DNA from: Eledone cirrhosa
Taxonomy: Eukaryota
DNA: 64,000 bases
Reading direction: 5' to 3'
Assembly: GCA_964016885.1 (NCBI GenBank)
Contig: OZ024759.1
Span: 28,272,001 to 28,336,000 of the forward strand
Below the pieces are notes generated by a model, which saw nothing but the letters and a program-made list of their open reading frames with translations, made no database searches and was not told the origin of the DNA. Every line of letters starts with the position of its first letter. Position 1 is the stretch's first letter. Made by a program: the position numbers and the translations under genes. Shown piece by piece: positions 1 through 64,000 of the stretch.

Positions 1-121
1 AAATATATATACACTCTCACACACATACATGTATATCTATCTATCTATCTATATATATATATATATATATAAATATATATACACTCTCACACACATACAT
101 GTATATCTATCTATCTATCTA

Positions 122-163
<42 letters not shown>

Positions 164-330
164 TATATACACTCTCGCACACATACATGTATATCTATCT
201 ATATATATATATATATATATATAGATATAGATATACATGTACATATATATACATAGATATACACATACGTGTATATCTATATCTATATAATATATATATA
301 CACATCCATATGTGTATGTTTGTGTGAGAG

Positions 331-367
<37 letters not shown>

Positions 368-775
368 AGATGATAAATATATATCTTCTATACAGACACA
401 CCATAGAAGTAAACTTGAGTGCATAAATGTGAATATAAATGAAGACATTGTAACATGCCACATATAGCTGTTTCTCTGTAGAATGAGAAAATGCTAAATA
501 CTTTTAACTGGTTTTCAAGCTTGGTTAGGTTTTCATCAGTACGCATGAGATGAATAGTATCTAAACATATCACAAGGAAATACATAATCAAAGGGCTTAT
601 ATACTCTATCCCTTACATTATTAGCTCCCATGTTGATAGTTAACTGAGGTCTATGTGAAGGTGTACAGCCGATGCATACATACATGCATATATGCATACA
701 TGATTATTGTATATATATGTATATATATATACACATATATATATATGTGTGTGTGTATTTGTTTGCGTGTATGCA

Positions 776-836
<61 letters not shown>

Positions 837-908
837 TGTGTGCGTGTATGTGTTTGTGTATGCGTACGCGTATATATATGTGTGTGTGTATTTGTGTGCG
901 TGTATGCA

Positions 909-940
<32 letters not shown>

Positions 941-1111
941 ATTTGTGTGCGTGTATGTGTTTGTGTATGCGTACGCGTATATATATGTGTGTGTGTGTGT
1001 TTATTTATATAACGTAGATCAAACATAAAGTGAAAATTATGTGCTGCGAGTGTTTCTTTCTATTGACAATGTTGGCAACATGACCATCCCCAAATATAAC
1101 AATATATATTT

Positions 1112-1152
<41 letters not shown>

Positions 1153-1254
1153 CTCAAAATATGAGGAAATAATAGACAAAAAGATACCTATTTCTTCTTC
1201 AAAGTCCCGACTGCAGTTTCGCCGATCCGTGTGCAACGTTTCCCTGCACTATAA

Positions 1255-1291
<37 letters not shown>

Positions 1292-2130
1292 ATTCTCGTT
1301 AATTCCGGAGCTGAAATTCGATTCTCGCTAATTTTTACTTATATATATATATATATTTAATACAATAACAGAGATAGTTTAAAGCTAAACTCTGACTGGT
1401 AACCATCTCACTCAACAAACATTAGGTTATATTAAAATATAAACCCAATTTAAGTGTTTGGGGTGCTAACAATATGTATAATGTGGAAAAACCAGTTGTA
1501 TTATTTTATGAGATATAATTAAAGTTATTTATTACTTTACAGAAACTAGATGATGTTGGAAGTCAGACAAAATTACAATTGTTTACAAAATATAAAATAA
1601 ATAATGTTGATTCCACCGATTAATATTAATATATCGAACTGCAATTACAAGATTCTGTGTAGAGAGAAAGTTTGTAAGAAGAGACTTACAAGTCATTATG
1701 TAATATATTGTTATTTACATTATATATCCCTGTATGGAGAGTAAGCTAGATAGAAGATTTAGGTGTTTTAGTCTGATTATTATATATAAGACACTGTAAT
1801 ATAAAGAGGTATTTTTTGGTTTGTTCTATTATGTATTTCTGAAAGTTAGAGAAATATAAACCCTCAGATGTAATGTTAACACTAACTGGTTTACTTGAAA
1901 TATTTTGCTTCAAATTCCTTTTGCTGAAAACTTATGACTGCATCACAGCACACGTCATATAAATTATGATGTATCTCAAATATTATGGCGCTATTCCTAT
2001 TGGATACGAGCATTATATCCAGTGAACTGTATAACTAGAATCAGAAACGTTTATGATTTATACACCTTCATGCGATTATTTACATTTATAGTGGATAAAA
2101 TTAACCACAGTGTATTACTGGTACTAGTTT

Positions 2131-2167
<37 letters not shown>

Positions 2168-2385
2168 ATCCTATTTTATCCAGTGAATCGTGTAACCAGA
2201 ATCAGTAACATTTATTATCTATACACGTTCACTCTACACGAGGCCTGTATATACTCGTTAGAATGAACCACAGTGCGTTACTGGTACTTCATATAGTGAC
2301 CCTGACGGTTTGACAAATTTAATCCAATTTCATACATATAATACATTATGTCAAATCTAAAAAAGTTATTTTGAAATTTATACTT

Positions 2386-3565
2386 TGTTACTCCAAAGAC
2401 CCTTGGGTCTTTGGAGTAACATTGGAGTAACAGTAGAGATCGGAGATCAGATAGTCACTCCAGGTAGAGCTGCTGTTGGAGTAACAGTGTAGAGATCGGA
2501 GATCAGAGAGTCACTCCAGGTAGAGCTGCTGTTGGAGTAACATTGGAGTAACAGTGTAGAGATCGGAGATCAGAGAGTCACTCCAGGTAGAGCTGCTGTT
2601 GGAGTAACATTGGAGTAACAGTAGAGATCGGAGATCAGAGAGTCACTCCAGGTAGAGCTGCTGTTGGAGTAACATTGGAGTAACAGTGTAGAGATCGGAG
2701 ATCAGAGAGTCACTCCAGGTAGAGCTGCTGTTGGAGTAACATTGGAGTAACAGTAGAGATCGGAGATCAGAGAGTCACTCCAGGTAGAGCTGCTGTTGGA
2801 GTAACATTGGAGTAACAGTAGAGATCGGACATCAGAGAGTCACTCCAGGTAGAGCTGCTGTTGGAGTAACATTGGAGTAACAGTGTAGAGATCGGAGATC
2901 AGAGAGTCACTCCAGGTAGAGCTGCTGTTGGAGTAACATTGGAGTAACAGTAGAGATCGGACATCAGATAGTCACTCCAGGTAGAGCTGCTGTTGGAGTA
3001 ACATTGGAGTAACAGTGTAGAGATCGGAGATCAGAGAGTCACTCCAGGTAGAGCTGCTGTTGGAGTAACATTGGAGTAACAGTAGAGATCGGAGATCAGA
3101 GAGTCACTCCAGGTAGAGCTGCTGTTGGAGTAACATTGGAGTAACAGTGTAGAGATCGGAGATCAGAGAGTCACTCCAGGTAGAGCTGCTGTTGGAGTAA
3201 CATTGGAGTAACAGTAGAGATCGGACATCAGAGAGTCACTCCAGGTAGAGCTGCTGTTGGAGTAACATTGGAGTAACAGTGTAGAGATCGGAGATCAGAG
3301 AGTCACTCCAGGTAGAGCTGCTGTTGGAGTAACAGTAGAGATCGGAGATCAGAGAGTCACTCCAGGTAGAGCTGCTGTGGGAGTAACAGTGTAGAGATCG
3401 GGGATCAGAGAGTCACTCCAGGTAGAGCTGCTGTTGGAGTAACATTGGAGTAACAGTGTAGAGATCGGAGATCAGAGAGTCACTCCAGGTAGAGCTGCTG
3501 TTGGAGTAACATTGGAGTAACAGTGTAGAGATCGGAGATCAGAGAGTCACTCCAGGTAGAGCTGC
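2386..3565 (+). repeat. Minisatellite, about 18 units of 54-67 bp (mostly alternating 65/67), headed by a perfect hairpin
   Basis: Unit TTGGAGTAACA-TTGGAGTAACA-(GT)GTAGAGATCGGAGATCAGAGAGTCACTCCAGGTAGAGCTGCTG. Hairpin TGTTACTCCAAAGACCC-TT-GGGTCTTTGGAGTAACA at 2386-2421. Confidence 0.9.
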
Positions 3566-3915
3566 CTGTACTCTGAATTGAGAGATTACAGCTCCGATAT
3601 TACAGACATGCCATTAGAATGTCTCAGGAAAGAATCGCTAGACAGATTTTACGGCCAAAACCAACCGGTAGGAGACCCAGGGGTAGACCCCGGGCAAGAT
3701 AGTTGGATTACATCCATGAGGTTGGCTGGTCTCGCTAGGGGACGCCGCCGGATCAATTGGAGCCGGTTGCTTCTGACAGGACCCGCTGGAAGAAGTGTTT
3801 GAGGACTCTGCTCTCCACGACCCTCTAAGGCACAAGTGGGCGAAGAAGAAGTAGAAGAAGACGAAGAAGGAAGAGGAGAAGAAGAAGAAGAAGAAGAAGA
3901 AGAAGCAGAAGAAGA
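3540..3915 (+). mobile_element. Decayed RTE-like LINE 3' end with (GAA)n tail
   Basis: Conceptual translation ..IERLQLRYYRHAIRMSQERIARQILRPKPTGRRPRGRPRAR*LDYI.. resembles the RTE ORF C-terminus (LRW.GHV.RM...GRP..RW.D), followed by GAA repeats. Confidence 0.7.
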
Positions 3916-4359
3916 TATTTAACAAGATATTTCCTTGAGTCATGTTATCTGTAGCCTAATTACTAACATGACGTCCTGTCAATCAAAAGGTGACGGGTTC
4001 AAGCTTTGTCAAGGGGTGGGTGGTCTGTTGTTCTTTAGAAATATTGGATTAGTAGAATCTCAAGAGCGTCGGATTATTTAAACTGTCATACACATATACA
4101 CACTCACACATTCATACAAGCACACACACACACATACACACATACACACACATACACACAAATATCTCTCTATATATATATTAAATAAGAGAGAACGAAG
4201 TTTTAATTTAATATATTTTTATTCTTCATCAAACGTGACACGTGTTTTACAGATGATCAGCCTGAGGCCTTAATCTATATTGTTAACCTGATTCTGATAT
4301 CGATCTGCACCTCTGACGCGAAGAACAGAATCTAAATATTTTCCATATATATATATATT

Positions 4360-4570
4360 TGTATGTAAGTATGTATGTATACGTACATACATATATGTAT
4401 ACAGACGTACAGTAGTATGTATATATACATACATGCACACATATATATATGCACGTATCGGTTTACCGAACAATTATTACAATGCTCGGTTTGTCCGTTT
4501 GTAAACAAACAAACAGCCCGAATTACGCCGTACAGTGTTTAGGCAACCACGTCACCTTTTTGTTCAACAC
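4360..4570 (-). mobile_element. Diverged, 5'-truncated single copy of the 426-bp family
   Basis: Colinear similarity to the array unit (GACGTACAGTAGTATG...GCACGTAT...CCGAACA...AATGCTCGG...GTAAACAAAC...GCAACCAC...TTTGTTCAACAC) with substitutions and indels. It stops within the extended stem I and runs into (TA)n. Confidence 0.8.
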
Positions 4571-4588
4571 ATATTTGTACATATACAC

Positions 4589-4659
<71 letters not shown>

Positions 4660-4747
4660 TATATATATATATATGAGTGTGTGTATGTATATATATATAT
4701 ATATACATACATATGTATATATACATATACACACATATATATGTATG

Positions 4748-4840
<93 letters not shown>

Positions 4841-4843
<3 letters not shown>

Positions 4844-5003
4844 TATCCCGGGTTCAATTGGGGGTAACCACAGTTAGTAAGGTACTCGATGCATAGCAGA
4901 GTATAAAGATCTAATATAAAAATTGCCTTGACAGGACTAGAACTGATGATTTCTCTCGAATGAAACAGTTGTAGTCCTGTAGAAGTCATTTCTATATTAA
5001 ATA
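4841..5003. mobile_element. Family A copy, inverted junction at the hammerhead core (CTGATGA 4943)
   Basis: Homologous to 50616-50819, with the tail on the left. The junction uses a CTG microhomology. A further fragment lies at 58143-58200 (-). Confidence 0.7.
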
Positions 5004-5009
5004 CATATA

Positions 5010-5195
5010 TGTTTAACCCCGACGTCAATGTTTAATCCCGACAGCAGAGCTCAAGCCGTTTCGACGGTTATTTCTGCGAAACGGCTTGAGCTCTGCCGCG
5101 GGGTTAAACATTTTCCTATTACCCACTCTACTACCCTAAGTATTGAGTACTCTAGTGCGTTATGGTCCATCTGGTTCCTTACCACACCTCCTTCG

Positions 5196-5198
<3 letters not shown>
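5010..5198 (+). mobile_element. Family B palindrome-plus-tail element
   Basis: GACAGCAGAGCTCAAGCCGTTTCG...CGAAACGGCTTGAGCTCTGCCG, then the shared tail TATTACCCACTCTACTACCCTAAGTATTGAGTACTC...TTATGGTCCATCTGGTTCCTTACCAC. Confidence 0.8.
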
Positions 5199-5240
<42 letters not shown>

Positions 5241-5511
5241 ACAAACACACGCACACACACACAGCCATGTGTATATGTGAGCGAGTATGTGTCTAATGTG
5301 GACCTCCTTATGTTGAAAATTGACAAGGGAAATAATAACAATCAAACTCCGAACAATGACCAACCTACCAGCTCTCAGCCCCAGGCCTTGATTTAATAAT
5401 TTGATAATGAAAACAATCTGATTAAAATTCACCATATTTACTTTACAGAGCAAATAGTAACTGGGACAAAACAAATATTAAATATTGTAGCTGGATACAC
5501 TTGATATGAAA

Positions 5512-5642
5512 TACGAGAATGGGCTGAGAAGTTTATTGGCTGACTATGAAGGAGTGATGCTAGAGCTGTAAAATCTTGCATGTGTTAATTTCAAATCTTC
5601 TTATGAATATTTCAGTCTTTGATCTTTTCTATGACCCTCGTA
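5512..5642. mobile_element. Probable mariner-type MITE
   Basis: Ends TACGAGAATG.. and ..ACCCTCGTA (TACGAGG-type TIR with TA), about 130 bp. Confidence 0.5.
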
Positions 5643-5648
5643 TACACA

Positions 5649-5760
<112 letters not shown>

Positions 5761-5782
5761 ATATATATATATATATATATAT

Positions 5783-5980
5783 GGGAAAAAGTATGACCCT
5801 GACGGCAGAGCTCAAGCCGTTTCGACGGCTATTTCTGGACACAGAGTCCATAAATAGCTGTCGAAACGGCTTGAGCTCTGCCGTCGGGGTCATACTTTTA
5901 CCCATTACCCACTCTACTACCCTAAGTATTGAGTACTCTGGTGCGTTATGGTCCATCTGGTTCCTTACCACAATTCCTTC

Positions 5981-5983
<3 letters not shown>
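5783..5983 (+). mobile_element. Family B palindrome-plus-tail element in (TA)n
   Basis: About 55-bp arms. Contains the hammerhead 3' half GAAACGGC..GCCGTC-GGGGTC and the shared tail. Confidence 0.85.
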
Positions 5984-6023
<40 letters not shown>

Positions 6024-6074
6024 ATTTCTAACTTTGTACAAGGTCAGCAAATGTTGGGGAAGAGCACTGCTGAT

Positions 6075-6290
6075 TAGATCAATCCAAAGCATTACTGGTA
6101 CTTTACTTTATCGGCCTCGAATGGATGAAAGGCAAAGTTAACCTCAGCGTGATTTGAACTCAGACCATATAAGGATGAAAGGCAAAGCTAGCCTCGACAA
6201 GATTTGAACTTAGAACGTAGATGGACGTAACTCGATGCCATTAAGCCTGTTGACTGATCCTCTACCAATTCTTCCGATCCACTGCCTTTC
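6075..6290 (-). mobile_element. Abundant SINE (octopus-type), with internal duplication
   Basis: ACTGGTACT..GGATGAAAGGCAAAGTTAACCTC..GATTTGAACTCAGA (reverse B box), with the segment duplicated. Confidence 0.7.
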
Positions 6291-6444
6291 AGACAAAGCA
6301 AATATTAAATGCTATAGATGGATACATATGACAGGCCGTAATTTATTATTGAAATAATAATCAGTTTATTTACTTAAAGGGGAAAGGTTGAATTACATTA
6401 TGTTGTCTAATGAAGTCATTACACAGTTAACTGGCAATTATATA

Positions 6445-6503
<59 letters not shown>

Positions 6504-6717
6504 ATATATATGTATGTATATATATATGTATGTATATATATATGTATGTATGTATGTATGTATCTATGTACGTATGTATATATATATATATATGTATGTA
6601 TGAATGTATGTATATATATATATAAAATGCTATATATATGTATATATATATATGTATGTATGAATGTATGTATATATATATATATGTGTATATAGTATTA
6701 TATATATATATAAAATG

Positions 6718-6753
<36 letters not shown>

Positions 6754-7071
6754 CTATATAATATTTAATTTATCTAATTATCTATAATTATAAATATAAA
6801 TTAAATATAAATTAAATATAAATTAAATATAAATCAAATATAAATCAAATACAAATCAAATAAAAATCAAATATAAACCATTCTAACGTATATTTGTATT
6901 AATTCCGTTCCTGGAAAGATTAGGAACAAGATCTTGTTAAAACATTAGTTGTCTTCTTCGTAATGAATAAAATCCAATTTAGAGAGAAAATTGAAGATAA
7001 CGTTCTCAATTAGATTTCTTGTGTGTAATCATTGAATTAAACTATTTCTTGTCTAATATAACTGATATCTA

Positions 7072-7187
<116 letters not shown>

Positions 7188-7242
7188 CTAACATATATAT
7201 ATATATATTTATATATATATATCTAACATATATATATATATA

Positions 7243-7301
<59 letters not shown>

Positions 7302-7383
7302 CATACAGACACACACACACATATATATATATATCTAGTATATATATATATATAGAGAGAGAGAGAGACACACACATACACAG

Positions 7384-7455
<72 letters not shown>

Positions 7456-7475
7456 CATATATATATATATATCTA

Positions 7476-7508
<33 letters not shown>

Positions 7509-7511
7509 CAG

Positions 7512-7548
<37 letters not shown>

Positions 7549-7599
7549 CATATATACACAGAGAGAGCCAGAGTGAGAGAGAGAGAGAGGCACACACAC

Positions 7600-7803
7600 A
7601 CACTGACGGTAATACATTCACATAAACACACACATATATACACACACAGCGTAGCAAATGAACGCCAGTCGCTGATTTGCTGTAGTTTTTTCATCACCCC
7701 GTTTCCTTCCTTATACACACACATACATTCACACAAATACACACACACAGACACACACACCCCCACACACACGGACGGAAATTACTCAAATTTATATATA
7801 GAT
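7600..7803 (+). mobile_element. Possible non-autonomous Helentron/HINE-like element; second copy at about 25990-26183
   Basis: Both copies share GTAGCAAATG.AACGCCA..TTTGCT.TAGTTTTT..CCTTCCTT..(CA)n..ACGGACGGAAATT.CTCAAATTTATA.ATAGAT. Confidence 0.45.
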
Positions 7804-8066
7804 TTAGTTTTAAACCCTAAGATGTTCACTGCTTGTCGCTCCCTCGCCACACACGCACACTTATACGCGTGTGTCGTCTTATACGGTCCATTCAACCATG
7901 TAATCCGTTTAAGCTTCATCGTCGAGTTTACAGGTATTCCATGATATCTACAATCTACTTTCTTTAAAGTATTGAATACTACATTCAATACAATTCTTAC
8001 TAATCGTTTAATATATAAATATATATATAAATATATATATATAAATATATATATATATTTATATAT

Positions 8067-8114
<48 letters not shown>

Positions 8115-8148
8115 ATATATTTAATATATAAATATATATATATATATT

Positions 8149-8274
<126 letters not shown>

Positions 8275-8360
8275 AATATATATATATATTTATATATATA
8301 TATATATAGAAGATCCTGTTAAGGGTAAAAGCAGCTATTCTTTGCTCAAACTTTAATCTG

Positions 8361-8408
<48 letters not shown>

Positions 8409-8654
8409 CGGCGATGAATATACACACATACAAACATATTTATATATATATATTGTGTTCAGTAACAGTTGTTTTGGTTTTAAAAAAGTAGAGTAAGCAG
8501 GAGACAGCTCTCTAAACCCGTAGTATGTACTTAGGATGGAGATTCAGTATAAGAATAACATTAAGAAAGATGCTGTGATTACATAAAGCTTTTATTCATT
8601 ATGTTATGTCTTATATATATATATAAGATGTAACCTAATATAATATAATATAAC

Positions 8655-8720
<66 letters not shown>

Positions 8721-8723
<3 letters not shown>

Positions 8724-8798
8724 CGAAGGAAATGTGGTAAGGAACCAGGTGGACCATAACGTGCCAAAGTACTCAATACTTAGGGTAGTAGAGTGGGT

Positions 8799-8802
<4 letters not shown>
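8721..8802 (-). mobile_element. Family B tail-only fragment in (TA)n
   Basis: Reverse complement of the family B tail. Confidence 0.75.
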
Positions 8803-8835
<33 letters not shown>

Positions 8836-8944
8836 AATGAAAGTTCAGTAGAATCGGAGCTCTGGCTGCGGCCATGCTAACGAATGCAATCCGGAATGTG
8901 CACTAAGAACTCAATAAGGTAGTTTTACCTTATTGAGTAATAAC

Positions 8945-9135
8945 TGTTTCTACGTTAGGCACAAGGCTAGCAATTACCCAGTGCATTACTGGTACTTTAA
9001 TTTATCGACCCCGTAGGGATGAAAAGCAAAGTTAACCTTGGCGGGATTTGAACTCAGAATGGAAAGGGCCGTAACTCTATACGTCAAAGCATGGCGTCCG
9101 ACCCTCTACTAATACTGCCAACCCACCGCTTCTTA
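8945..9135 (-). mobile_element. Abundant SINE copy
   Basis: TTATCGACCCCGTAGGGATGAAAAGCAAAGTTAACCTTGGCGGGATTTGAACTCAGAA. Confidence 0.8.
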
Positions 9136-9237
9136 TTGAGTAATAACATACGTTTAAACAGCTTGATAAATTGAAGACTGCGGCCGGTGAGCCAGCCGCA
9201 AGGACCAAAGCAACGAGAAAAGGATAATCAGGATAAT

Positions 9238-9309
<72 letters not shown>

Positions 9310-9316
<7 letters not shown>

Positions 9317-9968
9317 TAAAATAACAGATTAAAGTTTAAGCAAAGAATCGCTGCTTTCACCCTTAACGGGATCTTCTGAAACTAACAAAGTCAATCTGTA
9401 AACGCAGAAGTGGATATTTAAAAAAAACGTTGCAACCGGAGGAAGACAGGAAGACGATACTTTGGTTCGTGGAAACGTTGCCTTCACAAAGCATACAGGG
9501 AATATGTACTTACCTATGCAAATAAGTAATGGTATAAACATAACATATACTTAGCTACCACATCAAGACGTAAAATATCCACGTATAGATCGTACTATCC
9601 GTTAGGGTATAATGTGAGTCTGTAATACAGGAAAGTTTTGTGCAATTTATGTTTACAAGCCGAAATTGCCTCAGATTGTTTGTTTAAGATGTGGTCTGTG
9701 GCGTAGAGTATTTGCATAGGGAACGTTTCCACGAACCAAAGTATCGTCTTCCTGTCTTCCTCCGGTTGCAACGTTTTTTGAAATATTCACTTCTGCGTTC
9801 ACAGATTGACTTTGTTAGTTTCAGAAGATCCCGTTAAGAGTGAAAGCAGCGATTCTTTGCTTAAACTTTAATCTGTTATTTTAATAAATATTTGCTCTAC
9901 GGTTCTTATATATTTGATATATATTTATCCTTATCGAGCCCTCTTTGGGTTTTAGTCTTCAAATTTAT
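9310..9968. mobile_element. Penelope-like element 3' fragment: two inverted pLTR-like arms around a short internal piece
   Basis: 9310-9520 is the reverse complement of 9708-9890. Each arm has a hammerhead-like fold (AGTTT-CAGAAGA-TCCC..GGGT-GAAAGC..GCTT-AAACT) followed by AATAAA. Internal 9572-9625 reads KISTYRSYYPLGYNVSL*, similar to the PLE GIY-YIG C-terminal I....T..P.GLN motif. Confidence 0.65.
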
Positions 9969-10626
9969 TATTACTATATATATATTTAACATGTGTGTAA
10001 TGTATATTAAGTAATGTAATTACTGTTACTATAATTCCTTTACCAAGATTCCTTGTATTAATATAAGATTTTCTCTGCAACTCATTAACCAATATTCTGT
10101 GAAGTACAGAATCATGGTGAAGTATTAGTAAGCAATCAATGTGATGAATTTACCATTCTTTACATCTAATCGATTAAATCCTGCATGTTATTCTAATAAA
10201 TTGCTAATTTCTATTGATTTATTCTTCAAGGAATCTTGCAATGCCTGCATATCCTCCGCCTTTATCCGCGAGGTGTATCATAAACTATCTGGATAATTAC
10301 ATGCTCGGTTTATGCAATATTTCACTAATGATCGGAGTGTTATAAATTCCTTTTAAAGAGGAGTATAAATAATTGTGTGTGACTCAATCTCTAACAAAGC
10401 ACAGCTTTCTTTCATAATGACATTTTCATAATGACATTTTCATAAGAGAATATTTTAGAAGTTAAGAATGTCACTGATCGTAGTTATGATAGACATATAT
10501 GTACAATTATTAGATACAGATATGTACAATTATTATTATATATATGTGTGTGTACAATTATTATATAAATACATGTACAATTATTAGATACATATATGTA
10601 CAATTATAATATATATATATGTACAA

Positions 10627-11460
10627 TGGCAGTATCGGTAGAGGGTCGGACGGCATGCTTTGACGTATAGAGTTACGGCCCTTGCCATTCTGAGTTCAAA
10701 TCCAGCCAAGGTTAACTTTGCCTTTCATCCTTACGGGGTCGATAAAATAAAGTACCAGTAATGCACTGGGTAATTTCTGGCCTTGTGCCTAACGTAGAAA
10801 CAATTATTATATACATATTTGTACAGAATCGGCAGTATCGGTAGAGGGTCGGACATGCTTTCCAGCATAGTTATGTCCCTTTACGATCTGAGTTCAAATC
10901 CTGCCGAGGGTAACTTTGCCTTTCATCCTTACGGGGTCGATAAAATAAAGTACCAGTAATGCACTGGAATAATTGCTGGCATTGTGCCAAAAGTAGAAAC
11001 AATTATATACATATATGTACAATTATATATATATATATGTACGATAATTATATATATATATATATATATATGTACAATTATATATACATATATGTACAAT
11101 CATAAATGTATTGCTCTTATTATTTTTGGAGGTGCAAGGGCGGTGGATTGGCAGTATCGGTAGAGAGTCGGACGCCATGCTTTGCAGCATAGAGTTATGG
11201 CCCTTTATGATCTGAGATCAAATCCCACCGTGGTTAACTTTGCCTTTCATCAGATAAAATAAAGTACCAGTCACACACTGGGGTCGATTTAATCGACTTC
11301 TCGACTCCCCCAGAATAAATAATTATTTTTGGAGGTGCAGACGAACATAATTTTCCGACAAAAATGACTACTTTTCGACAAAAGATTTTATGCATGCCAA
11401 TCATTATTTTCATCCTTACGGGGTCGATAAAATATAGCACCAGTAATGCACAAGGGTAAT
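10627..11460 (+). mobile_element. Cluster of three SINE copies plus a fragment (10627-10805, 10830-11005, 11140-11320, 11405-11455)
   Basis: Each has GGCAGTATCGGTAGAG..CTGAGTTCAAATCC..TAACTTTGCCTTTCATC..GATAAAATAAAGTACCAGT. Confidence 0.8.
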
Positions 11461-11905
11461 ACACAACCCAAACCAGGAATCGAACCCACAACATTATGCG
11501 CACTGATCAACGCGGTCGGCGCGTATGAAACCCCCCTTTCACATTCAGTGCATTTTATACACAGGCGTTATTAGAGTATTTATTTAGCCAAAACTTTACG
11601 GCGAAACCTTCTATTTTTAAGTTTATTTATTTAGTGGCAATAGAGACAAATCGAGGCCGAGTCTGTGACAGCGTAAACTTTTTGTGTCCTTGGCCCTAGG
11701 ATCACCTCCCTACTCACCACCATCGGCACAGACTTAGCTCGTCCCCAATGCTATTTCTACTGTGTCCACCTTTCTCATAATACATACATACATATGTATA
11801 TATATTATGTATATATATATACATATATATATATACATATACATATACACATATACATATACATATATATATATGTATATGTAGATAGATATATATGTAT
11901 ATATG

Positions 11906-11938
<33 letters not shown>

Positions 11939-11946
11939 ATACACAC

Positions 11947-11979
<33 letters not shown>

Positions 11980-12294
11980 TACAGACACAAACAAACACAC
12001 ACACACACAACACACATATATATATACCCAATGAATTTCCAACCGATAAGGTATGATTTTCATGGGTACGTCTCTATTTATAAAACAAACTTTGTATTTT
12101 ATCTGATGAAAGCGTACCTATGTTGTCTTGCTTACCCTTGAAATATATATAATAAAATAAATATGGTTTTATAAATATAGTTTCCATTTATTTAATATCA
12201 TTGAATAATTACTCCATTAACTGTTGAGTGCTCTAAATCAGTTATAAACATTTATGTTTGTTGGACTTCCAACAAATTAAATGCAACTTCTACT

Positions 12295-12378
<84 letters not shown>

Positions 12379-12513
12379 TTCATTAACCGACATAAGGATA
12401 TGTTTTCCCCACTGTACATCTTTGCATATTCCTTTCAAATATTGATTTACTCATTCATGTTAGCACAGAATGTTTATCTGATGGTATTCTCATTCTCATT
12501 CCTCTACTCCCCG

Positions 12514-12555
<42 letters not shown>

Positions 12556-12584
12556 CCCCTATATATATATATATATATAAATAA

Positions 12585-12668
<84 letters not shown>

Positions 12669-12761
12669 TTCTCTTTCTCTGTCATTATCACACTCCCTCT
12701 TTCCTTTCCTATCACAGGCACACTCGCTTGCTCTCTCTTTCTTTCTCTCGATATATATATA

Positions 12762-12804
<43 letters not shown>

Positions 12805-12849
12805 ATATATATAAATATATATACCTACATATATATATATATATATATG

Positions 12850-12940
<91 letters not shown>

Positions 12941-12963
12941 ATATATTTATATATATACACATA

Positions 12964-13085
<122 letters not shown>

Positions 13086-13605
13086 TATATATATTTATAA
13101 AGTATATTCTATTACACACACTCAGTATCTTTTTCACTCTCGTTATATATATATATATATTCCTTTACGTACAATATATTATATTTTATTAAAAGGATTT
13201 CCACTCTAGTCCCACATTACCGTGTGCTGGAATCAAATTAGATGTTAACTATCATTGTACAATATTGTATTTCGTGACACAATACAGTTTGTATATAGAG
13301 ATTATTTCAGAGTTATACAACACTGTATAATCATATCTGACAGGACATGTTTTCTTGACAAAATAAGACCAAACTGGTTGTCAGTTCGGATTACTACCAG
13401 AAAAACTCCCTAAATTTCCAGTAAATAGCTTTAGATGCTAGCACGTGACACGTGACTGAAACGTTCCCTGATCAATCAGGAATAATTAGGACTTTATATA
13501 TATATATATGAATGAATGTTCGTATGTATGTATGTTTATATGTATATATGCATGCGTGTTTGTATGTATTCGTGCATATATATATGTGCACGAATACGTA
13601 CAAAC

Positions 13606-13651
<46 letters not shown>

Positions 13652-13963
13652 TATTAAGTATGTCCATAGAATCATTTGATAATATATATACACCATTTCC
13701 TCTCCCAGTTACCATAATTGACCACACAAAAAATCAATTAGACCAGGCTATAAGATTAAAAGGCACCTATGAAGAAATAGTAGATAAATAAACGAGAGCA
13801 ATCTCTTCGCGGCCAACCGCCATAGAATATTTATCGAACATTTCAACAGAACCTGGAAATCGATTAAATATACCGTCAACCATACACAATTAAGTATAAA
13901 ATTAAAGTTAGAAGAAATGCATATACACATACCAGGATTAATATATATATATAGTAATAATAA

Positions 13964-14440
13964 TAAATTTGAAGACTAAAATCCAAAGAGGGCTCGATAA
14001 GGATAAATATATATCAAATATATAAGAACCGTAGAGCAAATATTTATTAAAATAACAGATTAAAGGTTAAGCAAAGAATCGCTGCTTTCACCCTTAACGG
14101 GATCTTCTGAAACTAACAAAGTCAATCTATAAACGCAGAAGTGGATATTTCAAAAAACGTTGCAACCGGAGGAAGACAGGAAGACGATACTTTGGTTCGT
14201 GGTAACGTTCCCTGGCAAAGAACGTAATTGTTTTTCACCGCTCCTATTAATGACGTATTATATTCGTTTTTCCCCGTTCTTTGTCAGGGAACGTTTCCAT
14301 GAACCAAAGTGTCGTCTTCCTGTCTTCCTCCGGTTGCAACGTTTTTTGTTTACAGATTGACTTTGTTAGTTTCAGAAGATCCCGTTAAGGGTGAAAGCAG
14401 CGATTCTTTGCTTAAACTTTAATCTGTTATTTTAATAAAT
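13964..14440. mobile_element. Second inverted pair of the same pLTR-like family
   Basis: 13964-14223 (-) and 14275-14440 (+) are inverted copies of the 9.3/9.7-kb arms around a different 51-bp spacer. A further fragment lies at 8309-8368. Confidence 0.75.
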
Positions 14441-14509
14441 ATATATATATATATATATATTGTTTATATATATATATAAATCAAATGGATACAGTAAAAA
14501 CATGTTTAG

Positions 14510-14640
14510 AACATTACTCACCAGAGTACTCGATGCTTGGACTAGTAGAGTATGATTATATGAAAGAGTCGGGACCCCAACGGCTGAGCTCTTGCCGTTT
14601 CAACAGCTGGTTCCAGACTAGCTGTTCAAACGGCAAGCGC
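14510..14640 (-). mobile_element. Family B diverged copy
   Basis: CCAGAGTACTCGATGCTT..GTAGAG..GGACCCCAACGGCTGAGCTCTTGCCGTTTC..AAACGGCAAG. Confidence 0.6.
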
Positions 14641-15010
14641 TCACATATCTTTCATTACATATATAAATATATAATATATTTTTACACATATCTTACATAT
14701 ATATTTGTTTTTTGGTTACGTATATAGACATACTTGCCTTTCAACCATTATGTATATGATCAAACAATTATCTTCTTATACTACACCCCATTAAAACCCA
14801 TAGCTTGAATTCTTAAATCTATTTAAAAATATATATTCTATGCTGCTCTTTCTATTTTCCATTATCAGTAGATACACATCACAATATAGTTAGATCTCAT
14901 CAGTGCAACTAATGGACAATTATATTGATGTTTTAAAGGAACATTCAAACTATGTTTATCAAAGCCATTATAAAGAATATGTGTTGAGAAATGTTACAAC
15001 CTTGCAAGGA

Positions 15011-16125
15011 TCTTCTTCTTCTTCTTCTTCTTCTTCTTCTTCTTCTTCTTCTTCTTCTTCTTCTTCTTCTTCTTCTTCTTCTTCTTCTTCTTCTTCTTCT
15101 TTTTCTTTTTCTTTTTCTTCTTCTTCGCTCACTTATTCCTGAGAGAGTCATGGGAACAGAGTCCTCAAACATTCCTTCCAGCGCGTCCTGTCAGAAGCAA
15201 CCATCACCAACTGATCCGGCTGGATCCCCAAGCGTGACCAGCCAAGCTCATGGATGTTATCCAACCATCTTTCTCGAGGTCTATCTCTGGGTCTCTTGCC
15301 GGTTGGTTTGGTTTTGTCCGGAAAATCTGTCCTGCGATTCTCTCCTGAGACATTATAACCACATGCCCATGGTACCAGAGCTGTGACCAGTCAATTCGGA
15401 GATGTAGCGGCTCTACCTGGAGCAACTCTCCAGCAATTCTTTCCTGAGACATTCTAACCACATGCCCATAGTACCAGAGCCGTGGTCTCTCAATTCGAAG
15501 AAGTGGCGTCTCTATCTGGAGCAACTCTCCAGCAATTCTTTCCTGTGTCATTCTGACCGGATGCCCATAGTATCAGAGCTGGAGAAGTAGCGACACTATT
15601 CGGAGAAGTAGCGGCACTATCCGGAGTGACTCCTGTGATTCTCTCCTGGAACATTCTAACCACATCCCCATAGTATCAGAGCTGGTGTACTATCAATTCG
15701 GAGAAGTAGCGGCACTATCCGGAGTGACTCCTGTGATTCTCTCCTGGAACATTCTAACCACATCCCCATAGTATCAGAGCTGGTGTACTATCAATTCGGA
15801 GAAGTAGCGGCACTATCCGGAGTGACTCCTGTGATTCTCTCCTGGAACATTCTAACCACATCCCCATAGTATCAGAGCTGGTGTACTATCAATTCGGAGA
15901 AGTAGCGGCACTATCCGGAGTGACTCCTGTGATTCTCTCCTGGAACATTCTAACCACATCCCCATAGTATCAGAGCTGGTGTACTATCAATTCGGAGAAG
16001 TAGCGGCACTATCCGGAGTGACTCCTGTGATTCTCTCCTGAAACATGCTAACCACAACCCCATAGTATCAGAGCTGGTGTACTCTCAGTTCGGAGAAGTA
16101 GCGGCTCTACATGGAGTGACTCTAT
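15011..16125 (-). mobile_element. Same RTE-like 3'-end family with (GAA)n tail and internal tandem amplification (98-bp units at 15601-16125)
   Basis: Minus-strand ORF ..LRIERPRLWYYGHVVRMSQERIAG.. is repeated. CGGAGAAGTAG recurs at 15601, 15699, 15797, 15895, 15993 and 16091. (TTC)n at 15011-15125. Confidence 0.8.
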
Positions 16126-16508
16126 TTAAATATAATTTCAGCCGTGTTGAGGAAAGCTTCGTTGTATTAGATGTACAATGTACCTCAACTTTGCAAAAGT
16201 AACGTCTAAATGTTATTTCAGCAGGGGGAATCCATTCAAACTGGTATGTTTTTGACTGTTGTGCTATGAGAAATATTCTACGATGTAGACAGATACTACA
16301 ATTTCCGACAAGCAGGCAATGGCTTTTCGTAGACAGAAATAATAGAAAATTGTCTTCATACTTTTATGTATTGTACCAGAATAAGATTTGACATTTTACT
16401 AATGTTAATATTATATTTTCGTATCGTTCTGTCTTTTAACTAGAAAAAAAAAATTTATTCTTCGTTCATTACAAAGTATTGGATGCAATTTCAATTCAAA
16501 AGAATAAG

Positions 16509-16617
<109 letters not shown>

Positions 16618-16693
16618 TGTGTTCCAAACAAATATATACATTGTTTGATTACCTCTACAGACATTTATTAGAATGCTGTTGAAATGTTTATGC

Positions 16694-16749
<56 letters not shown>

Positions 16750-17126
16750 GTGGGAAAGTAAAAAATCGGAGAATAGACCGTTAAAACATGTTTATTTAAA
16801 ATATCACCTACCTACGTTTCGCCCAGTTGGGCTTCTCAAGGGCATAAATAATCACAAGTGTTCCTTATATAGTTCGGAAAGAGTTTTGGGGGTTAAATCT
16901 ACATCAAGATTCATTGCTCGCAAAAATATCTTGTTTTGATTTTGCAGCAGGTCAAGGGAGGTAACTCTGGCCGGTGTTGGGGCAGTCTTTCCCGGATAAT
17001 TTTTTTTTTTTTTTTTTTTTGCCGCATCCGTTTGTCTGAGGCTGGGTCTGGTATGCAAGGATTGTTTTCTGGGTGTTATTTTGCTGCGCCTGCCCGCCGG
17101 GGTGTTAAGACTTATATATATATAAT

Positions 17127-18056
17127 ATACGGCTTCAGAGAGGGAAGATCAACCACCAGTCACATCCTGATGCTGAGGAGGATATTAGAGGGAGCTAGAC
17201 CAAAGTGCCTTCTTGCGGTCATGGTTTTCGTTGACTTTGGGAAAGCCTTTGATTCTGTGGACCGTCACTGCCTGATGAAGATCTTACAGGCTTATGGAAT
17301 CCCCAAGAAAATAGTGGACCTGATATCACTGCTCTACACCAACACCAAACCCCAAGTCATTACACTTGATGGGATGACAGAGTTCTTTGATATACTGGCT
17401 GGAGTGCTCCAGGGAGATACATTGGCTCCCTACCTTTTTATCATCGTAGTGGACTATTGGATGCGCCTTGCACTGGAGAAACACCACGACTCTGGCTTTA
17501 CTGTAGCACCGAGAATACGGAAGATGATGTGGTTGAGAGGAAGAGCAAAGCCTGGGCGGCGTGCCACAGCTTGAGATCGGTGTGGAAGTCGGACCTTCGT
17601 AGAGACCTGAAAATCCGCCTCTTCATTGCTGTAGTGGAGTCTGTGCTGTTGTACGGGTCTGAGACTTGGACACTGACAAAGAAACTCACTCAGATGGTGG
17701 ATGGGTGCTACACAAGAATGCTGAGAATGGCTCTGAACATTAATCAGTATACACTGAGGATGAAAAACTCAGACCTGTATGGGAGCCTCCCAAAAGTCAG
17801 CTCAAAAGTGACACAGAGGAGACTGAGGTTAGCTGGACATGCTCACTGACATCCAGAGTTGACATTGCATTCAGTGCTCCAGTGGTAGCCTCTATATGGA
17901 CACACTAGAAGAGGAAGACCAAGGTTAACGTATGTTGATGCCCTAAGGACAGACACTGGTCTGTTGGAGATGCAGGACATGGCAGTGATAATAAGGGACA
18001 GAGACCGCTGGAGAGAACTCGTCCATGGATCTCGGGAATTTTACCCGCCCTAGATG
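17127..18056 (+). pseudogene. RTE-superclade non-LTR retrotransposon fragment (reverse transcriptase plus C-terminus), 5'-truncated and internally deleted
   Basis: Motifs GFREGRSTTSHILMLRRILE, VFVDFGKAFDSVDR and GVLQGDTLAPYLFIIVVD. After a deletion/frameshift near 17512 (the YADD region is missing): [49 protein letters not shown]. Flanked by (TA)n. Confidence 0.9.
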
Positions 18057-18060
18057 ATAT

Positions 18061-18164
<104 letters not shown>

Positions 18165-18275
18165 GTCCAGTTCCTCAGTGAATTAACAACCCAACAAGGA
18201 ACTGGGCATATCAGAGTATTGACAATATTATACACCTAAACAACATATGTACTTGTCTATACCATACTAATTCAA

Positions 18276-18330
18276 ACTGCCTGAAGAGGTCACAGCCAAA
18301 GATGGCTGTCACTGAAATATATATAGCAGT
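18276..18330 (+). ncRNA. Type I hammerhead ribozyme in a (TA)n-flanked short element (18162-18380)
   Basis: Stem I ACTGC/GCAGT, CTGAAGA, stem II GGTCACAGCCA-aaga-TGGCTGTCACT, GAAA, palindromic (AT)n stem III, AUA site, followed by AATAAA. Confidence 0.75.
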
Positions 18331-18374
18331 AATAAACGAAGCTAAATTTTAATCATTTGACTTTTATTTAACTT

Positions 18375-18437
<63 letters not shown>

Positions 18438-18478
18438 GTATATATATATGTATATATATATTATATATATAAATATAT

Positions 18479-18511
<33 letters not shown>

Positions 18512-18534
18512 ATATATTATATATATATATACTT

Positions 18535-18565
<31 letters not shown>

Positions 18566-18570
18566 TTATA

Positions 18571-18614
<44 letters not shown>

Positions 18615-18649
18615 ATATATTATATATATATATACTTATATTTCATATA

Positions 18650-18693
<44 letters not shown>

Positions 18694-18724
18694 ATATATT
18701 ATATATATATATACTTATATTTCA

Positions 18725-18758
<34 letters not shown>

Positions 18759-19198
18759 CACGTAGGCGTATCCCTGTAGAAAAATCCCAGCACGTTCATC
18801 TGCCATACAGATATACTACAGATATACCTTAATTATGAGATAGAAGCTGTTAAGATCTCCTTCTCTTTTATTCAATATATCTGTTTAAGTCTAACATATT
18901 GAAGTAATCTTCACATCTATTATTGAATATTAGAAAATATTTGCTTATATAAGTTTTATATGTTTTTCTTATTGTTCAATGATTGTGAAGCATCGCAAAT
19001 GGGCTACTTCATTTGCTGACATCCTAAAATCACTTCTGACTATTATCTCACTTGCGTTCTAGAAGAAATTTCGTTATGTCTTATGGATTAATATTATCGC
19101 TAACATTTTTATATCATCATATCATATATATATTAGTTTATATATATATGTGTGTGTGTGCGTATATACATATATATATATAGACATATATAAATATA

Positions 19199-19231
<33 letters not shown>

Positions 19232-19245
19232 GTAGACATATATAA

Positions 19246-19328
<83 letters not shown>

Positions 19329-19469
19329 TATATACATACATATAAAGACACACACACACATATATATATATATATGTATATATATAGTGAAAAATAGAAC
19401 GGGAACAAAACAGAGAGGCAGTACGAACAAAGGTATATATATATATATATATACATATGTATATATATT

Positions 19470-19558
<89 letters not shown>

Positions 19559-19844
19559 GTATAGGCATATGCAGTAGTGCATATATATATATACAGTCGA
19601 TTTCTGTCATTATATTCCATTCAGTACACACTGTATATAAGTCAAATTTTCAACCTGAAAACGCTTATAAAGTTTCCCTCTAAATTACGTTAAATCTCCA
19701 AAACTGATTTTTTATTCAATTATTTTGAGTCTCATTAATCACTCGTCGTGAAGGAAGAATTTTCATATTTTCACTGGAACTCGAAATATTTATTTATTTA
19801 TATAATCACTGTACACAACACACACACATATATATATATATATG

Positions 19845-19897
<53 letters not shown>

Positions 19898-19915
19898 TCA
19901 TATATATATATATTC

Positions 19916-19983
<68 letters not shown>

Positions 19984-19984
19984 G

Positions 19985-20034
<50 letters not shown>

Positions 20035-20040
20035 TATATG

Positions 20041-20458
<418 letters not shown>

Positions 20459-20604
20459 ATATATATATATATATTTATATATATGTATATATAAATATAT
20501 GCACAGAGATTTGTATAAATATATATATATACATATATATAAATATATATATATATATATTTATATTTATAAATATATATATATATGTATATACATATAT
20601 ATAA

Positions 20605-20692
<88 letters not shown>

Positions 20693-20777
20693 AATAAATA
20701 TATATATATATATATTTATATATATATGATAAATTCTCGGCAACCCACGCCCCCCCACACACAAATGTATATATACA

Positions 20778-20861
<84 letters not shown>

Positions 20862-20931
20862 CAATACTTTCACACTCATATATATACACTCAGACACACA
20901 CAGATATATAATCAATACTTTCACACATACC

Positions 20932-21026
<95 letters not shown>

Positions 21027-21311
21027 GTTGTTTATATTTATATATATGATGTATGTATTTCTCGAATTCACGATGATGTATTTTCTTGCAGCTGTTTACA
21101 ATAGCGCTCAATAGATTCACATATAGCATAACAAACATTAATAAAACGTTTTATAATATCCCTCTGACATTTGTTTAGAAACTCTGAAGAAAATGCTGAT
21201 AAGCCATACCCAATTTCCCATGCAATGAAAACAGATTACCTTTAATTATTGAGTTCACATCTAGCTGACGTAAATTTCTCTGTTCACCCTTTGTAGTTCG
21301 ATAAATACGCA

Positions 21312-21880
21312 AATTGGCAGAGTCGTTGGCACGTCGGATAGATTGCTTTGTATTATTCGTTCCGGCTATCTGCTCTTTGAGTTCAAATCCTGCCGAGGTC
21401 GACCTTGCCTTTCATATTTTCGATGTTGATGAAAAAAAGTACCAGTCTAGTACTGGGGTCGATTCTTCCTCTATAGCGCTTTCTCATTTCATCTCTCTCA
21501 CTTTCTATATCTCTCTGGAAGAAATCTGCTGTTGTTGTGTCTAGTTAGGGATGGGCTCCGCCAGGCGTAAAATGCCCAAGAAACGACATATGTCAATACG
21601 GCGTCCCTACGACTCTATCAGGAGTTACGGGATCATACAATACAATACAAATATCTGAGTTCATTTCCTATGTTGATAAAAAGGTACCAGTCTTGTACTG
21701 AGGTAGATTTGTCTTCCGTATCTCTTCCTCATTTCCATTCTTTCACTCTGTTCTTCTCTGGAAAAAAAAATCTACTGGAGAGGGAATGGGCTCTATCAAA
21801 TTTAAAATGCCCCGAAAATGCCATATGCCACTAGGAGACCCATTGACTCCATCTGGCATTAAGAGACTATACTATATAAT
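21312..21880 (+). mobile_element. SINE subfamily with extended 3' region and (ATACA)n tail; two tandem copies
   Basis: SINE head and body followed by GGCTCCGCCAGG..AAAATGCCC..CCCTACGAC..GGGATCATACAATACAATAC. The same extension occurs at 63270-63612. Confidence 0.65.
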
Positions 21881-22819
21881 AAAGTATCAGTTAAATACTG
21901 GAGTCAATATTATCACCTCCACCTTCTCGAAGACATATTTACTTTTGTGCCAATGTTAAAAATCTATAGAAGCCATTATTCTTGGTGAGGTAAAGTTACC
22001 CGGTATTTTTGTGGCAATATTTTGGTTGGATCTGACGTGTTTCTCCATCCTTCAATATTGGTCATATAAGAGAAGTTTCCTCGATATAGAATCGAAACAG
22101 AATCACAGTTGTATCTCTTGTGAAACATATCTCTTGTTCTACATATCTCACCACTTAGAGGAACTAATAATATTATCGAAATTTCACAAGAGATAATAGA
22201 TATTATTTTTATCAAGAGGATATGAGAAAGATCTAGAAGATAATCGTACCAAGAGTTAAAAAGGTTATATACAATAAACAAAGAGGGAGGCAATAAAAAA
22301 TAAATACGATAAAAATACAAAATAAAGAGAAACAAAAAGATATAACACAAACAAAAGGAGATAAATTAGATTATAAACTTGGTACATTCCAGCAGGTGTT
22401 GAATATATCTCTTGTGGAAACTTTAATGTTGCTTCTAAGAACATTTTTAAAATATATTTCTAGAGGGAGTCATTCTATTGAAATACCACCTAATGGTTGT
22501 ATATGAGATAAAATAATGAAATATATAGAATGAAATAGAAATAAAAACGAAATTCAATGTGCCAAGATGGAGCTAATACTATTTATTTATGTTTTATTTG
22601 CTAGAGGTGTAAACAAAGTGAGAGAAAATCAAGGGAGTTTCTTTTATGAAAATTATGTTATATATTCAGATTATTTGAAAGAATATTTGGTGATACAAAG
22701 AATATAATTTGTTGGTGGCTCAACAATTGAAATCTCCAGAAAGATAAAGACAAAAACCAGGGAAATTTTAAAATTGAATTTTAAATCCCTTGATTGAGAC
22801 AAAAATGTTTTGAGGGGTG

Positions 22820-23550
22820 TTTTCTCTCTCTCTCTCTCTTTCGTTCTTTCCTTTTCTTCCCTTCTCTCTCTCTCTCTCTCTTTCTTTCTTTCCTTCTCTC
22901 CCCTTCTCTCTCTCTCTCTCTCTCGCTCTCTTTCGTTCGTTCCTTCTCCCCCTTCTCTCTCTCTTTCGTTCTTTCCTTCTCTCCCATTCTCTCTGTTTCT
23001 TTCTTTCCTTCTATCCCCTTCCCCTTCCCCTTCTCTCTCTCTCTCCCCTTCTCTCTCTCTCTTTCATTCTTTTCTCCTATCCCCTTCTCTCTTTCTTTCT
23101 TTCCTTCTCCCCATTTCTCTCTTTCTCTCTTTCTTTCTTTCCTTCTCTCCCTCTCTCTCTCTCTCTCTCTTTCTTTCTTTCCTTCTCTCCCTCTCTCTCT
23201 TTCTTTCTTTCTTTCCTTCTCTCCCTCTCTCTCTTTCTTTCTTTCCTTCTTTCCCCTTCTCTCTCTCTCTTTCGTTCTTTCTTTCTCTCCCCTTCCCTAT
23301 CTCTCTTTCTTTCTTTCCTTCTCTCCTCTTCTCTCTCTCTCTCTCGTTCTATTTCCTTCTTTCTCTCGTCCTCTCTCTTTAAAAGACATAACTACAAAAG
23401 CAGTAACAACAATACCAACAGCATCAAGAATTAGAGTAACTCTCATTCTCTCTCTCTCGCTCGCTCACTCTCTTTCTCTCTCTCTCTCTTTCTCCCCTTC
23501 TCTCTCTCTCTCTCTCACTCCCCCTCTCTCACTCCCTTCCCCTCTATCTA
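22820..23550. repeat. Polypyrimidine (CT/CTTT) low-complexity tract
   Basis: Almost only C/T on the + strand; similar tracts at 47100-47220 and 59285-59600. Confidence 0.9.
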
Positions 23551-23759
23551 ACAGAAATAACCACCACAGCAGTAGCAGCAACAACATAAAAAAAAGTACA
23601 GCAACAAGAAATCTAAGTAAATTATCTTTTAATAATTCTCCTCATTGATCTCTGGCCATACCTTGAAACGCACCATCGATCTACCTGATTACGTTTTTCT
23701 GCTTAGTACTCATTATAGTTCTTGAAAATGTAGTCTCACACACACACGCGCGCACACAA

Positions 23760-23799
<40 letters not shown>

Positions 23800-24066
23800 G
23801 TGAAGGTGCATGGCTTAGTGGTTACAGCATTGGGCTTGCAATCGAAAGGTTGTGAGTTCAATTCTCAGACTGGGTGATGTGTTGTTTCCTTGAGCAAGAC
23901 ACTTTATTTCACGTTGCTCCAGTTTACTCAGCTGTAGAAATGAGATGAGGAGGTACCGGCCTGCCCACCCAGCCAGTGGGATGGCGTTATCTTATGGCTA
24001 AAACAGCACGATGTGCTGTGACCAGCGGCACCGAATGGTCGCCCAACAGACTGGTCGGTCAAGGTG
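23800..24066 (+). mobile_element. tRNA-derived SINE
   Basis: A box TGGCTTAGTGG, B box GAGTTCAATTC, then the conserved core TCCTTGAGCAAGACACTTTATTTCACGTTGCTCCAG. Confidence 0.8.
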
Positions 24067-24096
24067 ATATATATATATGTATGTATATATATATAT

Positions 24097-24220
24097 AACA
24101 AGGAACAAAGAGGGTGTGGTAAGATACCAGGTGGACCATAACGTACCAGAGCACTCAATACGTTCGGATCTAGCCGTCGAAACTGCCGGAGCTGAACCGT
24201 CGGGGCCCTGACTATTTTCA
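24097..24220. mobile_element. Family B copy with inversion
   Basis: Reverse-oriented tail joined to GGATCTAGCCGTCGAAACTGCCGGAGCTGAACCGTCGGGG. Confidence 0.65.
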
Positions 24221-24244
24221 TATATATATATATATATATATATA

Positions 24245-24422
24245 GGAATTTGTTTTTGCAAAGTTTTTGATATGAAATTGTGTGTCGAAACAAATATTGT
24301 TATACTTGGGGAGGGTCATATTGTTATAATATTGCCAGAAATAATAACACACAGTGAGTGTGTTCTGTTATTATTTCTGTCAATAATACAACAATATGAC
24401 CCTCCCCAAGTATAACAATATA
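24245..24422. repeat. Family C palindrome-plus-tail
   Basis: ATATTGTTATACTTGGGGAGGGTCATATTG...CAATATGACCCTCCCCAAGTATAACAATAT inverted arms. Confidence 0.8.
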
Positions 24423-24499
24423 TATATGTGTGTGTGTGTATATTAAGTATACTTTTATCAAGTCCTCTCTAGATTTTGGTCTTTGTGTGTAAGTATATA

Positions 24500-24610
24500 T
24501 ATATTAATAAAAGGAATTCCAACTTTGTCTGATTTACTCGAGTAAATCAGACAAAGTTGTAATTCCTTTTATTAATATAATCTTCTATACACAATCATAC
24601 ACACCCGAGA
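24500..24610. repeat. Family D palindrome-plus-tail; longer copy at 50855-51045 carries a decayed hammerhead
   Basis: Palindrome centred on CTCGAG (24537-24542). The same sequence occurs at 50855-50925 and continues to minus-strand GAAC-CTGAAGA-TTGC-gaaa-GCAT-GAAAGTAGTT-GTTC (51006-51042). Confidence 0.7.
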
Positions 24611-24619
24611 GTATATTTA

Positions 24620-24682
<63 letters not shown>

Positions 24683-24684
<2 letters not shown>

Positions 24685-25390
24685 CGGGTAAAATTCCCGA
24701 GATCCATGGACGAGTTCTCTCCAGCGGTCTCTGTCCCTCATTATCGCTGCAATGTCCTGCGTCTCCAACAGACCAGTGTCTGTCCTTTGGGCATCAACAT
24801 ACGTTAACCTTGGTCTTCCTCTTCCAGTGTGTCCATGTAGGGGCTCACAAATACAGTGAAGGAGGCAGAAGATTTGATGCGGGAGGTTGAGACTGTGTCG
24901 ATGAGTGTGGGGCTGAGAATGAATGAGACTAAAACAAAATATCTGGTAGAGAATGTTGAGAAGCCAGAGGGGATCACTAATGTAGGCGGGAAGCCGCTGG
25001 AATTGGTTGAGGACTTCCTGTATTTGGGAGCAAAGATTGGGAATACGGAAGATGATGTGGTTGAGAGGAAGAGCAAGGCCTGGGCGGCGTGCCACAGCTT
25101 GAGATCGGTGTGGAAGTCAGATAGACCTGAAAATCCGCCTCTTCATTGCTGTAGTGGAGTCTGTGTTGCTGTATGGGTCTGAGACTTGGACACTGACCAA
25201 GAAACTCACTCAGATGGTGGATGGGTGCTACACGAGAATGCTGAGGATGGCTCTGAACATTAATCAGTATACACTGAGGATGAAAAACTCAGAGCTGTAT
25301 GGGAGCATCCCAAAAGTCAGCTCAAAAGTGACACAGAGGAGACTGAGGTTAGCTGGACATGCTCACCGACATCCAGAGTTGACATTGCAC
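24683..25390. pseudogene. Second copy of the same RTE family with a 5' inversion
   Basis: 24849-25390 (+) encodes VGLRMNETKTKY..LELVEDFLYLG..ESVLLYGSETWTL..RLRLAGH. 24683-24848 is the adjacent downstream 3' end in reverse orientation. (TA)n on both sides. Confidence 0.88.
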
Positions 25391-26324
25391 TATATATATA
25401 TATATATATATATATAAACAACAGCGACACATATCATTTTTTAAGAATAATATCGTCACAGCTGTTCACGTCTTTTTTTTTTTTTTTTTTGTTCTTTTTC
25501 GATATTCATCCTGGTGGCTTCAAATTAAATAAATCCAATATTTTACTTTAGGAAACAATGTGTATTGACAAACGAGAAATGGTTTTCTTTTTCTTAGTAA
25601 GCTAGTGTTGTTATCTCATGCTACCTAACTAAAGTGGCGCTGTGCTTATATTTAACTAGGATTTTTGTTTTCAACACGCTGTATGTATACACGTGTGTAT
25701 ATGTGTGTGCGTGTGTATATGTGCGTGTGTGTGTACATGTGCATATGCATACATATATATGTATGAGTATATAAATATAAACGCAGACACATTTACAAAA
25801 CTACACACTCACAGACATACATTGACACAAACACACACATACATTCACACAAGCACACACATACATTCACACAAGCACACACATACATTCACACAAGCAC
25901 ATACACACATATACAGTGTGCGTATGTGCATAAGCATGCATTTATATGTGTGAGTATATAAATATAAATTCACACAAACACGCGCACACACACACACACA
26001 CATACATTTGCACAAACATACACATACACTCACACACAAGGTAGCAAATGGAACGCCAACCGTTATTTTGCTATAGTTTTTGTTACCACCCTCATCCTTC
26101 CTTTTACGCACTCATAGATTCACACAAACACACTCACACACATATTGTGTGACGGACGGAATTCCCTCAAATTTATAAATAGATTTTATAACTCTTTACT
26201 CTGTGTGTGTGGTCTTCGTGGTGGTGGTGCCGATGGTGGTAGTGCTTGTGTTGGTTAAGATGTCTGTGATGATGGTGGTGGTGGTGGTGTTTGTGATATC
26301 GGGTGAGAGCTGTGATGTTGGTGG

Positions 26325-26920
26325 TGGAAGAACTGAGTGGTGGTTGTGTGGGTGGATGTTGTGGGTGGCGGAAGAATTGAGCGGTGGTTGTGTTGGTGGT
26401 GATGTTGGTTGGTTAAAAAATTGAGCGGTGGTTGTGGTGGCGGAAGAATTGAGCGGTGGTTGTGTTGGTGGATGTTGTGGGTGGCGGAAGAATTGAGCGG
26501 TGTTGTGTTAGTGGTGATGTTGTCGGTGGCGGAAGAATTGAGCGGTGGTTGTGTTGGTGGATGTTGTGGGTGGTGGAAGAATTGAGCGGTGGTTGTGTTG
26601 GTGGATGTTGTGGGTGGTGGAAGAATTGAGCGGTGGTTGTGTTGGTGGATGTTGTGGGTGGTGGAAGAATTGAGCGGTGGTTGTGTTGGTAGAAGAACTG
26701 AGCGGTGGTTGTGTTGGTGGTGATGTTGATTGGTTAAAAAATTGAGCGGTGGTTGTGGTGGCGGAAGAATTGAGCGGTGGTTGTGTTGGTGGATGTTGTA
26801 GGTGGTGGAAGAATTGAGCGGTGGTTGTGTTGGTGGATGTTGTCGGTGGCGGAAGAATTGAGCGGTGGTTGTGTTGGTGGATGTTGTCGGTGGCGGAAGA
26901 ATTGAGCGGTGGTGTGTTGG
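26325..26920. repeat. About 45-bp G/T-rich minisatellite
   Basis: Unit approximately GGAAGAATTGAGCGGTGGTTGTGTTGGTGGATGTTGTGGGTGG(C/T). Confidence 0.9.
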
Positions 26921-28034
26921 TGGATGGTGTGGGTAGTGGTGGTGTTGGGTGGAGGTTGTGATGTACTCCAACAGATGGTTATTTCACCTTGTTTAAACCG
27001 ATACACGGCAATATCTTTCTCGCTGTAAACTCCCCTTACTAAACTTACATCTCACGTAAAGAAACACTTCATTTCTCAGAACTAAAATATCTTTTTGTGT
27101 CGACACCAAATGAAAAATATTCATATACAGAATGTTTTATTTATAATGGCGAATCGATTTTTCAATCTCTTCTTCTTCTGGTTCTTCTTCTGTCTTCTTC
27201 TTCTTCTTCTTGTGGTTGTTATTGTTGTTGTTGTTTGAAGTTGTTGCTTTTATCGTTGTTGTTCATGTTTTCATGTTGTACTTGTCTTTAAAGTTGTTGT
27301 AGTTGTTGTTTGTTATTGTTGATATTGTTGAGTTTGTTTTGGGTTTTTGTGCTTTTTGTGGTTGTTGTTGTGTGTGTTAGTCTCTTTCATGAAATTAAAT
27401 TCATAACATGCTGGATAATTTCTTCTTCTTCTTCTTCTTCTTCTTCTTCTTCTTCTTCTTCTTCTTCTTCTTCTTCCTGCAGTAGAAGTAATAATTGTAG
27501 TAGAAGTAATAGTAGTAATAGTAGAAATGGCGGAGACTGTGGCAGCTGTTGTTAGCGCTGTTAGTCTTGTTGTTGTTATTGTTGCTGTTGCTCCTTCAAA
27601 CTCATAACTTGTTGGATTATCTCCCTTGAGTCTTCATCGTAACTAACATATATCATTTCATAAAATGTTTATTTAATTATTTTTTTTTCTTTTACTGAAA
27701 AATTTGAATCAAAGAAATGTTTCTGTTGCGATTCGTTTTTTTTAAATTCTGTCAACAAAATTTTAAATTCTTCAGAAGATAAATTTTCAGTTTTCGACGC
27801 ATTCTGGTGGGGAATGTAAAACCTAGGAATTTGAAAGAAATGGTACACTTAGGACTAAAATTGTAAGGATGTGCTAAGCAGAGGGTATGGTGATTGAATA
27901 ACGTAGTATGTAATAAAATTGTTATTCAAGAAATCGATGGCCGATCGATTAAAGAGAAGCGACACAGATTGTGAAATGTGGTGGTGGTGGTGGTGGTGGT
28001 GGTGGGTTTAAAGGTTATATAATCTATAATGTTG

Positions 28035-28380
28035 TTGGAGATACTATAGACATGTGGTTAGAATGTCTCGGGAAAGAATCGCTGGGAGTTGCTCCATGTA
28101 GAGACGCTACTTCTCCGAATTGAGAGATCACAGCTCCGATATTATGGGCATGTGGTAAGAATGTCTCAGGAAAGAATCGCTGGACAGATTTTACGGCCAA
28201 AACCAACTGGCAGGAGACTCAGTGGTAGACCCCGAGCAAGATGGTTGGATAACATCCATTACCATTACCATAGCTGGTCTCACTTGAGGGTCCAGCCGGA
28301 TCAGTTGGAGAGGTTGCTTCTGAGTATTTGATGACTCTACCCCCACGACCCTCTCACGAATATGTGGTTGAAGAAGAAGT
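28035..28380 (+). mobile_element. Same RTE-like 3'-end family with a partial 5' duplication
   Basis: ORF LLLRIERSQLRYYGHVVRMSQERIAGQILRPKPTGRRLSGRPRARWLDNI, ending in GAAGAAGAAG. Confidence 0.75.
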
Positions 28381-28557
28381 AGGTTATCGGAGTGTTTTAA
28401 GTTCAAACTAGTCCTGAAAAAGTCCTACGATTGAATAGGTTCCAAATTTAACCATTCCAGGGTTTCCCTGAACTGCTCCCTGCTTGGCTTGGCTATGTAG
28501 AGACAGATTTACTTGTCTCAGATACAGAGTGATATTATCTATCTATCTCTCTTTCTT

Positions 28558-28634
<77 letters not shown>

Positions 28635-28895
28635 CCCCTCTCTCTCCTCACACACATGTATATATATATGTGTGTGTGTATTTATAAATGTAGATTGATA
28701 AACAGATATATATATACATATATACATATGTAGCTTAAAAATGACGGGCAAGTCATTAGATGTTACATTAGCTGAGTGATCTTTCCAGTACTGACAGTGA
28801 GTTTTTATACAATATCCACAGAGCGCCATCTTGTAAACTTCTATTTGGTCTTTGACCTCCTTCGGCGCATAGTATTGTTTACATCGCATAGAGAA

Positions 28896-28944
<49 letters not shown>

Positions 28945-28968
28945 TATATACTTATATATATGTATATG

Positions 28969-29012
<44 letters not shown>

Positions 29013-29018
<6 letters not shown>

Positions 29019-29114
29019 TGTCCCCAAGAAATGTATACACTCAGAAACAGCATTCTAATAAATATTGCCCGTACAGGTAATCAAAGTGTGTATACATTTT
29101 TGAGATACCCTGTG
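29013..29114. mobile_element. Probable Tc1/mariner MITE
   Basis: Imperfect TIRs AGGTGTCCCCAAGAAATGTATACAC / GTGTATACATTTTTGAGATACCCTG, in TA context. Confidence 0.6.
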
Positions 29115-29231
<117 letters not shown>

Positions 29232-29876
29232 GAGAGAGCTGGTGAGAGAGTGTGGAAGATAGAGATAGAGAGGAAGAGAAAGAGAGACAGAGAACAATTT
29301 GATCATTTGTTTACCGAAACGATGGTGAAGTGTAATGGCGAATTAACAAAGTTTAAACAGAATATAAAGTTTTTATGAAGATATAGTGAAAATAAGAAGA
29401 ATGTCTTATGGAAGCATTTTTCTCTCCCTATATAATGAATAAAAATTAGTTTGTTATCAGACCGAAACAAGCCAGACTCCCCCACCCCCCTCTATGCCCC
29501 ACGCCACCCACCGAAAGGAACAATAAACAATAAGAAAGAAATATTATTAAAGATGAAATATTAACTGTTGAAACAAAAATTAACTTTCAAAAAATTTTCA
29601 AAAGATGGCGGAATGATAGAGGAATTGGTGTGGAACTGATGGAAACTTATTGAGCTTGCTTTGTAATGTGTATCAGTAAATGTGTGATGGCCCACACCTA
29701 TGTATATATATATATATGTGTGTGTGTATGAATGTATACGTAGGTATGTATATGTGCATATATGCATATATATATATATCTGTATATATATATAAGTATG
29801 TATGTATATATATATTTATACATATACATATATACATATATCAGATCAGATCAGAATGGAGGTGGTAAAAACCAGT

Positions 29877-29907
<31 letters not shown>

Positions 29908-29923
29908 CCTACTATATATAATG

Positions 29924-29957
<34 letters not shown>

Positions 29958-30669
29958 AATGTGTGTGTGTAGAAGCAGTAATAATATCGATTATGTTATT
30001 TTCAAGAATGTTGCCAAGACAGAACAAAACGCTGACGTCACACACCCAATAGACTTTAAAATATTTTGGTGAATCTTTCCCAGTTGTAATTACTGGTACC
30101 ACGCAAACACTGTTTCCTCTTTTGTTAATGGTCTAATGTAAGCTTAATAACTTGTGGAAACTAATGACATTCCATTACTGTTGTGTGTGAAGATATATAG
30201 ACACATAGACACATATATACACATACACACATAGACACATATATATATATACAGACACACAAACATATATATACACAGACACACAAACATATATACACAC
30301 AGACACACAAATATATATATATATATATATATACACAGTAAGACAAACATATATATATATATATACACAGACACACAAACATATGTATATATACACAGAC
30401 ACACAGACATATATATATACACAGACACACAAACATATATATATATATATACACAGTAACACAAACATATATACACACAGTAACACAAACATATAGGCAC
30501 ATATATACACAGATACAACCAAACATACACACATATATATATATACACCCCTCGTATATAAATAAACCTGTTAGTTGAGATGTTAATATTCAGAATATCA
30601 ATTATATTCTTGAGACGTTCATGATTACATTCCATATATATATATATGTATATATATATATGCATGTAT

Positions 30670-30723
<54 letters not shown>

Positions 30724-30768
30724 GCATCTATATATATATGTATGTATGTATATATATATATATACATA

Positions 30769-30802
<34 letters not shown>

Positions 30803-30999
30803 TACATGTATATGTACATACATATATATATATACATACATATATATATACATACATATATATATATTGTATAAACGAAACTTCCTCGTTTTATCTATTG
30901 TGTCTGGGTGTGTGTGACTGTGTGTGCGTGTGTGTGTGTCTGTCTGTGTGTGTGTGAGTTTGTGTGTGTGTGTGTGTGTACACTGTGAATAGTTAGGTG

Positions 31000-31385
31000 G
31001 TGTGGTATCAGTTTATATAATGGTGTCATATATTTAGATAACTATGTTTGATATTAATGGAAGCCATGGTATCATATAGTTAGATAATTATATTTGAAAG
31101 TAGTTCATATCCTGGTGTTTCATTTAGATAACTACATTTGATATTAATTTATACTATGATATCATATATATATAGAGAGAGAACTATTTTTGATATTAAT
31201 AGGTGCCATGGTGTCAGATATTTAGATAACTATAATTGGTAATAGTTTATGCCATGGTGTCATGTACATAGAGAAGTATATTTGATATTAATAGAGGTCA
31301 TAGTATCATATAGAGAGAACTATATTTAATATTAATAGATGCTATGGTATTAGATATAGAGAAAACTATATTTGATATATATTTA
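31000..31385. repeat. Diverged about 46-bp minisatellite
   Basis: ATGGTGTCATATATTTAGATAACTATGTTTGATATTAAT.. occurs about 8 times. Confidence 0.7.
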
Positions 31386-32304
31386 TACAATGTAGTTGGA
31401 AATAAGTGAGAACGCATGAGAGGCCTGAGTTCGTCTCTCGCCAGTGACAATATCTATTTTATATAACTTAGTAATAAGAAGGGTGGTGGCCTTGACCTTT
31501 GGTGGGAGGAAGGTTAGGAAGAAACCATGGCTTCTGAAAAATATATCCGAAATATTAATAAGTTTCAGGTATGTTTCTATCTTATTCTGACCTCCACAGA
31601 ATAGTATGACCTTCACTGTACTTTACCGTAATGTGAAAGAATGAATTACTAAATAGATATACAAGATTGTAGATTTGTTGTGTTGATGTAAGGAAATAGA
31701 ATTATTTAAATAATATATTTATCACAAATATGTCTCATCTTCAAAATCTTACCTGTTCTCGCCTCTAAAGAAAATAACGAGAGAAAAAATATCGATAATT
31801 AATGAAGATATATTATATTGTCTTCGCTCTATTTCATTTATCAGATAAAGCTGACATTTATGACCAGTTTCAATTTATTTACAATTAAAAAGAGAGTTTT
31901 AAAACTATGTGGGCTATGTCCCCTTCCTCTCTGAGACAAGGAAATATAGTATGGGAATCTTGTCCACCTCTTGAGACAGTCTAAAGTACTATGTGTGTCA
32001 TGCCCACCAACTGCGAAAGACTAATACAGTATAGTATTTTAAGTTTAGCCGAACCCTGAGGGAGAAAATTATATAGTTTTTTAAACGACACCCATTTAGT
32101 CACAAAAAACCCCCCAACAAACGGTAAATACTAAAGTGTAACCTATTTTTTAGAGTATCACGTTAAGAAAATCAAACTATATTAATGTTAGAAACACCAT
32201 GTTATAAAAATATAAACTGATGGGTGCAGTAGGCAAAGTTATCACGAAGCACGTGTTACAAGTAGATACGAATAGAATATTTCGACTTGAATTCTCGATA
32301 TCAC

Positions 32305-32389
<85 letters not shown>

Positions 32390-32515
32390 CTGTATATGTA
32401 TATATATATATATATATATATGAAAAGTGTAATTTTCTACACAAAACGAAGGTTATAGAGAAAATTGAGGTCTCTTATATATTCCATGTGCCATTACCAA
32501 CCTCAATTTTCTCTC

Positions 32516-32565
<50 letters not shown>

Positions 32566-32581
32566 CATATATATATGTTCC

Positions 32582-32637
<56 letters not shown>

Positions 32638-32676
32638 CATACATATATATGTATATATATATATATATATATATAC

Positions 32677-32721
<45 letters not shown>

Positions 32722-32770
32722 AATATATATATATATACATACATATATATGTATATATATATATACATAA

Positions 32771-32813
<43 letters not shown>

Positions 32814-32834
32814 AATATATATATATATATATAT

Positions 32835-32879
<45 letters not shown>

Positions 32880-32906
32880 TATATATATATAGAGAGAGAG
32901 AGAGTG

Positions 32907-32955
<49 letters not shown>

Positions 32956-32974
32956 AATATATATATATATATAT

Positions 32975-33021
<47 letters not shown>

Positions 33022-33048
33022 TATATATATATATAGAGAGAGAGAGTG

Positions 33049-33086
<38 letters not shown>

Positions 33087-33275
33087 TTAGGAAAATTAAC
33101 AAAGAGAAGACAAGACAACGAACGAAAACAATATATATATACATATATATATATACATATATATATATATACATATATATATATGTACATATATATATAT
33201 ATACATATATATATACATATATATGTATACATATATATACATATAAATGTATGTATATATACATATGTATGTATG

Positions 33276-33320
<45 letters not shown>

Positions 33321-34009
33321 ATATACATATATACATACATATATATCTATATACATATATATATATGTGTGTGTGTAAAGCTGTTTTTGACACATAATAA
33401 ATTATAACTGATCTATAAGTAAATCAACATCATCGACATCACTATTACCATCAAGAACAAACAACAACAACAACTACAACAACAACACCAGAGTGAACCA
33501 TAAGAATAATGAGTCAGATGCTGTGTTTAGATATGATATTTTGAAGAACCGGATTTAACCAACCATTATTTATGTGTTTATACCATCATGAAATATAACT
33601 AGCTGGAATTGTCTTCATTTCCTAACAACGACACACTAGCAACATATCTCCTTTGATAAATTCCTTACTAATATCACTGGATAGTTTCTTGTCATTTTAG
33701 GCTTCCATAATAAATGGCAAACACAGCCTCTTCATGTCAGCATATTCTAACTACAAACTACAAAAGGAAATGTAAAGAAGCAACATGTTTATTTGTTGTG
33801 TTGTTGGAAATCTTAAAAGGACTGTCTTGAATATGGTAGAAGTAGAAGAAACCATAGAAGGAAAATAGATGAAGGTGGGAAAGAAGAAAGGAATGAGAAA
33901 TGAGAATAGGGGAATGAGATGTCAGAAGTGTAGAGAATATATGAGAGAAGTTCTAGGAATATTCTGACGTAGAAAGATATTGTAAGAGAAGTTGTGAGGC
34001 TGTAGTTCA

Positions 34010-34420
34010 TAGGTTTAAGTTGTGAGGTAGAGGTTCTTGGGTTTAGGTTGTGAGGCAGTGGTTCTTGGGTTTAGGTTGTGAGGCTGTGGTTCTTGTGTTT
34101 AAGTTGTGAGGTAGAGGTTCTTGGGTTTAGGTTATGAGGTAGAGCTTCTTGGATTTAGGTTGTGAGGTAGAGGTTCTTGGATTTGAGTTGTGAGGTAGAG
34201 GTTCTTGGGTTTAAGTTGTGAGGCTGTGGTTCTTGTGTTTAAGTTGTGAGGTAGAGCTTCTTGGATTTGAGTTGTGAGGTAGAGCTTCTTGGGTTTAAGT
34301 TGTGAGGTTGTAGTTCTTTGGTTTAAGCTGTGAGGTAGAGGTTCTTGAGTTAGAGTTGTGAGGCAGTAGTAGTTATTAGGTTTAAGTTGTGAGGTAGAGG
34401 TAATTGGGTTTAAGTTGTGA
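34010..34420. repeat. 28-bp minisatellite
   Basis: Unit GGGTTTAAGTTGTGAGGTAGAGGTTCTT, about 14 copies. Confidence 0.9.
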
Positions 34421-35539
34421 GACTACTTCCTGGGTTCCGGTGTTGGTGGTTATTGCTAATGTAGTGGAGTGGGTGCGTGGCGGAGAAGGTGGCACTTACG
34501 ATGGTGATGGTGGTGGTTGTTGCGATGGTAGAGTGGGTGGTTCTTACAATGGTGATGGTGATGGTTGTTGTGATGGTGGTGGAGGTGGAGTGGGTGGTTG
34601 TTGCGATGGTGAAGGGGTTGTTTGTGGCGATGGTAGTGTAGTGGTTCTGGTTGTTTCGGTAGTGGTGATGGTATTGTTGGAGTGGACAGCCAGGCATGTT
34701 AGTTTTACAATTGGCAAATCTTTCTAATTCTCAGAGGTATAACTTTCTAATAAACAGTTCCCTCCACCACCACACACGTCCATAAAAGCCATAACGAGAC
34801 CAATACATCTCGACTTCTTCGTCATTCAACTTCATCAAAGAAAATCGTTCCAAATAAAAGACCATTGAAACATTTAACTATATCTCCTCTCCTTATTTTA
34901 ATCATTCTTTATTGGAAGGAAACTTTTACAATTATTTGGACAATAGTTTTGTAGCAGGAGATTCCAGTAAGAGATTTATTTCAGCTCACAATAGCTGCGG
35001 ACATCTTCATTTTCATCAACGTCATTATGCCAGTAGCTTTAAACAGAACATTAAATTAACGTTTGTTCAATTAGAAAATTTTAAAGTAACGCATCGTTTC
35101 TTAAATATTCTCCAATATCGGTGAAGACATGTCTGTGTGGGGTAAATAATTCGCTTGGTCAACACTGTGCTTCTGGTTCAGTCTCACGGCGTGGCACGTT
35201 TAGCTAGATACTCCTGAGTAATATTTAGACCTTAGGAGGCCTAGGGAAATGTATGTGTGTGAGGCTCGACCCAGGGCAGCTCAGGTGTGTGGGGCTCGAC
35301 CCAAGGGAGTTCAGGTTTAGGGGACGCATAGCAGTAGAGGTTTCGGGAACCCAGGAGAGTTCAGTTTTTGGGGAGCCGGGACAGTTCAGGTTTAGGTGAC
35401 CCAGAGCAGTAGAGGTTTTGGGTGCCCAGGACAGTTCAGGTTTGGGAGAGCCGAGACAATTAAGGTTTGGGACGGTCAGCTTTGGAGTGCATAAAGCTGT
35501 TCCGGAAAGTGCAAACGGGTAACAGAAAAATCTTGCTCC

Positions 35540-35790
35540 TCTAAAAACACAAACTGTCTCGTGGACGGGCTTCCACACAGCTTCCATCAACCAAGTACTA
35601 CTCATTATTTCTAAGTTTCTGTGCTATACTAGAAACACAAATTGTCTTACTGAAGGGCTTCCACACAGCTTCCGTCTACCAAGTGTTACTCAGAAGGCTT
35701 GCGTTAACTAAGTCCTCAAAAACACAAACTGTCTCAGTGACGGGCTTCTACACAGCTTCCATCTACCAAGTGTTACATGGCTTACCTTGA
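35540..35790 (-). repeat. Three diverged tandem copies (about 95 bp) of a probable SINE body segment
   Basis: AAACACAAA.TGTCT...GGGCTTC.ACACAGCTTCC.TC.ACCAAGT occurs three times. Confidence 0.6.
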
Positions 35791-36044
35791 CTCAGCCCTC
35801 AGCTGGAAGCCACTTTTTCTACGTTTCTCTGCTATATGCTCGAGCTGGTAAACGTGGTTGTGACGAGAACCTCGAATATTTCAAACACACAACAATGTCC
35901 GCTGCGACCACAGAACAAGTTTCTCAATTTCAGTTTCTACTTTATAGCTCTAAACATTCATAAATCTCTTTCTCTTCTCCCATTCATTTAATTTTACTCC
36001 TACCTTGAATTACGATGTTCAAAGCTGTCGTTAGTAGTGTAGTT

Positions 36045-36590
36045 GTTGATGGTAGTATTGGTGGTGTTGGTGGTGGTATTGGTGGTGTTGGTGGTGGTAT
36101 TGGTGGTGTTGGTGGTGGTATTGGTGGTGTTGGAGTTGATGGTGTTATTGGTAGTGTTGGGTTTGGTATTGGTGTTGTTGGCGGTGTTGGTGGTGGTCTT
36201 ATTGGTGGTGTTGTTGGTGGTCTTATTGGTGGTGCTGGCGTTGGTGGTGTTGTTGGTGTTGGTGTTATTGTGGTGTTGGTGTTGTTGGTGGTGGTATTGG
36301 TGGTGTTGGAGTTGATGGTGTTATTGGTAGTGCTGGGTTTGGTATTGGTGTTGTTGGCGGTGTTGGTGGTGGTATTGTTGGTGGTGTTGTTGGTGGTCTT
36401 ATTGGTGGTGGTGGTGTTGTTGGTGTTATTGTGGTGTTGGTGTTGGTGTTGGTATTGTTGATGGTGGTATTGGTGGTGTTGGAGTTGATGGTGTTGGTGT
36501 TATTGGTTATGTTGGGGTTGGTATTGTTGGTGGTGGTATTGGTGGTGTTGATGGTGTTGGTGTTGTTGGTGGTGTTGGTGTTAGTGGAGG
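36045..36590. repeat. (GGT/GTT)n low-complexity tract; similar at 55455-55900
   Basis: Trinucleotide G/T repeats; the Val/Gly-rich ORFs here are artefacts of the repeat. Confidence 0.9.
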
Positions 36591-37019
36591 CTGTGATGCG
36601 TCGGTGGTTTCAAGGAAGGTGGTGGTCTTAAACAGCCTAGTGTTACTATCTTCTATATGAACATCGCAAGAGATCTATTGTCCGAAATAATTGTAAAAGT
36701 TTCACCCTAATAAAGAATGATTAAAATAATGAGAAATAGTTAAACACTTTAACGATCTTTTATTTGAAACAATTTTCTTTGATGAAGTCTTGTAAAGTGA
36801 AGCTTAATGAAGAGGGGTGTAGTGTGAGGTTAGGTTGAGGGAGAATTAGAGGAGGAAGCGAGGAAGAAGACGAGGTGTATTGGTCTTTATGGCTTTATGG
36901 TAAGTTGTTTATTAGAAGGTAATACCTTTGAGAATTGGTGAGAATGTTTCAGTTTTAAGCATGGTTCAACATTGCAGCCGCACGACACCGCATCGCTAGT
37001 AAACCACAGCAATATAATA

Positions 37020-37690
37020 CCACACCACACGACGCCACGCCACGCCACGCCACGCCGCATACACACCGCACCACACCACGCCACACCACGCTACACCACA
37101 CCACGCTACACCACACCACGCTACACCACACCATACCACGCTACACCACACCACACCACACCACGCTACACCACACCACACCACACCATGCTACACCACA
37201 CCACGCTACTCCACACCACGCTACACCACACCACATTACCCCCCCCCCCCCCCCACACACACACACACAACCTATGGCCACTACACCACCCCACCCCATG
37301 ACCACTACACCACCCCACCCCATGACCACTACACGCCCCACTCTATGGCCACTACACCCCCCACCCCATTACCACTACACCACCCCATGGCCACTACACC
37401 CCCCCCCCACCTTATGGCCACTACACCACCCCACCCTATGGTCACTACACCACCCCACCCTATGGCCACCACACCACCCCACCCTATGGTCACTACACCA
37501 CCCCACCCCATGGCCACTACACCACCCCACCCTATGGTCACTACACGCCCCACTCTATGGCCACTACCCCCCCCCATGGCCACTACACCCCCACCCTATG
37601 GTCACTACACCACTCCACCCCATGGCCACTACACCGCCCCACCCTATGGTCACTACACCACCCCACCCTATGGCCACCACACCACCCCAC
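37020..37690. repeat. C/A-rich repeats: (CACCA)n-like, then a 24-bp minisatellite
   Basis: Unit CTATGG(C/T)CACTACACCACCCCACC from 37272. Confidence 0.85.
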
Positions 37691-37984
37691 GTCACAGCAC
37701 ACGATAACCATCATTTTAATTACTACTACGACATTATCAATAGAACTAAATCTATACTCCAATATAACTGTGAGAGTTTGGCCGTGGTCGATAAATACGT
37801 ATATTCCAATGGAAATGTGAAAAGTTTGGCAATGATCGATAAATACAAATTTCCTTATGTTTAACTGACTGTATCGATCAGTGAATCTCTTGGAAAACAC
37901 AGGAGACCAAACAATGACAAACAACAGAAACACCAACAGTATTACCCAGGCTATTAACACCACCAACGCCATCATCACCATCGT

Positions 37985-38543
37985 ACACACACACACGTAT
38001 ACACACACACACATATGTATACACACACACATGTATATATACACACACACACATGTATATATACACACACACACATGTATATATACACACACACACACGT
38101 ATATACACACCCATGTATACACACACACACACACACACACATGTATATATACACACACACACATGTATATATACACACACACATGTATATATACACACAC
38201 ACACATGTATATACACACCCATGTATACACACACACATGTATACACACACACACATGTATATATACACACACACACATGTATATATACACACATACACAT
38301 GTATATACACACACACATATGTATACACACACACATGTATATATACACACACACACATGTATATATACACACACACACACATGTATATATACACACACAC
38401 ACATGTATATATACACATACACACATGTATATATACACACACACACATGTATATACACACCCATGTATACACACACACATGTATACACACACACGCATGT
38501 ATATATACACACACACACATGTATATATACACACACACACATG

Positions 38544-38589
<46 letters not shown>

Positions 38590-38698
38590 TATACACACAC
38601 ACATGTATACACACACACACACATGTATATACACACACATGTATACACACACACACATGTATATACACACACACATACACACACATATATACACACAC

Positions 38699-38727
<29 letters not shown>
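37985..38727. repeat. Compound CA/TA minisatellite
   Basis: CATGTATATATACACACACACA-type units. Confidence 0.85.
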
Positions 38728-38729
<2 letters not shown>

Positions 38730-38967
38730 ACGAAGGAAATGTGGTAAGGAACCAGATGGACCATAACGCACCAAAGTACTCAATACTTAGGGTAGTAGAG
38801 TGGGTAATAGAAACGAGTAGGACCCCGACGGCTGAGCTCAAGCCGTTTCGACGGCTGAGCTCAAGCCGTTTCGACGGCTAATTCTGGACTCTAATTCTCG
38901 ACGGCTAATTCTGGTCCAGAATTAGCCGTCGAAACGGCTTGAGCTCAGCCGTCGGGGTCCTACTTGT
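38728..38967 (-). mobile_element. Family B palindrome-plus-tail element with short internal duplications
   Basis: GACGGCTGAGCTCAAGCCGTTTC occurs twice and TAATTC is reiterated at the palindrome centre. (TA)n flanks. Confidence 0.85.
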
Positions 38968-39674
38968 ATATATATATATATATATATCCAAAATTAAAAT
39001 TAAGGGTTGTCATGTCTGAGAGACATGCGCCATATCCACTATAGAATAAGCTCAAAGATTCCAATGAATAGATCCGAGCATTACATATCAACTAGAAATA
39101 GATTGACAGATATATAAAATAAACATATGAAACAATCACAGGGGGGAATAATTTGTAAAGAATGTAAGCACACCTAGCTAGGTAGGTAACTAATTAAAGT
39201 TTAACTAAAACTTCAAATATTGATACCTTTTAAAATGATTAATCTTCTTTGTATATATTTCTTTAAGTAAGAAATATATTTCACCAATTAATCCGTAAAT
39301 CACAGCAGTTAAATTCCGGATGGTCACCAAAGGAGAAGAAGATAACTATCTGCGTTTACAAACCAAATGCAAATCTGTGAATGACACGAACCACGTGTTG
39401 CATTTTTTTTAAAATACACACATTGCACAACGTCATCCCAGTGGCGTGAATAGGACCATCGACAGCCAGAAATAGCAGCCGAGTCTATTCAACTGAATTA
39501 GCTCAACAATCAAGGGACCGTATATATATATCCAAAATTAAAATTAAGGGTTGTCATGTCTGAGAGTATTTGAAGTTCTAGTTAAACTTTAATTAGTTAC
39601 CTCCCTAGCTATGTGTGCTTACATTCTTTACAAATTATTCCCTGTGATTATTTCATATGTTTATTATATATATA

Positions 39675-39960
39675 TATAATTCGTTTTTTAATTTGTTTTG
39701 CGAGATGTTTTATTTGAAAACGTGTTTTGAAACAGATATTGTTGTACTTTGGGAGGGTCATGCTGCCAATAAAAACACACGAACCTGTTGCGATTCATTT
39801 CAATTTATTATAAATTTCCGGTTGGTTGGTTGTTTCGTTCCATAACAGGAAGGTTCTTTGTATATTGTCAAAGCTCTTTCGGCACTACACATTCTGTCAC
39901 CTCCTCAGTGACTAGGTTTTAATTCTGTGTCTCTCCTTTTTTCTGTCCTGCACCATCTTG
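39675..39960 (-). mobile_element. Family C pLTR-like element with hammerhead at 39867-39912
   Basis: Minus strand GTCA-CTGAGGA-GGTGAC..GTGCC-GAAA-GAGCTT-TGAC. Homologous copy at 54666-54925 (hammerhead 54855-54897), with related tails at 1050-1106 and 24245-24422. Confidence 0.65.
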
Positions 39961-40028
39961 CTTTTGTGTGACAACACACAACACACATATATATAATTGA
40001 ATAAGGAGGCATATACTGTAAGTTTATG

Positions 40029-40060
<32 letters not shown>

Positions 40061-40287
40061 GCGAATACTTTAGGCTGTGATCATGACACTGCTATCTCAG
40101 AAACTATATAAGCATGCCTGATAGGTTTCTGGGGATTTTTATCCATCATCAGTGGCGCTTAGTCATTCGGTAGTGAGTTGAGAATAAACTAAAAGCTTAA
40201 ATGGTCTTTTGCGTATGAAACATTGCTTGTAGAAGCTCTTGGCATATGTGTACATAAAACGTATATGTCTATATATATATATACATA

Positions 40288-40330
<43 letters not shown>

Positions 40331-40408
40331 GCATACATATATATATACTTATTTGTGTATATATATATATACATATATATATACACATACACATACATAT
40401 ATATATAC

Positions 40409-40485
<77 letters not shown>

Positions 40486-40508
40486 TATACATATATATAT
40501 ACATATAA

Positions 40509-40551
<43 letters not shown>

Positions 40552-40797
40552 TATACATATATATATATATATACATATACGTATATACACATATATAAAC
40601 CTATATAAATGTATATACATATACATACATATATACATACATATATGTATATATATATATATATATATACATATATGTATATATATATATATATATACAT
40701 ATATGTATATATATATATATATATATACATATACAGTTATATATATATATATATACATATATACATACATATATAGTTTTATATATATATATATACA

Positions 40798-43524
40798 TAT
40801 ATAAGTATGTACACGTACATACATATATGTATACCGACGTACAGTAGTATGTATATATATATATATATACATACATGCACACATATATATATGCACGTAT
40901 GGATTCACCGAACATTTATTATAATGCTCGGTGTGTTTGTAAACAAACATCCCGTATTAAGCCGTAGTGTCTAGCAACCACCGTTGCTCGTTTGTTCAAC
41001 ACTGACAAAGGAACGCTGTACTAGTTTCAAGCTTGTTAGCTATCATCAGCAACGTATACCTTCCTGCCAGATTGTTGAACGTATATACTTACCTTATGCA
41101 TATTAACGGCTGAGTAGCCCAATATGCATATCGAGTGGGTTAATCGGCCGGGTGCACCGAAAACGATAAACGGAAAAAATGAAACGATATTTCATTTCCC
41201 ACTCTTAGTACGGCTGTTACTTAAATATAAGTATGTACACGTACATACATATATGTATACCGACGTACAGTAGTATGTATATATATATATATATACATAC
41301 ATGCACACATATATATATGCACGTATGGATTCACCGAACATTTATTATAATGCTCGGTGTGTTTGTAAACAAACATCCCGTATTAAGCCGTAGTGTCTAG
41401 CAACCACCGTTGCTCGTTTGTTCAACACTGACAAAGGAACGCTGTACTAGTTTCAAGCTTGTTAGCTATCATCAGCAACGTATACCTTCCTGCCAGATTG
41501 TTGAACGTATATACTTACCTTATGCATATTAACGGCTGAGTAGCCCAATATGCATATCGAGTGGGTTAATCGGCCGGGTGCACCGAAAACGATAAACGGA
41601 AAAAATGAAACGATATTTCATTTCCCACTCTTAGTACGGCTGTTACTTAAATATAAGTATGTACACGTACATACATATATGTATACCGACGTACAGTAGT
41701 ATGTATATATATATATATATACATACATGCACACATATATATATGCACGTATGGATTCACCGAACATTTATTATAATGCTCGGTGTGTTTGTAAACAAAC
41801 ATCCCGTATTAAGCCGTAGTGTCTAGCAACCACCGTTGCTCGTTTGTTCAACACTGACAAAGGAACGCTGTACTAGTTTCAAGCTTGTTAGCTATCATCA
41901 GCAACGTATACCTTCCTGCCAGATTGTTGAACGTATATACTTACCTTATGCATATTAACGGCTGAGTAGCCCAATATGCATATCGAGTGGGTTAATCGGC
42001 CGGGTGCACCGAAAACGATAAACGGAAAAAATGAAACGATATTTCATTTCCCACTCTTAGTACGGCTGTTACTTAAATATAAGTATGTACACGTACATAC
42101 ATATATGTATACCGACGTACAGTAGTATGTATATATATATATATATACATACATGCACACATATATATATGCACGTATGGATTCACCGAACATTTATTAT
42201 AATGCTCGGTGTGTTTGTAAACAAACATCCCGTATTAAGCCGTAGTGTCTAGCAACCACCGTTGCTCGTTTGTTCAACACTGACAAAGGAACGCTGTACT
42301 AGTTTCAAGCTTGTTAGCTATCATCAGCAACGTATACCTTCCTGCCAGATTGTTGAACGTATATACTTACCTTATGCATATTAACGGCTGAGTAGCCCAA
42401 TATGCATATCGAGTGGGTTAATCGGCCGGGTGCACCGAAAACGATAAACGGAAAAAATGAAACGATATTTCATTTCCCACTCTTAGTACGGCTGTTACTT
42501 AAATATAAGTATGTACACGTACATACATATATGTATACCGACGTACAGTAGTATGTATATATATATATATATACATACATGCACACATATATATATGCAC
42601 GTATGGATTCACCGAACATTTATTATAATGCTCGGTGTGTTTGTAAACAAACATCCCGTATTAAGCCGTAGTGTCTAGCAACCACCGTTGCTCGTTTGTT
42701 CAACACTGACAAAGGAACGCTGTACTAGTTTCAAGCTTGTTAGCTATCATCAGCAACGTATACCTTCCTGCCAGATTGTTGAACGTATATACTTACCTTA
42801 TGCATATTAACGGCTGAGTAGCCCAATATGCATATCGAGTGGGTTAATCGGCCGGGTGCACCGAAAACGATAAACGGAAAAAATGAAACGATATTTCATT
42901 TCCCACTCTTAGTACGGCTGTTACTTAAATATAAGTATGTACACGTACATACATATATGTATACCGACGTACAGTAGTATGTATATATATATATGTATAC
43001 ATACATGCACACATATATATATGCACGTATGGATTCACCGAACATTTATTATAATGCTCGGTGTGTTTGTAAACAAACATCCCGTATTAAGCCGTAGTGT
43101 CTAGCAACCACCGTTGCTCGTTTGTTCAACACTGACAAAGGAACGCTGTACTAGTTTCAAGCTTGTTAGCTATCATCAGCAACGTATACCTTCCTGCCAG
43201 ATTGTTGAACGTATATACTTACCTTATGCATATTAACGGCTGAGTAGCCCAATATGCATATCGAGTGGGTTAATCGGCCGGGTGCACCGAAAACGATAAA
43301 CGGAAAAAATGAAACGATATTTCATTTCCCACTCTTAGTACGGCTGTTACTTAAATATAAGTATGTACACGTACATACATATATGTATACCGACGTACAG
43401 TAGTATGTATATATATATATATATACATACATGCACACATATATATATGCACGTATGGATTCACCGAACATTTATTATAATGCTCGGTGTGTTTGTAAAC
43501 AAACATCCCGTATTAAGCCGTAGT
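40798..43524 (-). mobile_element. Left arm of 426-bp hammerhead-bearing tandem array (retrozyme / Penelope pLTR-like concatemer), about 6.4 units
   Basis: Marker CCGACGTACAG recurs at 40834, 41260, 41686, 42112, 42538, 42964 and 43390 (exact 426 spacing). Reverse-complement hammerhead core TCATCAG occurs at 41043, 41469, 41895, 42321, 42747 and 43173. No long ORF. Confidence 0.9.
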
Positions 43525-43528
43525 ACAG

Positions 43529-45946
43529 TGAAACTAGTACAGCGTTCCTTTGTCAGTGTTGAACAAACGAGCAACGGTGGTTGCTAGACACTACGGCTTA
43601 ATACGGGATGTTTGTTTACAAACACACCGAGCATTATAATAAATGTTCGGTGAATCCATACGTGCATATATATATGTGTGCATGTATGTATATATATATA
43701 TATATACATACTACTGTACGTCGGTATACATATATGTATGTACGTGTACATACTTATATTTAAGTAACAGCCGTACTAAGAGTGGGAAATGAAATATCGT
43801 TTCATTTTTTCCGTTTATCGTTTTCGGTGCACCCGGCCGATTAACCCACTCGATATGCATATTGGGCTACTCAGCCGTTAATATGCATAAGGTAAGTATA
43901 TACGTTCAACAATCTGGCAGGAAGGTATACGTTGCTGATGATAGCTAACAAGCTTGAAACTAGTACAGCGTTCCTTTGTCAGTGTTGAACAAACGAGCAA
44001 CGGTGGTTGCTAGACACTACGGCTTAATACGGGATGTTTGTTTACAAACACACCGAGCATTATAATAAATGTTCGGTGAATCCATACGTGCATATATATA
44101 TGTGTGCATGTATGTATATATATATATATATACATACTACTGTACGTCGGTATACATATATGTATGTACGTGTACATACTTATATTTAAGTAACAGCCGT
44201 ACTAAGAGTGGGAAATGAAATATCGTTTCATTTTTTCCGTTTATCGTTTTCGGTGCACCCGGCCGATTAACCCACTCGATATGCATATTGGGCTACTCAG
44301 CCGTTAATATGCATAAGGTAAGTATATACGTTCAACAATCTGGCAGGAAGGTATACGTTGCTGATGATAGCTAACAAGCTTGAAACTAGTACAGCGTTCC
44401 TTTGTCAGTGTTGAACAAACGAGCAACGGTGGTTGCTAGACACTACGGCTTAATACGGGATGTTTGTTTACAAACACACCGAGCATTATAATAAATGTTC
44501 GGTGAATCCATACGTGCATATATATATGTGTGCATGTATGTATATATATATATATATACATACTACTGTACGTCGGTATACATATATGTATGTACGTGTA
44601 CATACTTATATTTAAGTAACAGCCGTACTAAGAGTGGGAAATGAAATATCGTTTCATTTTTTCCGTTTATCGTTTTCGGTGCACCCGGCCGATTAACCCA
44701 CTCGATATGCATATTGGGCTACTCAGCCGTTAATATGCATAAGGTAAGTATATACGTTCAACAATCTGGCAGGAAGGTATACGTTGCTGATGATAGCTAA
44801 CAAGCTTGAAACTAGTACAGCGTTCCTTTGTCAGTGTTGAACAAACGAGCAACGGTGGTTGCTAGACACTACGGCTTAATACGGGATGTTTGTTTACAAA
44901 CACACCGAGCATTATAATAAATGTTCGGTGAATCCATACGTGCATATATATATGTGTGCATGTATGTATATATATATATATACATACTACTGTACGTCGG
45001 TATACATATATGTATGTACGTGTACATACTTATATTTAAGTAACAGCCGTACTAAGAGTGGGAAATGAAATATCGTTTCATTTTTTCCGTTTATCGTTTT
45101 CGGTGCACCCGGCCGATTAACCCACTCGATATGCATATTGGGCTACTCAGCCGTTAATATGCATAAGGTAAGTATATACGTTCAACAATCTGGCAGGAAG
45201 GTATACGTTGCTGATGATAGCTAACAAGCTTGAAACTAGTACAGCGTTCCTTTGTCAGTGTTGAACAAACGAGCAACGGTGGTTGCTAGACACTACGGCT
45301 TAATACGGGATGTTTGTTTACAAACACACCGAGCATTATAATAAATGTTCGGTGAATCCATACGTGCATATATATATGTGTGCATGTATGTATATATATA
45401 TATATATACATACTACTGTACGTCGGTATACATATATGTATGTACGTGTACATACTTATATTTAAGTAACAGCCGTACTAAGAGTGGGAAATGAAATATC
45501 GTTTCATTTTTTCCGTTTATCGTTTTCGGTGCACCCGGCCGATTAACCCACTCGATATGCATATTGGGCTACTCAGCCGTTAATATGCATAAGGTAAGTA
45601 TATACGTTCAACAATCTGGCAGGAAGGTATACGTTGCTGATGATAGCTAACAAGCTTGAAACTAGTACAGCGTTCCTTTGTCAGTGTTGAACAAACGAGC
45701 AACGGTGGTTGCTAGACACTACGGCTTAATACGGGATGTTTGTTTACAAACACACCGAGCATTATAATAAATGTTCGGTGAATCCATACGTGCATATATA
45801 TATGTGTGCATGTATGTATATATATATATATATACATACTACTGTACGTCGGTATACATATATGTATGTACGTGTACATACTTATATTTAAGTAACAGCC
45901 GTACTAAGAGTGGGAAATGAAATATCGTTTCATTTTTTCCGTTTAT
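43529..45946 (+). mobile_element. Right arm (inverted orientation) of the same 426-bp array, about 5.7 units
   Basis: Reverse complement of the left arm. CTGATGA cores at 43935, 44361, 44787, 45211 and 45637; one unit is 424 bp because of a TA-dinucleotide loss. The arm starts inside a hammerhead (TGAAACTAGTA at 43529). Confidence 0.9.
43904..43990 (+). ncRNA. Type I hammerhead ribozyme (representative of 11 complete copies in the array)
   Basis: Stem I ACGTTG/CAGCGT, extended by AAGG/CCTT, CTGGCA/TGTCAG and GTTCAACA/TGTTGAAC. Core CTGATGA (43935-43941). Stem II AGCT-aaca-AGCT, then GAAA. Minimal palindromic stem III ACTAGT. Predicted GUA cleavage after 43965. Confidence 0.85.
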
Positions 45947-45970
45947 ACATATATAGTTATATATATATAG

Positions 45971-46013
<43 letters not shown>

Positions 46014-46312
46014 TATATATATATACATACATATATAGTTATATATATATATATACACACATACATATATATATATAACCATTTTCTATGTACAAAAGCA
46101 TTCAACCATCGTCCTACAGTTTATTGACATCTAAACGAAACCTTTCTCTATATTAACTGTATTCTCTCAGTCGGAAGTGTCACAGGCTGGCTAGTAAAGA
46201 ATGCAAGTTAGTATTTTCTGTTTATTACTAAATAACACAATTTGAACCAATCTATTCGGTATTCCATCTCCTGAAGAGGTTCAATTTACCATGTATGTAC
46301 ACAAACAGCCCA

Positions 46313-46361
<49 letters not shown>

Positions 46362-47100
46362 AAGTATGTATGTAGATATATATATATATTTATGTGTGTG
46401 TGTATATAAGTATGTATGCATGTATGTATGTATGTATATATATATGTACAAATATATATATATTTATATATATACATACGTAGGTGTATAATTATTTATA
46501 TATATCCATACAAAAATATATGATCATATATATATATATATATTCATACCCATTGATATATGTATATTTAAAACGATTATCTGTGTGTGTGTGTGTGTAT
46601 TTGCGGCTGTTCATGTGTGTGTAAGATGGTGCTATATGCCTGCATATACACAGTATATACATGTGTGTACATACACGTTTGTATGTGAATGCATAGTTAG
46701 TTGCAATATGCAACAAGTAAGCAAAATATTCTAACAAAAGGTGGAAAGCTGCCCAAAAGTGAAAGCAAAATGGCGTCCGGATGACTCGTCAAATTCCACT
46801 ATACCTAAAGACACATATCTACATTATTGATAGAGAAGAAAATCCTGATGGATGAGAAAAAGATTGTCTTTCCACGTCAAAGATGTTCATAATGAAATCT
46901 GTCATGGTCAGCGTTTCCACTCCAGTAATGTGTTCTTTGTAAAGACATATACAACAAATAGACCGACATAGGGACAGCAATATCTGACAGTTTTTAAACA
47001 TTTTAATATTTTTTTGCCCCGGACAGAAAATATTTAACGTTGATGGACGCAACTTGTCATGTTAAAAATTAATGAATGCCTCTATCTATCTATCTAAATA

Positions 47101-47183
<83 letters not shown>

Positions 47184-47188
47184 CCTCT

Positions 47189-47222
<34 letters not shown>

Positions 47223-47310
47223 ATATATATATAACAGAAATATGACGAGCTGCAATGAAGATCTAACATCTCGTCCTGTATATATATATAGTAATAATAA
47301 TAAATGTGGA

Positions 47311-48140
<830 letters not shown>

Positions 48141-48285
48141 AAAAAAGAGGGTGTGGTAAGATACCAGATGGACCATAACGCACCAGAGTACTCAATACTT
48201 AGGAGAGTAGAGGGGGTAACAGGAAGAGAGTCAGGACCCCGACGGCTGAGCTCCGTCGAAACGGCCAGAGCTCAGCCCTCGGGGT

Positions 48286-48290
<5 letters not shown>
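48141..48290 (-). mobile_element. Family B element at the end of a 0.8-kb (TA)n tract
   Basis: Tail plus short palindrome GACCCCGACGGCTGAGCTC..GAGCTCAGCCCTCGGGGTT. Confidence 0.75.
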
Positions 48291-48329
<39 letters not shown>

Positions 48330-48398
48330 GTAGTAACACAAGCTCATCGCATGAACTGAGTTCTCTACCACTACGGGTATTACCTTCCAGTGTTCTAC

Positions 48399-48533
<135 letters not shown>

Positions 48534-48782
48534 AACATACACAACATATACAAAGATTCACATACACACACACATATATAATTCCAATTTCCAATACTTT
48601 GTAATCTTGTGCTCTTTAAGAAATCTCTGGTTTGCCAGATTTGGTGGCAAAGTGGATAACACACACATACAGATATATGTGATGTACACACACACGCGCG
48701 CGCACATATATATATATATATATATTCATAATTATATATACAATTACATATACTTACATACACACATACATATATACATATA

Positions 48783-48834
<52 letters not shown>

Positions 48835-50068
48835 TACATATACACACACACATATATATATGCACATGTTTATATTTATAACTATATATATATAAATACA
48901 TATACTTACATTTATATATATATATATATATAACATATATACAATTACGTATACTTACATACATATATATATATATATATACATATAATAGCCTGAAAGA
49001 CATTTTCCACAACATGTATTTTATTAAAGATAGTTTTTCCTATATCTCTACTAATATGAAAATCGATATTAATTTCAATACAATATCGAAAATATTTAGA
49101 TTTCAATTATCATCTGCTTCTTTACATTTTAGGTGCATATCATATCCCATGTTAGAAACGATATATTATAACACCTCACCCTCTTTTGTGTCTGTTATGT
49201 ACATTATTGTTATTGTTGTTGTCGTTGTTGCTGGTGTTGTTTTTATTGCCGTGTTGTTGTTGTTATTATTGTTATTGTTGTTATTTTGTTGTTGTTTATT
49301 CGTTTGTTAGTGTTGATGTTATTGATGTGGGTTATCGGATGTTTGTATTAAATATTGTTATTCTTGTTGCTGTTGCTGTTGTTGTTGTTGCTGTGGGCTG
49401 TTTTTATTATATATTTTAATTGTTGCTGCTTATTAGTGTCTTAGTGTTGCTGTTGTTTGTATTATATATCATTGTAATTGTTGTAGCTGTTGTTTGTTGG
49501 TTTCTTAGTGTTGTTGTTGTTGTGGGTTGTGGGTTGTTTGTATAATATATTATTGTAATTGTTGTTGCTGTTGTTTGTTAGTGTTAGGGTTTTGCACTGT
49601 TTCTATCATATATTATACTTTAAAAGAAAGAAAAATATAAATTAATGTTGAGATCGTAGAAATGATATGAAGTACAATGTTTGGAAATATTTATGGAAAT
49701 ATTATCATTAATAAATTGTAATCTACTTTTTGTACAACTTAGTTCAAAATGTCGCATAATTGAATTTAAAGAAACAAAAGGAAAATCCCAATCGAAGCAG
49801 CATTGAATTGTATAATTATTCATCAATTTTGCTACTGGTATTATTATGCCTGATACTGGTAGCATGTAAGACAATACATCCTGCTTCATAATTGAATGGT
49901 CGGCTCCTTCACCAGACCCTGGTCTAGTCATGCCAGGGTTCTGTCTGCTATTTGTACCTCACCAGACCTTGGTCTGGTCCGGTCAGGTCTACTGGTAACA
50001 TGTAACACAGTACAACCTGCTTTATTGTCGTGAGTCGAGAGCAGAGAGCCGGAACGAATACCATAAAG

Positions 50069-50170
50069 CAGGGGTTCTCAACCTCGTCCATGTGGGCCAC
50101 TAGTGGTCCACAGGAAAATTCAGGTGGTCCACAGGCAGAGAATACTATGGACTGACAGCTAGCGCCATCC
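50069..50170 (+). mobile_element. hAT (Charlie-like) MITE end; related opposite end at 63660-63722
   Basis: CAGGGGTTCTCAAC terminus here and TTGAGAACCTCTG at 63710-63722. Confidence 0.5.
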
Positions 50171-50615
50171 CACTCCCACAATTGAAAGAACTATTTCGGC
50201 CGCCGACCTCTGCTTGACCGACCCCATTTCACGCGCACGCGCGCTCTGCTGAATACCTCAGATATTCAAAACAACAAACAGCGGAGGACACGTTTCGCAC
50301 CTTTCCGACAGACACCCCCCCCCCCCCCCCCCCGGAAAAAAAACCCCAGTTGATGGATGTGAATCCGAAATATATAGGGACAATTAAATCTCTCCCAAGG
50401 TAACTCTATCTCGTGTTATTATTTTTATTTTTATCCTTTACGCTCTTTCCTACATTCTTCTACACGCTACAGTCTTCTACACGCCACACATCTCAACGTA
50501 CACCCACTTACATCTCACTCTCCACCACCGGATCTTGTTACCCGGAGATATACCCATCTGCATTGTTGGGGCTTCCAAACGACTTAAAGAAATGTACCAT
50601 ATATATATATATATA

Positions 50616-50819
50616 GTTTTAATATAGAAGAGCTTCTACAGGACTAGAACTGTTTAATTCGTGAGAAATCATCAGGAAGCTCCTGATGCTTCCTGATGAT
50701 TTCTCACGAATGAAACAGTTCTAGTCCTGTAGAAGCTCTTCTATATTAAAACTTTTATACCCTGCTATGTATTGAGTACCTTACTTACTGTGGTTACCTC
50801 CGATTCAACCCAGAATAAC
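50616..50819 (+). mobile_element. Palindromic short element (family A) with a complete type I hammerhead at 50688-50736
   Basis: Stem I GCTTC/GAAGC, CTGATGA, stem II TTC-tcac-GAA, GAAA, stem III ACAG/CTGT, GUA site. Arms 50616-50680 and 50688-50752, plus a one-sided tail. Confidence 0.8.
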
Positions 50820-51528
50820 TTACACATATATATATAGAGAGATAGATAAACATACACGGGTGTGTATGATTGTGTATAGAAGATTATATTAATAAGAGGA
50901 ATTCCAACTTTGTCTGATTTACTCGTTTTATTTACAATCCTTTAAAATTTATAATGGTATTATAATGAAATAGTATGATAGAATATTAAATTCTAAGTGT
51001 TAATTGAACAACTACTTTCATGCTTTCGCAATCTTCAGGTTCATAATATGTGGTGACAGTCAAGTTTGCAATTTTCAACACAGTTGAAAATTGCTAACCA
51101 AAAGATAAACCGCCGTAACTCAATACCACAAAGCATGTTGTGTGACGCTCTACCGATTACTGCCAAACCACTTCACTTTCGTGTTGCTAATAACAGACGG
51201 ATACTTTGTTGCTTTGCAATACAATTCAATACTAGCTTTATAATACTGTAATACTAGCTTTACCAATTCCTATAAGATTTATTTTGTAGTCAATTGTAAA
51301 TGGCTCTACTTCCCACCTCAGTGGAACACTATGTACGTCATAATTGACGGCTTGAGAAAAATGCCCAAACAAGCAATGTGTGGGGTTCATGGTTCACATG
51401 TTAGGGGCCTTCGGGTCAGCAGAGAATATCGAGTTTTTAACTATGGACAATAGGAAAATCGTTAGCTACAACATAACAAACAACATTACAGTACAGCTAT
51501 GCTTAGACGGATGTAGGCTTGAAACACT

Positions 51529-51594
<66 letters not shown>

Positions 51595-51705
51595 CACATG
51601 CGTTCACACATACACACACATAAATACACAGACTCACAGGTGCACACTCATACACGTACACACACGCACAGACAGACTCGTCTCACATGCACACACAGAT
51701 GCAAA

Positions 51706-51745
<40 letters not shown>

Positions 51746-51925
51746 CATATGTATGTATAGAAAAAAATATATATATATGTGTGTATGTGTGTGTGTGTAT
51801 AGAAATACATATATATATATATATATACATATATATATGTGTGTGTGTGTATATATATATATATATGTGTGTGTGTATATATATGTATAGAAATATATAT
51901 ATATTATATATAGAGAGAGAAATAT

Positions 51926-51982
<57 letters not shown>

Positions 51983-52456
51983 CCCACACACACACACACG
52001 TGTATACATTAGTGTGTATAGGTATATATGTGTGTGTATAGGTGTACGGGTTATAGAAGTAGACTTCTCGGTCTCAACTGAATAGCTAAGTAAAAAAATA
52101 TAATATTGTTTGTTTGTATATTTAATATTTCTGTTACTGTTTTCTCTTCAAAGAAATCATTTTTGTAATTGCAAACTTCAAAATTATACTTGGTTGATTT
52201 TTACAGTTTTCATGGAAACTGTAACAAATAAGCGATAAAAGCGTGCAAATGCTGAAAATAAAATAACCCAAGGGAACCAAGGAAACGTCACGTTGTCGTC
52301 TCAACTTAAGGAATTGTTATAATTTGCTAATGAAGCTCTCTATGTATATATGTAAAGATTGAGTTGAAAAAAGATAATGGTATACATACATATATATACA
52401 CACACATATATATATGTATGTATATGCATATATATATATGTATATATATACATATC

Positions 52457-52495
<39 letters not shown>

Positions 52496-52498
<3 letters not shown>

Positions 52499-52611
52499 AA
52501 CCAGTAAGACCCCTGGGGGTCTTACTGGTTCCTATTACCCACTCTACTACCTCAAGTATTGAGTACTTTGGTGCGTTATGGTCCACCTGGTTCCTTACCA
52601 CATTTCCTTCG

Positions 52612-52613
<2 letters not shown>
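52496..52613 (+). mobile_element. Family B minimal copy, palindrome centred next to the predicted ribozyme cleavage site
   Basis: AGGAACCAGTAAGACCCC-T-GGGGGTCTTACTGGTTCCT, then the tail. Confidence 0.75.
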
Positions 52614-52675
<62 letters not shown>

Positions 52676-52718
52676 GCATATATATATATGTGCATATGTA
52701 TATGTGCATATATATATA

Positions 52719-52841
<123 letters not shown>

Positions 52842-52876
52842 TACGTGTGTGAGTGTGTATGTATATATATATATAG

Positions 52877-52912
<36 letters not shown>

Positions 52913-53141
52913 GGGGGGGCAGACACGGAAATGTGAACTCCCTATAGGTAAACTATAGAAATAGTTAAATGTTGTTTAATATTCTAATTAATATCCACCT
53001 TAACTTTATTACATATTTTTTCTAGTATGAGGAAGTCGAAATTTGTATCGACTGAAACCGGTCGTAACTTTTTTTGAAAAATGTTTTTCAGTTTTCCATG
53101 ATAAAATTCTGTTACCATTTTCTACTGTTTCTTATTTTCTT

Positions 53142-53246
<105 letters not shown>

Positions 53247-53247
53247 G

Positions 53248-53316
<69 letters not shown>

Positions 53317-53317
53317 G

Positions 53318-53570
<253 letters not shown>

Positions 53571-53575
53571 GTATA

Positions 53576-53620
<45 letters not shown>

Positions 53621-53623
53621 ATC

Positions 53624-53695
<72 letters not shown>

Positions 53696-53722
53696 TATAT
53701 GTATGTATATATATATATATAC

Positions 53723-53770
<48 letters not shown>

Positions 53771-53807
53771 ATATATATATATATATATACATATATATAT
53801 GTATATA

Positions 53808-53956
<149 letters not shown>

Positions 53957-53996
53957 ATAGAGAAATTATGTAAGCAAAAAGCCGCCAGTAATTCTG

Positions 53997-54028
<32 letters not shown>

Positions 54029-54029
<1 letters not shown>

Positions 54030-54222
54030 GGAGAAAGTATGACCCCGACGGCAGAGCTCAAGCCGTTTCGACGGCTATTTCTGGACGGAAATAGCCGTCG
54101 AAACGGCTTGAGCTCTGCTGTCGGGGTCATACTTTCTCCTATTACCCACTCTACTACCCTAAGTATTGAGTACTCTGGTGCGTTATGGTCCATATGGTTC
54201 CTTACCACACCTACCTTCGTTA
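54029..54222 (+). mobile_element. Family B palindrome-plus-tail element in (TA)n
   Basis: Near-perfect palindrome 54029-54142, tail to 54221. Confidence 0.85.
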
Positions 54223-54233
54223 TATATATATAA

Positions 54234-54665
<432 letters not shown>

Positions 54666-54920
54666 TTCGTTTTTGAATTTGTTTTGCAAGATTTTTTATC
54701 TGAAAACTTGTGTTGAAACATATTGTTATACTTTGGGAGGGTCATGCTGTCAATAAAAACACACGCACCTGTCGATTTTCCCTCCAATTTATTATAAATT
54801 TCTGGTTGTTTGGTTAGTTGATTCGTTGGATAACCGGCTAGTTATTTATATATTGTCAAAACTCTTTCATCACACATTCTGTGACCTCCTCAGTGACTTG
54901 GTTTTTATTTTGTGTCTGTC

Positions 54921-54925
<5 letters not shown>
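54666..54925 (-). mobile_element. Family C copy with hammerhead at 54855-54897
   Basis: Minus strand GTCA-CTGAGGA-GG-TCACA-gaatg-TGTGA-T-GAAA-GAGTTT-TGAC. (TA)n flanks. Confidence 0.65.
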
Positions 54926-54965
<40 letters not shown>

Positions 54966-55040
54966 GAAGTACTTCTATCGAACTCGTTCCTTGGACTGAG
55001 TGCTCTACTACTACGGATATAACCCTCCAGTGTTCTACTA

Positions 55041-55078
<38 letters not shown>

Positions 55079-55251
55079 TCATTGAGCCTGTTATTCAGCT
55101 TTCTTTATATAACAGATTGAATGAGTTGGTGTGCATAACCCAACGTAACTTAAATACCTGTATATGTCACTTTTGTAACTATTTATATTTAACTCATCCT
55201 ATTGACTAATTGCTCTTACACTTAAATATTTCTACCAAACTTATACAAGAG

Positions 55252-55347
<96 letters not shown>

Positions 55348-56023
55348 TCTTATCTGGTCACATATACAGTATGCATACTCTGTTAGTAACTATGTCCCTG
55401 TTCACTATGAATAGTTCTATTTTCTTGTATTTCTGCGTTTGGTTTGTATTGTTACGGTTGTTGTTGTGGTGGTGGTGGTCGTCGTCGTCGTGGTAGTTGT
55501 GGTGGTGGTGGTAGTAGTTGTTGTTGTGGAGTTGGTGGTGGTGGTAGTTGTTGTTGTCGTGGTGCTGGTACTAGTGTTAGTTGTTGTGGTAGTTGTGGTG
55601 TTAGTTGTGGTGTTAGTGGTGGTGGTAGTAGTTGTTGTTGTTGAGGAGGTGGTGGTGGTAGTTGTTGTTCTGGTGGTGGTAGTGGTAGTTGTTGTTGTTG
55701 CGGTGGTGGTTGTAGTTGTTGTTGTGGTGGTGGTTGTGGTGGTGGTGGTGGTCTTGGTGGTGGTGGTTGTGGTGGTGGTAGTTGTTGTCGAGGTGCTGGT
55801 ACTGGTGTTAGTTGTTGTGGTAGTTGTGGTGTTAGTGGTGGTGGTGGTGGTGGTGGTGGTGGTGATGGTGGTAGTTGTTGTTGTTGTGGTAGTAGTTGTA
55901 GTTCATTGTTGTAGTTTTTGTTGTAGTTTATTGCTGATATTGTTGTAATTATTGTTGCTGTGGTTTATTGCTGTTAATGTTGTCGACGTTGTTATGGTGC
56001 CTCATTATCCTTGCCATTGTTGC

Positions 56024-56057
<34 letters not shown>

Positions 56058-56504
56058 ATTGCCCTTGTCCCGGTAATATTTTGTTTCATCGAAGTGTGTG
56101 TGGTGTATGAGGTTATGAGAATATCGATAAAAGTCTATCGATTATGGATTTTTATTTGTTTAGTCCTCAACATCGATTCCTGAACCAAACTCTCATTCAC
56201 TTTACGCCTCGACAGTTCTGCCATTCTCAGAGTTTTCACGAGATTACGTTGCAACCTGGCTTATAATGGCCGTTATTTTCAGCGTTCTCCTGTACAGGAA
56301 TCTTTGATGTCTTCACAGCGAAAAATATGCAAGGATTTTCTCTGTGTTAGGTTAACACAGGCATTGTCATTTTAGACGATGTTTCCAGAACACTGAGATT
56401 TATAATACATATATATATGTGTGTGTGTATATATATATATGTGTGTGTGTGTATATACATATGTATGTGTGTGTGTATATATATATGTATATATATATAT
56501 ATAA

Positions 56505-56535
<31 letters not shown>

Positions 56536-56929
56536 AATATGTATATATATATATATATATTTGTATATATATGTATATATATATATATTCATATATATAT
56601 ATACATATATATGTATATGTGTGTTTGTGGTGTGGAGGTGAAAATGGGTGTTCTTTGACGTTTTTGTATATTTGCATTCAGCCAAGAGGGGAAACTATTT
56701 GTGTGTTTTGAATATATATTTTTTAAATTCTTCCCACGTAAAGAGAAGAATGGTAAATACCTAGGAGATGTTTATGGGAAGATATGCAGTTGCATTGCTT
56801 CTCTCTGTTTTATTTGTAAATGCAGGAATAAAGTAAATAAATTCCTGCTATTAACTAAATGGCAATGGATTCTTTCTGAAAGATCAGTTTACCCACGGCA
56901 TTTTGTGGCCCAGAAGGTTTTAGGAAACA

Positions 56930-57700
56930 AACATACATATATGCATACATACATACGTACGTACATACATACGTACGTACGTACATACATACATACGTAC
57001 ATACATACATACATAGGTACGTACATAGTACGTACATACATACGTACGTACATACATACATACATACGTACATACATACATACGTACGTACATACATACA
57101 TACGTACATACATACATACGTACATAGATACATACATACGTACGTACATACATACGTACATACATACATACATACGTACGTACATACGTACATACATACG
57201 TACGTACATACATACATACGTACGTACATACACACATACATACATACATACATACATACGTACGTACATACGTACGTACGTACGTACATACATACGTACA
57301 TACATACATACGTACGTACATACGTACATACATACGTACGTACATACATACGTACGTACGTACGTACGTACGTACATACATACATACATACATATATACG
57401 TACGTACGTACGTACGTACATACATACATACATACATACATACGTACGTACGTACGTACGTACATACATACATAGTACATACATACGTACATACATACAT
57501 CCATACGTACATGCATACATACGTACATACATACATACATACGTACGTACATGCATACATACATACATACATACATACATACGTACGTACATGCATACAT
57601 ACATACATACATACGTACGTACGTACATACATACATACATACATACATACATACATACATACATACATACATACGTACATAATACATACATACATACATT
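56930..57700. repeat. (TACA/TACG)n tetranucleotide satellite
   Basis: Directly visible. Confidence 0.95.
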
Positions 57701-57792
57701 TTATATATATATATATATGCATAACTTGTATAACATATACTCTACAACAATACCATATATATATACACATAAAGTACACACATAAAAACGCT

Positions 57793-57835
<43 letters not shown>

Positions 57836-58284
57836 TCGTGTGTGTGTATGTATTTATACATGCATAATCTGTATAACATACAATCTACACTAATACCATA
57901 TACACTCATACAAACACTCACAAACATGTATATATATACATGCATAATCTATATAACCATACGCTCTACACCAATAGCATATACACACACAGACGTACCA
58001 TACATATTACACACTTTACATCAATAGCATTTATACACATAAAATACATAAACATATACATACGCAACATACACTGTACGCTAATACGATATGTACACAC
58101 ACACACACATATATGTGTGTATATTTATCTATATATTCATTTCATTATAAAAATGATTCCCACAGGACTAGAACTGTTTCATTCGACGGAAATCATTAAA
58201 CCCTTCTAAAATCAATACACATATTCTTTACAAACATATTGAGTAACATTTTTAACAGCATTTGGCTCCCGATTTACATCGGGA

Positions 58285-58352
<68 letters not shown>

Positions 58353-58366
58353 ATATATATATGTGG

Positions 58367-58442
<76 letters not shown>

Positions 58443-58580
58443 TTGTGCATAGAACAATAAAAAAAAACAGAAGTCAGATGAATGTAGGTGGATTCATGAA
58501 TGGACCTGTTACTTTTTATCTAAAGACATTTTTCCAATTCCACTCCGCCCTCCCTTCAATCTATCTTATTTCTCATTCTT

Positions 58581-58616
58581 TCTTCTGATGAAGGACTAGG
58601 GTCCGAAACGTTAAGA
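58581..58616 (+). ncRNA. Minimal type I hammerhead motif
   Basis: TCTT-CTGATGA-A-GGAC-tagg-GTCC-GAAAC-GTT-AAGA, with palindromic AACGTT in stem III. Confidence 0.65.
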
Positions 58617-58707
58617 CTCTCTTCCTGCTATTCCTTCCATACACTTATTTCTGTTTACCTTTTACATACATATATATATACATATACACAGAGAGAGAGA
58701 GAGAAGG

Positions 58708-58742
<35 letters not shown>

Positions 58743-58824
58743 TTACATCTAAGAAATTAACTATATTCTATTTTGTATTAATCATAATTTTTGGTATATA
58801 TATTGGTCTTCATTAAGAAAGTTA

Positions 58825-58950
58825 ATCCTGTGAAGGATGAAATGTAAAGTTACCCTGGGTGGGATTTGAACTCAGGAACTCAGAGTGCAGAAACCCGAAA
58901 GAAACAACACACGTCCCAACTCTAACGATTCTGTCAATTCGCCGCCATTA
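58825..58950 (-). mobile_element. Diverged SINE copy
   Basis: GGATGAAATGTAAAGTTACCCTGGGTGGGATTTGAACTCAG. Confidence 0.6.
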
Positions 58951-59735
58951 ACTCATCAAATATTTTTTTACAAATAAACATTGCCAATAACAACAATACT
59001 AATCATAAACAAAACAAATAACAGTAATAATGATAATGATTTCTTTATTATAATAATAATAACAATAATAATAATGATAATAATAATAATAATATAAGCA
59101 ACAATAGTGATAACGATAAATAAAAGAAAAACGTCATTTTCTTTTAAATGATGTCTTTATTACAGAAACAAAAGATAAAAACAAGATGTCGTCTATTGGA
59201 AAAGAAGTTTTGTTGTTAACCAGATTTTATAGCTTAAATGGATTATTTTCAGTGAAATAATGGAAACCATATTTAAACAGCCCCATCTCTCTCTTACTCT
59301 CTCGATCTCTCTTTCTTTCGCTACCCTTCGTTCCCTCTCTATCACTCCCCTTTATCCCTCTCTATATCTCACTCTCTATCCCTCTCTATCTCTCCTCTCT
59401 ATCTCTCCTCTCTGTCCCTCTCTATCTCTCCTCTCTGTCCTTCTCTATCTCTCCTCTCTATATCTCCCTGTCTGTCCCTCTCTATCTCTCCTCTGTCCCT
59501 CTCTATCTCTCCTCTCTATATCTCCCTGTCTATCCCTCTCTATCTCTCCCCTTTATCCCTCTCTATATCTCCCTCTCTGTCCCTCTCTATATCTCCTCTC
59601 TCCGTGTCAATAATGGAGATAGAAATATTCCCACAAAAGAACTCTTTGTTCAGGTAAAATGGCGGAACCCATCGTTGGCAGATCATATTATTCTCTTTGT
59701 TGTTGGCATAAAGGAACTGTTCCATCGATACACTG

Positions 59736-59800
<65 letters not shown>

Positions 59801-59924
59801 TATATGTATATATATAGATGTATATATAGCTATATCTATATATATGTGCATATATATATATGCGTATATATATATGCGCATATATATATATGCATATATA
59901 TATATATATATATAATTATCTATG

Positions 59925-59984
<60 letters not shown>

Positions 59985-60035
59985 GCTATATCTATATATA
60001 TGTGCATATATATATATGCGCATATATATATATGC

Positions 60036-60066
<31 letters not shown>

Positions 60067-60673
60067 TGCATAAACAAACATATACACGTATATGTACATA
60101 CTCATACGCACACACATACACATACACTCATATATATACACAAATATTGTATATGCATGTATATATATATATAAATACGTATGCATATTTGTGTGTATAT
60201 GTGTATGTATATGTGTATATAAGTCCCATTCCACTAAAAATGTATATTGATAGCTTAGGGGGAATAACATGATAATATCGTTTTTTTTATTTTTGCTTTC
60301 TAAATAAAACTATATTTCTAACTATATCTTTTATCATTTTCTTTCGAGATTACGGCTGCCATATTGTAGATGGGCCTTAGTTACTTGTTAACATAAAGGG
60401 GACATCAGTTGTCGAGATGTTCCAGTAGGGAATGTTTTCATGCATATGGCTTTAGTTAAATGTTAATTTAAAGTGGACATTTAATGTAAAGATGACAACA
60501 TCAAGGGATATTGGGAGTAAACATGAATATTTAATATAAACAGAGGACATGTATTGAAAGGCAACAGATTCGAGTTTTAGATTTTAATTCACCATATTTT
60601 CAATACTACCACACGCACATATCTAAACTTAGTTCCACATACAGATACCCATGTGTGTATAGAACTAGGTATG

Positions 60674-60736
<63 letters not shown>

Positions 60737-61056
60737 GGATTAACAAATAATAGTTAAATGCAGTCCACTTAGGTGAAGTCCAGTTATGGTATTCCAGGTA
60801 GTGGATGATATTAACGCTTGGCTTGGTTTCACTCAACAAGGCCTTTTCATAGTGATGCTGCAGGTATGCTGTAATTCCTATGTTGTAAACACTTGGAGTA
60901 ATAATAAATCAGGAAAGAAGGTTTACATGGTTTGCGATCGAGTGACGCAAAATTAGGCGGCTAGCGATCTCTAGACATACCAGCTCAGTGAAACAAATGT
61001 AAGCTATGTGATTAAAAACTTTTTTGTATAGCAAACCATGTAAACCTTCTTTCCTG

Positions 61057-61094
<38 letters not shown>

Positions 61095-61096
<2 letters not shown>

Positions 61097-61275
61097 GTTT
61101 CTATTTTAGGCACAAGGCCAGCAATTACCCAGTACATTACTGGTACTTTATTTTATCGACCCCGTAAGGATGAAGGGCAAAGTTAACCTCGGCGGGATTT
61201 GAACTCAGAATGGCAAGGGCCGTAATTCTATGCTTTAAAGCATGGTGTCCGACTCTCTACCGATACTGCCAATCC
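61095..61275 (-). mobile_element. Abundant SINE copy
   Basis: Near match to the 8945-9135 copy. Confidence 0.8.
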
Positions 61276-61309
61276 AATGTGTGTATATATGTGTGTGCAT
61301 GGTGCATGC

Positions 61310-61345
<36 letters not shown>

Positions 61346-61404
61346 GTATGTATGTGTGTATATATATACATATATATATATGTGTGTGCGTATATATATG
61401 TATG

Positions 61405-61481
<77 letters not shown>

Positions 61482-61484
<3 letters not shown>

Positions 61485-61682
61485 AAAAGAGTCAGGACCC
61501 CGACGGCTGAGCTCCGACCGTTTCGAAAGCTACATCCGAACAGTTCGGATCTAGCTGTCGAAACGGCCGGAGCTCAGCCGTCGGGGACCTGACTCTTTTC
61601 CTATTACCCATTCTACTACCCTAAGTATCGAGTACTCTGGTGGGTTATGGTCCATCTGGTATCTTAACACACCCTCTTTCTT
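61482..61682 (+). mobile_element. Family B palindrome-plus-tail element in (TA)n (further fragment at 62090-62148)
   Basis: Palindrome 61482-61603 plus tail. Confidence 0.8.
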
Positions 61683-61692
61683 ATATATATAT

Positions 61693-62094
<402 letters not shown>

Positions 62095-62446
62095 GACTTC
62101 GCAACAACCACGGCTGAGCTATTTCCGTTTCAAAAGCTAGATCCGAACACATATATGTATATATATATGTGTGTGTGTTGTGTGTGTGCGTGTATGTGTA
62201 TTCGTATATGTTCATACACATACACAGTTACATACAAAGCAGTCGTAGTCACTGCAGATAATAATTTTTATTATACAGAAACTACGTAATATGACGGCTG
62301 AAGCCAGATAACGTCAGTCTTCTCCATATCATTTACTGCACGACACACTATTTCATATGTGTCATATATATTAATGCTGTACGACATCGTGTGGTATCCA
62401 TCAGGAATAGTGTTCCTATTCAACACTTCTTATCGTGTCCACAAGT

Positions 62447-63020
62447 GTGTCGGCTACAAAGCTTGGCTAGATGTGGTTCCGCCGCAGCTGAACACACTGC
62501 TGTCCTTTCCCATTAAACTCTGCCAAGTATAATGGTGTACAGGGGTGTTCCAGCAGGGGCCATAACTTGGGGTGCTGCGTAGTCTGTGGTTCGATGCCGC
62601 ACTCACACACAACGTTCCCAACCTTTAATATCCCCATTTTGCAAGAGTGATTTTAGCACATCCAACACCAGATCTTAGTCTGTTTCCACACTACATAGTT
62701 TTTATCTACTCGGGGGTGGGGGGCAGTGCCTCGCTCGCCTTTAGCTCCATTGTTGTTGCTGATGGGATGTTGTTAAGTTTTTCTTCTCAGCGTGGGACTG
62801 ACAACAACGGATTATATCCTTTAAATATCCTCATTTTGCCAGATTGGCTTTTGCACGACCCACACCAAATCTTAGTTTGTTGAGGCATTTCCACACTGCA
62901 TAGTTTATATCTGCTCCGGAGGAACAGTGCGTCGCTCGCCTTTAGCTCCTTTGTTCGACACCATTTGATATCTATCAAACTCTGTGCTACTACACGACGC
63001 TAGTTGATAGCTGTCACATT
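62447..63020 (-). pseudogene. Vingi/Ingi-like LINE 3' end with an internal tandem duplication
   Basis: Minus-strand frames give WKCLNKLRFGVGRAKANLAK*GY and NRLRSGVGCAKITLAKWGY..CECGIEPQTTQH..PLLEHPCTP, similar to the Vingi LNRLRTGVGR..KWG..CECG..QT..H zinc knuckle. 3' end GGACACGATAAGAAG. Confidence 0.72.
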
Positions 63021-63269
63021 TCGTTCGGTGTAAGGCCACATAGTATATCTACCAGACAGTCTGTTGTCGTATGTCAAATGTCAAATTGTGTATTTATTAA
63101 TTCCCATGTAGCCAGCATGGCTTGTAGAATCAGCAACAGATCTTATTTTGCAATGTTTTTTATGTTTTTTTTTTTTTGTTTTTCTTTTTCATTCGTAATC
63201 TGGTGGAATAGTAATTATACAAAATCGATAATAAATTATTTGTAATCTGTTTTAATAGTGAATAGGCGC

Positions 63270-63612
63270 CGAGTTGACATGTCAGATAGATTCGTTAGAA
63301 TGTCAGATAGATTCCTTTGCGGTATTCGTTTTGTTTTTCTGCTTCCTGAGTTCAAAATCGGCCGAGGTCAACTTTGCCTTTCATCCATTCAAGGTGGAGG
63401 AAATAAGTACCAGTCTAGTACTGGGGGTCGATTCTTCCTCTTTATCTCTTTCTTATATCCATTCTGTCACTTTCTATCCTTCTCTGAAAGAAATATCTTG
63501 TATTCAGACTTGAAGAGGAGATTGGCTCCGCTAGGTTTTAAAAAGCCCTAGAAATGCTGTACGACAATATGGTGCCCTACGACCCCTCGTATGTGAAGGG
63601 ATCATTCCATAC
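63270..63612 (+). mobile_element. SINE with extended 3' region
   Basis: CTGAGTTCAAAATCGGCCGAGGTCAACTTTGCCTTTCATCC..AGTACCAGTCTAGTACTGGGGGTCGATT, plus the extension shared with 21312-21650. Confidence 0.7.
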
Positions 63613-64000
63613 CTAACCATAATATTGAATAAGCGGTAAATTGACAGAGTCATTAAAACAGCGCCCTCTGGCCCTTCTCAAGGCCCCCTGGTGGGAAGTA
63701 ACGCCGAATTTGAGAACCTCTGCTTTAGAATGTCGGGTAGAACGCTGTATATCAATACAAAAATATTGTTTTCCTGATAGAAAATGAGTTTTATGGAAGA
63801 AAAAAGGAGAAAAATACAGAACATATTTCTAACTTAAGTTTATTGGTTTAGCGTTTTGTTTTTATTTTAGTTGAAGAATTTAGAAACGTTAACACGGTTT
63901 ATTTGAAATTCTCTTCTGATAGACACAGGAATTGCAGATGTACAGGTTCATACACACACACATACATACATACATGCATACATACATACATACATATATA

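Follow-up and report, generated by a model that had tools for sequence, protein, structure and literature searches.

Introduction

Animal non-LTR retrozymes consist of tandemly repeated non-coding units, each a few hundred bases long, with a GC content below 50% and one type I hammerhead (PMC7229834, 10.64898/2026.07.22.740005, PMC7761336), and they occur as thousands of dispersed copies with a self-paired predicted circle in genomes that also hold Penelope-like elements (PLEs) (PMC7229834). Their mobilisation by PLEs has been proposed from co-occurrence and from similarity to the pseudo-LTRs (pLTRs) of PLEs, while rolling-circle copying is a model (PMC7229834, 10.64898/2026.07.22.740005); in Xenopus, 24 of 57 retrozyme families resemble the pLTR of a coding PLE. 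The parts of this literature consulted leave open what enzyme mobilises animal retrozymes and whether the template is circular (PMC7229834, PMC7761336, 10.64898/2026.07.22.740005).

PLE copies are 5'-truncated and joined head to head with an inverted copy, with a tail on one end and two internal starts (PMC8557442, PMC3846280, PMC11167929). PLEs target (TA)n, with 8-10-bp duplications where these are visible, and pLTRs suffice for mobilisation in trans (PMC8557442, PMC3846280), while the formation of PLE tandem and inverted structures is described as open (PMC8557442). For PAc, a Poseidon element of the green anole, an AT-rich target, two internal starts delimiting the tail, and nicking and extension of both DNA strands in vitro by a predicted dimer have been reported (PMC11167929).

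Here, we analysed a window of 64,000 nucleotides from Eledone cirrhosa (contig OZ024759.1), which holds a block of 426-bp repeats. The block is, with a probability of about 0.65, one recent insertion of a non-coding hammerhead retrozyme, made by a PLE protein and likely from one monomeric circular RNA with two internal starts. Taken separately, PLE-type mobilisation of the 426-bp repeat is very likely, and a single circular RNA is the probable template. Retrozymes and the PLE layout have been published separately; in the text portions consulted, no paper joining them and no genomic evidence for a single-molecule template was found, and the papers searched, supplements apart, held no description of the 426-bp family or of inverted retrozyme pairs.

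Architecture of the block

The tandem-repeat search of the window showed that the block consists of two arrays of 426-bp units, a left arm on the minus strand (40799..43524, 6.4 copies, 99% matches) and a right arm on the plus strand (43529..45946, 5.7 copies, 99% matches), which are complementary to each other at 99-100% over up to 1,454 nt. The units are near-identical, with one substitution (42995) and one TA tract 2 nt shorter as the sole differences, and the longest stop-free frame of a three-unit concatemer is 63 codons, so the unit is without protein-coding capacity. These results agree with the sequence-only reading of this window, which had described about 12 non-coding 426-bp units, 6.4 minus and 5.7 plus, in head-to-head orientation. 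With a GC content of about 38%, the unit lies within the retrozyme range (about 150-970 bp, GC below 50%) and shares with animal non-LTR retrozymes one type I hammerhead motif per unit, a self-paired predicted circle, thousands of dispersed copies and a genome that also holds PLEs.

With unit position 1 set at window position 43900, the left arm has its outer 3' "short" end at position 286 and its inner end at 117, and the right arm has its inner end at position 56 and its outer 3' "long" end at 345. The right end only carries a 59-nt tail (45888..45946, plus strand, unit positions 287-345), and a hairpin lies immediately ahead of this end. Where the two arms meet, four filler bases (43525..43528) extend the sequence before them in the way that the cut-site stretch of the unit does, and are likely a small templated slip.

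The junction in the window is known from the assembly alone, and such an inversion might arise as a fold-back artefact of sequencing or assembly. That origin is hardly credible, since the arms are asymmetric, with different fixed ends and different flanks, and 84 pairs have different junctions; in addition, contigs from a public run show at least 15 head-to-head joints elsewhere as well as TA joined at position 345, and another public run has TA at 286.

Hammerhead motif and predicted RNA

Eleven CTGATGA cores were found, five consecutive on the plus strand (43935, 44361, 44787, 45211, 45637) and six consecutive on the minus strand (41049, 41475, 41901, 42327, 42753, 43179), the six minus-strand motifs spanning 40994..43210. 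The complete type I motif at 43904..43990 on the plus strand, repeated at the other four plus-strand cores, comprises the core (43935-43941), a U.U followed by a 4-bp stem II (43943-43954), GAAA (43956-43959) and a palindromic 2-bp stem III (43959-43964), with cleavage predicted after 43965. In the predicted fold, a long bulged stem I is formed by pairing of 43904-43934 with 43966-43990, stem II forms too, and 2 of 200 shuffles were equally stable (z -2.64).

No Rfam hammerhead model matched the whole window at the gathering score, and none of the 76 matches obtained with two units at E<=10 was a hammerhead, these being TA-rich miRNA-like noise. Because no Rfam model matches, the hammerhead call rests on motif, fold and covariation. 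Among related sequences, the paired hammerhead cells and the covariation score exceeded those of 500 of 500 shuffles, while both sides changed in only 2 of 30 pairs, which 450 of 500 shuffles matched. Thus, the eleven complete type I hammerheads and the long bulged stem I claimed by the sequence-only reading were recovered as motif and predicted fold, whereas its proposed check against the Rfam models came out negative.

The predicted monomer, from cut site to cut site (43966..44391, plus strand), is 426 nt. Folded as a circle, it reached -148.4 kcal/mol, compared with -100.1 +/- 5.8 kcal/mol for 100 shuffles (z -8.3), and its self-complementary TA-rich part contributes to this stability. Both self-cutting and a unit-length circular RNA are predicted for the 426-bp repeat. 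The share of unit words was at most 0.05 in runs recorded as RNA, and runs with a share of 0.05-0.07 are no evidence for expression.

Insertion site and fixed ends

The block lies in compound (TA)n, at 40262-40798 on the left and reaching 46077 on the right. An 11-mer at 40792..40802, which has 4 bases in common with the element end, recurs with the same sequence at 45944..45954, where 3 bases are in common with the end, and this pair is compatible with a target-site duplication. Of the earlier view that the same CATATATAGTT-bearing (TA)n tract flanks both ends, the (TA)n on both sides stood, but CATATATAGTT is a recurring interruption of the compound microsatellite at the block flanks, and the duplication-compatible piece is the 11-mer. 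(TA)n was present on both sides in the 45 pairs listed, for 3 of which the duplication length could be resolved (11, 15 and 7 nt, including shared bases), the pure (TA)n of the other 42 leaving it unresolvable.

The outer ends recurred at two fixed positions. The last matching base was 286 in 52 of 61 short ends and 345 in 91 of 98 long ends, and 68 of the 84 head-to-head pairs in 139 regions ended at 284-291 on one arm and at 341-346 on the opposite arm, the long and short ends exchanging sides among these pairs (29/39). The counts cover arms of at least 90% identity in one arm set and at least 80% in another, with duplicate pairs in L101 left out. Genome-wide, (TA)n was joined to the long end in 434 cases and to the short end in 1,316, compared with 0 in reversed controls. 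In regions picked by the long end, a clean inverted partner was present in only 32 of 86, and most of the others were single truncated arms. Measured from the predicted ribozyme cut, the outer ends, at which copying would start, are 220 and 279 nt further downstream and not at the cut itself. PAc used linear uncut RNA (PMC11167929). Its starts are reported as non-homologous to the cut DNA (PMC11167929), unlike the two ends here, each of which has 3-5 bases in common with (TA)n.

Other routes to an inverted pair were considered and rejected. LINE-1 twin priming also gives a head-to-head inversion with the 3' ends outward and short junction overlaps; there, synthesis of the first cDNA ends at the priming point of the second and the arms lack sequence overlap. 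Here, in contrast, the arms overlap in sequence, the second start is fixed and there is no poly(A), and a LINE-1-type register was found neither in the long arms, 3 of 50 of which stop near the other start (2.9 expected), nor in the short arms (1 of 50; 3.1 expected). Fold-back copying of a cDNA cannot yield 21 of the 68 pairs, that of the window included.

Family in the genome and relation to Penelope-like elements

The genome-wide copy count called for by the sequence-only reading gave 13,792 exact matches of the ribozyme core, dispersed over about 7,000 loci as extrapolated from the core matches and the listed subset. Among the first 100 listed of the 13,792 core matches, opposite-strand neighbours within 1 kb were head-to-head in 19 cases and tail-to-tail in 0. 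The head-to-head palindrome is the rule for the family and not a one-off, whereas main texts on animal non-LTR retrozymes give direct tandems only (PMC7229834, 10.64898/2026.07.22.740005). The outer ends of the family differ by the 59-nt PLE-type tail. Older subfamilies with units of 464-538 bp kept both ends with a tail of 59-68 nt, and in older arrays the TA-tract length differs between units.

5'-truncation, the head-to-head inverted copy, the one-sided tail and the (TA)n target are shared with endonuclease-bearing PLEs (PMC8557442, PMC3846280), and the AT-rich target and the two internal starts delimiting the tail are shared with PAc as well (PMC11167929). The 426-bp family differs from these elements in having no reading frame and in that both arms are made up of as many as 16 concatenated units. 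The published PLE tail is 30-40 nt (PMC8557442), compared with 59 nt here and 41-66 nt for PLEs of the same genome. This genome holds intact PLE frames with RT and GIY-YIG, and its young intact PLEs, whose tails measure about 60, 41 and 66 nt, likewise sit on (TA)n as head-to-head pairs with one short and one long end. Together with the 68 of 84 pairs with two fixed ends and the lack of a PLE frame inside the elements examined, this layout supports the earlier suggestion of a young insertion primed from both strands of the (TA)n site.

Because PLEs have this layout, tail and target (PMC8557442, PMC3846280), the units could be pLTRs of a coding PLE and not an independent non-coding element. This is very improbable: with five PLE proteins as queries, no PLE frame was found inside the elements of 101 regions, a small part of the family, the matches lying in the flanks; each unit joins the next copy head to tail, and none of its frames exceeds 63 codons; and the unit was not a terminal repeat in any of 57 PLE-centred regions (20 + 12 regions and 25 short loci), which represent few of the many PLE families. 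In the regions sampled, the check on whether all copies are pLTRs of a coding PLE, raised by the earlier reading, spoke for the non-coding element. An autonomous PLE was likewise rejected, with no RT/GIY-YIG frame between pLTRs. What sets the insertions here apart from published retrozymes is that they bear the footprint of PLEs, together with single-template haplotypes; no related pLTR was found among the PLE-centred regions examined.

Evidence on the template

The inner ends of 128 arms were uniform over the unit (Rayleigh p 0.84), with 1 end at positions 64-70, the cut-site stretch, compared with 2.1 expected. In the 392 units that cross the cut site, 1 indel was found at positions 60-73 (3.2 expected). 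The template is continuous over the predicted cut site, and copies cross it without a scar. Copying of a linear cut monomer, by run-off or by jumps between templates, was rejected, stops and indels not being in excess at the cut site.

Arms of up to 16.6 units are haplotype-pure, whereas loci differ from each other; in the older arrays L158 and L163, units are 0-3 changes apart, compared with 8-19 changes to the closest of the other arrays sampled. Three multi-change haplotypes were each confined to one locus within 3 Gb (2, 3 and 3 matches), where all units of the two arms carry them, those private to L144 and L145 occupying two successive units of one arm and the other arm. Since locus-private haplotypes recur in successive units and in both arms, a one-unit bottleneck is needed. 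The single assembly used could lack a parent copy of these private haplotypes. Variant counts leave out the TA tract, core N7 and end regions and, in the older subfamily, alleles at 20% or above. Partly shared variants numbered 21, in 8 of 103 multi-segment insertions. At L017, the arms carry different haplotypes and one arm switches haplotype midway, and block-wise shared variants are present at L018, L038 and L146.

The same PLE-type insertion might have used a long, uncut read-through transcript of an array, with the ribozyme slow or a passenger and no circle needed. In support of this, uncut RNA was the main substrate of the anole PLE, cleavage not being needed (PMC11167929), and 8 of 9 Xenopus retrozyme dimers did not cleave in vitro (10.64898/2026.07.22.740005), as far as the portions of these sources consulted go. 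The U.U at the stem II base and the 2-bp stem III are shared with the weakly cleaving axolotl HHR_Amex2, the missing drop-off at the cut site is likewise in line with uncut RNA, some arrays are mixed (L017, L018, L113, L146), and the median arm in the end-selected sets is about one unit (415 bp). Read-through is nevertheless unlikely: the haplotypes private to L144 and L145 call for the one-unit bottleneck, the assembly contains no parent array with private haplotypes, pure 16-unit arms of several haplotypes presuppose pure parents of the same length, and with truncation alone arrays would become shorter in each round.

Short inverted insertions might also have been expanded and homogenised later in DNA by unequal crossover, slippage or arm-to-arm conversion, a route put forward for the birth of satellites from pLTRs in the available text of 10.64898/2026.07.22.740005, and one with which the block-wise shared variants (L018, L038, L146) and the TA-tract length variation of older arrays are in line. 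The arrays, however, are dispersed and near-identical, their outer ends are fixed and their arms do not hold a whole number of units; strong homogenisation is argued against by 294 single-unit changes compared with 21 partly shared ones, and fixed and single-unit changes have different spectra. Expansion at the DNA level is quite improbable on these grounds.

The rolling-circle copying of a monomeric RNA suggested by the sequence-only reading is supported by the pure arms, the private haplotypes and the scarless crossing of the cut site, which are indirect evidence and not proof. The spectrum of changes adds a further feature. A>G made up 7 of 21 private locus-fixed changes and 23 of 294 single-unit changes (p 0.0016), an excess noted post hoc in small numbers and not strand-asymmetric (7 A>G vs 4 T>C, p 0.25). 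A 5' T was present in 10 of 11 fixed A>G changes, the expectation being drawn from 37/102.

Proposed mechanism

By analogy with published retrozymes, the array would be transcribed, the hammerheads would cut, perhaps as dimers, and the 426-nt monomer would be closed to a circle. A PLE protein, likely a dimer, would then nick both strands of the (TA)n tract; priming may occur at unit position 345 from one nick and at 286 from its counterpart, in each case at a UAU stretch able to pair with the TA end. Each copy would circle the template, pass the cut site as scarlessly as the units show, and halt at a random place, and joining of the cDNA ends via short overlaps or filler would give the observed head-to-head palindrome with the 59-nt tail on one side. 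Changes on one template molecule would become fixed in all units of both arms, which is the pattern seen, and some of these changes are likely A-to-I edits.

The full form of this proposal, in which both arms are rolling-circle cDNAs made by a Penelope-type dimer from one ribozyme-cut circle with two fixed start sites, and A-to-I edits are written into every unit, is put forward tentatively. If true, the model in which animal retrozymes retrotranspose through circular RNA would gain direct evidence from a genome, the origin of the PLE head-to-head palindromes would become apparent, and RNA edits would be recorded in germ-line DNA. The family already supplies a sequence footprint for the retrozyme-moving enzyme and indirect evidence on the circle as template, and it shows a non-coding RNA making thousands of long perfect palindromes in one genome.

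Candidate helper

In a helper search comprising a GIY-YIG scan, in which 150 of 10,596 candidates were scored, and the PLE-centred regions, no terminal repeat resembled the unit. The PLE of family N is a candidate helper of the retrozyme by its age and tail length only. It encodes 1,281 aa with RT and a GIY-YIG-like C-terminus (blastp, motif; no Pfam match), its copies are 99-100% identical and its tail is 60 nt. The best local alignment between the unit and the family N end scored 95, compared with a shuffle mean of 101, and no significant similarity was detected between the unit and the PLE ends examined. For the published in vitro PLE assay, the exact predictions are starts at 286 and 345, a (TA)n target, a 426-nt circle, and an active candidate helper with a 60-nt tail. 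The PLE of family P has the last bases of one end in common with the unit, but its tail is 41 nt.

Structure of the block and its hammerhead motif

The block consists of two head-to-head arms of the 426-bp repeat, which tandem-repeat analysis resolved into 6.4 units at 40799-43524 on the minus strand and 5.7 units at 43529-45946 on the plus strand. The arms were 99-100% complementary and held 11 CTGATGA cores; all units agreed but for a single substitution and a 2-nt difference in one TA tract, and no reading frame longer than 63 codons was found in the unit. The non-coding palindrome described in the sequence-only reading is thus real as stated. A decayed piece of the family (81%, unit positions 83-283) lies at 4370-4570 on the minus strand.

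Each core belongs to a type I hammerhead motif: a U.U pair precedes the 4-bp stem II, stem III is a 2-bp palindrome, and the cut is predicted between unit positions 66 and 67 (position 1 being window 43900). Stems I and II, already proposed in that reading, formed in predicted folds of the monomer and of the entire circle alike (pair probabilities 0.44-0.95 and 0.9-1.0). No Rfam hammerhead model matched the unit. Across 18 aligned copies, which are related to one another, 94% of cells paired in the predicted stems and one stem I pair varied as G.U, U.G and A-U, with both-sided change in only 2 of 30 pairs.

A second, small head-to-head palindrome in the window (50613-50753; cores at 50675, minus, and 50693, plus) belongs to another family with a hammerhead. 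It adjoins a TA tract, and its motif also occurs near Penelope-like element (PLE) frames in four sampled regions (L080, L083, L084 and L086). Isolated CTGATGA...GAAA motifs at 539 (-), 4943 (+), 12103 (+), 40152 (-) and 58585 (+) may represent other hammerhead families. Another head-to-head hammerhead repeat, of 466-bp spacing, was seen in region L181 (8895-9626) and is about 75% like the 426-bp family over the ribozyme only.

Genome-wide distribution

The 27-nt ribozyme core had 13,792 exact matches genome-wide (control, 0), and at least 402 close matches to the unit were found. Extrapolation from the first 100 core matches listed gives about 7,000 loci; in these 100, unit lengths were 420-538, and each of the 19 neighbours lying within 1 kb on the opposite strand was head-to-head. 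The sole large tail-to-tail arrangement seen (L014, 22-6988) ends at positions 384 and 380, and one of its arms contains numerous single-base insertions; it may represent two insertions or an assembly problem.

Sequencing runs from at least 11 organisms contained the unit in part, and the run with most of it may come from the sample behind the assembly itself. One run had at least 15 head-to-head joints at other places, with TA joined at position 345, and another had TA joined at position 286. That the block is an artefact is extremely improbable, and less likely than the rolling copying proposed below.

Fixed outer ends and (TA)n targets

In 139 surveyed regions (38 chosen for similarity to the unit, 86 for the long end and 13 for the short end, plus 2 extensions), 68 of 84 adjacent head-to-head pairs had outer ends near positions 286 (short end) and 345 (long end). 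The short end was on the left in 29 of these 68 and on the right in 39. Clean pairs occurred in 27/38, 32/86 and 5/13 of the regions picked by unit similarity, long end and short end, and most other long-end-picked regions held single truncated arms. Of 61 short ends, 52 had 286 as their last matching base; of 98 long ends, a set chosen on that end, 91 had 345. Both outer ends terminate in TAT and have 3-5 bases in common with the (TA)n target. Junction patterns matched 434 long and 1,316 short ends genome-wide, the short pattern also matching older copies; older subfamilies kept both ends, with tails (the stretch between them) of 59-68 nt.

Judged by sequence, this layout is that of PLEs: the inverted truncated copy, the tail at one end and the TA targets described in two PLE reports (PMC8557442; PMC3846280) are all shared by the 426-bp family. 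A third (PMC11167929) showed in vitro that both DNA strands are nicked and extended, and that the tail runs from one internal reverse-transcription start to the other.

Template of the insertions

In 128 arms that were one unit or longer, the inner ends were uniform around the unit (p 0.84), with 1 observed against 2.1 expected within positions 64-70, and 392 units crossed the cut site with 1 nearby indel against 3.2 expected. By these counts the template was unbroken at the cut site, and therefore a circle or an uncut multimer. An L1-type register was rejected, since the arms do not meet in it, and folding of one arm back on the other is impossible for 21 of 68 pairs, the window block included.

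Within an insertion both arms usually carry one haplotype, and haplotypes differ between loci: T/19 in all units of the window, C/19 in L013, T/17 in L015 and L016, and C/15 at most loci. Older arrays showed 0-3 changes internally and up to 8-19 against the nearest sampled array. Three haplotypes (L142, L145 and L144; 2-4 changes) match nowhere else in 3 Gb and were present in every covering unit of both arms. An uncut linear multimer as template would agree with the in vitro PLE data and with reports of weak cleavage, but is hard to square with private haplotypes recurring within one arm, and we regard it as rather unlikely. Growth of the array by local DNA expansion is more doubtful still, and less likely than rolling copying.

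Among 103 multi-segment insertions, with changes read on the ribozyme strand, A>G accounted for 7/21 private locus-fixed changes vs 23/294 single-unit changes (p 0.0016, post hoc test). T, the neighbour favoured by ADAR, preceded 10 of 11 fixed A>G changes, and L142 had at least 5 A>G changes shared by both arms. Several points weigh against the single-template and A>G evidence: fixed T>C was not significantly rarer than fixed A>G (4 vs 7), the test was post hoc, 21 variants in 8 insertions were shared in part only, and L017 and L048 joined different haplotypes or subfamilies. Switching of template, or conversion at a later time, must therefore happen as well. The inverted pairs L048 4019-6909 and L017 269-9630 show a switch within an arm and could be traces of template switching.

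Candidate helpers and proposed mechanism

Intact RT plus GIY-YIG frames, which the sequence-only reading suggested looking for beside the repeat, are present in the genome, and none was found within the 426-bp-family elements examined. Two families, N (1,281 aa, 60-nt tail, a minimal hammerhead-like motif and copies 99-100% identical) and P (900 aa, 41-nt tail), share with the 426-bp family the short/long head-to-head arrangement on (TA)n, and family A has both ends and a 66-nt tail; none of these PLEs resembled the unit in sequence. That the unit is the pseudo-LTR of a coding element is very improbable, and again less likely than rolling copying. At L179 2587-6429, the very young 1,281-aa family is intact, with many full-length frames and copies 99-100% identical, and gave no Pfam match. 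Remnants of PLE terminal repeats lie at window 39665-39970, 54644-54910, 24220-24323 and 20139-20500; they belong to family N (72-82%) or form an L092-family inverted pair.

In the mechanism that we favour, at a probability of about 0.65, a PLE protein would nick both (TA)n strands, one nick would prime copying of a monomeric circle at 345 and the other would prime on that circle at 286, copying would roll for a random length from each, and the two cDNA ends would then be joined. The layout, the ends, the target and the haplotype pattern are observed in the sequence; cleavage, circle, enzyme and editing are each putative.

The family has the sequence features of animal non-LTR retrozymes. PLE mobilisation and rolling-circle copying of retrozymes are presented as hypotheses in earlier work (PMC7229834; PMC7761336; 10.64898/2026.07.22.740005). 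Inverted pairs or tails are not mentioned in the main texts of the retrozyme papers, and their supplements may bear on the point; the literature search found no description of the 426-bp family. What the family adds is the evidence for a single template and the A>G evidence.

Elsewhere the window contains minisatellites of 67 bp and 98 bp, along with a tRNA-like stretch (2476-3565, 15330-16122 and 23809-23872), the last scoring right at the Rfam cut-off and likely a SINE head.
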